From Candidatus Poribacteria bacterium (GTDB lineage Bacteria > Poribacteria > WGA-4E > WGA-3G): a DNA stretch of 64,000 bases. The stretch is taken from positions 26,292-90,291 of the forward strand of contig JAAXHL010000056.1 in assembly GCA_012270865.1 (NCBI GenBank). The letters are read 5' to 3'. The notes beneath the pieces are model-generated. The model made no database searches. It saw only the letters and a program-made list of their open reading frames with translations, and was not told the origin of the DNA. The translations under genes and the position numbers were made by a program. Shown here one piece after another: positions 1 through 64,000 of the stretch. The first letter of the stretch is position 1. Every line of letters begins with the position of its first letter.

Positions 1-1353
1 CTATGGGAATACGAGATGGGGGGTAGACTCGACCTCAAGACGGTCACAGGATATTTTGGCGAGGAGACGATCGTCGCTATCTATCAGCGCGACGGCGGAT
101 TAACTTTCCTCCTTATCACTGCCGTCGGTGGACCAGAGAAGCTGAGTATCGAAGCGATGACGGCAACAGATGCGATTAATCCAAAATATAAACGCATCCA
201 AAACGAGTATGGCGAATTCACGATCAACACGATTATTGGGTACCCACTCGATTTCAGTTATACCTTCATCGGGCGAATCGGGGTCTTAAGCTTGAATCCA
301 ATGTTGTTGATAGAGGTGCTTGATCTTTACAATGCGGGTCTACCAGATGCGAAAACGGAAGACAAAAAAGATGGATTCCTCACCAAACACCCGATGACGA
401 CAGAGATTCAGGAAAACTACCGTCAGGACAAAAGTACCGGATATGTAGATTTGGCGCAACTCCGGTCTGTATGGGGTGATACCGATTCAAACGCACTCGT
501 TCAACAGATTTTTGGAAGAAAAATGTTTGAGGAGACGGAATCCTGGACGTTCAGCAACCGATATGAAGATGGTGTGATTGTTTCACGGCACTCTCTCCAC
601 AAACGGACGGGCACCAACCCAATAAGCCCACCAACTGGCGATGATCCAAAACCGTCCCTCGCTTTTCCAGAACGGACTGCTTTGGTCGCCACGCTCCCGC
701 TCCCGAATCAGCAGATACAAGAAAGTTTTGGTAATATCGATTTTTCCGAAGTATTGGGAACAGATATGACAGTTCTGTTGGTCGCGCCTGAACCTGACGA
801 AACAGCGGTGGTGCCTTCGTTGGTACTGCTCACGCATACGAAAATGCCTGACGCATTAAAGGCGATATTGGACATCGTGAAACAGAGCGAAATTTCTATC
901 GCTGGCAAACCGCTTAAATTTCTTGAACCACAAGATTACAACGGTGTCACTGTCCATCCCGTACAACTCCGTCTCAATTTTCTGCTGGCAGTGACGGGTG
1001 GATATGCAATCGTGAACGACGCTTTCGTTTTTAGCACAACAATAGCAGGGTTAAAGTCGGTCATTGATGCAGCCACCGGCAAAACGCCTACTTTATCCGA
1101 TACAGCGTTCTCAACAGAGGCGAACGGCGCTGAACTATTTATACAACCGGAACTGCTTGTGCCAGAGTTGAAACGGTTTCTACCCTTGGCGACGATATTG
1201 TTCTCTCTTTCTGGTCAGGAACTGGACGCAACGTTGACACGACGAATCACAGAAAATCTGTTTCCGTTAGAATCCCTCGGTCCGATTTCTGCCGAGATGA
1301 ATTTCAGTGAGCCTCGCGTAGATACTGAGGTTCGGATTGTTCTGGAAAAATAA
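1..1353 (+). CDS. hypothetical protein, possibly 5'-truncated at the window edge
   Basis: ORF track 16..1353 (445 aa). The frame stays open back to base 1, so the true start may lie upstream. No family motif recognised with confidence. Confidence 0.55.
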   Translation, partial: LWEYEMGGRLDLKTVTGYFGEETIVAIYQRDGGLTFLLITAVGGPEKLSIEAMTATDAINPKYKRIQNEYGEFTINTIIGYPLDFSYTFIGRIGVLSLNPMLLIEVLDLYNAGLPDAKTEDKKDGFLTKHPMTTEIQENYRQDKSTGYVDLAQLRSVWGDTDSNALVQQIFGRKMFEETESWTFSNRYEDGVIVSRHSLHKRTGTNPISPPTGDDPKPSLAFPERTALVATLPLPNQQIQESFGNIDFSEVLGTDMTVLLVAPEPDETAVVPSLVLLTHTKMPDALKAILDIVKQSEISIAGKPLKFLEPQDYNGVTVHPVQLRLNFLLAVTGGYAIVNDAFVFSTTIAGLKSVIDAATGKTPTLSDTAFSTEANGAELFIQPELLVPELKRFLPLATILFSLSGQELDATLTRRITENLFPLESLGPISAEMNFSEPRVDTEVRIVLEK

Positions 1354-1438
1354 AGGAGTTCTACAGCGGAAGGCTTGCAAATTTTTAACCCCGAACTCGA
1401 TTCACAACAGAGACTCACAGATTGGATAGATTAACAAA

Positions 1439-2530
1439 ATGGACACAAACTTTTCTATAGCAAGTTCCGGCTTGCAAGCTGCGCCGAAAGTCGGTATCGG
1501 TATCATAAGTTTTGCACACGGACACGCCAACGCCTACTGCCATCGGATGCAGACGTTTGATGATGTTCGACTCGTCGCCTGTTGGGACGATAATGTTGAA
1601 CGCGGTGAGACCGCCGCAGGACAATACGGCATGGATTACTCGCCGCATCTCGAAGATGTCGTCAACCACCCTGATATTCACGCTGTCATCGTGACCTGCG
1701 AAACGAATCGGCACGCTGAGATGGTAGAAGCGGCAGCATCGGAACGGAAACATATCCTCTGTCAGAAGCCGATGGCACTGACGTTAGAAGATTGCGATCG
1801 GATTGCGGCGGTCGTAGAGAAGACCGGCGTTAAGTTTATGATGGGATACCAGATGCGACGCGACCCGGCGAACATTGCAATGAAAGAACTCATTGATAGT
1901 GGTGTGCTCGGTAAAATCGGTGTACTGCGCCGCCGACACTGTATCAATGTGTTGTTCAACGAGGCATTTGTAACAGGTCCCAGCCGGTGGCATATCGACC
2001 CAGAAAAGAATATGGGGATGTTCATGGACGATGCCTCCCATGCGACCGATTTTATCCACTGGATGCTCGGTAAACCGACGAGCGTTATCGCCGAAATTGA
2101 TAACATTTTGACAGATGTTTCACCCGACGATACGGGGTTGGCTGTCTATAGGTTCGCGGGTGGTGAGATGGCGATTTTGCTGAATACGTCCGTAACGCTT
2201 GCCGGTGAAAATACGACCGAAATCTACGGCGATCAAGGTGTGGTCATACAGAACTACGGGGACGCGCCGTCGTGTAATATTCCGCGTCCGGCAGATGCCG
2301 TTGCGGTTAAGTTGTATACACGCGATGAACCGTCATGGAAGGACTTAGGTATTCCGATACCGAAGGGTCATGGAGAACGGCTTGCAGAGGTGCCGCGTCC
2401 GTTTATTGATTGCATAAAGAATGACACTGCACCGGATGTTACGGTGGAAGATGGACGTGTTTCGGTGGAGATGGTGTTGGGAGCATATCGTTCCGCAGAA
2501 GAGGGACGACGCGTTACGTTCCCGCTCTAA
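1439..2530 (+). CDS. Gfo/Idh/MocA family oxidoreductase
   Basis: 363 aa. N-terminal Rossmann-like segment VGIGIISFAHGHANAY and an EKP-type motif (LCQKPMAL) typical of the family. Confidence 0.85.
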   Translation: MDTNFSIASSGLQAAPKVGIGIISFAHGHANAYCHRMQTFDDVRLVACWDDNVERGETAAGQYGMDYSPHLEDVVNHPDIHAVIVTCETNRHAEMVEAAASERKHILCQKPMALTLEDCDRIAAVVEKTGVKFMMGYQMRRDPANIAMKELIDSGVLGKIGVLRRRHCINVLFNEAFVTGPSRWHIDPEKNMGMFMDDASHATDFIHWMLGKPTSVIAEIDNILTDVSPDDTGLAVYRFAGGEMAILLNTSVTLAGENTTEIYGDQGVVIQNYGDAPSCNIPRPADAVAVKLYTRDEPSWKDLGIPIPKGHGERLAEVPRPFIDCIKNDTAPDVTVEDGRVSVEMVLGAYRSAEEGRRVTFPL

Positions 2531-2545
2531 AAAGAAGACGCTTTT

Positions 2546-3280
2546 TCAAGGGCTGTTTCGGCGCATGATGCTGAGGATTTGACCTGTCATACCGGTCGCA
2601 GGCGGTTGCGTCGCGAGGAAAAGTGCGGAGGCGATAACCTGCTCCGGTGCTTTCCATGGATCGCTTTGCGCCCTGAAAGTTCCTGAGTTCTCCCACGCCG
2701 GTTTTGAAAGTTCCGTTTTCACGGGACCGGGAATGAGGACATTCGCAATGATACCGTCTTCCCACACCTCTTCGGCGATCGACTGCGTTAATCCGTGCAG
2801 CGCCGCTTTCGAGGCACAATAGACGCTGAGGTTAGAGCGTCCGACTTGTCCCATACCGGAACCGACGTTAATGATATTGCCGCTCCCCTGCTGTTTCATA
2901 ACTGACAAAGCGGCACGACAGCAGTACACAACACCCATCACATTAATCTGCCATCCCTGTTCCCACTCCGCATCTGTAGCCTCTAAGAACGGACCCCTCG
3001 GATTGACACCTGCGTTATTGACGAGGATATCTATCCGTCCAAAGTGGTCAACGGTTTTCTGAATGAGGTTTTCCACCTCCGAACGGACGCGTACATCGGT
3101 TGGCAGAGCAAGGACTTCACCGTCGTTTGCCTCGATTTCTGCGACGACTTCATCGAGTTGGGTGGTATTACGGGCAGCGATGACGACGCGCGCGCCTTCG
3201 GCTGCATAAGCGATGGCGATGGCTCTGCCGATACCGCGTCCGCCACCTGTGACGATAGCGACTTTGTCTTTGAGTTGCAT
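2546..3280 (-). CDS. SDR family oxidoreductase (FabG-like)
   Basis: 244 aa. TGGGRGIG cofactor motif, NNAG, and catalytic YCASK (YxxxK). Confidence 0.9.
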   Translation of the reverse strand: MQLKDKVAIVTGGGRGIGRAIAIAYAAEGARVVIAARNTTQLDEVVAEIEANDGEVLALPTDVRVRSEVENLIQKTVDHFGRIDILVNNAGVNPRGPFLEATDAEWEQGWQINVMGVVYCCRAALSVMKQQGSGNIINVGSGMGQVGRSNLSVYCASKAALHGLTQSIAEEVWEDGIIANVLIPGPVKTELSKPAWENSGTFRAQSDPWKAPEQVIASALFLATQPPATGMTGQILSIMRRNSP

Positions 3281-3306
3281 GCTCGGTTCCTTTTAACGTT
3301 GTAAGG

Positions 3307-4122
3307 TCAGTGTGTGCGGTGCCACATATTTATCAGCCGCGTTAGATACGTGCGACCCGCTTTGACTTTCCGCTCCAAATCTTTTGCGAGCCCAGAGAGT
3401 AGGTCTGTCCCGGTTTTCTTTGCGTTTTCTACCTGTTGCTTCAATTGGTAGGTGCGTTCGGTCTTGATTCGGTTTATTTCTAAACGCAAATCACTTGCTG
3501 CACGGTTGAGACTTCGGAGTTCCGCCTGTAAAGTCGCCCGTTTTTCAGGGGCTGTTTTTTCGGAGATATGTGGCTCTGTTTCTCCGAGGCTTAACCGCTC
3601 AAGGGTCTGAATATCCTGCTCGTGATATGCCCGATTGATAAGCGGCATCATCTGCTCTCGTTTCTGCTGTCCTTCAGCATCAACGGTTTTGTCGGGGTGG
3701 TACCGTTTCGCAAGTTTACGATAGAGGTTTTGCAGGTGTTTCGCTTTAGAAGGCGGGAGTTGCTCCACTTCGGGTGTTGACTCTGATTCATCTATTTCTT
3801 CGTATGCGTCAACACGGGCGCGGCTTGTTCTGAAGCAAGCCGCCACGCGTGCCTCTATCTCTTCCTCGCTGATGTTTTCCCGTCGCAGCTGCAGCCGTAA
3901 CCGATATTCCTGTGTTTCGAGTTCAACTTTATCAAGTTCGAGGTAATAGTGGCTGATATGCGCATTATAGCGACGCTGAAAGACATCAACTTCCGACTTG
4001 AGTTCTTCGACTGTTACCGTGAGTTCCTCTACCTGCTCCCGTTTTACTGCAATAGCATCGAGTAGCCGAGCGGCTTCCTTTTCATCAGCACTATTAATAT
4101 GAACTAAGGCAGCAGGTTTCAT
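3307..4122 (-). CDS. J-domain (DnaJ-like) protein with coiled-coil N-terminal half
   Basis: 271 aa. HPD motif in LYRKLAKRYHPDK, flanked by heptad-like charged segments. Confidence 0.75.
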   Translation of the reverse strand: MKPAALVHINSADEKEAARLLDAIAVKREQVEELTVTVEELKSEVDVFQRRYNAHISHYYLELDKVELETQEYRLRLQLRRENISEEEIEARVAACFRTSRARVDAYEEIDESESTPEVEQLPPSKAKHLQNLYRKLAKRYHPDKTVDAEGQQKREQMMPLINRAYHEQDIQTLERLSLGETEPHISEKTAPEKRATLQAELRSLNRAASDLRLEINRIKTERTYQLKQQVENAKKTGTDLLSGLAKDLERKVKAGRTYLTRLINMWHRTH

Positions 4123-4209
4123 AGGAAATTCCCCAACAGTATTGCGGAAATGGTCGGCACGTTTGGAAAGTAAGCCGTATCAACCGAACCGATAAGCCTA
4201 CCTAAGAAA

Positions 4210-4578
4210 TTACCGTTTCCGATAGGTAATACGTCCCCGCGTGAGATCGTAAGGCGATAGTTCAACGGTCACCTTATCTCCCGGCGAAATTTTGATAAAA
4301 AACTTCCGCATCCTGCCGGAGATATGCGCAAGGATCTGATGTTTATTATCGAGTTCCACTCGGAACATCGCATTCGGTAAAGGTTCTACAACGGTACCTT
4401 CGACCTCTATTTTATCGCTTTTAGAAGGCGTTGTTTCCTGTTTTTCGGTTTCAGACTCAACATCAAGATTGTCATCAACATCCGTGCGCTGTTTAGGTTG
4501 GGGCTTCCGCTTCGTGCGCGACGAGTTCGCGTTTCGCGGTCGGGACTTGCGTTTATTTCCTGAAGGTTTGCGATTCAC
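4210..4578 (-). CDS. infA: translation initiation factor IF-1 with a ~50-aa basic/acidic N-terminal extension
   Basis: The C-terminal 72 aa match the IF-1 S1 fold ([22 protein letters not shown]...[15 protein letters not shown]). GTG start preceded by AAAGGAG 9 nt upstream. Confidence 0.9.
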
Positions 4579-4602
4579 AGTATAAATCTCCTTTAAAGGG
4601 GT

Positions 4603-4679
4603 AGGTTATAGGTGATAGGTTATAAGTTAAGAGGGAATCCCTAAGAATTTCCGACCTCTCTTCCTTATAACTTATAACT
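4603..4679 (-). repeat. GTTATAAG-word imperfect palindrome (family shared with 46264..46345)
   Basis: Left arm ggttataggtgataggttataagttaagagg, right arm cctctcttccttataacttataac, central GGGAATCCC. Lies just downstream of the minus-strand cinA-like gene. Confidence 0.7.
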
Positions 4680-4687
4680 CAAATATG

Positions 4688-5479
4688 TTATGCTTCTTCA
4701 AGACTAAAATGTTTTCCGGTTTCAACGACGAGTTCACGGAAATAGTCGGTCGCGAGTTGGAGTTGTGTCTCCGCATCCGCTTTATCCGCGCTTGTCGAGA
4801 CGAGGTCTACCGGCATCATATTTGTATCCGCATTGCGGAGTGAAACATACGCCTTTAGATAGACATCAGGGTGGTGTTCCATCACCTTTTGCATGAGTGG
4901 TGAAACTTCGGCTTCAAACATACTGACATAGACCCGCGCGGTGGTAATCTCTGCGCGGTAGCGTTCAGCAATCAACGGTTGGATATAGGTTTCAAAGATC
5001 GCTTTCATCTCGCGCGGCGGTCCCGGCATCATCATGAGCGTCGTGTCTTGATATTCAACGCTGATACACGGTGCCCAACCTGCGGGGTTCTGCAAGGCGG
5101 TGGCAGATTCTGGTATCATCGCCATTTTTGTGAGTGCTTCGTTGAGCGGATCGTTCTCTGACATCTCGCGCCGCTTCCGAAAGTCTGCGAGGGTCTCTTC
5201 GCTCACTACAGGCTTTGTGCCGATGAGAGATGCGACGACTGCGACAGTCATATCGTCGGGTGTCGGTCCAAGTCCACCTGTTGTTAGGATAAGCGATGTT
5301 TCACGCTCGATAGCGGACTCGAGTGCCTCGTACATCTCCTCGGCATCGTCGCGTAACATCGTTACACGCCGTAATTCGCCACCGATCTGAAGAATCTGCT
5401 GTGCAATCCAGTGGGCATTCGTATCCTGAATCTGTCCAAGTACTAACTCCGTTCCGATTGAGAAGAGTTCAATTGCCAC
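4688..5479 (-). CDS. CinA-family / MoCF-biosynthesis domain protein (no PncC deamidase domain)
   Basis: 263 aa. IGTELVLGQIQDTNAHWIA and TTGGLGPTPDD motifs of the CinA N-terminal domain. Confidence 0.8.
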   Translation of the reverse strand: MAIELFSIGTELVLGQIQDTNAHWIAQQILQIGGELRRVTMLRDDAEEMYEALESAIERETSLILTTGGLGPTPDDMTVAVVASLIGTKPVVSEETLADFRKRREMSENDPLNEALTKMAMIPESATALQNPAGWAPCISVEYQDTTLMMMPGPPREMKAIFETYIQPLIAERYRAEITTARVYVSMFEAEVSPLMQKVMEHHPDVYLKAYVSLRNADTNMMPVDLVSTSADKADAETQLQLATDYFRELVVETGKHFSLEEA

Positions 5480-5491
5480 ACGCGCCTCCTT

Positions 5492-6547
5492 TTATAAGAC
5501 CTGCTTAAGAAACTCAAATGCGCCGATACCGTAGAAACTGTGTCCCGCTTCAAACGCCTCAAACCCTAATTTGGCATCAGCGTCAAAACGGTTGAAAATC
5601 GTTTTCGCTTCGTTGACAGCAAATCGGGTGGCATCAATTGGAAAGATGGTATCTTCCGTACCGGACTCCACGAATAGTGCACGGGGTGCGATCAATCCAG
5701 CGATGTCATACATCTCAGCATATTGTAACACATTTGGGATGTAGTTGTCTATACAATGACTCAAACTGAGGATACTATCTCGGAACGTGTTGAAATACCC
5801 GCTTACGACAGCAGCCTTGATGCGTGTATCAATCGCTGCGGTGAAGAAGGTTGTCGTCCCGCCGCCAGAGATGCCCATTATCCCGAGGCGGTTCATATCC
5901 ACCTCAGAACGGGTTGAGAGATAATCGAATGCGCGCATTGCATCATAGACTCGCCAACCTACCATCGTGTGTCCTAAGAGGAGTGCGGCACCGGCACTCG
6001 GTTGGCACGAAGATGCGCCGCCCCCTTTCTGTCGAGCAGCACCATCGCGTCGATGACCGAACCCGAACTGCTCAATGGCAAGCACGGTGTAGCCGTGTGC
6101 GACGCACTGGAGCGCGAAGTCGTTCTGATAACCGCCAAATTCTGAGCGCATGCTGCCGTCTTCTTCAATGCCGACGATGTCATCTACGCCGCGCCCGTGT
6201 CCCGCTAAACAGAGGATCGCAGCGTTTGGTGTCGCGCCGTTAAGATGCTTCGGCGAGAGGAAGTACCCGAAAACAGTCGAATGCGGACGACTCGTGAACT
6301 GCACGGTCTCACGGGTATAGGTCTCGAAGTCGTGCGTCTCCAAGACTTCCGGTTCTAAATCGCACGGCTCCTGTGGGAAATCGCCGACCAATTCGGTCAG
6401 TTTTGCCCGCAATTCGCGTTGCCACGCTTCCGCCTCATCCACAGTGGTCGCCTGAAACGCCAATTGACGCGGTATCTCGGCGTATAACTGGTGCGTAAAT
6501 GCTAAGGTATCTCTTTCGTGTTCGTGATGCATCGGTTCTGCCTTCAA
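5492..6547 (-). CDS. alpha/beta hydrolase (dienelactone hydrolase / acetyl-xylan-esterase-like)
   Basis: 351 aa. Nucleophile elbow GISGGG and late His (EAGHSF). Confidence 0.75.
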   Translation of the reverse strand: MKAEPMHHEHERDTLAFTHQLYAEIPRQLAFQATTVDEAEAWQRELRAKLTELVGDFPQEPCDLEPEVLETHDFETYTRETVQFTSRPHSTVFGYFLSPKHLNGATPNAAILCLAGHGRGVDDIVGIEEDGSMRSEFGGYQNDFALQCVAHGYTVLAIEQFGFGHRRDGAARQKGGGASSCQPSAGAALLLGHTMVGWRVYDAMRAFDYLSTRSEVDMNRLGIMGISGGGTTTFFTAAIDTRIKAAVVSGYFNTFRDSILSLSHCIDNYIPNVLQYAEMYDIAGLIAPRALFVESGTEDTIFPIDATRFAVNEAKTIFNRFDADAKLGFEAFEAGHSFYGIGAFEFLKQVL

Positions 6548-6567
6548 AAGTTTTCCGATTCGCGGCG

Positions 6568-7818
6568 TTATCGGTTCAACAGATTCAAAACGAGACCGGT
6601 CGCCATCTTCGGATAGAAATAGGTAGATTTCTGTGGCATGATAGAACCTGCCATAGCGACTTCCAAGACCTGCTCAACAGGTGTCGGATTCATGAGGAGC
6701 GCGACGCGTCCTGCCCCACTTTTGACGTGCGCAACAGCATCGTCCGTATAAGCGGTGTAGCTGATATGATCCGCTAACGTCTCAACTTGGAACATCTCCT
6801 TGATAAGCGTTTCTTGAACAAGCATTACGTCTAATTGCCCTGGTGCCGTTGTGCGCGGTATTAATAAACGGTACTTATCGTCTGCGGTATACAAGCCGAC
6901 GGCTGGCGATTTTCCGCGTCGTGCCTCTAATTGTGCCATAAGTGCCGCTTGTGTGTCAAGTTCATGGACATCAAACACTTCCGGCAGTTTGGTGACGGCG
7001 TGGGTGATACTGTCAGGACTCAGGTTATCCAAGAGCCGATGGATCGCCAAAACTGCCAGTCCGGGGGATTCCATCCGGACGAGGTTCACCATCATATAGC
7101 CGTATCCTTGTAATCCGGTGTGCGCCATCTCCTCTTGGAAAGCGAGTGCGGTTTCATAACGGTGATGTCCATCGGCAATGAGGAGCGGTCTTTCGGAAAA
7201 GAGGGTTTGAATTTCGGTGTTCCGTTCGGCATCGTCTAAACACCACAACCGGTGTGTGCTTCCGAACCGTTCTTCAGAATCGACTTCGGGTGCGTGTTCG
7301 TCGGTGAAACTTTCCATAATCCGTTCGACGTCACCCTCGGCATCTGCGTAGAGGAGGAAGATAGGACTAAGGTTTGCGTGGCACTGACGCATAAGGTTGA
7401 GCCGGTCGATTTTCGGTCCGGCATGCGTCTTCTCGTGGGGTAAGACGATACGATTTTCAAAAGGTTGGAGTTTCACGAGTCCGATCAAAGCACGGCGTGT
7501 ATAGTCTTTTCCATCCGGTGCGTTGAATGACTGGTCGTAGATGTAATAGCGCGGCGTTGCGTCGCGTTGGAGGGTGTCGTCTGCTATCCACTGGTTCATC
7601 AGTGTCGCAGCGCGCGTGTATCGGTTCTCGTCATCGGTGTCATCATCATGCGGCTGGCTTAGGATTAATCGGATGATGTTGGCAGGGTGACGCGCCTCTA
7701 AAGCGGTCTGTTCTTCGGCTTTAATGACATCGTACGGCGGTGCTATAACGTCCGCGAGTCGATCAATCTTGGCTGCGTTATAGCGTAAGCCGCGAAACGG
7801 AATAACTGTCGTTTCCAT
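6568..7818 (-). CDS. DUF1015 domain-containing protein
   Basis: 416 aa. N-terminus PFRGLRYN...VIAPPYDVI and ADGHHRYETA motif characteristic of DUF1015. Confidence 0.85.
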   Translation of the reverse strand: METTVIPFRGLRYNAAKIDRLADVIAPPYDVIKAEEQTALEARHPANIIRLILSQPHDDDTDDENRYTRAATLMNQWIADDTLQRDATPRYYIYDQSFNAPDGKDYTRRALIGLVKLQPFENRIVLPHEKTHAGPKIDRLNLMRQCHANLSPIFLLYADAEGDVERIMESFTDEHAPEVDSEERFGSTHRLWCLDDAERNTEIQTLFSERPLLIADGHHRYETALAFQEEMAHTGLQGYGYMMVNLVRMESPGLAVLAIHRLLDNLSPDSITHAVTKLPEVFDVHELDTQAALMAQLEARRGKSPAVGLYTADDKYRLLIPRTTAPGQLDVMLVQETLIKEMFQVETLADHISYTAYTDDAVAHVKSGAGRVALLMNPTPVEQVLEVAMAGSIMPQKSTYFYPKMATGLVLNLLNR

Positions 7819-7827
7819 ATTTTTAAA

Positions 7828-7959
7828 CTATTGTTTCTGAGCTGCTGCGTCCGTTGTCCTTGCAGTCTTCCAATTATTAAGAAACTGTTCATGACCTGAA
7901 GCAAGTTTCTTAACAATTTTAGATCCGTGTTGACGACAGAAATGCCGCCCAGATGTAAT
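7828..7959 (-). CDS. candidate 43-aa basic small protein with AUU start (speculative)
   Basis: Not in the ORF track. AAGGAGG, then 7 nt, then ATT, opening a 43-codon frame (ITSGRHFCRQHGSKIVKKLASGHEQFLNNWKTARTTDAAAQKQ) between the cysteine synthase and DUF1015 genes. Confidence 0.25.
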   Translation of the reverse strand: MTSGRHFCRQHGSKIVKKLASGHEQFLNNWKTARTTDAAAQKQ

Positions 7960-7980
7960 AGTTGGACCTCCTTGGGTTAG

Positions 7981-8910
7981 TTAATCCCATAATCTTGTGC
8001 TGAAGTAGCGTTCGCCGAGGTCGTTAAAGACGGTAACGATAACGCCTTCCTGAATTTCTTGTGCGACTTTATATACGCCATAAAGGTAACCGCCGGAGGA
8101 TTGTCCAACGAACCAACCGCGTTGCGCGAGCCGTTTACACATCTCGTAAGCGTCTTCAATCGTTGTCGGGATGCGGTCATCAATCACCGATTCATCCAAA
8201 ATTGCTGGCACAATATTCTCTGGGTCTCCGAGCGGTTTGAGTCCTTCAATACCGGGGAACACCTCTGGTGAAATAGAGCAGATTTGGATGTCTGGATTGT
8301 AGTTTTTGAGCCGCCTGCCGACACCTGTAATGGTGCCGCCGGTACCTACACCGGCAACGAAGTGCGTAACCTTTCCACCCGTTTGGTTCCAGATTTCGAC
8401 ACCGGTGGTCTCATAGTGCGCCAGCCAATTGTTCTCATTGTCGTATTGCGAGTTGAAAAAATATCGGTCAGGTTGCGCTTCATAGCGTCGATCCACTTCT
8501 CGGAGTGCTTCATCGTAGCCGAGGAGCGCGTCGGTATGGATGATGTCTGCGCCGTGTGATCGGATCCGCTTTATCCGTTCTTCGCTGGCGTTGTCTGGAA
8601 TTACGAGTTCAACTTTGTAGCCGAGGGTCGCGCCTATCATCGCATAAGCGATCGCGGCGTTGCCGGAGCTGGAATCGAGGATAACCTTTTCGTGTGTGAG
8701 TTCGCCTGTAGCGATCGCCTCCGTGATCATTCTTAAGACCGGTCGGTCTTTAATCGAGCCACCGGGGTTATAGGTTTCCACTTTCGCATAGATGTCAACA
8801 TTCGGCAACTCGTCTGCGAAGAGGTCTATCTTCGCGAGGGGTGTCTGTCCTATTATTTGGAGCAGTGGATGTTCTGAGATGTCCACCTTTTCAGGCTTTC
8901 GCATGCTCAT
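7981..8910 (-). CDS. cysteine synthase family PLP enzyme (CysK/CysM-like)
   Basis: 309 aa. PLP-lysine motif GGSIKDRP, SSGNAAIAYA, GVGTGGTITG loop. Confidence 0.9.
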   Translation of the reverse strand: MSMRKPEKVDISEHPLLQIIGQTPLAKIDLFADELPNVDIYAKVETYNPGGSIKDRPVLRMITEAIATGELTHEKVILDSSSGNAAIAYAMIGATLGYKVELVIPDNASEERIKRIRSHGADIIHTDALLGYDEALREVDRRYEAQPDRYFFNSQYDNENNWLAHYETTGVEIWNQTGGKVTHFVAGVGTGGTITGVGRRLKNYNPDIQICSISPEVFPGIEGLKPLGDPENIVPAILDESVIDDRIPTTIEDAYEMCKRLAQRGWFVGQSSGGYLYGVYKVAQEIQEGVIVTVFNDLGERYFSTRLWD

Positions 8911-8952
8911 GTAGTGTTGTTTTATCCTACCTTTTCTATACTTTCGTAAGGA

Positions 8953-9564
8953 TCAAAATCTTTTTACCTGTTCTCGAAGTAAACGTTCCATGTAATCCTT
9001 CGCTTGATCGTCGGTTAATTCGCCGTTGAGGATCGGTACGACTTCAAATTCTGCTAACCGGACGGTCGGATTCAGTCCGTGTAGGGGTGGCAGCCAATCG
9101 CGGAACGTATCGAAGAAGGCACGTTGTGCGGTGCGACCGTTTGGATACGGGAAATCGGCAGTAGGTCGTCGGAAACGCGCCGGTCCCTTTGCGAGTGCTG
9201 CGATATGGTGTTGTTGACAGAAGCCTTCGTATTTCCGCGGTGTATAAGCAAGTGGAACATCCTCCGGATAGAACTGAAAGGTCCGTTCCCGATATTCCGT
9301 GAAATGCTGCAGTTCGTCAAACTCAAAGATAAAATGATACGGTTCAGGAAAATAGGCGTCAGGAATCAGGTAGCCGTCGGCTTTTGCTTTTGTGCCTTCC
9401 CAATCACCGTCAAGTTCTGTGTAGAGTGCCATCACAGCATCGTAGTGTTCCCCAAAATTTTCAGGACTCGGTTTGTTACGGAGCCACTGAAATTGGGCGC
9501 GGCGGTCTGCTTCTACGCCGAAAACTGTCTCTACCAATGCGATGATGCCTACCTCTAACCGCAT
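8953..9564 (-). CDS. hypothetical protein (weak PD-(D/E)XK/Vsr-like string)
   Basis: 203 aa. PDAYF...FIFEFDELQHF resembles nuclease-fold motifs, but the family was not recognised. Confidence 0.6.
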   Translation of the reverse strand: MRLEVGIIALVETVFGVEADRRAQFQWLRNKPSPENFGEHYDAVMALYTELDGDWEGTKAKADGYLIPDAYFPEPYHFIFEFDELQHFTEYRERTFQFYPEDVPLAYTPRKYEGFCQQHHIAALAKGPARFRRPTADFPYPNGRTAQRAFFDTFRDWLPPLHGLNPTVRLAEFEVVPILNGELTDDQAKDYMERLLREQVKRF

Positions 9565-9618
9565 GAAAAACCTTGGACGTTTTCTGTTGTGCCTGTCATG
9601 CTGGAATTTCGTACCGTT

Positions 9619-10425
9619 TTAGACGGCGGGGATGTCCGTACTTTTCAGTGCGTCGCCGTCTGTTGTATGGATCAAACTTGCGAGATAATCCCGATCGCGT
9701 TGGAGTGCCTCCAATTTGTTGTCGCCGTGGACGAACTCGACTTCCAAGTAGCCGTCATAGTCAGCGTTTTTGAGAATTTCAACGATGCGTGCGTAATCGA
9801 CCACGCCATCAGCGATAGGACACGCTTTTCCGCTTTCATCAAAATTCTGGGCATGGACGTTGACGATGTGCGGTGCCAACTTTTCAGCAGCGGCAAGCGG
9901 TTCATCGGCATCCGACCGCGCAAGTGGTTGATAGTAAGTCTTCAACGCGGGGAGGTTAACCTCTTCGATTGTTTCCAAAATGGTTTCGACGCTATCGGTG
10001 TATTGGTTGTTGTGCATTTCCAATCCGAGACGGAGACTACGAAAGTTTGCCCACTGTGTAATACTGACCAACCGAAAGAAGATCAAACGTCTATCGGCAG
10101 GTGCAATAGATTTTGAGGGTCCACCCGCGGACCAGATTCGGACGAGGTCGGTTCCTAAATCGCGTGCGATTTTGAAGGCTTCTTCAAAGTGTTTCTGGTG
10201 AAGATGCATCAATGGATGGACATAGGATCCGAACGCCGAGATTTCTAATCCTTTTCGCTGTGCCATCTCTCTAACATTTTTGGCGTAATCTTCGTCGTAG
10301 TCCTCTGGTAGATGCGGCGATTTCCCCCAGAGTTCAATGCCGTCAAATCCGTAGTCCGCTGCGATGTCAATAACCTCTTCCAGCGGTTTTTCCTGAAAAG
10401 CGATGGTGCAGAGACCTAATTTCAT
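9619..10425 (-). CDS. sugar phosphate isomerase/epimerase (xylose-isomerase-like TIM barrel)
   Basis: 268 aa. MKLGLCTIAF...GFDGIELW start and conserved E/H/D positions typical of the AP-endonuclease-2/TIM family. Confidence 0.85.
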   Translation of the reverse strand: MKLGLCTIAFQEKPLEEVIDIAADYGFDGIELWGKSPHLPEDYDEDYAKNVREMAQRKGLEISAFGSYVHPLMHLHQKHFEEAFKIARDLGTDLVRIWSAGGPSKSIAPADRRLIFFRLVSITQWANFRSLRLGLEMHNNQYTDSVETILETIEEVNLPALKTYYQPLARSDADEPLAAAEKLAPHIVNVHAQNFDESGKACPIADGVVDYARIVEILKNADYDGYLEVEFVHGDNKLEALQRDRDYLASLIHTTDGDALKSTDIPAV

Positions 10426-10520
10426 AGTTTTTTTCCCCTACTGTCTATTATATGTTACAAATAGGATACCACAGGTTTAAACGGATTGCAAGAAAAGTTT
10501 CTCAGACAGCGGTAAAACCT

Positions 10521-10549
10521 TTGACATAGTTTAACAGATATGATATACT
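10521..10549 (+). promoter_or_regulatory. sigma70-type promoter of modABC
   Basis: TTGACA (10521-10526), 17-nt spacer, TATACT (10544-10549), 47 nt before the modA ATG. Confidence 0.55.
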
Positions 10550-10596
10550 TGGTAAAGATTTTTCGTGCAACCCATTGATATGTTAAGAGTGAAATA

Positions 10597-11376
10597 ATGC
10601 CTCGAATCTTTAAACTTATCACCGTCCTCTGCTTGTTATTTTCGTTTATACTGCTATCGGGATGTACGGAGAGACAGCAGAACGAATTAAGTGTCTTCGC
10701 TGCAATCAGTTTGACGGATGCCCTCACTGAAATCGGAGAGGCGTTTGCAGCCGAAAATGAGGTTAAAGTCTATTATAACTTCGCTGCATCTACGACGTTA
10801 CAACGGCAACTCGAAAAGGGAGCATCAGGAGATGTCTTCATCTCGGCAAGTCCGCGCCAAGTCGTTGCTCTCGAAACGCATGGGTTGCTTGAAGCCGAAA
10901 GTCGCCAAGATTTACTAACGAATCGGTTAGTCCTTGTCTGTAATAAAACGGCAGAAATCGCAGTGGAAACGCTTACGCACCTCACTGTGCCTGAGATTTC
11001 GAGAATTGCTATCGGGCATCCAGATATCGTGCCTGCTGGCACTTACGCCAAAGAAGCCTTGACGCATTTCGGGTTATGGGATACACTACACCCGAAACTG
11101 ATTTTCGGCACAGATGTGCGTGCGACACTCGCTTATGTCACTGCTGGAAATGTGGATATGGCTATTGTCTATAAAACGGATACAACACTGACCAATCGTA
11201 TAAATGTGCTTTATCAGTTACCACCTGAAGCCTATACACCGATTATCTACCCGGCTGTCATTATGAAGGATAGTTCACAAAAGCAATTGGCGCGTAGATT
11301 TATTATCTATCTACAATCTATGCGGAGTGGTGAAATCTTTGAAAAGCACGGATTCACCGTTTTGGAACTAAAATGA
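10597..11376 (+). CDS. modA: molybdate ABC transporter substrate-binding lipoprotein
   Basis: 259 aa. Lipobox LLSGC, ModA-like FAAISLTDAL...VFISAS pattern, followed by modB and modC. Confidence 0.9.
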   Translation: MPRIFKLITVLCLLFSFILLSGCTERQQNELSVFAAISLTDALTEIGEAFAAENEVKVYYNFAASTTLQRQLEKGASGDVFISASPRQVVALETHGLLEAESRQDLLTNRLVLVCNKTAEIAVETLTHLTVPEISRIAIGHPDIVPAGTYAKEALTHFGLWDTLHPKLIFGTDVRATLAYVTAGNVDMAIVYKTDTTLTNRINVLYQLPPEAYTPIIYPAVIMKDSSQKQLARRFIIYLQSMRSGEIFEKHGFTVLELK

Positions 11377-12038
11377 GGATAACGCCTGCCGAAGTCGCTG
11401 CTCTCTCTTTATCTATAAAAGTCGCGTTGCTGAGTCTTGTTTTTACGTTTCCGATCGGATTATTCGTCGGTTGGCTTCTCGCAAAACGTACATTTCCGGG
11501 AAAGGCTTTACTGAATACACTCGTCTTATGTCCGTTGGTGTTGCCGCCTATCGTAAGCGGATATTTACTTCTTATTCTACTGGGTAGGAACGGACTCATC
11601 GGTGGATTTATCTATCAAGTTTTTGGGATAGAGATCGTTTTTTCGGAGTTGGCTGTTGTTATCGCAGTCTCCATTATCTCGTTTCCATTGTTAGTACGTG
11701 GTATCGTGACGGGGATGGAGTCTGTGCCGCTGGAACTCGAAAATGCAGCACGGACACTTGGGGCATCGCCAATCAAAGTGTTTTGGACGATAACCTTCCC
11801 GATGGCGTATCGCGGTGTTATTGGCGGAACGATCCTCGGTTTTTCCAAAAGTCTCGGTGAGTTTGGTGCCACAATCATGGTGGCGGGGAACATCCCAGGC
11901 AAGACCCAAACGATGGCGTTAGCAATTTTCAGTGCCGTTCATCTCGGAGAAGATGTTTCTGTTTATCGACTCGTGTTCATTTCAACGGTTGTTGCGTTTG
12001 TTGCGCTCTGGTTAACGGAACGCTTCACCCTCCGTTAA
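11373..12038 (+). CDS. modB: molybdate ABC transporter permease
   Basis: 221 aa, multi-TM. EAA-like loop ENAARTLGASPIKVFWTITFPMA. ATGA overlap with modA. Confidence 0.9.
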   Translation: MRITPAEVAALSLSIKVALLSLVFTFPIGLFVGWLLAKRTFPGKALLNTLVLCPLVLPPIVSGYLLLILLGRNGLIGGFIYQVFGIEIVFSELAVVIAVSIISFPLLVRGIVTGMESVPLELENAARTLGASPIKVFWTITFPMAYRGVIGGTILGFSKSLGEFGATIMVAGNIPGKTQTMALAIFSAVHLGEDVSVYRLVFISTVVAFVALWLTERFTLR

Positions 12039-12061
12039 ACAAAAATAAAGAAGGAGAAAAA

Positions 12062-12376
12062 ATGATGGGTTTGGAAATGTGGGTATTTTTAGGCTTAATC
12101 GCTTGTGGTGTACTCGTCTGGTCTCTATACCGACGTTCCGAAAAGGACGCAGATAAAAACAGAAAAGATCAAACTGACGATATGGATACCGTTGAGGATG
12201 CCGATGATGGCTTAGGGGAGCTGCTTTTGACCGGCTTGATGCTCAACGAGATATACGATGATGACAATCCACCTGACGATGCGGGTACCGATGGATTTGA
12301 TAGCGTGGATGACGGCGGCGGATTCGATGGTGGTGGATTCGATGATGGTGGATTTGACGGCGGCGGATTTGAATAA
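12062..12376 (+). CDS. small membrane protein with acidic GGGFD-repeat tail
   Basis: 104 aa. One N-terminal TM helix, then a D/E-rich tail ending GGGFDGGGFDDGGFDGGGFE. AAGGAG SD. Sits between modB and modC. Confidence 0.6.
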   Translation: MMGLEMWVFLGLIACGVLVWSLYRRSEKDADKNRKDQTDDMDTVEDADDGLGELLLTGLMLNEIYDDDNPPDDAGTDGFDSVDDGGGFDGGGFDDGGFDGGGFE

Positions 12377-12387
12377 TAGGGTCCGTT

Positions 12388-13461
12388 ATGGCAGACAGTA
12401 CCCAAATTAGACTCGACTTTCGGAAAAGCCTCGGGAATTTCACGTTAGATGTCAATTGCACGCTGGAAACGAAAGTGTCGGTGTTTTTAGGTGTGTCTGG
12501 AAGCGGTAAAAGTACGCTTCTTAATTGCGTCAGCGGCATCCTAACGCCCGATGAAGGTGAGATCGCCTTTGGTGAAGAGGTGCTTTACGCATCCGCCTCA
12601 AAAATTAATCTACCGCCTGAAAAACGACGTTTTGGATACGTTTTTCAGGAGGGATACCTATTTCCACACCTCACTGTTGCGCAGAATATCCGATACGGTC
12701 AACCTAAACCCCGCGAATCTTCAGCTGCGATAGATGTTCTTGAACTTGGCGAGTTTCTTCAGCGGTATCCGAGGGAACTCTCGGGAGGTCAACGTCAACG
12801 GGTTGCGATTGCGCGGGCACTCGCTATGGAACCACGGATGCTCCTGATGGATGAACCGCTTGCCTCCCTCGACACCGCATTGAAAGAGCGGATTATACCG
12901 TATCTGCGCCACGTTAAAGACGCGTTTGATATACCGATCCTTTATATCACCCACGCCTTTTCGGAGGCGATGGCACTTGCCGATGAAGCCTTTCTGATCG
13001 CCAATGGCGAAATTATAGCAAGAGGTGAACCGCACGGGTTGTTAACTGCCCCCTCCGCGATGCCGATCGCACAATTGACCGGTGTCGAAAACATCCTATT
13101 TCTTCCTGTAACGCTTTTCGACAAAGCGAAAGGTGTGACTTCATTGGAAATCGGGGATCAATCTCTTGTGATTCCTTACACTGAAGCAGAAATCGGTGAA
13201 ACCGTGCCGGTCGCTATCCGTGCGGAGGATATTATCATCTCCCTTGAACCGAATCTCTCAATTAGTGCACGCAACATATTACGCGGAACGATTCAGTCTC
13301 TTGATGTCAAGAGCGAATCGACATGGGTATCTATTCTCGTTGAATGGCATCATCTCGCTGTGAAGATTACACACCAAGCATCTGAGCAGCTACAGTTGAA
13401 AGAAGGTTTGGAGGTCTACTGCGTCATCAAAGCGAGTGCCATCAATCGGCTCTGGGAATAG
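12388..13461 (+). CDS. modC: molybdate ABC transporter ATP-binding protein with C-terminal TOBE/Mop domain
   Basis: 357 aa. Walker A GVSGSGKST, signature LSGGQRQRVAIARAL, Walker B LLMDEPL. Confidence 0.9.
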   Translation: MADSTQIRLDFRKSLGNFTLDVNCTLETKVSVFLGVSGSGKSTLLNCVSGILTPDEGEIAFGEEVLYASASKINLPPEKRRFGYVFQEGYLFPHLTVAQNIRYGQPKPRESSAAIDVLELGEFLQRYPRELSGGQRQRVAIARALAMEPRMLLMDEPLASLDTALKERIIPYLRHVKDAFDIPILYITHAFSEAMALADEAFLIANGEIIARGEPHGLLTAPSAMPIAQLTGVENILFLPVTLFDKAKGVTSLEIGDQSLVIPYTEAEIGETVPVAIRAEDIIISLEPNLSISARNILRGTIQSLDVKSESTWVSILVEWHHLAVKITHQASEQLQLKEGLEVYCVIKASAINRLWE

Positions 13462-13478
13462 TTCTCCTGTCTCCTGCT

Positions 13479-13654
13479 GTAGGAGCGAGCTGCGCTCGCG
13501 ATCCCTTAACCACACGCTCGCGATCCCTTAACCACACGCTTAGTAGGAGCCAACTGCGCTCGCGATCCGTTAGCCACACGCTTAGTAGGAGCGAGCTGCG
13601 CTCGCGATCCGTTAGCCACACGCTTAGTAGGAGCGAGCTGCGCTCGCGATTCTC
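13479..13654. repeat. 42-bp tandem repeat (~4.5 copies), each unit with a GCGAGC-TGC-GCTCGC palindrome
   Basis: Unit cttagtaggagcgagctgcgctcgcgatccgttagccacacg, read directly. Lies between the convergent modC and coaE genes. No spacers, so it is not a CRISPR array. Confidence 0.9.
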
Positions 13655-13699
13655 TATGCTATGCGCCCGCGATTTTCTACGCTGTCTGCCTGTGATTGC

Positions 13700-14386
13700 T
13701 TACACCGTGTGTTCCCGAACTTTCTCCCAAAGTTCATCTACCTGTCTATGCAGTTCTTCAAGCGTCCCCTCGTTCTCTATAACGACATCCGCATACCTGA
13801 CTTTCTCTGAGACCGGCATCTGTGCGTCAATCCGTGCTTGAACCTCGATTTCGGTGAGGGGTCTCCCTTGTGCGCTGCTTCGTTCCAGTGTACGGCGGAG
13901 CTGCGTCTCTGGTGATGCCGTCACGACAACAATCAGATCAACGGTATCGTAAGCACCGACTTCGATAAGGAGCGGTGCATCGAGTAGCACGACGCACGTC
14001 GGGTCTTCGGTAACGAGTTGACGCGCGCGGGCGCGTGAACGTTGGATAATCAACGGATGCAGGATACTGTTAAGGCGTTCCCGTGCGGTCTTATCCTGAA
14101 AGACGATTGCGCCGAGTTTTTTTCGGCTCACATCCCCAGATGCGTCAAGGATGCCGTGTCCGAATGCGTCCGTGAGTTCATCAATAACGGGACTGTCCGC
14201 TTTGAGGAGTTGGTGTCCGATTTCATCTGCGTTGATGGGAATCGCGCCCTTTTCGGTGAGCAGCTCGGAGACGGTGGTCTTTCCGCAGGCGATTCCGCCT
14301 GTAATCCCGACGATGGTGCCGCGGGTGCGGTGTGTTGTTGCTGTTTCCATACCATTGAGTGTATACGACATACCGAAATTTGTCAA
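13700..14386 (-). CDS. coaE: dephospho-CoA kinase
   Basis: 228 aa. P-loop IVGITGGIACGKTT and CoaE-like layout. The true start may be an internal Met. Confidence 0.85.
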   Translation of the reverse strand: MTNFGMSYTLNGMETATTHRTRGTIVGITGGIACGKTTVSELLTEKGAIPINADEIGHQLLKADSPVIDELTDAFGHGILDASGDVSRKKLGAIVFQDKTARERLNSILHPLIIQRSRARARQLVTEDPTCVVLLDAPLLIEVGAYDTVDLIVVVTASPETQLRRTLERSSAQGRPLTEIEVQARIDAQMPVSEKVRYADVVIENEGTLEELHRQVDELWEKVREHTV

Positions 14387-14472
14387 GAATAGCAGTTGGC
14401 TGTCAGCGGTCAGTAGTCAGCAAGGACACATCAATAGAAAAATTGAACAGTTCTATCATTCATCTATTTTGA

Positions 14473-14501
14473 TTGACAATGATGGCTGCTCTTGCTATGC
14501 T
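14473..14501 (+). promoter_or_regulatory. sigma70-type promoter
   Basis: TTGACA, 17 nt, TATGCT, 48 nt upstream of the SDR ATG at 14550. Confidence 0.5.
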
Positions 14502-14549
14502 GTTAATCTACTTGGTCTATTTTCTGTATTCGCGAGAGGAAGGTTTCTC

Positions 14550-15380
14550 ATGGGAAGATTAGAGGGTAAAGTCGCCATTGTAACGGGTGCCGGTCGAGGG
14601 CATGCGGAAGCCGTCGCCAGACGGTTCGCAAAAGAGGGAGCAGCGGTCTCTATCTGTGACGTGATCCCGGTGCAAGATTTGGAGGCAAAAGTCGGTTTAG
14701 AGATTCGGGATGCCGGCGGAGCGGTCCTCTGTTTTGAGGCAGATGTCTCGCAAGAGGGACCCGTTAACGAGATGGTCGCTACTACGATTGATAGATTCGG
14801 CACTATCGATATTCTCGCCAACGTCGTGGGTATCGCTGGACCGACAAAGGACATCTGGGATATGAGCCTGACAGAATGGCGACGCACGCTTGAGGTCAAT
14901 CTCGATTCGCTTTTTATCTGTTCTAAAGCCGTCCTACCGGAGATGATCCGAAAGAAATACGGGAAGATCATCAACTTCAGTTCGGGGACAGGGAAACAGC
15001 CGCTTTCGCACAGGGCACCGTATGCGACTTCAAAGATGGCGGTCATCGGTTTCACACGGACACTCGCTGCGGATGTCGGACGCTATAATATCACTGTCAA
15101 CGCCATCTGTCCGGGTTGGCATACGGAGAGAAGCCTCGAACTCGCGCGTGGTCGGGCAGAATACATGAACAAGCCTTTTGATGAAGCGGCGTTGCGTGAA
15201 AGATATAAACGTGAAGACCCGAAACGAGTCATCGCCGGTAGGTGGTGTGCCGATGAAGGTTATAGCGATAAGGGTTCGGTATCTGAGGATGCCGCTGCGT
15301 TGGCGGTCTTCCTCGCATCAGACGAGTCCGCGAACATGACCGGTCAGGATATCAATACCGGTGGAACGGTGATGTGGTAG
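14550..15380 (+). CDS. SDR family oxidoreductase
   Basis: The track ORF 14151..15380 overlaps coaE antisense. The internal ATG at 14550 has a GAGAGGAAGG SD and gives MGRLEGKVAIVTGAGRGHAEA (TGxxxG) with catalytic YATSK. Confidence 0.85.
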   Translation: MGRLEGKVAIVTGAGRGHAEAVARRFAKEGAAVSICDVIPVQDLEAKVGLEIRDAGGAVLCFEADVSQEGPVNEMVATTIDRFGTIDILANVVGIAGPTKDIWDMSLTEWRRTLEVNLDSLFICSKAVLPEMIRKKYGKIINFSSGTGKQPLSHRAPYATSKMAVIGFTRTLAADVGRYNITVNAICPGWHTERSLELARGRAEYMNKPFDEAALRERYKREDPKRVIAGRWCADEGYSDKGSVSEDAAALAVFLASDESANMTGQDINTGGTVMW

Positions 15381-15415
15381 TCGTGGATGCGGTATAACAA
15401 ATAGGAGCACGCTAA

Positions 15416-17017
15416 GTGGAGAGAAAAATGAGAACATTTGGAACCCGAGGCGTTGTACGACCCGACCAGCACTATGTTGTTGCCCGCACAGCCGAGGTTA
15501 AAGATTTCATCAACCGCATCAAGAAGGGACAGTACATCGTTCTTTTTGCGCCGCGTCAAACCGGAAAGACGACCTTCTTTCGATGGGCACTCGCTATGCT
15601 CACAACCGAAGAACCCACCTATTTTCCCATTCAAATAGATTTTCAAATACAACGTAACACTTCTGCTGCTACTTTTTACGAACGACTCTACCAAATGCTG
15701 CGTTGGCAGATTCAGTTTGTTTTTCAAGAACGCGGAGATGTTCCTTCCACAGCACTAACGCAATTTTTAGAGAGCACACAACTGACGGATGCTTTTTCAA
15801 TGGTGACGTTCTTTGAACGACTTGGAAATTTACTTGATAAGCAGCGGGTCGTTCTGCTCATTGATGAGTTCGATGGCATTCCGGAAAGCCTTGTGAGTGA
15901 TTTTCTGTATGCCCTTCGGCACATCTACCTCTCTGATATGTTTCTATGCCCGCACAGCGTCGGTATCGTCGGGGTCAAAAGTATAACGCAGCTGGACTAC
16001 GACCGATCCATCTCACCGTTTAATATCCAAGATGAGCTTCACTTGCCCAATTTCACACTTGAGCAGGTAAGCGAACTCTTCGGACAGTATACGGAAGAAG
16101 TCGGACAAGCCTTCGCCCCTGAGGTCGTGAAATCCATTCATAAACAGACTGCCGGACAACCCTTTCTTGTCAATCGCACCGCGCAAATTCTCACTGAAGA
16201 ACTCAACATTCCCAAAGTGAACACCATCACAATGGCACACTTTGCAAAAGCTTATGAACAATTGCTTGGCGAAAATAACACCAACCTGACACACCTCGTG
16301 ACAAATATCCGCAGGGATCGCCGCTTTGAAACGCTCCTCATGGACATCATGTCGTATGAGGAAGGGGTCCGCTTCAATCCACGCGATCCGCTCATCAGTG
16401 AACTCACGACTTATGGGGTTATTGCCAAAGGCTCGGATGGAAAATGTGAAATTATCAACTCGGTTTATCTGCATTGCATCATAGAAGCGTTCACACCAAC
16501 TGTGAACGGATTGGAACGAGATTACTTCGCAGAAGACAATAGCGACGGCTTCCAGAGTTACCTCACCTCCGGAGGACAACTTGAGATGGAGCGTCTCCTT
16601 GATAACTTTCGAGACTTTATTACACGCGTAGGGTTCAAGATTCTACAGGTTCCAGAAACCCCACACGAATATGTGGGGAGGCACCTCCTCCTTACCTATC
16701 TCGACGCGTTTGTCAAGGCAGTGGGAGGTGTCATGTCTTTTGAAGTCGCAACAGGTGCGGGCAAGATGGATCTCCTTATCCTTCACAATCAGCAGAAATA
16801 CATTGTTGAAACAAAGATTTGGAGAGGCAACGCCCGTTATGAGGCAGGAAAGAAACAATTCGCTGCTTATCTGAAAACGGAAGGCGTTAGCGAGGGGTAC
16901 TACGTCGTTTTCGATCATCGCAAGAACCCAGAACCGCTTGTACAGACGGAAGTTGTGGACGGTGTGCAGATTCGGAGTTATGTTATTCCTGTGATGCAGG
17001 AAGCCCCTTCTGCTTAA
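15416..17017 (+). CDS. AAA-ATPase-like protein with C-terminal PD-(D/E)XK nuclease domain (PDDEXK_9-like)
   Basis: 533 aa. Walker A APRQTGKTT, Walker B LLIDEFD. C-terminal GKMDLLILHNQQKYIVETKIW (D...E-x-K). Confidence 0.8.
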   Translation: MERKMRTFGTRGVVRPDQHYVVARTAEVKDFINRIKKGQYIVLFAPRQTGKTTFFRWALAMLTTEEPTYFPIQIDFQIQRNTSAATFYERLYQMLRWQIQFVFQERGDVPSTALTQFLESTQLTDAFSMVTFFERLGNLLDKQRVVLLIDEFDGIPESLVSDFLYALRHIYLSDMFLCPHSVGIVGVKSITQLDYDRSISPFNIQDELHLPNFTLEQVSELFGQYTEEVGQAFAPEVVKSIHKQTAGQPFLVNRTAQILTEELNIPKVNTITMAHFAKAYEQLLGENNTNLTHLVTNIRRDRRFETLLMDIMSYEEGVRFNPRDPLISELTTYGVIAKGSDGKCEIINSVYLHCIIEAFTPTVNGLERDYFAEDNSDGFQSYLTSGGQLEMERLLDNFRDFITRVGFKILQVPETPHEYVGRHLLLTYLDAFVKAVGGVMSFEVATGAGKMDLLILHNQQKYIVETKIWRGNARYEAGKKQFAAYLKTEGVSEGYYVVFDHRKNPEPLVQTEVVDGVQIRSYVIPVMQEAPSA

Positions 17018-17060
17018 CTTCAATGAAACCGGATGCCGCAGATTTTTCTAAAATTAACGC

Positions 17061-17089
17061 TTGACATTTCTCCGAAATTCTGTTACGAT
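17061..17089 (+). promoter_or_regulatory. sigma70-type promoter
   Basis: TTGACA, 17 nt, TACGAT, 37 nt upstream of the GTG at 17127. Confidence 0.5.
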
Positions 17090-17126
17090 GGGTGAAGCGA
17101 TATAACAACGGAAGGAGTAAAATCAC

Positions 17127-18158
17127 GTGGCACAAGAAACAGTTAAAGTCGGCATTATCGGTGCGGGTGGGAATACGAGGTCTAAGCATATTCCGGGACT
17201 CCAAGCGATTGACGATGTTGAGATTGTCGGGGTCTGTAATCGGAGTCAGGAATCTTCACAACGGGTGGCTGATGCGTTCGGTATCCCGAAAATCTACGAC
17301 AATTGGAAAGAAGCCATCGCGGATCCCGATACGAATGCGATTGTGATCGGGACATGGCCCTATATGCACTGCCGCGCGACGGTGGCAGCACTTCAGGCGA
17401 ATAAACACGTGATGTGCGAGGCACGGATGGCGATGAACGCCAAAGAAGCACATATCATGCGTATGGTGTCGCGTCAGAAGACACATCTCATCGCACAGAT
17501 TGTCCCCTCGCCGATGACACTCCGGGTCGATAACACGATAAAACGGCTCATCGCTGAAGGCTATCTCGGTGATGTGCTCGCGATAGAAGCACGGGCAGGC
17601 GGCGCATTTCTCGACAGCGAATCATCGCTCCAGTGGCGGCAAGATTTCGATCTCAGTGGACTCAACATCATGAGCATGGGGATCTGGTATGAAGCGTTGA
17701 TGCGTTGGGTCGGAGAAGCGACACGGATTCTGGCGATGGGCAAAACGTTTGTCAAGATGCGTCCGGATGCCGACGGCGTGATGCGTTCCGTACGGATTCC
17801 CGAACATATTGATGTCGTCGGGGACCTCGCCTGTGGTGCGCAGCTGCATATACAGGTCTCCAGTGTCGCAGGATTGGCAGGCGCGCCGGAGGTGTATATC
17901 TTCGGGAGCGACGGGACTTTACGTTTTTCGGGGAATAAACTCTACGGCGGACAAAAAGGCGACGCGGAACTCAACGAAATTGATATACCGGACTCAGAAG
18001 CAGGCGGATGGCGAGTGGAAGAAGAATTCGTGAACGCAATCCGTGGCAACGAAGTGATTACGCACACCGATTTCGATACGGGTGTGAAGTATATGGAGTT
18101 TACGGAGGCAGTCACACGGAGTATGCAATCAGGAACAGCGATTACTTTGCCGCTTTAG
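17127..18158 (+). CDS. Gfo/Idh/MocA family oxidoreductase
   Basis: 343 aa. VKVGIIGAGGNTRSKHIP Rossmann start. GTG start behind GGAAGGAG. Confidence 0.85.
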   Translation: MAQETVKVGIIGAGGNTRSKHIPGLQAIDDVEIVGVCNRSQESSQRVADAFGIPKIYDNWKEAIADPDTNAIVIGTWPYMHCRATVAALQANKHVMCEARMAMNAKEAHIMRMVSRQKTHLIAQIVPSPMTLRVDNTIKRLIAEGYLGDVLAIEARAGGAFLDSESSLQWRQDFDLSGLNIMSMGIWYEALMRWVGEATRILAMGKTFVKMRPDADGVMRSVRIPEHIDVVGDLACGAQLHIQVSSVAGLAGAPEVYIFGSDGTLRFSGNKLYGGQKGDAELNEIDIPDSEAGGWRVEEEFVNAIRGNEVITHTDFDTGVKYMEFTEAVTRSMQSGTAITLPL

Positions 18159-18203
18159 TTACGGCACGGTCGCGTGACAACTATTTTAAATAAGGAGAAA
18201 CAT

Positions 18204-18749
18204 TTGAAATTAGGTGAACTTTTTAATCTTTGCCAAGATATTGAACTGCGACAAGCGAAACTCTACGCCTCGCTCTCACTGCTTCTGGGGGACATTGATG
18301 AACGGATCGCACGGTTTTGGGAACAGATGAGTACGGAGGAGTGGCAGCACTATATCCTTGTGGATTTCGGACGTTCTTTATGCGTTGATGCCTTCGGGAT
18401 TGATTCACCTGTGCCGGAGTTGTCGGATGTCCCAGTTCAGCAAATTACAGACGCGCTCGAAGGACACGAACAGAAAGTTGATAGTGGCGGAATTTCGCTT
18501 GATGAGGCTTTTGAGATCGCAATTGCGATTGAGGGTAGCGAAGCCGATACGATCTATATGCACCTGCTCTCTATTATACGAAAAGCGATTCAGCAGAGCG
18601 ATCAACCGTACCTAATGGACCGGATTGTGCAGGTTGAGAAGGATATGGTATCGCACATTGACGGACTGGTTCAGGCGACACAGAAGTTTGCGAAGGACGC
18701 CAATTTGATTCGCAAAGCACACCGTTTAAAAGCAGAACACCACTTCTAA
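18204..18749 (+). CDS. hypothetical protein, possibly ferritin-like/di-iron fold
   Basis: The track ORF starts at 18174, but a TTG at 18204 sits 6 nt after AAGGAG. ExxH-like strings (EEWQH, EKDMVSH) suggest a ferritin-like fold; the evidence is weak. Confidence 0.6.
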   Translation: MKLGELFNLCQDIELRQAKLYASLSLLLGDIDERIARFWEQMSTEEWQHYILVDFGRSLCVDAFGIDSPVPELSDVPVQQITDALEGHEQKVDSGGISLDEAFEIAIAIEGSEADTIYMHLLSIIRKAIQQSDQPYLMDRIVQVEKDMVSHIDGLVQATQKFAKDANLIRKAHRLKAEHHF

Positions 18750-18764
18750 AGGGTAAGCCACATA

Positions 18765-19724
18765 CTACGAGTGTTGGGCATTGCAAAGGAGATTACCCGC
18801 CTGTTCGCATGCGACCTGTTCTAACTGCACGGTGGTATGACTGATGCCGAAATGTTCATGTAACTCAGCGTTGATCTGTTTAAGAATCCGATCGGGTTCT
18901 AAGGTCGTGTTTTCGTCAACGACGATATGCGCGCTCAACGCAGAATAGTTAGAACACAGCGACCAGATATGTAGGTCGTGGACATCCTTGACGGGTTCTA
19001 AGTTGCAGAGGTGTTCGGCAACGGTATGTGCGTCGGCGTTCTTCGGTGAATTTTCGAGTAAGATATGTACCGCCTCTTTTGTTATGTTCACGGCACCGAA
19101 AAGAATAATCCCACCGATAAGGAAACTCAAGATCGCGTCAATCGGGTACCAGCTTGTCCAAAAGATGATTACACCACCGACGAGGACAGCGACGGAGGAG
19201 AGGGTATCGCCAATGACATGGAGCATCGCGCTTCGGACGTTGAGGTTCCCGTGCCCCTCGCCGTGCAGTTTCCATAGGATGAGCAGATTCCCCAGAAAAC
19301 CGAGACACGCCACGATAAACATCCCTGTCACTTTTATCTCTGTCGGCGACATGTAACGCTGATAGGCTTCGTAGAAAATCCAACCGGAGATTGCAATGAG
19401 GGATACGCCGTTCACAAGAGCGGCGAAGACCTCGGCACGATGATAGCCGTAGGTCCGGGAAGATGTCGCAGGACGGGTGGAGAGATAGATCGCCAGCCAG
19501 CTGATGAGCAGCGAAGCGACATCGGACAGGACGTGTGCTGCGTCGCTGAGCAATGCAAGGCTACCCGACCATAAACCACCAATCAGTTCGCCGAGGAAGA
19601 TGCAGAACGTGACAAGCACAGCGAACTTGAATTTCTTCTGCAGGTGCGTCTGATGGCTATGCGTGCCCGCTCCACCGTGATGATCGTGATGATCGTGATG
19701 ATGGTCGTGGCTGTGATTGTGCAA
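18765..19724 (-). CDS. cation diffusion facilitator family metal transporter (CzcD/ZitB-like)
   Basis: 319 aa. His-rich N-terminus, six TM segments, HVLSD and HVIGD (HxxxD) motifs. TTG start. Confidence 0.9.
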   Translation of the reverse strand: MHNHSHDHHHDHHDHHGGAGTHSHQTHLQKKFKFAVLVTFCIFLGELIGGLWSGSLALLSDAAHVLSDVASLLISWLAIYLSTRPATSSRTYGYHRAEVFAALVNGVSLIAISGWIFYEAYQRYMSPTEIKVTGMFIVACLGFLGNLLILWKLHGEGHGNLNVRSAMLHVIGDTLSSVAVLVGGVIIFWTSWYPIDAILSFLIGGIILFGAVNITKEAVHILLENSPKNADAHTVAEHLCNLEPVKDVHDLHIWSLCSNYSALSAHIVVDENTTLEPDRILKQINAELHEHFGISHTTVQLEQVACEQAGNLLCNAQHS

Positions 19725-19756
19725 AACGTTTCCCTTTACATAGAAGCCGACCGGAT

Positions 19757-20098
19757 TTAGGTTGAGGCGGTAGACGTGCTCTTTGATTCGCTACTACTGG
19801 TATCGGTTTTCTTCTCTTTTTTCTTGTTCGTGTCTGAAGACGTACTTTTGTCCGATGAACTTTTGTCCGATGAACCGCTTTTGTCTTTGTCTTTTTTCGC
19901 AGATTCCTTGTAGCCTTCGCTTCGGTAGTCGGTAATATAGAATCCGGAGCCTTTGAAAATCAGCCCCGCACCTGCACTGATGAGACGTTTCACTTTGCCA
20001 CTGCACTCCGGACACTCTTCAATCGGTGGTGCTGTGATGCCTTGAAACTTCTCAAATTGGGTATCACAGTCGAGACATTTATACTCATAAGTGGGCAT
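19757..20098 (-). CDS. FmdB-family zinc-ribbon protein with Ser/Lys-rich tail
   Basis: The internal ATG at 20098 gives the canonical MPTYEYKCLDCDTQFE...CPECSG start. The track ORF extends further upstream without support. Confidence 0.8.
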   Translation of the reverse strand: MPTYEYKCLDCDTQFEKFQGITAPPIEECPECSGKVKRLISAGAGLIFKGSGFYITDYRSEGYKESAKKDKDKSGSSDKSSSDKSTSSDTNKKKEKKTDTSSSESKSTSTAST

Positions 20099-20207
20099 AC
20101 TGCGTTTTCCTGTTCTTCGATGAATTTTGCAGACAGAAAATCGCCGCTCTGGACGATTTCTGTGTTGAAATAAAAAGTTGATTGATAAAAAGGCTATATT
20201 CTGATAA

Positions 20208-20236
20208 ATTTTAACTGTTCCGTGTGTAAAAGTCAA
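20208..20236 (-). promoter_or_regulatory. sigma70-type promoter of the fmdB-like gene
   Basis: On the minus strand: TTGACT, 17 nt, TAAAAT. Confidence 0.5.
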
Positions 20237-20406
20237 GCCTATTTTGTAATTAACCAGCGTCATTCAGTTTCCCGATCAGGGCTGCTTTTAGGTTTTATAT
20301 ACCGCTTGTAGGTATGATCTCTGAATTGAGACTTCTTTGGCAAAATCGGCAAAAGTTGAAAACCTAATGATCCTGTCTATCAACCGTTACATTCCACGAG
20401 GTTTAT

Positions 20407-21747
20407 ATGCTAAACGTTTTTCTAATTGCATCTGTTATACTACTAATCATTTCTATTTACTTGACAATCTTAACCATCAAGCAGCGTCAAAATCTACTCC
20501 GATTTAAAGGCATTATCGATATCGAAATAGAGCAAAAAAAGATACAATCAAGGTTTGAGACAGAAACGGAGGAACTGCAGAGAACAACGGAGGAACTGCA
20601 GAGAACAGTGAAGAAGTTACAAAACAATAAAATGGACATTGAGAACTCCCTTGTATCGTTGAAAAAGCAGTTGACTCCTCTCAAGGAGGAAGTCAATATC
20701 CAAAGTTATGGATTATATCAACCTAAATATGATCTTGGGTTTTCAACCGAGTTGAAAGAAGAACTCGACAGAATCCGTAAGAAGCAAAAGACAATGATCC
20801 GAGAAAAAACCGCTATTGTTTGCTCTACAAATTGGACTGTTGATAATAGTAGAGCCGAAGGGAAGAAAATGACCAATAGACAGATTCAATTAATGGCACG
20901 CGCATTCAATGGTGAATGCGATTCAATAATCCCTAAGATACGCTACAATAATTATGATAGCATCGTAAATCGGATGACAAGCACCTACGATGCTATTAAC
21001 AAACTTGGAGAGCCACACGCTTGCAAAATACAAAAATCCTATTTCAATTTGAAAATTGACGAACTTGTGGTCGTTCATCAATATCAGGAACAACTTCAAT
21101 TTGAGAAAGAAGAAAAGCGTCGAATTAACGAGCAAATCCGAGACGAACAACGGGCACAACGCGAAATGGAAAAAGCGCGAGAACAAGCTGAAAAAGAGGA
21201 GGCACGATACCAAAACGCTTTAGAAAAGGCGCGTCAAGAAGTAGAACAAGCAACCGGTAAAAAGCAAGAAAAACTTCAGGCGGAAATTGAGCGACTCAAC
21301 GAATTACTATTGGAAGTGGAGGCAAATAAGGAAAGAGCAATATCGCGAGCACAGATGACCCGCTCTGGATATGTGTATATTATCTCCAATATTGGGTCAT
21401 TTGGTGAGAACGTATATAAAATAGGCATGACCCGGCGATTAGAACCTACTGATCGAGTTAGGGAGCTTGGAGATGCTTCTGTTCCATTCCCTTTTGACAT
21501 ACATGCGATGATTTATTCAAAAGACGCACCGACACTTGAAAATGAGTTACATAGACTTCTTGAAACACGGAGCGTCAATCGAATCAACACGCGCAAAGAA
21601 TTTTTCAACGTTACCATTGAAGAAATTGAGACAATTGTAAAAAATCATAATGCAGATGTCAATTTTATTAGGATACCTCGCGCTGAACAATTTAGACAAA
21701 CACAGGCAATTGTAGCACGAGAAGAACATAAAGACACTGATACATAA
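20407..21747 (+). CDS. DUF4041-like coiled-coil protein with C-terminal T5orf172/MUG113 (GIY-YIG-like) domain
   Basis: 446 aa. N-terminal TM, long coiled coil, C-terminal GYVYIISNIGSFGENVYKIGMTRRLEPTDRVRELGDASVPFPFD...NTRKEFF. Looks AT-rich by eye. Confidence 0.8.
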   Translation: MLNVFLIASVILLIISIYLTILTIKQRQNLLRFKGIIDIEIEQKKIQSRFETETEELQRTTEELQRTVKKLQNNKMDIENSLVSLKKQLTPLKEEVNIQSYGLYQPKYDLGFSTELKEELDRIRKKQKTMIREKTAIVCSTNWTVDNSRAEGKKMTNRQIQLMARAFNGECDSIIPKIRYNNYDSIVNRMTSTYDAINKLGEPHACKIQKSYFNLKIDELVVVHQYQEQLQFEKEEKRRINEQIRDEQRAQREMEKAREQAEKEEARYQNALEKARQEVEQATGKKQEKLQAEIERLNELLLEVEANKERAISRAQMTRSGYVYIISNIGSFGENVYKIGMTRRLEPTDRVRELGDASVPFPFDIHAMIYSKDAPTLENELHRLLETRSVNRINTRKEFFNVTIEEIETIVKNHNADVNFIRIPRAEQFRQTQAIVAREEHKDTDT

Positions 21748-21764
21748 GATTTCATTTTAAGCCC

Positions 21765-21846
21765 CTATAAACATATCGTCCCTACGGGACTAAAAAGGGG
21801 TGTTAATGACGTATTTCTATAGACATATCGTCCCTACGGGACTAAA
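21765..21846 (+). repeat. two copies of a 30-bp hairpin repeat (GTCCC-TAC-GGGAC)
   Basis: ctata[a/g]acatatcgtccctacgggactaaa at 21765-21794 and 21817-21846. Confidence 0.85.
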
Positions 21847-21997
21847 GATCGCATCCATATATGAGAATTACAGACAAAACCTTATTCGTATGTGAATCAA
21901 TATTTTACAAATAGTTATTTAGCACAACTCGTAAATCTAATAACTGATAACCGAAAAATACTGACAACTGAACACTGATACATAATCGGAGTTTTTT

Positions 21998-23356
21998 ATG
22001 TTGCGTTTCCCGATTGATGCTGAGGGTTTTCCACTCGGTAAGGGACCGATGGTCATGCTGGTGCTCTTCCTGATCTCTACGCTTTTTATCTTCGGTCATT
22101 CTGAGGAACAAGGCGAGGATGTAGAGTTTTGGATTTTCGCGAACACGCACTATGAAGAGTATCAGGCACGCGTGCCGATTTTCGAGGCGCAGAACCCAGG
22201 GGTCAACGTCCGACTCATCAATTTCGGTGGCACGATGCACGACAAACTTCTCGCTGCGATGCTGTCCAACTTCGGTGCCCCGGACCTCGTTGAAGTGGAG
22301 ATTACATCTATCGGTCGATTCCTGAAAGGTGCGATTGACGAAATCGGATTTGTCGATCTGCGTCAGCGTTTAGAGGACGAAGGTTGGATGGATAAGTTGG
22401 TGGTCAGTCGGTTCACACCGTGGTCGTACCGCGGTCGGATTTACGGCATCCCGCACGACTTACATCCCGTTGTTCTCCTGTATCGGGACGACCTCTTTAA
22501 AGCGGCAGGTGTCGAGATGACGGCGGTCGAAACGTGGGACGACTTCATCGCTGCTGGGAAAAAAGCGACGCGTGATCTTGATGGCGACGGTAAAATCGAT
22601 CAGTACGCGATTGTGTTAGATCGGCGCACAGAGAGTGACTATTTTAGCCTGCTCCTCCAACAAGGTGGCGGGTTTTTTGACGAGGCCGGCAACGTCATTA
22701 TTGATAGCGAACTCGCAATTGAGACGTTAGAATTTTTCACGGCGTTGTTCAACGAACACGAAATCGCGACACCGGTGTACGGCACATGGCACGGCGATCC
22801 GAGCAATTTCGCAGCGATGCAGGACGGCAAAATCCTCTCTATTCTTGCACCGGATTGGTATGTCGGTATCCTGAAAAGTCAGGTCCCGCAGATGTCCGGG
22901 AAATGGAAGGCGATCGGTATGCCAGCGTGGCAACCGGGGGGTAGACGGACGACAACGCGCGGCGGCACGATGATCGGAATTACAAAGCAGTGCGAGAACC
23001 CTGACCGCGCATGGGAACTCCTCAAATTTACCTATTTTGATAGACCGGGTTTAGTCAACCGATATGAGACGACACGGATCATACCACCCCTCAAAGCCGC
23101 ATGGGACGCTCCTATCTTTAAGGAACCCGATGTCTATTTGGGCGGTCAACGGCTTGGGGAGTTGTTTATAGAACTGGCACCGGATCTACCGGCGCGTTAT
23201 CAGAACCCGTACTGGTCAGAGGCAGCGGACCTCCTCAACGATGCGATCTTCGCTGCAGTGACAGAAAAACAGACACCGAGAGAAGCGTTGACAGAACTCG
23301 CCAAAAAGGTCCGTACACTCATTGCCAAAGATATGAACAGATGGGGCGAAATGTAA
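21998..23356 (+). CDS. ABC transporter sugar-binding protein (extracellular solute-binding family 1)
   Basis: 452 aa. N-terminal hydrophobic signal, SBP_bac_1-like layout, followed by a MalF-type permease. Confidence 0.85.
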   Translation: MLRFPIDAEGFPLGKGPMVMLVLFLISTLFIFGHSEEQGEDVEFWIFANTHYEEYQARVPIFEAQNPGVNVRLINFGGTMHDKLLAAMLSNFGAPDLVEVEITSIGRFLKGAIDEIGFVDLRQRLEDEGWMDKLVVSRFTPWSYRGRIYGIPHDLHPVVLLYRDDLFKAAGVEMTAVETWDDFIAAGKKATRDLDGDGKIDQYAIVLDRRTESDYFSLLLQQGGGFFDEAGNVIIDSELAIETLEFFTALFNEHEIATPVYGTWHGDPSNFAAMQDGKILSILAPDWYVGILKSQVPQMSGKWKAIGMPAWQPGGRRTTTRGGTMIGITKQCENPDRAWELLKFTYFDRPGLVNRYETTRIIPPLKAAWDAPIFKEPDVYLGGQRLGELFIELAPDLPARYQNPYWSEAADLLNDAIFAAVTEKQTPREALTELAKKVRTLIAKDMNRWGEM

Positions 23357-23360
23357 TTCT

Positions 23361-23434
23361 GTGGGAGTGAGATATACGGAGACGCATGTGAAAACAAAAA
23401 CGCATTCTAACGAACCGCAAGGTATAATTAAAAA
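23361..23434 (+). repeat. start-proximal leader repeat, copy A
   Basis: gtgggagtgagatatacggagacgcatgtgaaaac...ctaacgaaccgcaaggtataattaaaaa. Same family as 44014..44127, 50282..50465 and 63437..63680. Confidence 0.7.
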
Positions 23435-23453
23435 TTGGAACCGGCAGCAGAAG

Positions 23454-24305
23454 ATGGCACCTTATCTCTTTATTGCACCGTTTTACCTGCTCTTCGTCGT
23501 CTTTATGGGGTATCCACTCATTTCGTCCCTTGTGATGAGCCTCTATGAGATGCGCGGATTCCAAAGCCGGATATTCGTCGGTCCCGATAACTTCACCGAT
23601 CTATTCGGCGACCCGATCTTCTGGAAATCGCTTCGGAATACGGCATATTTCGCCATAGGCACGCTCACCCTCCAGTTACCGATTGCCCTATTCTTGGCGA
23701 TCCTGCTGAACTCCAAGTTCGTCAAAGGCAAAAATTTCCTGCGACTCGCCTTTTTTGCACCGGTACTCGTCGCCGGTGTCTTCGTCGCGATTATTTTTAA
23801 TCTCGTCTACGACCAACGTGCAGGCTTAGTCAACCAAGAATTTATTCTCTTTGGCAAGGAGATCGGTTGGCTGAACGAGGAGAAGTACGTGATGCCAGCA
23901 GTTATTCTGACAGGCGTTTGGCAGTGGGCGGGTTTTAATATGATCTATTTTTTGGCGGGTCTACAAGGCATCCGACAGGAGTTATATGAGGCAGCAGCGG
24001 TTGACGGTGCGAACTGGTGGCAAGCGTTTATCCATGTCACACTTCCGTCGTTGCGTCCGGTAATCGCATTTGTATTCGTTGTGTCAATGATCGGTTCGCT
24101 CCAACTCTTCGATCTACCGTACATCTTGACAAACGGTGGCGAACCTGCAGATGCCGGTTCGACGATTGTGATGTATCTCTATAAAAACGGTTTCCAATTC
24201 ATGCGCCTCGGTTATGCAGCGACAATCGGTTGGGTGCTGTTTTTCATTATCGCTATCGTCTCAATCGTCCAGTTGAAATTACTCGGTATCTTCCAAGAAG
24301 AATAG
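23454..24305 (+). CDS. sugar ABC transporter permease (MalF/UgpA-like)
   Basis: The track ORF starts at GTG 23361 inside the repeat. The ATG at 23454 gives MAPYLFIAPFYLLFVVF, a typical permease N-terminus. EAA loop YEAAAVDGANWWQAFIHVTLP. Confidence 0.85.
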   Translation: MAPYLFIAPFYLLFVVFMGYPLISSLVMSLYEMRGFQSRIFVGPDNFTDLFGDPIFWKSLRNTAYFAIGTLTLQLPIALFLAILLNSKFVKGKNFLRLAFFAPVLVAGVFVAIIFNLVYDQRAGLVNQEFILFGKEIGWLNEEKYVMPAVILTGVWQWAGFNMIYFLAGLQGIRQELYEAAAVDGANWWQAFIHVTLPSLRPVIAFVFVVSMIGSLQLFDLPYILTNGGEPADAGSTIVMYLYKNGFQFMRLGYAATIGWVLFFIIAIVSIVQLKLLGIFQEE

Positions 24306-24314
24306 CATAGTATC

Positions 24315-24333
24315 GGGCGAGGAGACCTCGCCC
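24315..24333. repeat. REP-like palindrome GGGCGAGG-AG-ACCTCGCCC
   Basis: Perfect 8/9-bp stem directly after the permease stop codon. A near-identical palindrome lies at 51832..51850. Confidence 0.8.
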
Positions 24334-24391
24334 CTACGACCAACAACCCTAAAATTCAAACGTAGGTGGAAAAATAGAAATTGAAGCGTCC

Positions 24392-24620
24392 TGTAGGTTG
24401 GGTTGAACGGAAACCTACTAAAAAATCGCACGTAGCACAGAGTTTTCAAGGAACCGAGAAACCTGAAATCACCAAAAACCGAGTGAAACCCAACGCATCA
24501 TGATACAGTTTGGGATGTTGGGTTTCGCTACACCTATCTACCCCAACGGTTCATTGAAGAACGCAACGCTGTGTATAGTGAAATGCACTTATGGCTTTGC
24601 CGCTCAACCCAACCTACGGG
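24392..24620 (+). repeat. ~230-bp nested-palindrome (MITE-like) element, copy 1
   Basis: Outer arms TGTAGGTTGGGTTGAACGG / GCTCAACCCAACCTACGGG, inner arms GAGTGAAACCCAAC / GTTGGGTTTCGCTAC. A second copy lies at 58560..58807. Confidence 0.85.
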
Positions 24621-24695
24621 AACTATATTTGGAATTTAATTATCAAACTCACGTTAAAATTCAAAGTTGACAAAACAATACGGGAAGGAAAGACT

Positions 24696-25403
24696 TTGCA
24701 AATACTACCGGCAATTGATCTTCGTGACGGAAAATGTGTGAACTTAGTGCAGGGTATCGCGACACAGGAGACAGTTTTCTCGGACGCACCTGTAGAGATG
24801 GCTCGTCGGTGGCAAGCCGAAGGTGCGGAATACTTGCACCTTGTAGACTTAGACGGCGCGTTTCAAGGTGAATCGGCGAACCTCCATATCGTCCGTGAGA
24901 TAGTCTCCGCGCTCGATATACCTGTTCAGTTGGGTGGCGGTATCCGAAGTATGGAACAACTGGAATCGGTTTTAACGTTAGGTGTGGACCGTGCCATTTT
25001 AGGGACAGTCGCCCTCAAACAGCCAGATTTAGTGAAGCAGGCGTGTGCCAAGCATGGCAAGCGTATCGCTGTCGGCATCGACGCGCGGGACGGAATGGTC
25101 GCGACAGACGGTTGGTTGGAGGTGTCCCAGAAGTCCGCTGTCGAATTCGCACAGGAATTGACAGACGTGCAGACGCTCATCTACACCGACATTAAAAGCG
25201 ATGGGATGCTCAAAGGACCGAACGTTGACGCAACCGCTGCGATTATTGAGGCAGTCTCTGCCGATGTGATTGCGTCGGGGGGCGTGACATCGCTTTCTGA
25301 TGTCGCTGCGTTGAAACGGATCGGTGCCAGTGGTGCAATTATAGGACGCGCTTTGTATACCAGGGATCTCGCACTTCAAGATGCAATTGTCACTGCCCAT
25401 TAA
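24696..25403 (+). CDS. hisA: ProFAR isomerase (histidine biosynthesis)
   Basis: The TTG at 24696, behind GGAAGGAAAG, gives LQILPAIDLRDGKCVNLVQG, a typical HisA start. The track ATG at 24591 lies inside the repeat element. Confidence 0.88.
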   Translation: MQILPAIDLRDGKCVNLVQGIATQETVFSDAPVEMARRWQAEGAEYLHLVDLDGAFQGESANLHIVREIVSALDIPVQLGGGIRSMEQLESVLTLGVDRAILGTVALKQPDLVKQACAKHGKRIAVGIDARDGMVATDGWLEVSQKSAVEFAQELTDVQTLIYTDIKSDGMLKGPNVDATAAIIEAVSADVIASGGVTSLSDVAALKRIGASGAIIGRALYTRDLALQDAIVTAH

Positions 25404-25418
25404 AAAACAAAACAAGAC

Positions 25419-25448
25419 TTGCCTAAACATAGAGCAATATGGTATACT
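25419..25448 (+). promoter_or_regulatory. sigma70-type promoter
   Basis: TTGCCT, 18 nt, TATACT, upstream of the ATG at 25482. Confidence 0.45.
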
Positions 25449-25481
25449 TATGTTAACTCTAATTATGGAGGTGCTGCCATT

Positions 25482-25922
25482 ATGAGGATCATATTGGTGT
25501 TATGTGTTCTCAGTCTTGCACTTTTTGTGCAGACAGCACTAGCTCAAGATAATCCCGTCGAACAAGAAGCACGGTTCACGAAAATTGAAGTAACCTTAAA
25601 ACATTTGAATGAAACCATCGGTAGCATAGATGCGCGGTTAGATAATATCTTATTCGCGATCATGGGTTTGTTTGCCGCCTTCTTTATCCCGATCTTTATT
25701 TTACTCCTGCAAATTAAAACGCAACTCAGAGACCTTGTGAATGATACGAGTAACCTAAAGGATAAAGTGAATGGACTTGAAGAACAGATGGTGGAAAACC
25801 GAAAAGAACTTATGAAACACACAACCGACCTATCAATAACAACGCATAAGCAGCTCAATCAAATTCGGGAAGCACTTGCTGTACAATTGGGAATTGTGCT
25901 TGAACCTGAAGATGAAATTTGA
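25482..25922 (+). CDS. hypothetical secreted/membrane coiled-coil protein
   Basis: The ATG at 25482, behind GGAGGTG, gives the signal peptide MRIILVLCVLSLALFVQTALA. One central TM helix. Confidence 0.65.
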   Translation: MRIILVLCVLSLALFVQTALAQDNPVEQEARFTKIEVTLKHLNETIGSIDARLDNILFAIMGLFAAFFIPIFILLLQIKTQLRDLVNDTSNLKDKVNGLEEQMVENRKELMKHTTDLSITTHKQLNQIREALAVQLGIVLEPEDEI

Positions 25923-25931
25923 TAAAAATGC

Positions 25932-27092
25932 TCACGCTATGCCAGTCACGACACCGAACCCGATTCGGGATCCCATCTTCTTCACTTCAAACCGAGTGCC
26001 TACCTCCATCGCTAACGGCAAGTCAAGTGTAACGGTAACATGCGCATAATCCCCGGGTGTAATCAGGGACAGTCCTTCGGGAAGCTTTAGGTGCGCCGGT
26101 ATATCAACACTCCAGAGACGGATGTCGGGTCTATCGTTCTCAATCAACGGGATATGCGTGCCACTCTCTTCCTGTGTCAGTAGATAGACGAGCGCGGTAA
26201 ATTCGGAGTGCGCTTTGATTGTTTTCGGTGGACAAAGCACCTGTCCAACAGACAACCAATCGGGTTCAGACGCAACGGACACTTCATCACCCTTTGTGCT
26301 GAGAACGCGTGTCTTGATCCTATCGCCTTTACCGACAATATCCACCGCTTGACCGACAGCGAGATGCCCTTGGACAACCTCACCACGGACAGATACCGTA
26401 TCCTTTGTTTCTTCGACGATTTCATGAATCGGCATAATGACTGGTAAATTTGCGGTGTCTATAGGTGCTGGCATTGTGCGGTTCATCGCGAAGACCAGAT
26501 CAACGATCGGTTGCCACTGTGCTGAGGTGACGCTGCTGCCTCTGTAGTCTAACGCCTTAAGAGCATCGCCGATAGTTATGGGTGTCGTCTCTTCTTCCCA
26601 TCCATACTCACTGAGTAACTCGCGCATCTCCTGTTCGCAGATGTCTAACAGTTCATCGTCTGTTGAAATACCACCTGTATTCAGAAAGGGGAGGACTATC
26701 GGGAGGTGCATCTGGTGTGCAAGGCGGAGGTGAGCTTGCGAATCCGGCGTAACACCCTCGACAGCATTCACGACCCAAATCGCGCCTTGAATTGCGGGAG
26801 AACCGCTGATTAGCATTTTGATACCATCAAGGTGTGTTTCGCAGTCGATGTGTGTATACAGTTTACCGCTGGTTTCATAAGCGATTGAGCGGTAGGTGAT
26901 GCCAACGCCTTCTCGGATTGGGTGATGGATTGGCGTTTGTGCTTCAAAGTCGCCATCGTCATCGGTGTGAATCGCTCCGATCCTCGCGACGACTTTCGCT
27001 ATTGCTGCGGTCAATGTCGTTTTGCCGTGTCCATCAGCACCGAGGGTGCAAATCGGTAGCCGCCGATGCGTGTTTCCTTTTTTCTCTGTCAT
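25932..27092 (-). CDS. EF-Tu-like three-domain protein with degenerate GTPase motifs
   Basis: Aligns by eye along the full length of EF-Tu (GADGHGKTTLTAAIAKV; ...GFGVVTGI end). G3 is DCPGH->DCETH and G4 is NKCD->NTGG. The start at MTEKKGNTHRR matches the position of the EF-Tu N-terminus. Confidence 0.8.
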   Translation of the reverse strand: MTEKKGNTHRRLPICTLGADGHGKTTLTAAIAKVVARIGAIHTDDDGDFEAQTPIHHPIREGVGITYRSIAYETSGKLYTHIDCETHLDGIKMLISGSPAIQGAIWVVNAVEGVTPDSQAHLRLAHQMHLPIVLPFLNTGGISTDDELLDICEQEMRELLSEYGWEEETTPITIGDALKALDYRGSSVTSAQWQPIVDLVFAMNRTMPAPIDTANLPVIMPIHEIVEETKDTVSVRGEVVQGHLAVGQAVDIVGKGDRIKTRVLSTKGDEVSVASEPDWLSVGQVLCPPKTIKAHSEFTALVYLLTQEESGTHIPLIENDRPDIRLWSVDIPAHLKLPEGLSLITPGDYAHVTVTLDLPLAMEVGTRFEVKKMGSRIGFGVVTGIA

Positions 27093-27204
27093 CTTTTTCT
27101 TCTCTCCTGATCCGGTATAATCTGTATCTTGCAAGTTCAGTTCTATTATATCAGAAAATCAGGATTTAAGCAACGCTCTGATTTGTTCTCAACGGCATAA
27201 AATA

Positions 27205-27234
27205 TTGCCAATTTTCGGGATAGTGTGATATACT
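27205..27234 (+). promoter_or_regulatory. sigma70-type promoter
   Basis: TTGCCA, 18 nt (ending in TG), TATACT, upstream of 27321. Confidence 0.45.
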
Positions 27235-27320
27235 TTACTGACTTCTGATATTCTTAGTCTTCAACAAGAAGAACGTCAGATTATCTATACCAATGTATTT
27301 GCCACAATAGAAGTTTGTCA

Positions 27321-28571
27321 ATGGATATAAAATACACAGATCAACAGATAGTGGAACTAATTGCTGAACGTAAAGTTTTACCAGATGATTGGCGTACCCA
27401 ACTCAATGAGCATAACAGTTTGTATATTATCGGGGAAAATGGTAACCGTTTCCGTCTCATAATCAATCAGAATGAGAAATATCCATCAGATTTTTCGGTA
27501 ATCTTAGCGGTTATAAATCCTAAAACTGGTGCGACTTTTCGGATCCGTCGCTATAACGGTATGCCTAAGCGTCCACACAACAACAAAATTGAAAAACAAA
27601 AAATTTATGGTTACCATATTCACTTTGCTACAGAGCGGTATCAGGCGAGAGGTTATGATGAGGAGGCTTATGCAGAAGAGACAGACCGGTATAATAATTT
27701 TGAAGGCGCGCTACAGTGTCTTATACAAGATGCGAACTTTGAATTACCTGCACAGTTGGAATTAAAACTTTTTTTGGGGGTGAGAACAATGTCAGTAAAA
27801 AAAATAGAAAAAGACTTCATTGATAAGGTTTCCGCAGAGATACAACTCTCAGCAGATGGCAAAGACCGTTTCCTCGTTTTTACGCCATTTCATTTCAACG
27901 ATGGGGATCAGTTGGTTATTGTACTAAAAAAGATGGGCGGTAGGTGGGTGCTCTCAGACGAGGCACATACCTATATGCACCTTTCATACTATATGGATGA
28001 ACAGAGACTTCATAGCGGAAACCGTCAAAAGTTAATTTTAAAGGCTCTATCCATGTTTCAAGTTGAAGACTATGATGGGGAATTGGTTATTGATGTCTCT
28101 AATGGTCATTATGGGGAAGCACTTTATGACTTTGTTCAGGCACTACTCAAGATTATTGACGTTACATATTTATCAAGAGAAACAGTTCGATCAACATTTA
28201 TAGACGATTTTCGTGCCTTTTTGTATCAGAAGGTAGAATCAAGGCGCATGACATTCGACTGGCAACATCCGACAAATGATCCCGATGGAATTTACAAAGT
28301 AGACTGTAGAATAAACGGAAAGGTCCCTCCATTATTTGTGTTTGCCTTAAATAACAGTGCTAAAACGCAAGCAGCCACAATTGCATTACACCAGTTCAGG
28401 GCATGGGGGATTGATTACCAACCTATAGGCGTTTTTGAGAAAGAGAATGCGACAACTCGCGATGTACTCTTACGTTTCAACGATGTTTGTGATACATATT
28501 TCACTGATATAATCAAAAACGGCGAAGAAATTAGACGATATTTGCAAGATTATATGTCAGGCAAAGGATAA
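27321..28571 (+). CDS. fusion protein: unknown ~150-aa N-terminal domain plus DUF1828/DUF1829-like region
   Basis: 416-418 aa. The second half, FLVFTPFHFNDGDQLVIVLKKMGGRWVLSDEAHTYMHL, matches my memory of the DUF1828 pattern. The N-terminal domain (..RRYNGMPKRPHNNKIEKQKIYGYHIHFATERYQ..) was not recognised. Looks AT-rich. Confidence 0.7.
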   Translation: MDIKYTDQQIVELIAERKVLPDDWRTQLNEHNSLYIIGENGNRFRLIINQNEKYPSDFSVILAVINPKTGATFRIRRYNGMPKRPHNNKIEKQKIYGYHIHFATERYQARGYDEEAYAEETDRYNNFEGALQCLIQDANFELPAQLELKLFLGVRTMSVKKIEKDFIDKVSAEIQLSADGKDRFLVFTPFHFNDGDQLVIVLKKMGGRWVLSDEAHTYMHLSYYMDEQRLHSGNRQKLILKALSMFQVEDYDGELVIDVSNGHYGEALYDFVQALLKIIDVTYLSRETVRSTFIDDFRAFLYQKVESRRMTFDWQHPTNDPDGIYKVDCRINGKVPPLFVFALNNSAKTQAATIALHQFRAWGIDYQPIGVFEKENATTRDVLLRFNDVCDTYFTDIIKNGEEIRRYLQDYMSGKG

Positions 28572-28605
28572 CAAGTGATATAAAACGTAACAAGGAGCCT
28601 ATTGA

Positions 28606-29706
28606 ATGTCTAATACAACCCCAGTCCGGACGGTGATTGTTGGATGTGGTATGATATCCGCGGGCGGTTATCAGCCGCGTTGTCAAGCGTATCCGCATCG
28701 GATTGAATTGGTCGGTTTCTACGACCAAGATGAAACACGCGCCGCAGCGTTAGCAGAACGAAACGGCGGACACGTCTATAAATCGCTTGAGGAAGTCCTG
28801 AACGATCCGAATGTAGAAGCGATTGTGAATTTGACGCTTCATATTTCGCATTACCCAATCTCATTGGCTGCGCTAAAGGCAGGGAAACACGTCTATTCTG
28901 AAAAACCGATCTCTATCCGTACCGACGAGGCAAACGAACTCGTCGAAACAGCGGAAACGATGGGTCTAAAGCTGGCGTGCGCGCCGTCTGCGATCCTCGG
29001 TTATGTTCAGCAGAACGTTTGGCAACGGATTCGTGAGGGTGAGATTGGCGATGTCATCTCTGCAATTGGGAACTTCGGGGGTCCCTTAGAACATTGGCAT
29101 CCGAGTGCGGATGCGTTTCTGATGCACGCCGGCCCATTCAGGGACGTTGCACCTTATCCGTTAACCGCAATGACGACTATGATCGCGCCGGTCAAGACGG
29201 TTCACGGGTTCGCACGGGTCGCTGTGCCAAAGCGGACGTTAACCCAAGGACCGCGTCAAGGCACTGAGTTTGAAGTGAACGAGAAGGATCACGGGTTCGC
29301 TGTGCTTGAATTCGAGAACGGTGCCCACGGGTTCATCTATCACAGTTTTACGGTTACTTCGCAGATTCCGCCCTACGAAATCCACGGTACGGCAGGCGGG
29401 TTCTCGCTTCAGGCACACGACGATGGACGCGGTATCAAGAAATTCACACCGCAAGGCGGATGGCAAGATGAAGACTCGCCGCCGAAAGCCTTTACGGGAT
29501 TGGATTGGGGTAAAGGGGTCGCAGATTTCGCAGATGCGATTCGGGCTGACAGGCATCCGAGGTGTAACGGCGCGCAGGCGCGGCACGTCTTAGAGGTATG
29601 CGAACGCGTCATCGAATCGTCCGACAAAAGGCGACCCGTTGATGTTGTGAGCCGTTTCCCTGATCCACCACCTGTTGACGATGTGGCACCGTGGGAAGAC
29701 GCGTAG
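28606..29706 (+). CDS. Gfo/Idh/MocA family oxidoreductase
   Basis: 366 aa. VRTVIVGCGMISAGGY Rossmann start and EKP motif (YSEKPIS). Confidence 0.85.
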   Translation: MSNTTPVRTVIVGCGMISAGGYQPRCQAYPHRIELVGFYDQDETRAAALAERNGGHVYKSLEEVLNDPNVEAIVNLTLHISHYPISLAALKAGKHVYSEKPISIRTDEANELVETAETMGLKLACAPSAILGYVQQNVWQRIREGEIGDVISAIGNFGGPLEHWHPSADAFLMHAGPFRDVAPYPLTAMTTMIAPVKTVHGFARVAVPKRTLTQGPRQGTEFEVNEKDHGFAVLEFENGAHGFIYHSFTVTSQIPPYEIHGTAGGFSLQAHDDGRGIKKFTPQGGWQDEDSPPKAFTGLDWGKGVADFADAIRADRHPRCNGAQARHVLEVCERVIESSDKRRPVDVVSRFPDPPPVDDVAPWEDA

Positions 29707-29726
29707 GAGGGTGAGACTACCTCCCC

Positions 29727-30545
29727 CTACAAGGCATCGCGGAGCATTTCCACGCTTTGTGGGACACCGACGTGTGCATCCGCCTTCCCTTCAAATTCGA
29801 TGGATACGTATCCTTGGAATCCGACTTCTTTTAAAATCTTACCGATTTTAGCGTAATCCAGATCCAGCGTATACCATTCACCTTCACCGTAATAGGTTTT
29901 GGCGTGGACGAGTACCGCTTCATCCGCAATCTGTTCGAGTTTTTGATATGGGTCCGAAAGGAAATTCCCACAATCCATTATTACCTTCAACCACTCCGAA
30001 TCAATAGCAGAGACGATACGGTTGACACCTTCAGGGGTGCAGGTCAGTCCCCAGTGATTCTCGAGTCCGAGGACGACACCGCATTTTTCGGCATCAGGGA
30101 GGCATTTTTCGATGGAGGCGATGACCCATTCAAATGCCTCATCTTCTGTGTGTCCAGGGAGTGTCGGTTCCTGCCCTTCGGATTTCATCAATTCGTTGAA
30201 GGACGGGACAGTTCCCCATCGTCCTGAGTTGAGACGGATAGAAGGGATACCGAGTTCGTGTGCCAATCGGATACAATGGATGGTGTGATTGATGTTTTTT
30301 TGCCGCGTCGCCGCATCCGGTGAGACGAAGCCTTGATGGATGGAGAGCGCGTAGAGATCAAGTCCATTGATGAAAGCGAGTCGTTTCAGTTTCTGAAGAT
30401 ACGGATTTGCTTCCGATGCCATCTGTTGATGTAAGATTTCAATGCCGTCGAGTTCGAGTCGTGCAGCTTCTTCAATGACGTGTTCAATCGGAACACGCTC
30501 AGGTTTGAAATGCCAATAGGAATAAGTGGATACACCGAGTTTCAA
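29727..30545 (-). CDS. sugar phosphate isomerase/epimerase (xylose-isomerase-like TIM barrel)
   Basis: 272 aa. MKLGVSTYSY...LDGIEIL start and LENHWG motif. Confidence 0.85.
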   Translation of the reverse strand: MKLGVSTYSYWHFKPERVPIEHVIEEAARLELDGIEILHQQMASEANPYLQKLKRLAFINGLDLYALSIHQGFVSPDAATRQKNINHTIHCIRLAHELGIPSIRLNSGRWGTVPSFNELMKSEGQEPTLPGHTEDEAFEWVIASIEKCLPDAEKCGVVLGLENHWGLTCTPEGVNRIVSAIDSEWLKVIMDCGNFLSDPYQKLEQIADEAVLVHAKTYYGEGEWYTLDLDYAKIGKILKEVGFQGYVSIEFEGKADAHVGVPQSVEMLRDAL

Positions 30546-30646
30546 TTTTTCACCTCAGTATGGAGTGTTTATTTCTATTATGATACCATAACTCGGCATG
30601 TAAAATCCACCCTTTTTGTTTTAAGGGCCAGATGAATTAAAAAAAC

Positions 30647-30675
30647 TTGATTTTTTCAAGAAATAAGAGTATAAT
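30647..30675 (+). promoter_or_regulatory. sigma70-type promoter placed for a leaderless transcript
   Basis: TTGATT, 17 nt, TATAAT. The -10 element ends 6 nt before the ATG at 30682. Confidence 0.5.
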
Positions 30676-30681
30676 ACCCTC

Positions 30682-31581
30682 ATGCGTCAATTTGATCCCG
30701 TCGTGAAACATATTTTGGATCGCTTCGGTCCCGAGTTCGCAAGGCTGCTTTTCAATGAACCTGGGCTTCAAGTTCTCCAAAGATTGGACACACAACAATT
30801 GAGCATAAAAGTGCATCAAAACGATATGACGTTTAAGGTGCAGCGTGCCAATGGTGAAGTTTTTCTGCAGCATATAGAAGTGCAAACAACGGATAGTACT
30901 GATATCCCGATGCCTCTTCGTGTCTTAGGTTACGCAAGTGCATTGGTTTTACGCTATCGGCTGCCTGTCTATTCTATGGTGTTGTATCTCTCTAGAAACG
31001 CGGGACGGACCGACCCCGGCACCTACGAGTATCAAGCAGAGGGTCTGGGTTTGCGTTTGGACTATAAAGTTATCCGTTTTGCTGAGTTAGAGGGCGGGAC
31101 ATTTTTAGAGCAGGCGACTATCGGTTTGCTACCGTTTACGCCGCTGATGAAGCCGCCTGCGGGTATGAGTCCTGAGGCGTGGGTAGAGGCGTGTGTTGCG
31201 AAGACGTATGATGCCCCGGTAGACTCTGAAACGCGTTCCACGTTGTTATTTGCGTTATCACTTCTTGGGAGCTTGGCACACGGGTCAGAACTATTTCAGC
31301 AGTTAATATCGGAGGAAATCATGCAAGAGTCTCCATTTTACGAAGTTGTTTTGCAGCGCGGTATAACGCAAGGCATAGCGCGCGGGGCACGTGAGACGAC
31401 TATCAAAAATATCCTCACCGTTCTGGACACAAGATTCTCTGAAAGCGACACACGTCCAGCAGCCACGGCACTTGAGGCAATCGTTGATAAAGAACGGCTG
31501 GATCAAATCCTGAATACCGCACTCGTAGCAGCTACGTTCAGCGATTTCTTGCAAGCACTGCACTCAGAGTCGCGTGTCTAA
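30682..31581 (+). CDS. Rpn/YhgA-like PD-(D/E)XK protein with DUF4351-like C-terminus
   Basis: 299 aa. DMTFKVQRANGEVFLQHIEVQT core and the C-terminal ESPFYEVVLQRGITQGIARGARE segment typical of this putative-transposase-like family. Confidence 0.7.
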   Translation: MRQFDPVVKHILDRFGPEFARLLFNEPGLQVLQRLDTQQLSIKVHQNDMTFKVQRANGEVFLQHIEVQTTDSTDIPMPLRVLGYASALVLRYRLPVYSMVLYLSRNAGRTDPGTYEYQAEGLGLRLDYKVIRFAELEGGTFLEQATIGLLPFTPLMKPPAGMSPEAWVEACVAKTYDAPVDSETRSTLLFALSLLGSLAHGSELFQQLISEEIMQESPFYEVVLQRGITQGIARGARETTIKNILTVLDTRFSESDTRPAATALEAIVDKERLDQILNTALVAATFSDFLQALHSESRV

Positions 31582-31593
31582 ATATTATGTTTA

Positions 31594-31670
31594 GGACTTA
31601 CGCAATTTTCTATGTGTTATCTGCGATAGGCGGGGTTACAAACCCCGCCTACAAAGGGGTTGCGTAAGTT
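31594..31670. terminator. nested palindrome between convergent genes (possible bidirectional terminator)
   Basis: Outer ACTTACGCAA / TTGCGTAAGT around inner GGCGGGGTT-ACA-AACCCCGCC (31629-31649). A degenerate copy of the inner motif lies at about 47703-47725. Confidence 0.5.
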
Positions 31671-31732
31671 CTAATGTTATAGAAACGGGTTATCAAAATC
31701 AGGGTTTCAGGGTTTTTCCTTCATGAGGACGT

Positions 31733-32794
31733 TTATTTAGAAATAGCATCAGGTCTATCTGTTACTGCTTCTGCGACCAGTCGTTCTAAATCTGGTTCTC
31801 TCCCTTTGCACGATATCAACTTGTGGTTGGCTTCATGAGCGATCAACGTGCCATCCCTATCAATAAGCCACCGTGCTGGAATAGATTTAACATCATACTG
31901 TTGTACCAGGGGACTCTGCCGTTCTTGTCCACTGTAAACCTGCCGCCAAGGAATGTCATTTTCCTTGAGAAAGTTACGCAGCTTCGCTTCGTCAGTGTCG
32001 AGGCTGACACCGATGACATCAAATCCCTGATCCCTATAAGTATCGTAAATATTCTTGATATTCAGTATATCCGTGATGCAGAAACCGTTCCAGACCGCCC
32101 AGAAATCGAGTAGAACGACTTGCCCGCGATAGTCCCGCAGCGAGATCGGTTTTCCATTGAAATCAGTTGTGGAAAAATCGGGAACAGGTTTTCCGAGCAA
32201 ACCCAACGGCGGCGTAACCTTTCTACGGTATTCCATTGCGCGTTCGGCGTTGCCTAACTCTTCATGAATCTGTGCAAGAAGGGTTTTAGAATTGAAAATT
32301 TTGAAACGGTCAATAAGTTGATCTATATCCTTTTCCCGTCCAGCTTCAATATAGAGACGAATAAGTATGCGGTAGATATAGAAAAAATTTTCATCGTTTG
32401 GGTGTTGCTGAAGTTTCGCTTCCAAATCGGTGATAGATTTTTCAACGGTTGCCTCGTTGATATCTTCGCCCGGATTTTGTGGCTTGATTTCGACTCCCGC
32501 AGACGACTTTAGCAGTTCTAAATACCGAGGTATCCGCTCACGGCGAGGCAGATAATATGGATGAAACAGACTCATATTGTGTAGATGTCCGATCACTTCC
32601 AAATCTGGGGTAAGCGTCAGAATGTCCACAGAATCGGTGTAATTTTGTCGGAGTTTCGCTGCTAAGGCGGCTGCGTTTGCGCCTCTGGTACCCCTCTGTA
32701 GTTCGGGTAACTCTCTCAGTAGAACCCAGACATTCACAAAATGCGTGTTGAGCAGATTGATAATTTTCGGTGAGGAGAGCGGACCCGCTCTCAA
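31733..32794 (-). CDS. TPR + TlpA-like thioredoxin-fold protein (WNGFC instead of WCxxC); probably the C-terminal part of a longer UGA-containing ORF
   Basis: 353 aa from a TTG with no clear SD. In frame with ORF 32810..33625 and separated from it by a single TGA. TlpA module GQVVLLDFWAVWNGFCITD. Confidence 0.75.
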   Translation of the reverse strand: MRAGPLSSPKIINLLNTHFVNVWVLLRELPELQRGTRGANAAALAAKLRQNYTDSVDILTLTPDLEVIGHLHNMSLFHPYYLPRRERIPRYLELLKSSAGVEIKPQNPGEDINEATVEKSITDLEAKLQQHPNDENFFYIYRILIRLYIEAGREKDIDQLIDRFKIFNSKTLLAQIHEELGNAERAMEYRRKVTPPLGLLGKPVPDFSTTDFNGKPISLRDYRGQVVLLDFWAVWNGFCITDILNIKNIYDTYRDQGFDVIGVSLDTDEAKLRNFLKENDIPWRQVYSGQERQSPLVQQYDVKSIPARWLIDRDGTLIAHEANHKLISCKGREPDLERLVAEAVTDRPDAISK

Positions 32795-32812
32795 AGATTT
32801 GCCCGACCCTCA
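32771..32812 (-). promoter_or_regulatory. in-frame UGA plus candidate bacterial SECIS hairpin
   Basis: UGA at 32810-32812. 17 nt downstream lies GAGAGCG-GGUC-CGCUCUC (32775-32792). UGAG can also pair with the CUCA that flanks the hairpin. Confidence 0.5.
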
Positions 32813-33625
32813 GCAGGATTCATCGTCGAGTACGCCAAATAAAAGCACCGCGTGAATCGGACGATTCAATGCTTTCGCACGTTCAACAGCATCTTCAATC
32901 GGGGTCCACGCAATTTCAGTGAACTTGTAAAGCGCGTTCCGAAACTTCTCCCCAACTACTTCCGCAGTGATAGCAGTTTCCCAAGCGATCGGTTTCGGTT
33001 GCTCCTCTGATAAACCACAGAGCTCCATGCGAGGCACAAACCCTATATCGGCAGTTCTAAAGGCTCCGATATCGACGTTGCTATTGTGAGATGGAAGCGA
33101 TAAGGTGAATCGACAAATCGCTCCGTTATTGCGGTTGATGATCAGATGTCCAAAAAACTGTGCGGGTCTAAAATAGGCACCGATGGACGTGTCCAGCGTA
33201 AAGCGCGCATGGATTCGGAAGACAATATCGGCATATTCAGGCGAAATTGCCCGTAAACACGCCTTTGCACCCTTCTGACCATGCCTGAGATTCATTGTTG
33301 CACTGCGGTGAAACTGACGAAGAAACGGGAGGATCCCGTCCGGGTCCAAGTCCCAGACATCCCCAACGTTAACAGTTGACGGTGGAAGAAAGACTTGAAA
33401 ATCCGTTGTGTTGTAGCGTTTCAATGGCTGCGTAGGTCCCGGATTGAATAATTTTAGCCACTGCTCCCATGTCATATCCACCGGTTCATGCCATTGTGCC
33501 TTGGATCGATTAAACTTTTCTTCTGTCGCCCAATGCAAGTTATTCGCTGTGTTCTCGATCGGATCCCAATGCGCCTGCACTGGGATATGCTCCGAAGTTT
33601 TCAGTACATTACGAAGGTCTATCAA
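32810..33625 (-). CDS. hypothetical protein ending in ...LLFGVLDDESC-TGA; probably the N-terminal part of a Sec-containing thioredoxin-fold protein
   Basis: 271 aa. TTG start 7 nt after GGGAG. Stop codon is TGA. See the finding on the UGA junction. Confidence 0.75.
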   Translation of the reverse strand: MIDLRNVLKTSEHIPVQAHWDPIENTANNLHWATEEKFNRSKAQWHEPVDMTWEQWLKLFNPGPTQPLKRYNTTDFQVFLPPSTVNVGDVWDLDPDGILPFLRQFHRSATMNLRHGQKGAKACLRAISPEYADIVFRIHARFTLDTSIGAYFRPAQFFGHLIINRNNGAICRFTLSLPSHNSNVDIGAFRTADIGFVPRMELCGLSEEQPKPIAWETAITAEVVGEKFRNALYKFTEIAWTPIEDAVERAKALNRPIHAVLLFGVLDDESC

Positions 33626-33734
33626 TGTCTTGCTCCCATTATTAGGACGATTTATGGTGAATTATCAAAATATGTGGATAATCTTGTAGGGCATCCCTTG
33701 TAGATGTCCGCTAAAATCTACTATAGTAAACACC

Positions 33735-34949
33735 CTATTGATTCGCAGATTTATCCTTAAGTGCTTCCACCACAAGCCGTTCTAAGTCTTCACCTCTCGC
33801 TTTATGCGAAATTAATTTGCCATCTCTATCAATAAGCCACTGTTCTGGAATACCACGGACACCGTATTGCCGGACAAGAGAATCGGCACCCCTTGCGCCA
33901 TCAAAAATTTGCCGCCATTGGATGTCGTTCTCTTTGATATAGTCCCGAAGCTCCTTTTCCGTATCATCAAGACTGACAGCGATGATGTCAAACCCTCGAT
34001 CTTTGTAGGTATCGTAAACGCTTTTGAGATTCGGCATTTCGGTGATGCAGAAACCACACCACACTGCCCAAAAGTCGAGCAAGACAACTTTCCCACGATA
34101 ATCCTGCAGCGAAATCGGATTCCCATCAAGGTCGGTTGCGGCAAAGTCTGTCACAGGTTTTCCCCACAATTCATATTTCGGATCAGCCTTGCGGTCATAT
34201 ATATCGGCGAGTTCAGTATTTCCCAATTCCCTATAGATGTGGGCAATTCGCCAGAGGATAGGTTCGGCATCCGGGTGCTGCTGCTCCGCCTCCTTAAAAA
34301 TCTCAAGCATTTCCTCGTATCGCTCGTCTCTCCTAAGCACATCGAATAACATTCGATAATGATCAAGGTCCTTTGTTGGGTCTGACTTGAGACGTTCTAT
34401 AATGACATTTGCAGACTGTTCGTTTCCGACTTTAGTGTAGAGTCTGATAAGTTGTGGATAGACTTCGGAGACACGCGGGTTATCTGGCTGTCGCGCAAGG
34501 GCATCCTCAAAAGCAGTTATCGCTGCTTCGGAACTCCCGTAAAGGTCTTCCGGTGTGAATTCCCAAACAGCAGATGACGTGTAGATTTTTGAAGAGAAAC
34601 TCAGGTTCAAACACCCAAAATCTTCGTTCTCGTGATGTCGGCAACGGACAAGGGGCATAACATCACCATATATCAAGCGTTGTTTGCTTTTCTCATCTCG
34701 GTATTCAGGGTGAAACTGATACCCATAACTCACCGGCATTTTCGGATCTGCGTTCAGGGAAAAGATGGTCTCGCCACCCGCTTCGTCCGCAGGACAGATC
34801 AAGGTACTCGCATCTGCCAAATATTTCGGATGAAGGTCTGAAAGCCAGTCAGGAAAATCAGCGTGCTCTTTCTTATATGCCTCAATCGCCTTGCCAATCG
34901 CAACCAAATTTTGCGTACAGGTTTCAATATTCTTCTCGTGCTGTTTCAT
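33735..34949 (-). CDS. TPR + TlpA-like thiol-disulfide oxidoreductase (WCGFC)
   Basis: 404 aa. C-terminal GKVVLLDFWAVWCGFCITEMP with TPR-like repeats upstream. Paralogue of the two neighbouring genes. Confidence 0.85.
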   Translation of the reverse strand: MKQHEKNIETCTQNLVAIGKAIEAYKKEHADFPDWLSDLHPKYLADASTLICPADEAGGETIFSLNADPKMPVSYGYQFHPEYRDEKSKQRLIYGDVMPLVRCRHHENEDFGCLNLSFSSKIYTSSAVWEFTPEDLYGSSEAAITAFEDALARQPDNPRVSEVYPQLIRLYTKVGNEQSANVIIERLKSDPTKDLDHYRMLFDVLRRDERYEEMLEIFKEAEQQHPDAEPILWRIAHIYRELGNTELADIYDRKADPKYELWGKPVTDFAATDLDGNPISLQDYRGKVVLLDFWAVWCGFCITEMPNLKSVYDTYKDRGFDIIAVSLDDTEKELRDYIKENDIQWRQIFDGARGADSLVRQYGVRGIPEQWLIDRDGKLISHKARGEDLERLVVEALKDKSANQ

Positions 34950-35006
34950 ATCAGTATTTTCCTTTCAAATTTCTAAGATGTTTGCATAAGTCTTGGACAC
35001 GTTTAA

Positions 35007-35666
35007 CTATTCATCCTCGATTTTGTCTCGAAGTGCTTCTACTACGAGCCGCCCTAACTTCACGCCTCTCGCCTCACGTGAGATTAACGTGCCATCTCTA
35101 TCAATAAGCCACAGTGCGGGAATAGAACGAATATGATACTTTTGTGCCAGCGGACTTCTCCACTTCTGCCCGCTAAAAATCTGCCGCCAAGGGATGTTGT
35201 TCTCCTTAAGGTAGTTTCGGAGTCTCGTTTCATCTGTGTCAAGGTTAACCCCGATAATGTCAAATCCTTCATCTTTATAGGTATCGTAAACGCTTTTGAC
35301 GTTTGGCATCTCTGCGAGACAGGGACCGCACCAGATTGCCCAGAAGTCGAGTAGGATGACTTTCCCACGATATTGTTGCAGCGAGATCGGTTTACCATCA
35401 AGGTCAGTTGCGGAAAAGTCAGGCACGACCTTTCCTACAAGTTCCGACATCGGATCCATCTTTTTCCGATATTCCGCGGCGAGTTCGGAATTACCGAGTT
35501 CCTCATGAATTCGGGCGAGCTCCTCAAGGACATAGCGATTGTTCGGATGGCGTTTCTCAAATTTCTCGAAAACCGCAACGGCGAAAATAACGAAACTTTT
35601 CATCGTGGTGTCAACGAGAAATTTCAGCAATGGGTCTGCATAGAGTGTCTCAATGAATTGCATCAT
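35007..35666 (-). CDS. membrane-anchored TlpA-like thiol-disulfide oxidoreductase (WCGPC) with BlaR1-like N-terminal stub
   Basis: 219 aa. N-terminus MMQFIETLYADPLLKFLVDTTMKSFVIFAVAV resembles the first TM of BlaR1/M56 sensors. ATGA overlap with the blaI-like gene. Confidence 0.8.
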   Translation of the reverse strand: MMQFIETLYADPLLKFLVDTTMKSFVIFAVAVFEKFEKRHPNNRYVLEELARIHEELGNSELAAEYRKKMDPMSELVGKVVPDFSATDLDGKPISLQQYRGKVILLDFWAIWCGPCLAEMPNVKSVYDTYKDEGFDIIGVNLDTDETRLRNYLKENNIPWRQIFSGQKWRSPLAQKYHIRSIPALWLIDRDGTLISREARGVKLGRLVVEALRDKIEDE

Positions 35667-36052
35667 GACGAAGTGTCTCCTTTTTTCGCTTGCACGATGA
35701 GTTGGCTTAAACGGTCAAGCTCCTCATCTGAGAGGTCAACTTCGGAAACCAGCGCGATGACCGTTTTTTCAATGGATTTATCAAAAAACGTCTGAAAAAT
35801 CTGTTTGAGCGCGGAACGTCCCGCCTGATGGCGCGGTTGCGTCGGACGATAGATATAACGTTTACCATCTTTTTTATGTGTGAGATACCCTTTTTCTTCT
35901 AAAATCCGCAACAGTGCCCGAACTGTAGAGTAAGTTGGCGGATCCGGGAGGTCCTCAAGGACATCGAAAACAGAAGCGCAACCGCGCTGGTAGACGATAT
36001 CCATGATTTGCCGTTCCCGCCGACTCAACTTGACGGTGCCGTAGTCTTCCAT
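35663..36052 (-). CDS. BlaI/MecI/CopY family transcriptional repressor
   Basis: 129 aa. LSRRERQIMDIVYQRG...TYSTVRALLRILEEKGYLTHKKDGKRYIYRP winged-helix signature. Confidence 0.9.
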   Translation of the reverse strand: MEDYGTVKLSRRERQIMDIVYQRGCASVFDVLEDLPDPPTYSTVRALLRILEEKGYLTHKKDGKRYIYRPTQPRHQAGRSALKQIFQTFFDKSIEKTVIALVSEVDLSDEELDRLSQLIVQAKKGDTSS

Positions 36053-36073
36053 TTTTTCACCTCTTCTGAGAAT

Positions 36074-36134
36074 ATGCTAATATTTTAGCATTTAGGAAAA
36101 ATGATGTCAAGAAAAAATGCTAAAAATTTAGCAT
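36074..36134 (-). promoter_or_regulatory. promoter with two palindromic operators upstream of the blaI-like gene
   Basis: Dyads ATGCTAATATTTTAGCAT (36074-36091) and ATGCTAAAAATTTAGCAT (36117-36134). On the minus strand: TTGACA (36110-36105), 17 nt, TAAAAT (36087-36082). The -10 element lies inside dyad 1. Confidence 0.65.
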
Positions 36135-36340
36135 AAATCTTGAGATTGATTATATCTTCCAAAAAACTGGCGAAATTTGGTAAAAAAGGTGTTTGGGGAA
36201 GGATTGGAAGTGGTGTTTGCGTTGCTTGGAAGTGGGTTGGTTGATTTAAGGAGACTAAGGCTGTTACATTGTCCGAGATGGATAACGCAACAGCCTTAGA
36301 TAAAATGTGTGGTTAAAAACCGTGCTAACAGACAAAAACG

Positions 36341-37819
36341 CTATTCAAAAGCGCCGACCTTCGCTGCTTCAGGTGCGCGTGTCGGGAGTTCTTTCTTCGC
36401 TAATGTGTCTTCAGGCACGTAACCGGAGTAGTCAGAAATCTGACCGTGTGTCAACGCATACACCACGACGTTTGTCATGAAACGATAGACACCGGGTGAA
36501 TAGTGGACACTACGTGTCGGGAGACTGACAGATTCCATTGCGCACATGTAGTCGCGACGGACAACGATGACTGACAACTTGTCGCCGACGGAGATACCTT
36601 CGAGGTAGTTCCGTTTCGGTGGACGTGTGCCCCACCAGAAGATGTCGAATCCGACTGGGGGTCCGCCCATTTCATAGAAGTTGTCATAAACTTCGTGGTC
36701 GTTCTGAATCCGCTCAATCTGATACTCAGGCATGACGTAGCGCATCTGTGCGAGGAAGAGACGGATCATTGCCTGTGCGGGAGCGTTCACACCGCAGTCG
36801 TCAAAGACGAGGAATCCGCCTTTTTCGACGAGGTAGCGGCGCATACCGGCGGCTTCAGTCTCAGTGAGACGGCTATCCATCTTACCACCACCGTACTGCC
36901 GTCCGAGCAAGTTACGGGAACGGACGAGTGACGGATCGTGTCCTGTCATGAAGACGAAAGGCGTTTTGAAGAGGTTGGCATCGGTAAGTTTCAATGCGCC
37001 ACCTTCAACGTTCATGTCGGTTTTGATTTTGGTACGTTCGTTGAGCCACTTCGTCAATGCGTTGAGAGAAGAGGCATCCGCCCACCAGTCAGAGAGACTG
37101 TGACGAATCCGTGTGAAACGGAACACGCCGCGGATGTCTTTACCTTTACCGATAACACGTCCACCGGGTTCGCCTCTCGGCAGGGGTGGCACTTCAACGT
37201 TACCGAGTGTGATGTTCTCAACGACATCGCTAAGTGCGTCGCGTGCGGCACCGACGTTTTCGACCATTGCGAGTCCGGGTGGACGTTCAAAAGCGACTTT
37301 GACCTGTACTGCGGTACCAGCGACACCACGACCGATGTTAGCCGGTCCGGCGGAAGGCGCGTTTGCGACAGGTGCGGAGAACGCCAAGGCACCGGGAGCA
37401 TCCGATACTGGAAGGTCCGTATGTGTTACAACTGTCGGTATGGGTGCGTTCGGTGTAACGACCTTCGGCACGTTCGGGTTGATCGGCGCGTCAACTTTGA
37501 CTGTCTGATTAGAGAATTCGAGAACCGTCTGCGGTTGGAAGCTGGACTTCGCGACGAACGCTGTCGTTACACGGGGTTGTACTTGAACCTGTTCGACAAC
37601 AACGGTGTTCTGTGTCGGGACAGTCGGCTTGATAACCGGCTTGACGACGGGTTTCCGGACCTTCGGCTTCGGCGGCTCTTTGGCTTCGAGCACTTCGGCA
37701 CCAACGAGATCTTTGAACTGTTCGGTCTGCGTGACCAATACGAGTCCAGCAATAATAATGATGATCCCGTGAATTACCAACGAAGTCATGAAGGCACCAG
37801 AGGTTCTTTTTGCACTCAT
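36341..37819 (-). CDS. DUF4159 domain-containing membrane protein
   Basis: 492 aa. N-terminal TM, Pro/Val-rich linker, C-terminal PFVFMTGH...GGFLVFDDCG...NDHEVYDNFYE pattern of DUF4159. Confidence 0.8.
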   Translation of the reverse strand: MSAKRTSGAFMTSLVIHGIIIIIAGLVLVTQTEQFKDLVGAEVLEAKEPPKPKVRKPVVKPVIKPTVPTQNTVVVEQVQVQPRVTTAFVAKSSFQPQTVLEFSNQTVKVDAPINPNVPKVVTPNAPIPTVVTHTDLPVSDAPGALAFSAPVANAPSAGPANIGRGVAGTAVQVKVAFERPPGLAMVENVGAARDALSDVVENITLGNVEVPPLPRGEPGGRVIGKGKDIRGVFRFTRIRHSLSDWWADASSLNALTKWLNERTKIKTDMNVEGGALKLTDANLFKTPFVFMTGHDPSLVRSRNLLGRQYGGGKMDSRLTETEAAGMRRYLVEKGGFLVFDDCGVNAPAQAMIRLFLAQMRYVMPEYQIERIQNDHEVYDNFYEMGGPPVGFDIFWWGTRPPKRNYLEGISVGDKLSVIVVRRDYMCAMESVSLPTRSVHYSPGVYRFMTNVVVYALTHGQISDYSGYVPEDTLAKKELPTRAPEAAKVGAFE

Positions 37820-38047
37820 TCTTTATTACCTCCAAGGGGTATAGGTTTGCGTATCCTGCGAAAAATCGAAAATAAAGATTGTTGATGCAGAGATGTATGC
37901 AATTTTCATGCCAATACAAAAAACGGTGAATTTGCGGGTAATCTCTGCATCCAAAGGGTTAAGCTGCACAAAATGGGGCAGCTGACGTTCTAAGTTGCAC
38001 AAAACAGGGCAGTTTTCGGCGAAGTTCGTGAACCGATAACGGTCAAT

Positions 38048-38716
38048 TTACGGTGCCAAATCTTCCGTATCACCCGAAGATTTCGCAAAGAATTTTTCAA
38101 TGCGTGGTTTCGCTGTGTTATCCAAACCAAAGATAGTAATATTTTGCTGCGTAATGCTGTCAAGTTGATTAATCACCCATTCGTCTTTCTTTTTTAACAG
38201 ATAGATATGGGTTTCACCTGGGAAACTACCTTTATAACAGTTGTACCCAAGCGCGCAGGCTTCGAGTGAACTGCCTTTGTAGCGGACCCAAACTTTCGAT
38301 AGAGTGGAGTTCTGGCCCCATTTGTTACCTTTGGTGCCGATACCATTCCACAAGCCTAAGATATTAATTTTGATATTGTGCCAACCTGTGGCGACGGGTA
38401 CAGGTTCGTTTCCGGCAAAGATAGTGCCAAATTCAACGTTCCCGGTATCAAAGGTATCCTGAACGGCTCCGATATCGAAGTCGTTAAAGGCGTTATAAAA
38501 TTCAGTGTATTTCGCTTGAATCGCCTTCTTTTCGGCTTCAAAGTCAATAGGGGGTCTTGAGGCAACAACGGGTTCAGTGTCAGTACTCCCCGTTGAGGTA
38601 CTCTCGGTTGATTCTTCAGTGGTTTCTTCTTCGTCAGCACCACAACCTACAATACCGATACTCACAATACCGACTGCGAAAAGAAAAAGCACAAGCCACG
38701 TTAATCTCGATTGCAT
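38048..38716 (-). CDS. hypothetical lipoprotein (NTF2/SnoaL-like?)
   Basis: 222 aa. Lipobox IVGC followed by an E/T/S-rich linker. Confidence 0.65.
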   Translation of the reverse strand: MQSRLTWLVLFLFAVGIVSIGIVGCGADEEETTEESTESTSTGSTDTEPVVASRPPIDFEAEKKAIQAKYTEFYNAFNDFDIGAVQDTFDTGNVEFGTIFAGNEPVPVATGWHNIKINILGLWNGIGTKGNKWGQNSTLSKVWVRYKGSSLEACALGYNCYKGSFPGETHIYLLKKKDEWVINQLDSITQQNITIFGLDNTAKPRIEKFFAKSSGDTEDLAP

Positions 38717-38943
38717 TTTTTTTAAATTCCTCCTTTAGGTTCATCGCGTAGCCTACAAACCGATGTTGCAAGCCTATAGCATCCAAAATCACACACTACT
38801 TTCCAAACTTTGTTGTAGTCCTTTTTTAATACGTACAATAGGTAGAGGAAAATCAATCACCGTGTCGGTAAAAACATATTCATTATGGATGCTGTTTAAA
38901 ATAAAGTATAACTTTTTTTCAAAAATGTGTCAAGTTAATTTAT

Positions 38944-40128
38944 TTACATTGATACATCTTTTATTTCACTGTCTGCTGATGGCAAATAATCGGCAGATTC
39001 GAGTGTCTGGATTACATCAGCAACTTCGATTTTAGACATACATCCATTTTCTCCGAATCGACAGGCTGTTTCCGGGCAAGGTGGACAATCTGTTTTGCGC
39101 CGAATTGTCTGACACATCGCACCCACGGGTCTAAAACGGGTTGGGTTCCCCGGTCCGTAGAGTCCTATTGTTGGCGTGCCTACCGCTGCAGCGAGATGCA
39201 TCGGACCGCTATCGTTGCCGATAAACACATTACTTATATGCAAGATTGATGCCAATTGGGTGAGGGTTGTTTTACCGGCGATATTTTCTGTCTCTGCCCG
39301 CATCAACCCTTGAATTTCGGTGATTATCGGGATTTCGTCTTCTACACCGACAAATAGGATTTGTGCACGCTTTCGTGCAATCAGCCAATCTGCGAACTCT
39401 GCATACCGCTCAGGTACCCACCTTTTGATTGGCACCGGGGAGCCCGGATGGATAGCAATCACCGGACGCTCTCTGTTAATATGAAGCGAACCCAAGAAAT
39501 CAGATGCCCATTTTTCATCTTCTCTTGTCACGGAGAAGGTGGTGGTCTGTATCGGTGTCGGGATCCCTGCTTTGTGTAAGACATCAAGGTTTCGCGTCGT
39601 TTCGTGTATGCCTGTAAATTGTGGCGCGCCGAATTTGTTTGCAACTTGCAGTGCGGCTCGGTCGAGACGTTTCGGTGTAACCCGCAGCAGCGCGAAGCAG
39701 ACGGTTCGCCAATCGCTTCGGAGTGCCACCAACAAGTCGTACTTCTGATGACGCAACTGCTTGTAGAGTCGAAACGTCTCTCTTAGTGATGTCGGTGATC
39801 CTGTCCGGCAAAAAACGGGTGAATTGTATGTCAGGACCTTATTGACATCGGGGTGTCCCTCTAAAACGACGCGGCTCCATGTGCCGGTCAATGCGTGCAG
39901 CTCGGCATCCGGGTACGCTTGACGTAGATTTGAAAACACCGGTGTCGCTAACAAGACATCACCGAGATGGTCGAGCTTGATAACGAGAACCCGTTTCGGT
40001 CTGAAATCCTTCGGCAAAGGTGTCCGATAAAAGAACCACTGTACGGCAGCGGAAGCGATTAAAGTGAGAGTTTCGGATATGTTCTGAAACATCTCTTTCA
40101 GTTTAGCCGACGCACGGCAATTTGTCAA
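38944..40128 (-). CDS. glycosyltransferase family 9 (heptosyltransferase-like)
   Basis: RVLVIKLDHLGDVLLATPVFSNLRQAYPDAELHALT and GNDSGPMHLAAAVGTP motifs. The start may be the ATG at 40092. Confidence 0.85.
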   Translation of the reverse strand: MTNCRASAKLKEMFQNISETLTLIASAAVQWFFYRTPLPKDFRPKRVLVIKLDHLGDVLLATPVFSNLRQAYPDAELHALTGTWSRVVLEGHPDVNKVLTYNSPVFCRTGSPTSLRETFRLYKQLRHQKYDLLVALRSDWRTVCFALLRVTPKRLDRAALQVANKFGAPQFTGIHETTRNLDVLHKAGIPTPIQTTTFSVTREDEKWASDFLGSLHINRERPVIAIHPGSPVPIKRWVPERYAEFADWLIARKRAQILFVGVEDEIPIITEIQGLMRAETENIAGKTTLTQLASILHISNVFIGNDSGPMHLAAAVGTPTIGLYGPGNPTRFRPVGAMCQTIRRKTDCPPCPETACRFGENGCMSKIEVADVIQTLESADYLPSADSEIKDVSM

Positions 40129-40228
40129 GAAGTGTTCTGTTCCGCGCAGAGGTATTCAGTTGTCAATCAAAATCCCGTAGATTGGATTGAACGGGAACTT
40201 TCCTGTTAACGACAGATTCCAAACGCAT

Positions 40229-40258
40229 TTGCATTCAGCAGATGGGTTCTGCTATACT
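40229..40258 (+). promoter_or_regulatory. sigma70-type promoter
   Basis: TTGCAT, 18 nt, TATACT, 40 nt upstream of the ATG at 40299. Confidence 0.45.
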
Positions 40259-40298
40259 ATTTCCAATCGCTTCTACCTTTTAAACATAGATTGGACTT

Positions 40299-42863
40299 AT
40301 GCAATTTATCAAACACTTCTCAGAAATTGATGAAACAGACCTACCTCACGTCGGTGGGAAGGGGTTGAATCTCGGAAAACTGACGAGAGCGGAATTTCGC
40401 GTGCCACAAGGATTTTGTGTCACCACAGATGCTTATAGGTTTTCTGTCCAGAATCTATCAGAACAGAACGCGGATGCTATTAAAGCACTTGTGCTGACAC
40501 CTGAACTCATCACGGAAATCCGAGCAGCACACGAGAAATTGCAAACAGCCACAGTCGCAGTCCGTTCGAGTGCAACGGCAGAAGATTTAGCGGAAGCGAG
40601 TTTTGCGGGACAACAAGACACCTTTTTGAATGTAACGTCTGATGGACTTTTAGATGCGCTGAAAGCGTGCTGGGCATCGCTCTGGTCGGAACGGGCTATC
40701 GCCTATAGAGAGACACAAGGCATCTCCGATGAAGGATTGGCGATGGCAGTTGTAATCCAAGAGATGTGTGAGGCGGATGTCTCCGGTGTGCTTTTTACAG
40801 TGAGTCCTCTTCGGGCGGATGTCGCGATTATTGAGTCGAATTGGGGATTAGGCGAATCGGTTGTTTCTGGTGCAATCACGCCTGATAGTTTCTACGTATC
40901 GCGAGAGACAAGCGAGGTCTTAGAAAAGAACATCGCTACAAAGCGCGAGATGGTAACCGATGCGGGTGTCCGTCAAGTGCCAGATGGGCAGCAGGATGTC
41001 CCAAGTCTGACAGACGCTCAACTACAGGAGCTCACGCAACTCGGCATGCGGGTTGAAGCCTTTTACGGGCAACCGATGGACATTGAGTGGGCACGCTCGG
41101 ATAAGCAGTTTGTATTGTTACAGGCACGCCATATTACCACACCCACCGGTTCTAACACATCTTCCACGTCTGTGCCTCCTACCTCTGAAAGTGATAAAGA
41201 TTCCATTGAAAAGCTGCGTGAAGAAGAAATTCAGGTGTTGGAGACGCTCGCCGAAGCGGACGGAACCGTCTGGTGTCATTACAACCTCGCTGAGGTGCTA
41301 CCTGCGCCACTGCCGATGACGTGGGCGATTATCAAGGATTTTATGTCGGGTGCCGGTGGGTTAGGACAAGCGTATCGCGGTTTGGGGTTCCATCCGAGTG
41401 AAAATGTGGATAGCAACGGTATCCTTGATCTGATTTGTGGACGTGTCTATGTTAATTTGAACCGTGAGGCGGAACTCTATTTCGACGGTTTCCCGTTCGC
41501 ACACGATTTCAACGCCTTGAAACAGAACCCACAGCAGGCGATGTACGCACAAGCAGAAACCGACATTAAACGTAGCACCGCATCGTTTTGGTTGAAACTA
41601 CCACGCCATATTATTCGTATGAGCAAAGCAGAGATGCGACTACGACGCATGCGATCGGACTTTGATCGGTTGCTAACAGAAGAGGTATTCCCGACGTTTC
41701 AGGCAGAAACTAAAGCGGAACGTGATCTCTCGTACACCGACCTATCGGATCCAGAATTGGTGTCGAAATTTCAGACGTGGCGTGCCAAAACATTGGACGA
41801 TTTCGCACCGAAGGCACTCACGGCTACACTGCTCGCCGGTTTTTCACTTCAACGGTTAACGGCAGCACTCCAGAAATGTACGAATGAGACAGAGGCAAAT
41901 GTGCTTGCGAGTCAACTTATTAGCGGTTTGTCGGGTAATCTTACCGTCGAAACCAACGAGAAACTATCGCAGGTCGCAACCGGAGATTTGGCACTTACCG
42001 ATTTCCTGATAGACTACGGACATCGTGCCGTCGGCGAATTTGAATTGGCAGAACCGAGGTGGCGTGAAGATACGACCTACCTCGAACAGGTCATCGCATC
42101 GCTTCAACACAGTACCTCTGAGGCAGATGACCCAAAACATTTTGCGAAACAGGTAGAACTCCGTGCGTCCGCAGAACAGCAGCTCAGCGAACTTCTCGGA
42201 AACAAAGCCAGTTTACGGAAACAGATTGAAAGTGAACTCGATTTCACGAGACGTTACATGCCTTTCCGAGAGACCGCAAAATTTTACTTGATGCTCGGTT
42301 ATGAACAGATTCGACGTGCCTTACTTGAATTGGACAACCGTTATGAACTTGAGGGTGGCATTTTCTATCTGGTACCGGATGAATTAGAACAACTGATTGC
42401 TGGTGAAGATGTCGGTGATACTATCGCCACGCGCAGGACTGAGCGGGAACTGATGTTACAAATTGAACTGCCGGATGTCATTTTCAGTGATTCATTGACG
42501 CAGATCGGTGCCCCGGTGTCAACTGAGGTAGCAGAGACGTACAGTGGGGTCGGTGTTTCCGCTGGGATTGCACAGGGAAAAGCGTGTGTGCTACTCACCC
42601 CGTCGGAGGTGCGTCCATCAGATCGCGGTTATATTCTGGTGTGTCCATCAACGGATCCGGCATGGACACCACTTTTTTTGCACGCAGCGGGACTCGTGAT
42701 GGAGCGTGGCGGTATCCTATCGCACGGCGCGGTTGTCGCACGCGAGTACGGTGTCCCCGCCGTCGCTAATATTCCGAACGCCACTCGACTTATCGCTGAC
42801 GGACAGATACTGCAGATTGATGGGAATCAGGGAGTCGTCTCGATTGGCAGTGATGCCCCGTAG
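40299..42863 (+). CDS. PEP-utilising enzyme family protein (PpsA/rifampicin-phosphotransferase-like architecture)
   Basis: 854 aa. N-terminal ATP-grasp VGGKGLNLGKL, C-terminal swivel domain GGILSHGAVVAREYGVPAV. Confidence 0.85.
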   Translation: MQFIKHFSEIDETDLPHVGGKGLNLGKLTRAEFRVPQGFCVTTDAYRFSVQNLSEQNADAIKALVLTPELITEIRAAHEKLQTATVAVRSSATAEDLAEASFAGQQDTFLNVTSDGLLDALKACWASLWSERAIAYRETQGISDEGLAMAVVIQEMCEADVSGVLFTVSPLRADVAIIESNWGLGESVVSGAITPDSFYVSRETSEVLEKNIATKREMVTDAGVRQVPDGQQDVPSLTDAQLQELTQLGMRVEAFYGQPMDIEWARSDKQFVLLQARHITTPTGSNTSSTSVPPTSESDKDSIEKLREEEIQVLETLAEADGTVWCHYNLAEVLPAPLPMTWAIIKDFMSGAGGLGQAYRGLGFHPSENVDSNGILDLICGRVYVNLNREAELYFDGFPFAHDFNALKQNPQQAMYAQAETDIKRSTASFWLKLPRHIIRMSKAEMRLRRMRSDFDRLLTEEVFPTFQAETKAERDLSYTDLSDPELVSKFQTWRAKTLDDFAPKALTATLLAGFSLQRLTAALQKCTNETEANVLASQLISGLSGNLTVETNEKLSQVATGDLALTDFLIDYGHRAVGEFELAEPRWREDTTYLEQVIASLQHSTSEADDPKHFAKQVELRASAEQQLSELLGNKASLRKQIESELDFTRRYMPFRETAKFYLMLGYEQIRRALLELDNRYELEGGIFYLVPDELEQLIAGEDVGDTIATRRTERELMLQIELPDVIFSDSLTQIGAPVSTEVAETYSGVGVSAGIAQGKACVLLTPSEVRPSDRGYILVCPSTDPAWTPLFLHAAGLVMERGGILSHGAVVAREYGVPAVANIPNATRLIADGQILQIDGNQGVVSIGSDAP

Positions 42864-42877
42864 TGAGGTGAACGCAG

Positions 42878-43957
42878 ATGTTACTCGATGTCTATTCATA
42901 TAAACAATCTCAAAAACGCAGGAAAACTCGAAACGCATTTTTTGTATCCTTAGTTCTGCACACTATCGCTATCGGAATTATGAGTTTCAGTTACATCCAC
43001 TGGTATCGTCCGATGTTGCCTTCGGAGCCACTCGTGTCGGAAGCGATTTCAGTGACGGATTTTCAACGTTTCCATGTCAGCAGTACCCGCAAACGTTCGA
43101 TGCCAGCGCAGCGTTCTACGCCTGTGCCTACGGAAAATTCGCCTGCTACGAATCAGAACGTTGCGAAACTACAACATTCGGCGCCGCCAACGCTGTCCAG
43201 TGCGTCGGTTCCGGTGTTAAGAACAGATGCCCGACTCCCGATGGCAGAGACCACACTCCGTGAACAGAGGATAGAAAAACCGGCATGGAAAACGATCGCG
43301 ACAGCACAGGCACAAGCCCCTACAATCGCACCGAAACCGAAAACCGTCGAAGGAGAAACTGCGTTAGACGAAACCGCAGCGAATCAGGGACCCGCAGCAC
43401 CTATCGACAGAGACGCACGGATGGGAGAGGCACTCGAAGGCATCGCGGAGAGCATCGCCGATAGTGAAACCGATGAAGCAGTTGACCTCGTTTTTCTGCT
43501 TGACATTAGTGGGAGTATGATAGATAATATCCGTGCAGTCGGTAGACAGTTGAATCGAATGGTAACGGTATTTCAAGAGAAAGGTATTGACTTCACGCTC
43601 GGCATCATTATTTTCAGGTATCTTGAGAGTGACACAATTATCCATCCGCAAACGCGAGATACCGAAAAATTCAAACGGTTGCTAACGACGCATGTTGTTG
43701 CTGGTATGGGTGATGAACGGGCACACAATGCGATTATAAAAACGATTCGTCGCGTCGATTTCCGTGAAGACGTGAACCGTCGATTCGTACTTGTTACCGA
43801 TGAAGGTACTAAAGGTTCTTACACGCTATCAGACGTATTAAAGCAGTGCTTTCAGAACAACATCACTATAGATGTTATCGGCATTAATAATTGGACGCAT
43901 CAAGCGTTAACAACGAAAACCGGAGGACTCTGGTACCCCATCCCAATACAAGAATAG
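42878..43957 (+). CDS. membrane-anchored von Willebrand factor A domain protein
   Basis: 359 aa. One TM, then MIDAS DLVFLLDISGSM. Confidence 0.8.
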   Translation: MLLDVYSYKQSQKRRKTRNAFFVSLVLHTIAIGIMSFSYIHWYRPMLPSEPLVSEAISVTDFQRFHVSSTRKRSMPAQRSTPVPTENSPATNQNVAKLQHSAPPTLSSASVPVLRTDARLPMAETTLREQRIEKPAWKTIATAQAQAPTIAPKPKTVEGETALDETAANQGPAAPIDRDARMGEALEGIAESIADSETDEAVDLVFLLDISGSMIDNIRAVGRQLNRMVTVFQEKGIDFTLGIIIFRYLESDTIIHPQTRDTEKFKRLLTTHVVAGMGDERAHNAIIKTIRRVDFREDVNRRFVLVTDEGTKGSYTLSDVLKQCFQNNITIDVIGINNWTHQALTTKTGGLWYPIPIQE

Positions 43958-44013
43958 TTTTCAGTTTCCAGTTTTCAGTTTTCAGTTAAGAGGTTTACTT
44001 TTAACGGAAACTT

Positions 44014-44127
44014 AGCCCGTAACGAAGTGGAGGGCGGGTATACGGAAAAGCACTTCAAACTTCCAACCCGCCTAAACGAACCGCAAGGAACATTAAAAAA
44101 AACGAACCGCAAGGGAAAATTAAAAAT
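44014..44127 (+). repeat. start-proximal leader repeat, copy B (distal half duplicated)
   Basis: agcccgtaacgaagtggagggcgggtatacggaaaagcacttcaaacttccaacccgcctaaacgaaccgcaaggaacattaaaa..., ending directly at the ATG at 44128. Confidence 0.75.
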
Positions 44128-44892
44128 ATGAAATGGTCATTGAATACTTATCAGACCTGCCAAGAATGGGAATTAGGAAAGATACTTGACACCGCCGAAG
44201 CGACCGGCTATCACGGTGTCGAATTGTTAATGGACTACAAGCAGCAACATGGATTCGAGTGGGATACGCCAAGAGAGGCGTGGGACGGCTTGAAAGCAGA
44301 AGTCGATGCGAGTGGCGTTGTCATCTCCTCGCTTACGAGTTGCCAAAATTTCCATTCCGAGAACGCCGCCGAGCGCGAGGAGACCGTCCGCCGTGTTTCG
44401 CGCGTTATTGACATGGCGGAATTTATGGGATGCGATCATGTTCGCGTGCTCGGGGACCGGTATTCGGAAGATAATCGCGATGCAGTCGTCGGGTACGTCA
44501 CAGACGGATTGAAGGCTCTCGGCACTTATGCCGGTGAGAAAGATATTACCGTCTCTATCGAGATGCACGGCTCTTTCACGGATCCCGATTCGGCGATGGA
44601 AGTGATTGAAGGTGTGAATCTCGGAAACGTCGGTTTCGTTTTCAATTCACAATTTGTAGGATGCGATGCTGGCAGTATTGAACCGCTCTTTTCGCGCGTC
44701 GCTCCGCACATTACCGCAGTGCATACGCACCGGATTGAAGAACCGGCAACGTTTGAACTCTACCGACAGATGTTCCAATGGCTCGATCGCATCGGTTTCT
44801 CAGGCTACATCTCCAACGAATGCGCTTATACGGGACCTGACCCTGAAAAGGTGCTTGCCCTCTACGTCGGACTTTTCAAAGCGTTTGTGTAA
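44128..44892 (+). CDS. sugar phosphate isomerase/epimerase (xylose-isomerase-like TIM barrel)
   Basis: 254 aa. GYHGVELL, HVRVLG and SIEMHG motifs. Confidence 0.8.
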   Translation: MKWSLNTYQTCQEWELGKILDTAEATGYHGVELLMDYKQQHGFEWDTPREAWDGLKAEVDASGVVISSLTSCQNFHSENAAEREETVRRVSRVIDMAEFMGCDHVRVLGDRYSEDNRDAVVGYVTDGLKALGTYAGEKDITVSIEMHGSFTDPDSAMEVIEGVNLGNVGFVFNSQFVGCDAGSIEPLFSRVAPHITAVHTHRIEEPATFELYRQMFQWLDRIGFSGYISNECAYTGPDPEKVLALYVGLFKAFV

Positions 44893-44894
44893 AG

Positions 44895-46256
44895 ATGGAT
44901 ATACCGCAGTTAGCACATCTCTACAGACGGGTGGCGATTCCAGATGCTTTCCTGAACGAAACAGCGGGAAAGGCGTGGGGTGGCGATATCCGCATCGGTG
45001 ATTTGACAGGCGACGGCACTGCCGATCTTCTGGTGTATAAATCAATCGGAGGTATCCACCCGTGCTTCATCGGCGCGTTCACATTAGAAGGTGAACCGCT
45101 CTGGTCCATCGGTGATAAGCACCTCGAAATCAGGGATGCCGATGCCAAGGATACCTACCTGACAACGCTTTCGCCCGACCGTCCCGGTCCCGTCGCTATC
45201 TATGACATTGACGCGGACGGACAGTCGGAGGTCATCTGTTTCTGGATAGATACGGATGTCTCAGCGGCGAGTAAATGGGACCTGTCTGCGATCCGCTTGA
45301 TGATTTTGGACGGTGCGACGGGTGCCATCAAACGGAGTGCCGCGCCAGATGCGTTGCGTCTCTGCGATGCATACGCTGAAGGTGAACAGCACATCCCGAA
45401 CTATGTCCATCAGCGGTTGATGATCGCTAACCTCTCTGGGAACGCACAGCCACAGGATTTCGTCGTCAAGGTCGGTGTGAACGTGTTAGCGTTTAACCAC
45501 GAGTTGGAACTGCTCTGGCAATATACCGATGAATGGTTCCGTTATCCGAAGCATTCCGCGTATATTCCGGCAGTCGGCGATTTTAATGGTGACGGACTTG
45601 ATGAAGTCAACGGCGGTAATTTCGGGCTTGCCGCGGATGGGACAGTACTATGGAATCGCTTCTTCGGCGACAACATGGACTCAGTTTTAGTTTCCGAATG
45701 GAACGGTAATAAACGCGCTATCCTCTCCGGTGGTGGACAGGTGGTTGATGCCGAAGGCACCCCAATTCTTTCGCTCGGTTTTGATGTCGTCCCGCACGGA
45801 CAAGAAATCCGGTGTGGTAAACTACTCTCGGATCCGTCCGAAGATGCCTTGGTTATTCGTTATAACGGACATCACCCGGATCTAATGGTCGTAGACAAAG
45901 ACGGGCAGATCAGAAACCGATTCCGTGCCGATGAGACACCAAACAACACCGGGTTGGAGATTATCCGTTGGCATGGAGCAGAGGCTCCCGAACTGATTTA
46001 TAGTCCTGCTGCGCTTTACGACGGCACCGGGGATAGAGTGGTAACGTTTCCTGAACTTCCGCCGCCAACAGGTGGCAAAATGGGGTGGTATCACTGCTTT
46101 CCTGCGGATGTCTGTGGGGACGCACGCGAGGAAGTTGTGCTCTACGATCCTTATAGCGACGCGGTCTATATTTACACGCCATCGCCTTTTGAACCGGACC
46201 TTTTTGATAAGTATCAGCACACCGAGAGACAGTATAATACACGGTTAATGGATTAA
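44895..46256 (+). CDS. FG-GAP/VCBS-like repeat protein
   Basis: 453 aa. Repeated GDLTGDGTADLLV, DIDADGQSEVI and GDFNGDGLDEV calcium-binding-like loops. Confidence 0.7.
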   Translation: MDIPQLAHLYRRVAIPDAFLNETAGKAWGGDIRIGDLTGDGTADLLVYKSIGGIHPCFIGAFTLEGEPLWSIGDKHLEIRDADAKDTYLTTLSPDRPGPVAIYDIDADGQSEVICFWIDTDVSAASKWDLSAIRLMILDGATGAIKRSAAPDALRLCDAYAEGEQHIPNYVHQRLMIANLSGNAQPQDFVVKVGVNVLAFNHELELLWQYTDEWFRYPKHSAYIPAVGDFNGDGLDEVNGGNFGLAADGTVLWNRFFGDNMDSVLVSEWNGNKRAILSGGGQVVDAEGTPILSLGFDVVPHGQEIRCGKLLSDPSEDALVIRYNGHHPDLMVVDKDGQIRNRFRADETPNNTGLEIIRWHGAEAPELIYSPAALYDGTGDRVVTFPELPPPTGGKMGWYHCFPADVCGDAREEVVLYDPYSDAVYIYTPSPFEPDLFDKYQHTERQYNTRLMD

Positions 46257-46263
46257 AGAAGGG

Positions 46264-46345
46264 GTTATAAGTTATAAGTGGTAGGATAAGTTAAGAGGTT
46301 TAGGGATTCCCAACGCTTCTTTCTTATAACTTATAACTTATAACT
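46264..46345 (+). repeat. GTTATAAG-word imperfect palindrome (family shared with 4603..4679)
   Basis: gttataagttataag...aagttaagaggtttagggattccc...cttataacttataacttataac, directly downstream of the plus-strand gene ending at 46256. Confidence 0.7.
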
Positions 46346-46366
46346 GTTAACTTATAACCATAAAGA

Positions 46367-47632
46367 ATGGAAACCAACGTGGTCAATAAATTTCTGCTTA
46401 TCTCAATTGATTGTTGGCGGTATGATGCGCTCGGTCAGACGAATTCGCTTCTCAATACGCCGAAATTCGATCTACTGACGCAGGATTTTTCGCTCGCTGA
46501 GAAGTTTTTCGTGTCAGCACCCGCGACCCGCCCGTCCCATACCTCCTATTTTACGGGACTCTATCCGTTTGAACACGGGGTCTATGGACAGACCTACCTG
46601 AAAATGTTTGAAGGGATCCCGAACCTGTTCCAGATATTTAGTGATGCCGGGTATCATATCACGGGACGTTCCGAACGTCCGGAGGTGTTCCGTTTCCTCG
46701 ACTTTGAGCCGTTCATTACGTCGATTGATCCGAACGCGAAAGCGCAACACCTCGGTTCGCTTGAGGATCTGATGCAGCACCTGAAGCAGCCTTCGGATGT
46801 ACCGCAGTTCTGTTTCTTGCATTTTTGGTACACACACGGCGGTTACGGTATGAGCGGAATTCCGGGCGCGCCGAGCCTCAAATGGCTCGTTGATAACGGT
46901 CGGACAGATGAGGCGTTGCGTTTCTACTACGCAGCGGCGACGCATATCCTCGAATTTAAACTCGTTGAAATCCTGAAGCAACTCAAACTTCCAGAGTGGG
47001 CAGTTTTCATCTTCGGAGACCACGGTGAGGGTATCTGTGAAGAACTTATCGATCACGGCAGCACACTCAATCAGAACGTATTGCACGTGCCGTTATTGGC
47101 GCGTATCCCGGGTGTGTCAAACCTTGCGTTTCCGAAACCACCAATTTCAGCGATTGATCTGTTCCCGACCATTCTGAACCTCGCAGGCATTGATGTCGAT
47201 TATCACGGATACGGACAGGACCTGCTATCTCCATCAAAGTTTGATGAAAACCGTTTGGTGTTGTCGGAGTTGGATAGTCTCTACGGCATCGGGTTCCTGA
47301 GTAAAAACAATCTGGAGATGCCGCACCATCGCGTGACCTCTCGGACAACGGTCGATAACGAAGAGATTAACAGGTATTCGGAAGGCGTTCGGCTCTGGTC
47401 ATTGACCGACGGTGAACATCTCTATCGTGAAGACGAAGAGACGGGTGAGTTCGTGTATCGGCATGTGCTAAGCGGCGAAGACCTCACCTGCGAGGACCCT
47501 GACCGCTTCCGAGACGCTTACGACGAAATCTTGATGAATTCCAATTACCAACATCTGCAATCGCAGGAATCCACGACTGAAGAGACAAAGATTTTAGAGG
47601 GTAAGTTGCGGAACTTGGGATATATTGAGTGA
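46367..47632 (+). CDS. alkaline-phosphatase-superfamily protein, type I phosphodiesterase/nucleotide pyrophosphatase-like
   Basis: 421 aa. LLISIDCWRYD metal site and APATRPSHTSYFTGLYPFEHGV (Thr-nucleophile NPP-type motif). Confidence 0.75.
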   Translation: METNVVNKFLLISIDCWRYDALGQTNSLLNTPKFDLLTQDFSLAEKFFVSAPATRPSHTSYFTGLYPFEHGVYGQTYLKMFEGIPNLFQIFSDAGYHITGRSERPEVFRFLDFEPFITSIDPNAKAQHLGSLEDLMQHLKQPSDVPQFCFLHFWYTHGGYGMSGIPGAPSLKWLVDNGRTDEALRFYYAAATHILEFKLVEILKQLKLPEWAVFIFGDHGEGICEELIDHGSTLNQNVLHVPLLARIPGVSNLAFPKPPISAIDLFPTILNLAGIDVDYHGYGQDLLSPSKFDENRLVLSELDSLYGIGFLSKNNLEMPHHRVTSRTTVDNEEINRYSEGVRLWSLTDGEHLYREDEETGEFVYRHVLSGEDLTCEDPDRFRDAYDEILMNSNYQHLQSQESTTEETKILEGKLRNLGYIE

Positions 47633-47782
47633 ATTGGCTGTCAGCCATCGGAAACCTTCAGCAATCAGAGGTCAGCGTCTGCATTATAGTAAAGCCCACA
47701 ATTAATTAGACATTCAAAGATTGGCGGGGTTACAAACCCTGAAGAAACACCCCAGCAAAAACCCTGCAATGAAGGAGATTTT

Positions 47783-48604
47783 GTGTTTTCTAAAGTGTCC
47801 GTCTATCTTCGGACTTTACTATTAATGGCTTGCTTCGCCGTTTTTATTTTTGCTGGATGTGCTGCAAAATCGCATCAGGAAGGAACTGTCACCCTCACCG
47901 ATATTGTCAACGATGTTGAAGCACACGGGGTCAATTCAAAATACAAAGGACAGAAGGTTACGATTGCCGCTGCTGGCAGAATTTATCCGAGTGCTGCTGG
48001 AACCCCGCCAAGGTTAGAACTGTTTACGCATCACGAGAGCGTCTATTTTTTTATCACCGACTCCGACGCTAAGTTTGCGAGCAATCACTACTATTCAAGC
48101 TACATGCAGAGTGATCTGGCACACATCCGAGGGCATACGACCTACACCTTCACACTCCTCATCAAAGACATTACCGCAGACACAACCGCACACGGAGATC
48201 GTTTTTTCATTGTTTGGGGGGATGTACCCGAACACACAGCAAAAGCGGATATTGAAGTTATTGACACGACACTCGAACAGATTGTGACGGGTGGTCAGAG
48301 GTATGTCGGGCAAACAGTGCGGCTTCAAGCGACTGTTTCACTCGATAGGCTAAATGCGCTGCTGGGAATTCAAGATGACGTGGACCCGGAATTGGTAAAA
48401 GATTATTCCGGTGCGATGACGCTTGCCACAAACAATCGGAATGTGACATTTTGGATTGTAGATGATGCCGCAGGAGATGGTCTCTTTCCGCCTAATCTTC
48501 AGAAATATAAGAACCATCAGACGTATCCGTTCACACTCTACATTGAAAGAATCGTGAGAGATGCGAGACAGGTCGAGATCACTTCGGGCATTGCCGACGA
48601 TTAA
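47783..48604 (+). CDS. hypothetical lipoprotein with an internal two-fold repeat
   Basis: 273 aa. GTG start 5 nt after AAGGAG. Lipobox FAGC. Halves share the pattern ..L..IV.....Y.GQ.V...A... and TY.FTL.I..I. Confidence 0.65.
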   Translation: MFSKVSVYLRTLLLMACFAVFIFAGCAAKSHQEGTVTLTDIVNDVEAHGVNSKYKGQKVTIAAAGRIYPSAAGTPPRLELFTHHESVYFFITDSDAKFASNHYYSSYMQSDLAHIRGHTTYTFTLLIKDITADTTAHGDRFFIVWGDVPEHTAKADIEVIDTTLEQIVTGGQRYVGQTVRLQATVSLDRLNALLGIQDDVDPELVKDYSGAMTLATNNRNVTFWIVDDAAGDGLFPPNLQKYKNHQTYPFTLYIERIVRDARQVEITSGIADD

Positions 48605-48689
48605 TGCAACGTTTATTAAGAGAAAAAACACTTTCACTGTCAGATTAAAAAAAGAGAACCACCAGTTTGATAACCAGCGGTTCCCTTGC

Positions 48690-48956
48690 TTATCTTCTTC
48701 TCTTGCTTCTTATCAACGACATATATCCGTCATGGTCTCCTATCCAAAACCAGACTAAGCCTTCCTCGCCTTCAAATGCCAAGGTTCGATAATTCTCACT
48801 AACCTTTGCTCTCCACCATTCGCCAACCTTCTCAAGTTCAAGAGAAGGGTGACTTGAATTTTCTTTCAGTAAATTAAATTTCCTGTCTGCAAGCTTTTGA
48901 ATAGCGGGTGGAAGTTTGTGATAACAATCCCAAAACCCAGAGGTGGTCTTATAGAT
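48690..48956 (-). CDS. RelE/ParE-family toxin lacking a canonical start codon (AUC start or pseudogene)
   Basis: Not in the ORF track. An 88-codon frame, IYKTTSGFWDCYHKLPPAIQKLADRKFNLLKENSSHPSLELEKVGEWWRAKVSENYRTLAFEGEEGLVWFWIGDHDGYMSLI..., overlaps the antitoxin stop by 8 nt. GGGAGG lies 7 nt before the ATC. Confidence 0.6.
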   Translation of the reverse strand: MYKTTSGFWDCYHKLPPAIQKLADRKFNLLKENSSHPSLELEKVGEWWRAKVSENYRTLAFEGEEGLVWFWIGDHDGYMSLIRSKRRR

Positions 48957-49254
48957 CGGTTAACCTCCCAGCCTGAATATCTTCAAGTATCTCCTCGCGA
49001 AGGTGGTCAAGTTTCCCAGCTTTTATATCTTCGTCGATTTGCCTATCCCAAGCGTCCGAGCGAGCCTTTAAGACTTTATAAAGATTGTCTTTTAGTGTTG
49101 TTAACAGTGCTTTCTCGGTCGTTCCATGACATTCATCAACCTCTGGAACATCCGGAATCTGTCCACTCCATCCAGTAGACGTTCTTGTCACATAAGCGGT
49201 GTAGGTTTCCTCAAACCGAGGATCCTCTATTTTGACTGATACGATAAGTGTCAT
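48949..49254 (-). CDS. antitoxin (HicB-like N-terminal fold plus C-terminal toxin-binding helix)
   Basis: 101 aa. C-terminal AWDRQIDEDIKAGKLDHLREEILEDIQAGRLTDL resembles antitoxins paired with this RelE/ParE subfamily. Confidence 0.75.
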   Translation of the reverse strand: MTLIVSVKIEDPRFEETYTAYVTRTSTGWSGQIPDVPEVDECHGTTEKALLTTLKDNLYKVLKARSDAWDRQIDEDIKAGKLDHLREEILEDIQAGRLTDL

Positions 49255-49364
49255 ATTGTTATCCTTGTCACGACGTAAAGTTTTTTTTAGGCTGGTTTCT
49301 CGGTTTTACTGTTCAAAACGCTACAGCCCAGCGAAATAGTCCTATCGTCATTGCATTAAATTAT

Positions 49365-49394
49365 AATATACAACAATTTTTACACCAAAGTCAA
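49365..49394 (-). promoter_or_regulatory. sigma70-type promoter of the TA operon
   Basis: On the minus strand: TTGACT, 18 nt, TATATT. Confidence 0.45.
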
Positions 49395-49474
49395 CCTTTT
49401 TGTTTATTTTTTCTACAGAAATCCCGATTAGATATTTCAGAATAGGACAAGGATAGCGAGATGATGTTGCATTA

Positions 49475-49783
49475 CTATTCTCCGAGTTTATTTACAGGAA
49501 AGACACTTTCACTGTCAGGTTTGAATGGGTTGTTGTTCACCAACGGGATGTTCCCTATTTTCTTTTCAACAAGCCTCCAATCGCCTGTTTTCCAGTGTTT
49601 TTCGTAGGCATAGATGACATTGAGACCTTCAAATTCCAGCCAGACATACTTCGCCTGCGGATGAATCTCGTCGTCTATAAGGGCAACTGCGTGTTCGTGG
49701 TTTTCTGACCAGATAAGGCATTGCTGTTTCGGTTCTCGTGCCTCTCCGTGCGGTGGTGTGGATAATAGATCCCGATACTTCAT
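49475..49783 (-). CDS. hypothetical protein
   Basis: 102-aa ORF, 8 nt downstream of the metallophosphoesterase gene on the same strand. No family recognised. Confidence 0.55.
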   Translation of the reverse strand: MKYRDLLSTPPHGEAREPKQQCLIWSENHEHAVALIDDEIHPQAKYVWLEFEGLNVIYAYEKHWKTGDWRLVEKKIGNIPLVNNNPFKPDSESVFPVNKLGE

Positions 49784-49791
49784 TACCTACC

Positions 49792-50277
49792 CTACAGCTC
49801 ATGAATCGTTGCCCCAAGCGTTTCTGTATCCACGACAGCGACCGTTGCCTTCCCTGTCGTCCATCCACCTGTTTCGCCAGGATTAATCAATAGGGATTTT
49901 CCCTTTTGGATGTCTATCTTGTGGGTGTGTCCATAGACGACGATGTCGTAATCGCCGCTTTTGGCAATCGGCATAGCGAGTTCGGGGTAGTGCATCACGG
50001 CGATGTTCCTGTCTCCAAGCGACACACTCGCGAGGTTAGGGTGTACCTCGCCACCGATGGCTTCAAACCGTTTCGCAACGACGATGCGTTCGCCGTCATT
50101 GTTTCCGAATACGCCGACAACGCGGCAGTTCAAGTCTCCTAACGGATCGATAGCAAACGGCGCGATAAAATCGCCAGCATGGACGACGAGATCCACACCG
50201 AGTTCGTTAAAAAGTGCGACAGCGCGCTTGACATTTGGGATGTTGTCGTGGCTGTCAGACATAACACCAAGTTTCAT
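49792..50277 (-). CDS. YfcE/MJ0936-family metallophosphoesterase
   Basis: The ATG at 50277 gives MKLGVMSDSHDN...VVHAGDF...GNNDGE...GHTH. The track ORF's extra 56 aa are a translation of the upstream tandem repeat. Confidence 0.85.
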   Translation of the reverse strand: MKLGVMSDSHDNIPNVKRAVALFNELGVDLVVHAGDFIAPFAIDPLGDLNCRVVGVFGNNDGERIVVAKRFEAIGGEVHPNLASVSLGDRNIAVMHYPELAMPIAKSGDYDIVVYGHTHKIDIQKGKSLLINPGETGGWTTGKATVAVVDTETLGATIHEL

Positions 50278-50281
50278 AATT

Positions 50282-50465
50282 TTAATGTTCCTTGCGGTTA
50301 GACGACGTGGTTTGTGTTTTGACGGTTTCCGCTCAAGACCGTCCTCCACTTCGTTTCGGACTACGGTTTCGTTGTTTTTAATATTCCTTGCGGTTAGACG
50401 ACGTGGTTTGTGTTTTGACGGTTTCCGCTCAAGACCGTCCTCCACTTCGTTTCGGACTACGGTTT
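50282..50465 (-). repeat. start-proximal leader repeat, two tandem 96-bp copies (C1, C2)
   Basis: Near-identical units at 50282-50369 and 50378-50465. The proximal unit ends ...aaccgcaaggaacattaaaatt-ATG. Confidence 0.9.
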
Positions 50466-50479
50466 TGTTACTATTTCAT

Positions 50480-51760
50480 TTAGGCGATTACTGAAACAGG
50501 GAGCCTATGGATAACATTACCAAGATAGCCTTTCGGGTTCCAGGGTTGTGTGAAAGGCTGCGCGGCACCTGTCTCGTCATAAGCACGTGCCCATATTTCA
50601 TAATAGCCCCTGTTTACGAAAGTAAGTTCGGTTTCCCAATGGTACCAAGCATACTTGTTTGACGGTGGCATCAATCGGGTCTCTTGCCACTGAAGACCGA
50701 AATCTGTGGAGACCATAACCTTATCAATCTGGTTTTCACCTGCCCATGCGTGTCCTCGAACCTTTATAGGCGTGCCAGTGCTGGATTCCAGAGACGATTG
50801 CGGCTGGGTAATCAAGGATTTAACCTGCCAAGCGGTCGCGATACGCATATCCTCAACGGGTGGCGTATCTCCGGGTGCTATCGGATAGGCGGGGATGCGA
50901 TAGGAGTAACCACTCATCTTTTCGGAATCGTGAACCTGATCTCTCACCCAAATACGATTAAGCCATTTTTGCATTGAACTGCCGATCCATCCGGGGACAA
51001 GCAATCTTGCAGGGAACCCGTGGGCTGCTGGTAACACCTCGCCGTTCATCTTCAAAGCGATAAGCGTGTGTTCGTCCATCGCTTTTTCAATCGGGATGCC
51101 GCGTGAAAAGGGTTCACTGCCATCATTCGGTAAATCTTCGCCGTAGTTTCCGGTATAGACAGCACTCGGTTTCACACCCGCGGCTTGTAAGACATCGCGC
51201 AAGCGGACACCTGTCCATTCACTACAAGCGACGGCACCACGTTGCCACGGGGTTCCGCTAACCTCCGGTTCAAATAGGCTTCTCCCGTTCCCCGCACATT
51301 CCAATACGACTTCCATAGTGACTTGTGGAAAACGTGCCAAATCGTCCATTGAGAGTGCCAATTCTTTATGGACTTCACCGTCTATGACCAATTTCCAGTC
51401 CCGGAGGTCCCTGTTTATCGCCCGCTCTGGGATGCCGCTGTTATTACGGACAAAGTGCCGTTCTGTGGGAGTAACATCGTCGTTGAGGAGGTGCGGCGCG
51501 AATTCACCGTTAAAGGGGATTTCCGAATGAACGAGCATATCGGACTTCGGGAGTCCCGCTGCCTGTGGGTCTTCCAAAACGATAGGCGTGAGTCCTCTAT
51601 CTAATAAGCCTCGATCAACGGCTTCGCAACCTGCGCCAAACATGCCGAGACTCGCGAGCAGCACCGTTTTGCCTACCTTAGCAAGAAAATCCCGCCTTGT
51701 TGCGTCAGGCACAGTTTCAAATCTATCTATAAAACTGGGGTTGTGCCCTATTTTTTTCAT
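50480..51760 (-). CDS. sulfite-oxidase-family molybdopterin oxidoreductase with Tat signal
   Basis: Twin-arginine TRRDFLAKVG, Moco-Cys motif VLECAGNGR, dimerisation-domain-like C-terminus. The start is either ATG 51760 or GTG 51802. Confidence 0.85.
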   Translation of the reverse strand: MKKIGHNPSFIDRFETVPDATRRDFLAKVGKTVLLASLGMFGAGCEAVDRGLLDRGLTPIVLEDPQAAGLPKSDMLVHSEIPFNGEFAPHLLNDDVTPTERHFVRNNSGIPERAINRDLRDWKLVIDGEVHKELALSMDDLARFPQVTMEVVLECAGNGRSLFEPEVSGTPWQRGAVACSEWTGVRLRDVLQAAGVKPSAVYTGNYGEDLPNDGSEPFSRGIPIEKAMDEHTLIALKMNGEVLPAAHGFPARLLVPGWIGSSMQKWLNRIWVRDQVHDSEKMSGYSYRIPAYPIAPGDTPPVEDMRIATAWQVKSLITQPQSSLESSTGTPIKVRGHAWAGENQIDKVMVSTDFGLQWQETRLMPPSNKYAWYHWETELTFVNRGYYEIWARAYDETGAAQPFTQPWNPKGYLGNVIHRLPVSVIA

Positions 51761-51831
51761 GATTGGGGTTTTATGAAAAAGAGACAGACTTTCCCCTACC
51801 ACAAAAGCAGCGGGATTCCAGCCCGAAGGTA

Positions 51832-51850
51832 GGGGCGAGGTAACCTCGCC
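51832..51850. repeat. REP-like palindrome GGGCGAGGT-A-ACCTCGCCC
   Basis: Perfect 9-bp stem between the Rieske and molybdoenzyme genes. Same family as 24315..24333. Confidence 0.8.
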
Positions 51851-51858
51851 CTCTACAT

Positions 51859-53700
51859 CTAATCATCGTCGCGTTCGCTCAGCAACTCGCCGCGTGCAAG
51901 ACGTTCCGCATTCTCGGTAGACCACAGAATGTTCTTCATCAGTTTCTGTGCCGTGATGTAACGCGTCGCTGCCAATAGATGCATCCGTTGTTCTTCAAAA
52001 TCGTCCGTCAGATCGTAATGTCGGAAGGCGACTTCGAGGACCTGGAACATGTGGAGTTCTGCGTCTTCACGGAGCAGGATATGCGCGAGCATCCGTTTCA
52101 ATGCCTCAACATCATGTCCCTCTTCGAGATACTGGTTCACCAGAATCTCCGCCTCGTAGACTTTTTGGAAGTCGGCGAACTCTTGGATCCGATCCAACAT
52201 TTTGGCAGGAGAGGCGTACGTTTCATCGAGGCGTTGTCCGGGTCTCGGGATACGGGCAGCAGGCATGTTCAACCAGCGTAGATATGCTAAGTAGACGACA
52301 CCGTGGAAAATACCACGTAGCAGGTTCGCACTCGGTGCATACTGGAACGCGCGATACAAGGCATGTGCATAAGAATAGATGTTCGCGACATCGTGCCAGT
52401 CACCTTCGTTTTTCAGATGGAACCGAGCCGTCCGGACCGCGGAAGCATACGTCATCGCACGACAGATGTCGGTCAGCTTGACCCCTTTGCGAATCTGCTT
52501 CTCAACCTCCACAACAGTCGGTTCAAACTCGTCGGCGAGCAGCGTCTGGGCAAACGCAGAAATATCGAGTTCCGCGTCGTTCGCTTGGTTGTCTTCCCAC
52601 ATACTATCAAGTCTCTTAAAGATAGGTTCTAAGACCGGTACAGCGTCAGCCCACCGAGAGGTCTCCTCATGCCGCGTCCTACCGACGAGATCGACAACAA
52701 TGGGACGCAAAATCTCGTGCGAGCCTTCCCAATCGACGTAATCCAACGCCTCGAACATTTTATTCGCAAAATCAAGGGCATGTCCATCGCCGGTAAAGTA
52801 ATAGTCTGTCGCTGCTGTGTATATGAAGTCTGCGAGGACCGATTTATCGTAGTCTCGGTCATTCAACGTTAGCAAAATACGTTCCGCTGCGCCGCCGTGG
52901 CGTTTATCAATAAAATAACGGAACCATCGCATCAGCGTTTCGAGGTTGTGTTCCTCGTTGACTTTCGGGAAGGGTGCGCGATAAGGGCGCGCGCTTCCGC
53001 TTGTTCTACGGCTGATTTGGCTGAGTCCGTGTACGAGAAACAGGTTATGGTCATCTGGATCAACGTCGTCCCATAGGTTCGCCGCGAGCGTGAGGATAGC
53101 GACACCTGACGACCAGCCATCGCTACTTTTATGTGCGCCGTAGTGGAGTCCTTGTTGAATAATCTCCGCAGGTGCAGCACCTGCATCCCGAAGTGCTGTG
53201 ACGGCTTTCGCGATAAAGAAAGTACTGCGATCCTTGAGACCACGCTCAAGTGCACGCTTGCCGTTTGCGATGACACGCTGTTTCGCTGCCTCGCGTTCGC
53301 CTTTCGCTAACCCGACGTACAGGTAACCGTCTTCCCGAGCTTCAACAGGAAACGCCTTCAGGTCATCGCCGGAAGCTAAGAAACATGCCCCCGATTTGAG
53401 GTCAAATTCCCAGTGGTGCCAATGGCATATTAGCACACCGTCGCGGACACTCCCTTTGGACATCGGGTACCCCATGTGCGGGCAACGGTTGTCAACGGCA
53501 TAGAATTGGTCGCCCGTCCTGAAAACAGCGAGATGTGTGCCGTTGACATGGAACGGTTTGCCTTCAAGTTCTTCAAAATCTTCAGCCGGGCAGAGTTGGT
53601 GATAAACAAGTTCGGTTTCTTCTATCGTAGGTAATGGTGGTGCTTCAACGTGGATGGAACCGATACCGGTTTCTTCAAGCGCAGTCGTTGGCGTTTGCAC
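51859..53700 (-). CDS. Rieske [2Fe-2S] domain protein with large uncharacterised helical C-terminal domain
   Basis: 613 aa. CPHMGYP...(x17)...CHWHHWEF Rieske ligands near the N-terminus. Confidence 0.8.
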   Translation of the reverse strand: MQTPTTALEETGIGSIHVEAPPLPTIEETELVYHQLCPAEDFEELEGKPFHVNGTHLAVFRTGDQFYAVDNRCPHMGYPMSKGSVRDGVLICHWHHWEFDLKSGACFLASGDDLKAFPVEAREDGYLYVGLAKGEREAAKQRVIANGKRALERGLKDRSTFFIAKAVTALRDAGAAPAEIIQQGLHYGAHKSSDGWSSGVAILTLAANLWDDVDPDDHNLFLVHGLSQISRRTSGSARPYRAPFPKVNEEHNLETLMRWFRYFIDKRHGGAAERILLTLNDRDYDKSVLADFIYTAATDYYFTGDGHALDFANKMFEALDYVDWEGSHEILRPIVVDLVGRTRHEETSRWADAVPVLEPIFKRLDSMWEDNQANDAELDISAFAQTLLADEFEPTVVEVEKQIRKGVKLTDICRAMTYASAVRTARFHLKNEGDWHDVANIYSYAHALYRAFQYAPSANLLRGIFHGVVYLAYLRWLNMPAARIPRPGQRLDETYASPAKMLDRIQEFADFQKVYEAEILVNQYLEEGHDVEALKRMLAHILLREDAELHMFQVLEVAFRHYDLTDDFEEQRMHLLAATRYITAQKLMKNILWSTENAERLARGELLSERDDD

Positions 53701-53819
53701 AGTCTTTTCCTCCTATTCAAGATTTTTTTGTTTCTGATTTTTGGGTAACAAACATTTCGCGCTTACTATATCAATAGTATATTCTACTTTCAAAAAAATG
53801 TAAAGGAAAAAGAGATTAT

Positions 53820-54527
53820 TCAAGATGGCGGATCTAAAAGTCTTGAGGGGTTGACAGGGAATTGGAATCCACACCGCTCAACTATCAATTCAAGCGTACT
53901 TGCAATCCATTTGTCAGCGTGTGGTGATACAATTACCTCGCTATTTTCACCAATTAGTGCTTTAACATTGATTTTAAGGGGTGTGCCGTATTCATAAGGA
54001 TCGCCATGCAAAAATGGTTCAACATCAATAATCGCACGCACTTCATGTTCGTATTCAAAAGGTGTTCTCTTATAAAAATAAGGGGAATATACCAAACTCG
54101 CTATTGATGGATTTTCAGGTATCTCAATTTGATTGTGATTCTCAATGTACTCTATTTGACCGATAAATACATTCGGTTCATCCGGCAAACCATTTTTCAA
54201 ATTCTCCAGAGTTGTTTTAATTGCTATACCGCTATTGCGTAGGTGATATTTGTCCCACATTCCCATTGATTCTTTATCACCTTGATGCCAACAATTGCAC
54301 ATGACGTATGGGCGAAAAATATTTGGATCAATATGAATACCTGCGGATTCGTAAGACACTTTTATTGATTCCGGGATATACCCTTCAAACTTGTCATCAT
54401 ACTGATCAGCTCTTGAAAAAAACAGAGATTCCGTTCCTAAAATATTGGCAAACTTCTCAAAACTCATGTACCGCCATACAATATCTGTATCTTTGGGATG
54501 TGTGATGCCTTTCAGTTCTTTAGACAT
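53820..54527 (-). CDS. DUF2971 family protein
   Basis: 235 aa. IVWRYMSFEKFANILGTESLFFSRADQYDDKFEG matches my memory of the DUF2971 N-terminal signature. Looks AT-rich. Confidence 0.7.
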   Translation of the reverse strand: MSKELKGITHPKDTDIVWRYMSFEKFANILGTESLFFSRADQYDDKFEGYIPESIKVSYESAGIHIDPNIFRPYVMCNCWHQGDKESMGMWDKYHLRNSGIAIKTTLENLKNGLPDEPNVFIGQIEYIENHNQIEIPENPSIASLVYSPYFYKRTPFEYEHEVRAIIDVEPFLHGDPYEYGTPLKINVKALIGENSEVIVSPHADKWIASTLELIVERCGFQFPVNPSRLLDPPS

Positions 54528-54722
54528 AAAGTTCTTCTTTCAAAATGAATATGCCAGTTTGTTATCCTTCGCAATATAGAATTGTTCGCAAAAAATGCCA
54601 TGGGCTTTCAACGTTCCGACCAATACTTCTTGCATTTGGTTGTTCTTGAGCGTGCAAAACCGTGTCAGTTCCAACTCCGACCAAAATCGCTGGTGGATAA
54701 TTGGCTCTCTGACGATTTCCGC

Positions 54723-55079
54723 TTACTTTCCCTGAAAATCTCTGAAGGCATTACGGGTTTTCATGGCTATAGATTCAATGGTTCCGAGATCAAGAGTTAG
54801 CATATCAGTCTCTTCCGAATCAGTCCTAACATTTTTTAACATTATGGCATAGATGAACTTATGAGATCTGAACCAGTCATCTATATTATCCATATCAGGA
54901 ATTTCAGTTTCTACCACTCTCATTCTCACCATGTATTCATCAAGCGTCATAGGCAGATCCGTCAGTAATGTAGAATGATAGTGTATGGATTCGATATCTA
55001 CTAATGACCAGTCTATACCAAAGCCTTTTGATTCTTCTTTCAAAAGTTCTTTGAATTTTTCCTGAAAATTGACGTTCAT
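54723..55079 (-). CDS. hypothetical protein
   Basis: 118 aa. GGAGG lies 5 nt before the ATG. No family recognised. Confidence 0.6.
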   Translation of the reverse strand: MNVNFQEKFKELLKEESKGFGIDWSLVDIESIHYHSTLLTDLPMTLDEYMVRMRVVETEIPDMDNIDDWFRSHKFIYAIMLKNVRTDSEETDMLTLDLGTIESIAMKTRNAFRDFQGK

Positions 55080-55260
55080 GATGACCTCCGTATATAGTTA
55101 AACACCGGTTCTATTTCTATCTGGATTTTCCAGTTCTTTTATTCTGAAGATCGGAGAGTGGCAGAGGTACCGTGCCGTATACTTTACAGCACTGCCCAAG
55201 CTGCTTCAGATAGTCTATCATATAAGTGAAAGAAATGCAAGGGTGAAAAAAGAGCAGTTT

Positions 55261-58200
55261 TCACTGATTAAGTCTTTTCAATTCCTTTTCAAGGTCGCAC
55301 CGAGACTGCTTTCCGCCGTGGATACTCGGTTCAGCAGATAACAATTCGCGGAGGCGGTGGACAGCGTTGTGGGCATCTTCGGTTGTGATGTTCAACACCT
55401 CAGTTAGCAAAAGGCGATCCAGTTCGTGACGGACCGGGTCGCGATCTATCTCATTGAAGGGTAGCATCCGTTGGTGCTTCAAGGTATGAAAGATACGTTC
55501 AGCGTTCGCCAATGCTTCATCGGATAGACAACGGACATCCAATGTAGGCATTTGGAGTAAGGCGGTTCTTGAACTTACACCTCTCCCCGGTTGTTGTTTT
55601 CCACTGTGGGCCCAGTGGAGCAGGAGTCCTAACGTTGAGTTGCCCCAGAGCGTCCATACATAATCGTAAACCGGCTTTTTTAACACAACGTTGGGCAACG
55701 AATTTATCCCCAGAGCAGATTTCTCTGTGAAAAGGACCCCAAGAGAGTTGGCGTTAAACCTTAGCATCGTGTTGAAATGCACGCGTCCATTAAGTGTGAG
55801 TATCTTCTGTGCTTTATTGTGGCGGTTAGGACGCGTGATGAGATGGCAATCGGGTTCAACGACCATTGCCCGTTGCACAGGGGCATTTACATGCCACAAT
55901 CCTGGATAGAGATCGGTGTCTATGTAACTTTTTTCTACGTCAAACGCGCCTCGCTCCCCTTTTTCATGAATATCGCGATGGCTTGCGCCAACCTCCGCAA
56001 TATCACTAACGAGACAAACAGGGATTTCTAATGGCGATACCTGTGTTGGCAACCAAATTTCACCATTTGCCAAACGATACGCGGATTGGATTAACGCCAT
56101 CTCCTTGATACGGACAGCCTCCCATGCCCTATCTATCCATAGCGGACAATTGAGTACGTATCCAAGAATCTCATCACCGACTTTGAGCGGATTACCACCG
56201 CTCGGTTCATCTTCTAATCGCCGGATGTTATCAAGCCTATGAGTGGTATTGACTATCTCAAGTGCTTCCAGTACACTTCGGGGACGGTGGTTTAGGGATA
56301 TAAACGTGCCTCTACCAGTGCTACCAGTTTTCTTTTCTTTAGTCGCTACAACCATGCACTCTGCCATACTCGTATCCGCAGAGAACGCGCAGCTTTCACC
56401 TTTGGCATCTGCGATGCTAATCACAACAACGTCATGGTATTCAGTTGCCCACATATTCCGTACTTTCCGCCAGTCCGAGGTTGTGAGACAGGTCACAGGT
56501 AAGATAAACCCCATTTTACTCTTTCCATTTTCCTTCAGCATTTTGTCTGCAAGGTCAACAAAATCCGAAGCGAGGCCAGCATTGCCATCGCCAACCCGCC
56601 AATCTTTTTGTCCGCGTGCACGCCGCATCATCTGTTCTTCTTCTTTGTCCCTGCCACTTCCTTTGAATACGGCTTTCGGGGTACCACTGCTTGCATCGGA
56701 ATCCGGTCTCGTAAACGGCGGATTTAGGACGACAATATCAAATTCGTTGTGTCGGAACTCCTGTTGTGTCATCACCGTCGTGTCATCTGCACCGCCGACC
56801 TGTTGAACTGCCGTACTCATCAGCGGGAGCGGAAGCGTGCCTTGCGGAACATCAAACAGGTCAAGCGCACCGAGGGCGTAACTTCCATCTTGCTGTCTAC
56901 CGTAGGGCATTGTGTGGATTCGGGTATTGCCGATTTTCAGGTCTGGATAAATACTTGTCAGGAGGGAAGCGGTGAGATGACTGGCGTTTGGCATAACGTC
57001 GCATCCGACAAGGTTTTTCTCTATCATCCGCGTGTGAATGCGGCTGCCTTTACCGCCGGCGTGTTCGTGCAGTTCGAGGATACGTTGGTATGCCCCATTG
57101 AGAAGTGAGCCTGTTCCGCATGCGAAATCTGCTACCTTCAATTCGCTCACATTCTCCTGCGTTTTCGGGAGGACTAACGCCGATAGCAAGGCAACAGATT
57201 CAAGACGAGTGTAGTTCGCCTTGACATATTTCCGATCAACGATAAGCCGTTGAAAAACGGTTCCGGCGAGTTCATGGATTTGTGTCAGCCTCTGGTCGAC
57301 GAGTTCCTTCGCGGTATCGCAGAGCGTTGCCAGAATCCTATCAACGAGTTCATCATCGGTCGCGATTGCGTCTATAATTCGTTTGGCAACATGGAAAATC
57401 GGGCGGTAGTTAACCTTGAGAATGATGTCCCAACCGGCTATGACCTGCTCGTAACGAAGGCGTTTTGCATTGTCAGAGAGCATCCGTTTAAGGGACATAA
57501 CCCTTTCCATCTCAGGTTTCCCCGCGAGAACACTCTGGAATACGAATGCATTCGTAACGATGAGCATCGCCATCCGTGAGGTCTGTTCACCAGCCTTTTG
57601 GAACAGAACCGTTTCGATTTCTGCGCCGATACTTAGACGTTCTTGAATCGCTGCTTCAAGCTGCTGCGCGGCGGTTTCTATCCGTTTTTCCAATAAATCG
57701 GCGGCGGCATCTATTTCAGAAATCGGCGTTGCTCTGACGCGAATAGCGGTTGCGATGTCGGCGACACTGCCACTTAACCAACCGTTTTGCGGGAAAGATT
57801 CCGGGACTGCCTCGGTGCCAGGCTCTGATTCGACGATGAATAGAACCGGATCGGGTTCCGCTTCGCTTTCTGATTCGGGTTTATTGAGAAGAATATAGGC
57901 GATGTCCTCTGCATGCCGCATCTCTGCCTCAATCTTATCCTGTGGCATCGTCCTAAATCGGACAGGCATGCGAACGCGTAGAACATTCTCAATGGTATTG
58001 TAAGTAAGACCGGTAAAGACACTCGGATCGAGGAGCATTCCGAAATGTGCTTCTGCCTGTATTTTACCAGTAAAGTTCGGCGTGTCAGCATCAACCTTCA
58101 CCTCAATGACGACAGGGTTGCGTCCTTTTTCAGTAACAATCACATCCGGTTTTTGTGTGGCGTTGAGGAACGGTCTGGTAATCTGTTCGTTGACGCTCCA

Positions 58201-58266
58201 GGCATCCCGCATGTGGCGTAGAACATTTACAAACGCACTGGTGATGGTGTTTTCGCTGTTTGCCAT
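55261..58266 (-). CDS. N6-adenine DNA methyltransferase fused to an N-terminal PD-(D/E)XK-like module (type IIG/IIL-like RM enzyme)
   Basis: 1001 aa. PD(41)VIV...VIE(55)VK(57) near the N-terminus, motif I DFACGTGS (aa 380), motif IV NPPF (aa 515, nt 56713-56724), and a long C-terminal putative TRD. Confidence 0.8.
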   Translation of the reverse strand: MANSENTITSAFVNVLRHMRDAWSVNEQITRPFLNATQKPDVIVTEKGRNPVVIEVKVDADTPNFTGKIQAEAHFGMLLDPSVFTGLTYNTIENVLRVRMPVRFRTMPQDKIEAEMRHAEDIAYILLNKPESESEAEPDPVLFIVESEPGTEAVPESFPQNGWLSGSVADIATAIRVRATPISEIDAAADLLEKRIETAAQQLEAAIQERLSIGAEIETVLFQKAGEQTSRMAMLIVTNAFVFQSVLAGKPEMERVMSLKRMLSDNAKRLRYEQVIAGWDIILKVNYRPIFHVAKRIIDAIATDDELVDRILATLCDTAKELVDQRLTQIHELAGTVFQRLIVDRKYVKANYTRLESVALLSALVLPKTQENVSELKVADFACGTGSLLNGAYQRILELHEHAGGKGSRIHTRMIEKNLVGCDVMPNASHLTASLLTSIYPDLKIGNTRIHTMPYGRQQDGSYALGALDLFDVPQGTLPLPLMSTAVQQVGGADDTTVMTQQEFRHNEFDIVVLNPPFTRPDSDASSGTPKAVFKGSGRDKEEEQMMRRARGQKDWRVGDGNAGLASDFVDLADKMLKENGKSKMGFILPVTCLTTSDWRKVRNMWATEYHDVVVISIADAKGESCAFSADTSMAECMVVATKEKKTGSTGRGTFISLNHRPRSVLEALEIVNTTHRLDNIRRLEDEPSGGNPLKVGDEILGYVLNCPLWIDRAWEAVRIKEMALIQSAYRLANGEIWLPTQVSPLEIPVCLVSDIAEVGASHRDIHEKGERGAFDVEKSYIDTDLYPGLWHVNAPVQRAMVVEPDCHLITRPNRHNKAQKILTLNGRVHFNTMLRFNANSLGVLFTEKSALGINSLPNVVLKKPVYDYVWTLWGNSTLGLLLHWAHSGKQQPGRGVSSRTALLQMPTLDVRCLSDEALANAERIFHTLKHQRMLPFNEIDRDPVRHELDRLLLTEVLNITTEDAHNAVHRLRELLSAEPSIHGGKQSRCDLEKELKRLNQ

Positions 58267-58559
58267 AACTGCTTACGTTTGCCTTTTGTCAGAATTAGAA
58301 TTTACGCGATTATCAGATTTTCAGGATTAGGTGCAGTAAATGAACACCTCGTAACCGAAGCCTCCTAAGAATCCGAGTTAATTCATGATACATACAATAA
58401 ACACATAGGCACAACCTAACAGGTTATGCTACAACAATAATCCATAGGTGTCAATTTAAGAAAAATAAACGTCGCAGGCACCAGAAAAGTAGGGTTTTTG
58501 CTTAGGTGGTTCTTCACTGTTTGAAACTGCGCCGGAACCTACACGAGGTATCATCGCAT

Positions 58560-58807
58560 TGTAGGTTGGGTTGAACGGATGCCACCAAAAACGTCAAAAT
58601 CACAAAAAAACGCAACCTTCTCCACGGATGCCGCATTTACCAGAAACCGAGTGAAACCCAACGCTTTGATTTAAAACTTCCGAGGGACTGAGCGTGTAAA
58701 GTTGGGTTTCACTACATTCTTGAATAGATAGGGCAGCCTATTGACTTTCAGGTGTTTTTGGTCTATCAACATCCAATTTCTCAACGTCGTTCAACCCAAC
58801 CTACGGG
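58560..58807 (+). repeat. ~250-bp nested-palindrome (MITE-like) element, copy 2
   Basis: TGTAGGTTGGGTTGAACGG ... ACCGAGTGAAACCCAACGC ... GTTGGGTTTCACTACA ... CGTTCAACCCAACCTACGGG. Same architecture as 24392..24620. Confidence 0.85.
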
Positions 58808-58940
58808 ACTGAAGAGGTTTTTGAAGTCTTCAATATTTCTGCGTAGGATCCGGTTCGGTTCCAAACCGAACCTACCGGGCATGGGTCTCAAGTCGGAAGT
58901 TTTCTAAAATTGACCCTTATAGTTATGCTACAACGATAAT

Positions 58941-59783
58941 CTATGCAAACAATGCTGCATCAGGTTCGCCGTGGTAAAGCACAACGCGATACTGCAAGTT
59001 CAAGGTCTCATCGGGGGCGAGACGGAACGGCTCATAGTAGACCGGCGATGGATGGATTAGGCAGTAGTTCTCGCGGTTGCGGACCCACCACGTCGTCGGA
59101 TAGCGCGGGTTATCAGCGCGATCAACAATCGCAACGCCGTAGGTTTCGTTGTCAGTCGGGTGTTGCGTCGTGAAACTGCACCACCGGCTCTGTTGTCCGA
59201 AGATGTCCATCGGTTCGGTGCGTCCATCGGCATCTAACAGGTTGCCCGGTGTGATGCTATTGTCGAATCGAATTGCCATCCCACTGTAGAATCTGCCGTC
59301 TGCGCCGGGTTCGCCGCGCCGTAAGTCCAAAACGACCTCGCGATCGTTCGGCTGAAGCGTCAGCGATACGGAAATCTGCATCGCGTCTGCTGTCGGTGGA
59401 TGGACGGTTATCTCTCGCTGCTCGGTGAGATGTGTTGTGCCTTGCCAATCGATCCACGCGTTCTCGGTTGTTAGACGTGCGCTGTCGGCATCCGCATTTT
59501 GCGCGACAATCCGTTGGTGGACGATCTTACCGAAGCCTGTCGGATCGCTACCGGGGGCGGGTTGTTCCCAAAAGTTGACTTCATTGACCTTTTTCCAAGC
59601 GACCCACAAGCCTTGATGATGCACGTGATCGCCGGGTTCGTTCATCGTGAGCGGCGGCGCGCCGGGGAGGTTCAACGGGTGACAGAACGGACGGTTGCCA
59701 TCTTCGGGGAAGTGGTAACCTAAGACCTGTTGTTCGTTCCAAGCGACGGTCAGACTGTGTTGTGTTTGTGATAGTGAAAACAT
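58941..59783 (-). CDS. PmoA-like / DUF6807 family protein
   Basis: 280 aa. FCHPLNLPGAPPLTMNEPGDHVHHQGLWVAWKKVNEVNFWE signature. Confidence 0.75.
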   Translation of the reverse strand: MFSLSQTQHSLTVAWNEQQVLGYHFPEDGNRPFCHPLNLPGAPPLTMNEPGDHVHHQGLWVAWKKVNEVNFWEQPAPGSDPTGFGKIVHQRIVAQNADADSARLTTENAWIDWQGTTHLTEQREITVHPPTADAMQISVSLTLQPNDREVVLDLRRGEPGADGRFYSGMAIRFDNSITPGNLLDADGRTEPMDIFGQQSRWCSFTTQHPTDNETYGVAIVDRADNPRYPTTWWVRNRENYCLIHPSPVYYEPFRLAPDETLNLQYRVVLYHGEPDAALFA

Positions 59784-59825
59784 ATTTTTATCCGTAATGT
59801 TGCTGGTTTCATATTTCCCAACGAA

Positions 59826-60248
59826 TTATAGGTTTTGCTCTGCCTGATAACCGTGTTCTGCAAGCGCATTAGATACGGATGTCCAGACAGCGCGTGCTTG
59901 TTCAACCGCCTCGGATGCGTCCGCGATCGTGGCTTCCGGCATGTCACTTGGATATCGGGCTTCAGCTGCCCATTCTGTTAGAGATGCTAAATCTGAATGT
60001 GCAGCTTTGAGTTGCCAACTCTCAGGGACCAAATTCCGCAGAACATTCAAGTCATGCGTTCTCGGAAAATCAATCTCTAAGAAGATTAATACCGCCTTGA
60101 GTGCCTTTTCAGCAGATTGTTGCGCGTACCAACAGGATTGGCGAGGCGGCAAGTGTGGTTGCTCTAAAAGGGTTTCAGCCGTTACCAAGTCTTCTTCGGC
60201 ATAACGGAGCCATCGGGCGGTGTCTGGGAGTCGGTCAGTCGCTTGCAT
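59826..60248 (-). CDS. HEPN domain protein (toxin of a HEPN/MNT pair)
   Basis: The ATG at 60248 overlaps the MNT gene by 14 nt. RTHDLNVL (R-x-H-type HEPN motif) and EARYP. Confidence 0.8.
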   Translation of the reverse strand: MQATDRLPDTARWLRYAEEDLVTAETLLEQPHLPPRQSCWYAQQSAEKALKAVLIFLEIDFPRTHDLNVLRNLVPESWQLKAAHSDLASLTEWAAEARYPSDMPEATIADASEAVEQARAVWTSVSNALAEHGYQAEQNL

Positions 60249-60549
60249 AAAGGACGTGTCCTTCTTGTTGGGCATACCGCAGCACGGAGCCGATCCGCGT
60301 TCGGTGACGTTCAAGTTCTTCGGTCGTTGAGACAAGGATGTCCTTCGCTACAGGCATATCAGCCAAGGCGACTCGGATGTCAATGGCAGTCTTCCGTTTA
60401 TCTGTGAGTTCTGCGAAAACCACGAGCAGATCTATATCGCTATCTCGATCCGCGTCCTCTCGTGCCTGTGAACCGAAGAGGATAATCTGTAGCGGGTCAA
60501 ACTCACGCACAATGCGCTCTGTCATGATTGAGATAAATTCGTTATTCAT
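60235..60549 (-). CDS. nucleotidyltransferase (MNT) domain protein
   Basis: 104 aa. LFGSQAREDADRDSDIDLLV (GS...DxD) pol-beta-type NTase motif. Confidence 0.85.
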   Translation of the reverse strand: MNNEFISIMTERIVREFDPLQIILFGSQAREDADRDSDIDLLVVFAELTDKRKTAIDIRVALADMPVAKDILVSTTEELERHRTRIGSVLRYAQQEGHVLYASD

Positions 60550-60557
60550 TTTCCTTC

Positions 60558-61382
60558 TCAGCTAAGGTAGGCGTTGACGACTTCGCGTTCGAGTGCTAAG
60601 CCTTCCCATTCGTCGTCGCCGGGTCCGTCGTAGATGAGGGTGTGCGGTCCAGCGAAACCGGCTTCCTGTGTCAACTCAAGGCATTGCACGTAATCTGTCT
60701 TGTCCATCTTACGCGGTGCGGCGAAATGTGCTTTGGTATGACACGATTCTGCTAACGGCGCAATCGCTGCGAGGTCTTCGTATTTCCTATCGCCACGCCA
60801 GTTACCGAAGTCGAGACAGAGTCCCACTTTACCGTCCAATCCACCTAAAATCGTGTTGACGTTTTCGGGGGTAGAGAGGATGGAGAACCAGTTTTCGCTC
60901 ATCAAGCGGATGCCTGCGGTCTCAGCGCGTTCAGCGAGTTGTGCGAGGACATCTCGACTCTGTGCTATCGTCTCCGAAGACGGATCGGCTTTGCCACCGA
61001 TGACGCGTGCGCATTTCGCACCGAGTTCGCCAGCAATGTCAATCCACTTTTCGATCCACGCGATGTCGCGTTCCGCATCGGACGGGTGCGTGATGTCACC
61101 ATCGTCAATTAGCACAGAAAAGAGTTCAACGTCAGCATCCGTAAGTGCAGTGCGGAGTTCCGCAAGATAAGACTGCTCAACAGACGGCAGATGGAAATGG
61201 CAAATCTCTAAGGTGTGGATGCCGAATTCGGCAATCCGTGCCGGTAATTCTAAGAGTGAAGTGGGTCCGTTATTGTGGGTTTCTGTCGGGATTTGCATAC
61301 CGTGCGCGGGTCCGGTGAATCCGGGTTTCCCGAGCTGCCGATGCAAACTCCACGTTGAAACTGAGAGACGCGGTGTTGACAT
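60558..61382 (-). CDS. sugar phosphate isomerase/epimerase (xylose-isomerase-like TIM barrel)
   Basis: 274 aa. TIM-barrel pattern (HTLEICHFH, LMSENW, DFGNW). Confidence 0.8.
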   Translation of the reverse strand: MSTPRLSVSTWSLHRQLGKPGFTGPAHGMQIPTETHNNGPTSLLELPARIAEFGIHTLEICHFHLPSVEQSYLAELRTALTDADVELFSVLIDDGDITHPSDAERDIAWIEKWIDIAGELGAKCARVIGGKADPSSETIAQSRDVLAQLAERAETAGIRLMSENWFSILSTPENVNTILGGLDGKVGLCLDFGNWRGDRKYEDLAAIAPLAESCHTKAHFAAPRKMDKTDYVQCLELTQEAGFAGPHTLIYDGPGDDEWEGLALEREVVNAYLS

Positions 61383-61417
61383 AGTTTTACTTCTCCAAAA
61401 TTGCGATTAAGAGATCG

Positions 61418-62593
61418 CTAAAGGTGATGCTCACCGAACAACAGTTTGAAATACGTATCTAATCCAGAGGCTGTCTGTTGCTCCGCCATCGGTTTTATCT
61501 GAAAATGCTTTTTCAGGAACGGGTGATGTCTAACGGTATCGCTGATGAAAGCAGGTTTATATTGCCTGAACAAGTTATCATCTATAAGCACATCGCAATT
61601 CCCGAAATAGAAAGGGAGTCTATGCAGGTTTCTTTTGAACACATCTATGTATGCATAGTAATCCAATTTTTGTTTTTCAATGACGATCGTGTTCGCGCTG
61701 TAGTTTTCAACAAAAGTGCGGTTTCTCTTTAGTGCGTTGATGTCTCGCAGTGTCCAAAAAAAGAGCGGATCATCTTTTTTGGGATGATGGGTGTCTCCCT
61801 CCGTCGAAGAAAACAAGGAATAACCAGATGTCGGTCGCTTCTTCGGATATTTATCGACGTAACCGGCAATATAATCGAAATCACTGAGACAAAAGCCGTT
61901 TTTACCGTCTATACGAAAACGAAAAGAACGGATAAAATTGTACGTCATTCCTTGCGTGTCTCTCTCATAAAGCGCGAGGACAATCGGGAAAGCCGTGTGC
62001 TTTGCGGATTCTGGAAACTTCCAACTGCTGATGAGTAGACCGTCTATCAATCTGTAATTGGCGGTGAACTCCTTTAAGAGTCTAAAATTGGTCGGCTTAA
62101 TCAAATAGGACAGCGGATGCAAAACACAAATAAGGTCTGCTTCGAGGTTATTATAGGACCGGAGGAACGATATACCTAAATCCCGACACGCGAGGTCGTC
62201 ATCAATCTCAAAATCGACACTTTTGATACTCTGGCGAATCAGAGACGTTTTATCGTTATAGGGTGGATTTCCGACGACTATCAGATAGGACTGTTCAGGG
62301 ATACCGAATTTTGCTCTTGATACATTCTGTAAAGCGTTCGTTTGAAAAAACCGAACTTCTTCATTGTTCTTTTTAGCGACATCGATTGCAGTTTCGTCTA
62401 TATCACATCCGATTGTGATAGCTTGCCCACGATTTTTCAGAAAATCCCCGTATCCACACGCGCTATCAATAACAGTGGTCTGTGAACGGACATAAGGCGC
62501 GATCATCTCCCACGCTGTCCCTACAATTTCAGGAGGCGTGTAGTAACTCCCCAAATTCACTCTGTGCTTGTATGCTAAGTGTGCTTGACTCAT
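61418..62593 (-). CDS. N6-adenine DNA methyltransferase (gamma class, TaqI/Eco57I-like), apparently orphan
   Basis: 391 aa. GSYYTPPEIV, motif I DSACGYGDF, motif IV VVGNPPYN. Looks AT-rich. Confidence 0.85.
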   Translation of the reverse strand: MSQAHLAYKHRVNLGSYYTPPEIVGTAWEMIAPYVRSQTTVIDSACGYGDFLKNRGQAITIGCDIDETAIDVAKKNNEEVRFFQTNALQNVSRAKFGIPEQSYLIVVGNPPYNDKTSLIRQSIKSVDFEIDDDLACRDLGISFLRSYNNLEADLICVLHPLSYLIKPTNFRLLKEFTANYRLIDGLLISSWKFPESAKHTAFPIVLALYERDTQGMTYNFIRSFRFRIDGKNGFCLSDFDYIAGYVDKYPKKRPTSGYSLFSSTEGDTHHPKKDDPLFFWTLRDINALKRNRTFVENYSANTIVIEKQKLDYYAYIDVFKRNLHRLPFYFGNCDVLIDDNLFRQYKPAFISDTVRHHPFLKKHFQIKPMAEQQTASGLDTYFKLLFGEHHL

Positions 62594-62601
62594 TTTTCAA
62601 T

Positions 62602-62727
62602 TCATTTACTGGTGCTTTTTGTAGCTCTTCGTACGATTCTTCCGAGCGTAAAGAGGAACGCTATAAACACACCTGCAATAACCCATTCCATCCAATCCAT
62701 CACAATTCTTCCAATATCGCCAATCAT
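62602..62727 (-). CDS. candidate 41-aa single-TM peptide
   Basis: Not in the ORF track (under 60 aa). The ATG is 2 nt after the hydrolase stop and the TGA is 8 nt before the methyltransferase ATG. MIGDIGRIVMDWMEWVIAGVFIAFLFTLGRIVRRATKSTSK: a hydrophobic helix plus a basic tail. Confidence 0.35.
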   Translation of the reverse strand: MIGDIGRIVMDWMEWVIAGVFIAFLFTLGRIVRRATKSTSK

Positions 62728-62729
62728 GG

Positions 62730-63650
62730 TTATAAGTTTCTATCAATCCACGCCACGACTTTTTCGACCATGACAGGGCTGCCGTCGTCAGAAAAGACGT
62801 GGTCTACACCGGGAAGCTCAAGGAGCTCTGTGTCTTCGTTTGCGAACCGAAGGATGTCGTGACTATCTTCAATCGGAACGATGTCGTCTTCTGTACCGTG
62901 CACCAATAGCCACGGCACGGCAAATTTACTGGCACGTTTTGCGACGCTGTCAATCGTTGCCATATCGTCGATGTATGCCTGTGAGAGCGGACAATCCGGT
63001 TCGTCCCACATGAAACCCTCGTCGGGTACAGCATCGCTGAATTCACGTTCCGCGAACGCTTTGGTATGCACCATCCCGGCAAGCGAAACAAGTGCTTCAA
63101 TGCGTTCATCAATAGCAGCGCGCAGCACACCAACTGCACCGCCCATGCTATGTCCGACGTAGCAGACTTTGTATTCGCTGAGTGCGTCAATGACTTTACC
63201 GAGATCCGCGACCTCTTTGGTAATAGTGGAATCTGTGAATGCGCCCTCGGATTCACCGTTGCCGGAGAAAGAGAAGCGTAAGGCAGAGATACCCGCAGCG
63301 GCAAGTCCTTCTCCTAAAGCGACAAGCGCGGGTCTGTCTTTGTTGCCTGTAACGCCGTGTCCGATCACTACAATCCTGTCGCCTTCACCTTCATGAAAGG
63401 TATAATCAAGGCGTTCACCGTGTTCGTTTCTAATTATTTTAATTTTCCTTGCGGTTCGATTAGGCAGGTTGTATAAATGAAGTGCCTTTTCGTAAATCCG
63501 CCCTCCATTTTGCGGCGTACTCGCCCATAAGCGATCTGCTTCATTACGGGCTATGCCTCTGTTAACTCTCGTTGGAAAGGCTTGCGGTTCGATTAGGCAG
63601 GTCGTATAAATGAAGTGCCTTTTCGTAAATCTGAAGAAATACCCAAGCAA
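62730..63650 (-). CDS. alpha/beta hydrolase (true start probably AUU at 63434)
   Basis: GHSMGG nucleophile elbow and HGTEDDIVP. The first ~72 codons of the track ORF translate the leader repeat. No ATG, GTG or TTG is available near the expected N-terminus. Confidence 0.75.
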   Translation of the reverse strand: MLGYFFRFTKRHFIYTTCLIEPQAFPTRVNRGIARNEADRLWASTPQNGGRIYEKALHLYNLPNRTARKIKIIRNEHGERLDYTFHEGEGDRIVVIGHGVTGNKDRPALVALGEGLAAAGISALRFSFSGNGESEGAFTDSTITKEVADLGKVIDALSEYKVCYVGHSMGGAVGVLRAAIDERIEALVSLAGMVHTKAFAEREFSDAVPDEGFMWDEPDCPLSQAYIDDMATIDSVAKRASKFAVPWLLVHGTEDDIVPIEDSHDILRFANEDTELLELPGVDHVFSDDGSPVMVEKVVAWIDRNL

Positions 63651-63680
63651 AACCCCTCCATTTCATTACGGGCTACGCGT
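63437..63680 (-). repeat. start-proximal leader repeat, two copies (D1, D2)
   Basis: cttgcggttcgattaggcaggt[t/c]gtataaatgaagtgccttttcgtaaatc occurs twice, at 63448-63499 and 63581-63630. The upstream halves (cccgtaatgaa[a/g]...) also match copy B. Confidence 0.8.
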
Positions 63681-63764
63681 TGGCCAACCCTTGCTGACGA
63701 GGCTTGATGAAGATAAAAAATAGATGGATGATATTAGAATTTTCTGATGGACTGTAACAGAAAT

Positions 63765-64000
63765 TTACGAACCCACCGAAACAACTTTCTCTAAGACTTC
63801 TTGAAGGTAGACATCTATTTCTAATTGACGACGCGCTGCGTTCAATGCAATCTGACTGTACAACTCAGGGGTTGTTTCGATCGTGAGTGTACCTGAGAAA
63901 GGTTTATCAGGGATTTTTCCTTGTTCTTCACAGACTTCAAAGTAAACCTCAAGTGACTTCTGCATCTCCGCCCGAAGTTCGGTTACGGATGCCCCATAGA
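63765..64000 (-). CDS. HicB-family antitoxin-like protein, 5'-truncated by the window end
   Basis: ...GASVTELRAEMQKSLEVYFEVCEEQGKIPDKPFSGTLTIETTPELYSQIALNAARRQ. The frame is open to base 64000. Confidence 0.65.
   Translation of the reverse strand, partial: YGASVTELRAEMQKSLEVYFEVCEEQGKIPDKPFSGTLTIETTPELYSQIALNAARRQLEIDVYLQEVLEKVVSVGS

Follow-up and report, generated by a model that had tools for sequence, protein, structure and literature searches.

An oriented leader repeat docked at start codons in one genus of Poribacteria, with a probable role in translation initiation

Introduction

Dispersed repeats that lack terminal inverted repeats (TIRs) and lie in the sense orientation upstream of unrelated ORFs have been described in Neisseria (REP2, also called CREN) and on Borrelia plasmids (IR-A/IR-B) (Delihas 2011, PMC3184786). 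REP2, for which that article cites the work of Morelle et al. 2003, is 120-150 bp long, occurs in about 26 copies, and carries a recognised promoter as well as its own ATG (PMC3184786). MIRUs, as summarised in one account (PMC12548453), are short, oriented and often tandem units which insert at start codons between the genes of operons and preserve downstream expression. As far as that account goes, downstream translation depends on an internal ORF that is coupled to the start codon with a -4 spacing (PMC12548453).

Here, we describe a repeat of ~90 nt in the genome of a sponge symbiont, a Candidatus Poribacteria bacterium (assembly GCA_012270865.1), using as point of reference a stretch of 64,000 nt from contig JAAXHL010000056.1 (positions 26,292 to 90,291 of the forward strand, hereafter the window). 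No publication linking Poribacteria with such a repeat was found. The unit resembles REP2 and the Borrelia repeats in architecture only: it has no TIRs, a 5' stem-loop and a 3' RBS, its adjoining ORFs are in the sense orientation, and it gives rise to translated extensions. Unlike REP2, however, it measures only ~90 nt, is present in ~230 copies, shows no sigma-70 promoter match at the two loci scanned, is mostly intercistronic, occurs in tandem arrays and in a 5'-truncated series, and has one covarying hairpin. The intercistronic position, the co-directional setting of 92% of arrays, the 1-4 copies per array and the landing at start codons are shared with MIRUs, but there is no coupled ORF: in the frame of the tail TAA, most subfamily-I copies have a further stop about 24 nt upstream, and the interval between the two stops contains no start. 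The junction also differs from that of MIRUs, as the tail is followed directly by ATG instead of forming ATGA or TGATG, and the Poribacteria unit brings an SD-like AAGGA.

With REP/BIME elements, the unit has in common a GTAG before the hairpin in about 60% of copies, a high copy number, and mosaic clusters, whereas its stem is of 4+2 bp with a large conserved internal loop, and the outer GTAG/CTAC pairing holds in 63% of cells only. REP/BIME elements lie at the 3' ends of genes, while the Poribacteria copies lie at 5' ends in a fixed orientation, and the Y1 genes of the genome are not flanked by them. MITEs such as the Correia element of Neisseria, and the palindromic elements of Rickettsia, are likewise non-coding, high-copy and lineage-specific, can alter the expression of their neighbours, and are readable in frame; the present repeat differs from them by the lack of TIRs, the lack of a target-site duplication (TSD) in 59 comparisons, and its strict orientation and phase relative to start codons. 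It is neither a MITE, a REP nor a riboswitch, but a leader repeat of the REP2/MIRU kind that is unusually abundant, precisely docked and demonstrably constrained.

Results

Repeat copies in the window

Related copies had been predicted at four loci of the window (23361-23434, 44014-44127, 50282-50465 and 63437-63680), and all of them were found both by direct reading and by a repeat finder, which ties the loci together through families D5, D8, D10 and D13 and the inverted pairs I1-I8. When the 3' pattern AACCGCAAGGNANATTAAAA was searched with at most 2 mismatches, 6 matches were obtained in the window, compared to 0 in 100 shuffles. The copy at 44011..44100 (+) is a full-length member of subfamily I (nhmmer match C44+70300, E 2e-20) and comprises a 5' hairpin, a variable middle, the core AACCGCAAGG at 44079-44088, and an A/T-rich tail at 44089-44100. 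Its hairpin (44015..44035, +), which covaries across the family and reads G-CCC-[G UAA C-GAA-G UGGA]-GGG-C, contains a 4-bp outer stem, a purine-rich internal loop, a 2-bp inner stem, and a GNA triloop. At 44101..44127 (+), the 3' module is repeated as a 27-nt duplicate (core 44105-44114 and tail; repeat family D8), which abuts ATG 44128 of the TIM-barrel gene, the distance from AAGG to ATG being 13 nt; such duplications of the 3' module recur at more than 10 other loci. Heptamer tandem repeats of the AGTTTTC and CAGTCAG types are located at 43958-43992 (+), between the upstream stop and the leader repeat. They are also present at many orthologous loci, and seem to build up only at sites where the spacer, owing to the leader repeat, no longer has to serve as RBS.

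The copy before the permease gene (23373..23434, +; core 23413-23422) is truncated at its 5' end, covering model positions about 28-92, and lies 31 nt upstream of the permease ATG at 23454. Two tandem copies of family D5, 98% identical to each other, precede the metallophosphoesterase gene on the minus strand. The start-proximal copy (50278..50373, -), with its hairpin at 50341-50361, AAGG ending at 50290 and a 12-nt tail, places AAGG 12 nt before the ATG at 50277-50275, and the distal copy occupies 50376..50469 (-). The orthologous metallophosphoesterase junction in the congener G054 (A111) reads GCATAAAcagagaggacTTAAAAATG and is free of the element.

In the copy at 63435..63555 (-), the hairpin loop is enlarged by a 30-nt insertion, AAGG lies at 63450-63447, and a 12-nt tail follows. 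The start codon that had been placed directly after it does not exist: the tail abuts ATT 63434, 12 nt after AAGG, and the native ATG-TTT-GGT-GAA of the alpha/beta-hydrolase gene, i.e., the ATG and three further codons, is missing. The copy upstream of it (63581..63677, -; families D10 and D13) carries a 23-nt insertion (GTTTTGCTTGGGTATTTCTTCA-type) after the hairpin and is truncated after AAG (..AACCGCAAG). As anticipated, some ORF calls are inflated by the repeat, namely 49792..50445 and 62730..63650. Both kinds of insert were observed elsewhere. In many copies (L001, L008, L012, L016 etc.), a 21-23-nt insert, GTTTTTGCTTGGGTGTTTCTTCA, replaces CG just 3' of the hairpin (63601-63623 of the window, -), and a 30-nt insert, GCAGATCGCTTATGGGCGAGTACGCCGCAA, recurs within the hairpin loop (63507-63536, -). 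Their presence varies between close orthologues, as if they had been exchanged between copies.

Copy number and distribution

In the host genome (5.28 Mb in 223 contigs, 48% G+C, 93% complete), the core 10-mer AACCGCAAGG occurs 206 times, compared to about 9 occurrences expected from composition. A total of 228 copies were identified with an nhmmer profile, including 138 full-length ones; 5' truncation is common and 3' truncation is rare among them. The ~90-nt unit is composed of a 5' hairpin, a locus-specific middle, the almost invariant AACCGCAAGG, and a 12-nt A/T-rich tail, and its consensus is (AAAAC)GCGTAGCCCGnAAYGAARTGGAGGGCGGATcTACGGAAAGG..C.T.AAA...CAAACCCACCT.ACCGAACCGCAAGGAAAATTAAAAAA-ATG, with the 3' end ..TTACTCCGCAAGGTAAATTTAAAA in a third subfamily. 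No terminal inverted repeats are present, as the 5' (AAAAC)GCGTAGC.. and the 3' ..AAGGAAAATTAAAAAA of the consensus are not inverted complements. There are 193 arrays, of which 168 consist of one copy, 22 of two, 2 of three and 1 of four; together they account for 0.35% of the genome, and the junctions within tandem arrays are variable and reuse A-rich flank sequence.

Other repeats were seen alongside. A 42-nt tandem repeat at 13479-13650 (+) has the classic REP layout, with units that start with GTAG followed by a perfect palindrome (GTAGGAGCGAGCTGCGCTCGCGA); the same unit also adjoins leader repeats on contig C90. The three Y1 (RAYT-like) transposase genes of the host may have this tandem repeat as their actual partner. 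In addition, no 10-12-mer is more frequent in the genome than AGGACTTACGCA with its complement (about 400 copies; 31593-31604, +, and 31661-31672, -, in the window). Its copies flank a CCCCCTAAATCCCCCTTATCAGGGGG-type palindrome as inverted pairs, have the look of a distinct family resembling MITEs, and sometimes break the TTAA of the leader-repeat tail (contigs C51 and C134).

Of 56 genomes sampled from the window's genus, 55 contain the strict 3' pattern, with 1-116 copies each and 96 in the host genome. Bar single chance-like matches, neither the sister genus (about 45 genomes) nor any other family, order or class sampled in the phylum has it, and reversed-pattern controls gave 0. BLAST with the 93-nt consensus returned 19-411 first-look candidates per genome within the genus, and none or at most few weak matches (E about 1e-6) elsewhere in the family. 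Within this sampling, the repeat family is restricted to one genus.

Position relative to genes

The 222 copies with an intact 3' end were divided into position classes, with a threshold of at least 60 codons for the adjacent ORF. In more than half of them (118, 53%), AAGG is followed after 8-16 nt by an ATG, GTG or TTG that opens an ORF of this length, and the start is ATG in 109 cases (92%). The spacing from AAGG to the start peaks at 12 nt (64 copies), with 16 copies at 11 nt and 27 at 13 nt; placement at 11-13 nt reaches 48% (107 of 222 copies), compared to 1% under uniform intergenic placement, which represents a 47-fold excess. For 41 copies (18%), the next feature is another copy or a 19-27-nt duplicate of the 3' module, and 20 copies (9%) are separated by 17-60 nt from a downstream start with an intact native SD. 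A further 19 (9%) face a long open frame that lacks a canonical start where one would be expected, and 21 (9%) have no adjacent ORF of at least 60 codons, although some have a short one. The original prediction, in which the repeat always sits immediately upstream of a start codon, is therefore borne out as a strong preference and not as a rule.

The upstream gene is co-directional in 154 of 167 arrays (92%) and divergent in 13, compared to a background of 77% (p = 2e-7). Collected over the whole genome with their distances and orientations, as had been proposed, the copies are neither randomly placed nor randomly oriented. Truncated copies without the hairpin are flush with starts as often as full copies (the hairpin is partly or wholly missing from 90 of the 228). 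The downstream genes are unrelated: Pfam annotation of a random sample of ten proteins gave GH32-like, KduI, SDR, DUF402, MORN and PPIase, among others.

Random insertion followed by selection was rejected as the sole cause of the flush position, since 118 copies are flush and only 20 lie upstream of a native SD, while the flush class offers far fewer positions. One copy (A57, a C57-type locus) is flush with an ATG that is not a start, located in AAAATGGAGG of the native SD region 18 nt before the real start. This case hints that A-rich sequence followed by ATG, and not the function of the gene, is what docking reads.

Comparison of filled and empty sites

Filled sites were compared with the congener G054, a genome with one strict copy, of which 2.8 Mb were used. 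For 109 of the 193 arrays, both flanks could be placed in this sequence, and 59 start sites were cleanly projected. None of these 59 orthologous G054 sites carries the core, and 50 have their own SD-like tetramer, with a peak at -11. Homology upstream of the start is no longer than in shuffled locus pairs (0 shared nt in 30 of 59), and hence the right junction is flush with the start codon. Moreover, the homology blocks of filled and empty sites never overlap in the 59 comparisons, which means that no target duplication is present. The native G054 spacers (median 66 nt; 1-14 nt at seven loci) are unrecognisable in the host genome. At docked sites, the native intercistronic spacer, including the native Shine-Dalgarno, has been replaced up to the ATG.

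Particularly clean cases are a G054 junction reading ..TTTTCAATCC, g and ATG, where the host has a 137-nt insert, and one reading ..GGAGGAATTG, tg and ATG, where the host has two copies. At six sites, GTG or TTG in G054 corresponds to ATG in the host, with one site showing the opposite direction, as if the transferred block included the ATG itself. At the TIM-barrel locus, the genes abut in the sister genus (..CAGGAGTAGAATTATATG), while within the genus heptamer repeats and 1-4 copies of the element are mostly present, and a few genomes are empty there or have only AAGGAAAATTAAAAGAATG. In general, the same locus may have or lack the element in different species, with 1-4 copies where it is present.

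The original prediction also offered a MITE with strong insertion-site preference. The preference is real and amounts to the 47-fold excess at start codons, whereas the TIRs and target-site duplication of such an element are both lacking. Two candidate duplications were considered and discarded: TTAAA is found in only about 12 of 82 left flanks, and ATG occurs within 12 nt of the left end about as often as by chance, with no overlap in the empty-site comparison.

Genes without a canonical start

Genes of the start-less class have lost their native ATG and 1-5 codons to overwriting, as comparison with an element-free congener revealed; examples are aroE (ATG to ACA) and an FAD oxidoreductase gene. 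About 9% of element-linked genes have ATT, CTG, ATA or nothing at the junction (63432-63450 of the window, -; contigs C49, C83, C143 and C64). Orthologues of the alpha/beta-hydrolase gene read ATG TTT GGT GAA ATT AGA.., while seven element-bearing genomes read ..AAAAAAAACGAA directly followed by ATT AGA... Two of these seven have no in-frame ATG, GTG or TTG, and their ORF is still intact, with 91-94% identity. The integrity of ORFs without a canonical start across species suggests that initiation may take place at near-cognate codons; for the 19 copies before start-less frames, either near-cognate starts (ATT, CTG) are used or the genes are impaired. As judged from the filled and empty junctions, docking would occur at A-rich sequence ending in ATG, or at A-runs within the first codons, a behavior unlike cut-and-paste.

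A covarying hairpin at the 5' end

Pairing of GGGCGGGT with ACCCGCC in one window copy and of GACGGT with ACCGTC in another had been put forward as possible covariation. These segments occupy non-corresponding positions and show no covariation across the family; the covarying hairpin is that at 44015-44035 instead. Mutual information over 124 distinct full copies gave 7-23, 8-22, 13-17 and 6-24 as the top pairs. Counted over 94 distinct hairpin regions, pairing amounts to 97.9% in the helix 5-8/22-25, where each of the 4 pairs has changed on both sides, and to 98.9% in the helix 12-13/17-18. The family-wide test that had been called for thus supports a 5' hairpin, with compensatory changes in every stem pair. 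None of 500 shuffles reached the observed hairpin score, and slid partners are only 27-44% paired. Between the helices lies an invariant purine-rich internal loop (G9, A11 / G19, G20, A21), and a GNA triloop caps the inner one. When all helices of 4-6 bp were scanned, covariation was obtained for the 5-8/22-25 stem only; no other helix covaries, and a second stem-loop is unsupported. GCGG or GUGG could pair with the core CCGC (about 90% pairable), with both sides being invariant.

The MFE of the whole unit is not below that of shuffled sequences (z = -0.3), and thermodynamic stability of the unit as a whole was accordingly dismissed. AAGGA is predicted to be mostly unpaired (mean 0.58). The Rfam 15 covariance models gave 0 matches at gathering score across the window; at 43900-44200, nothing rose above noise (E above 4). 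Mimicry of rRNA was likewise set aside, as no hairpin-like motif is present in the sense rRNA of contig C79. Wobble pairs proved uninformative for strand assignment, and for the choice between RNA and single-stranded DNA, with about 10 G-U and about 9 A-C stem exceptions.

Constraint on orthologous copies

Pairwise divergence was calculated for two sets (A and B) of nine orthologous copies at the TIM-barrel locus. The 4-fold degenerate sites of the adjacent gene diverge by 0.47 in set A and 0.43 in set B, and the non-repeat 5' flank by 0.39 and 0.30, respectively. Within the repeat, the values for sets A and B are 0.11 and 0.03 in the hairpin, 0.15 and 0.06 in the middle, 0.04 and 0.02 in the core, and 0.19 and 0.15 in the tail, which is the least conserved part. 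Orthologous copies thus evolve 3-10 times more slowly than flanking and 4-fold sites. The middle of the window copy is closest to its orthologues (0.59-0.68, compared to 0.48 or less for paralogues in its own genome), and this copy has therefore been inherited in place. On the other hand, the 5' and 3' halves are mosaic, and close orthologues differ in whether they have the 23-nt insert (L003 vs L008), which implies some exchange between copies. Such exchange could account for part of the slow evolution. Since whole copies, and above all the hairpin and the core, change several-fold more slowly than neutral DNA, they have probably acquired a cis function locus by locus. The conservation in place argues for a cis function of the hairpin, which would most simply be exerted in RNA.

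Signals for translation and transcription

The 3' end of the 16S rRNA (..GGATCACCTCCTTTCT / ..CACCUCCUUUCU) has the canonical CCUCC, which is complementary to AAGGA. Native genes are SD-led, with a sharp tetramer peak at -11 and an AAGG peak at -13, and show no TANNNT or -10-like peak at -12/-13. The AAGG of the element starts at -16, i.e., on the outer shoulder of the native spacing and three nt beyond the native optimum. Because the native SD is gone, the element holds the only SD-like sequence before about 120-160 genes, and its 3' module probably works as a translation-initiation region. No match to a sigma-70 -35/-10 promoter was found in the sense orientation at two loci, although a -10-like hexamer is present and Poribacteria promoter rules may differ. 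With regard to the promoter/RBS cassette that had been proposed, the RBS part is supported by the loss of the native SD at docked genes, and the promoter part lacks a sigma-70-type match at these two loci.

Candidate mobilisers and regulators

Several candidates were examined and rejected. The genome has three PF01797 genes, and neither the hairpin motif nor the core is found within 1.5 kb of any of them, so that no association with mobilisation of the RAYT/IS200-IS605 type was seen. Retroposition had been suggested by the A-rich tail, TTAAAA and the 5' truncation; however, RVT_1 is absent from the host, with its 96 strict copies, and from three other high-copy genomes, while two are present in the zero-copy genome G106. 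Regulation of the CsrA type was excluded by the absence of PF02599 from this 93%-complete genome.

Discussion

We consider it probable, with moderate confidence, that this genus-restricted, oriented and dispersed repeat is a portable translation-initiation leader of the REP2/MIRU type which is now under functional constraint. The AAGGA of the core would pair with the CCUCC tail of the 16S rRNA and, together with the unstructured A-rich tail, would form the initiation region of the downstream cistron on a leadered and often polycistronic mRNA. As our best guess, the hairpin acts in RNA, as a processing, stability or protein-binding site for that cistron. New copies may arise by replacement, or docking, at A-rich sequence ending in ATG, and may then undergo local tandem duplication, 5' erosion and exchange between copies. 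Several observations weigh against the leader reading: AAGG lies three nt outside the native optimum, the invariance of AACCGC goes beyond what an SD role explains, the fold of the whole unit is no better than that of shuffled sequence, 19 copies face frames that lack a canonical start, exchange between copies could account for part of the slow evolution, and the stem exceptions favour neither strand, nor RNA over single-stranded DNA. The repeat may also be a cis-regulatory RNA leader, as offered by the original prediction: its 5' hairpin covaries and is conserved in orthologous copies, but no Rfam family matches.

An alternative is that the repeat is essentially selfish: the hairpin would be a single-strand DNA site of some mobilising enzyme, the RBS-like tail would make insertions tolerable, and conservation would result from overwriting. 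Its confinement to one genus, strict-match counts that vary between genomes from 0-2 up to about 116, loci that are empty in some species and hold 1-4 copies in others, and the mosaic halves and insert polymorphism between orthologues would all fit such a history. GNA triloops closed by C-G are notably stable in DNA; the wobble counts, for their part, give the RNA strand no preference. We nevertheless regard this alternative as unlikely. No candidate enzyme was found. The element does not adjoin any of the three Y1 transposase genes, reverse transcriptase, of which the host genome has none, does not track copy number, and both TIRs and TSD are missing. In addition, the middle is common to orthologues and not to paralogues and still evolves 3-7 times more slowly than the flank, which argues for constraint in place and against overwriting. 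Less likely still is a portable promoter for leaderless mRNA, in which the hexamer after AAGG (AAAATT, TAAATT or TATAAT) would serve as a -10 box and transcription would start 6-7 nt later at the A of ATG, making the downstream gene independent. The modal copy does have the corresponding geometry of hexamer, 6 nt and ATG, positions 2 (A) and 6 (T) of the hexamer are its best conserved, and ATG makes up 92% of flush starts, with 6 changes from GTG/TTG to ATG and 1 in reverse. However, there is neither a -35-like element nor a sigma-70-type match in sense at the two loci scanned, and leaderless expression is not the habit of this genome, whose native genes are SD-led without a TANNNT peak at -12/-13. 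The final T of the hexamer has been lost in orthologues (AAAATC, AAAATA, AAGATA) while AAGG is invariant, and the tail that holds it is the least conserved part (0.15-0.19). Leaderless initiation requires a 5' AUG, and genes with ATT, CTG or no start at the docking point stay intact across species; furthermore, 92% of arrays lie within co-directional gene strings.

The hairpin loop and/or the AACCGC box might instead be bound by a dedicated RNA-binding protein, so that the repeat would be the operator of a genus-wide post-transcriptional regulon co-regulating roughly 4% of genes. Invariant loop residues, covarying stems and the conservation of AACCGCAAGG beyond SD needs are in line with this idea, and the co-regulated REP2-linked genes of Neisseria provide a precedent (PMC3184786). 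Against it, the downstream genes are functionally unrelated, the copies without part or all of the hairpin (90 of 228) are flush with starts equally often, CsrA, the obvious binder of GGA loops, is absent, and no Rfam family matches; we rank it as the least probable of these readings. A broader version of the translation-initiation leader can also be formulated, which we put forward as speculation with a small but real chance of being correct. The repeat would be a self-propagating, standardised translation-initiation cassette that docks at start codons by an undescribed transposase-independent process and makes independent cistrons out of compact operon junctions coupled in translation. A dedicated lineage-specific RNA-binding or processing factor would then recognise it by the invariant hairpin loop and the AACCGC box, placing about 4% of genes under one post-transcriptional control point.

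If the translation-initiation leader is confirmed, it would be the largest and cleanest natural mobile 'RBS part', in which a 90-nt unit has replaced the native initiation regions of roughly 160 genes in one genome, has been tolerated or favoured in operons, and has then been selected. It would also offer a natural experiment on the interchangeability of translation-initiation regions and on the decoupling of compact operons. The flush landing at start codons without a transposase signature is a mechanistic problem that the repeat has in common with MIRUs and REP2. On the practical side, the repeat misleads gene callers in Poribacteria MAGs, which yield spurious N-terminal extensions and genes with non-canonical or missing starts, and it serves as a sharp taxonomic marker for one Poribacteria genus.
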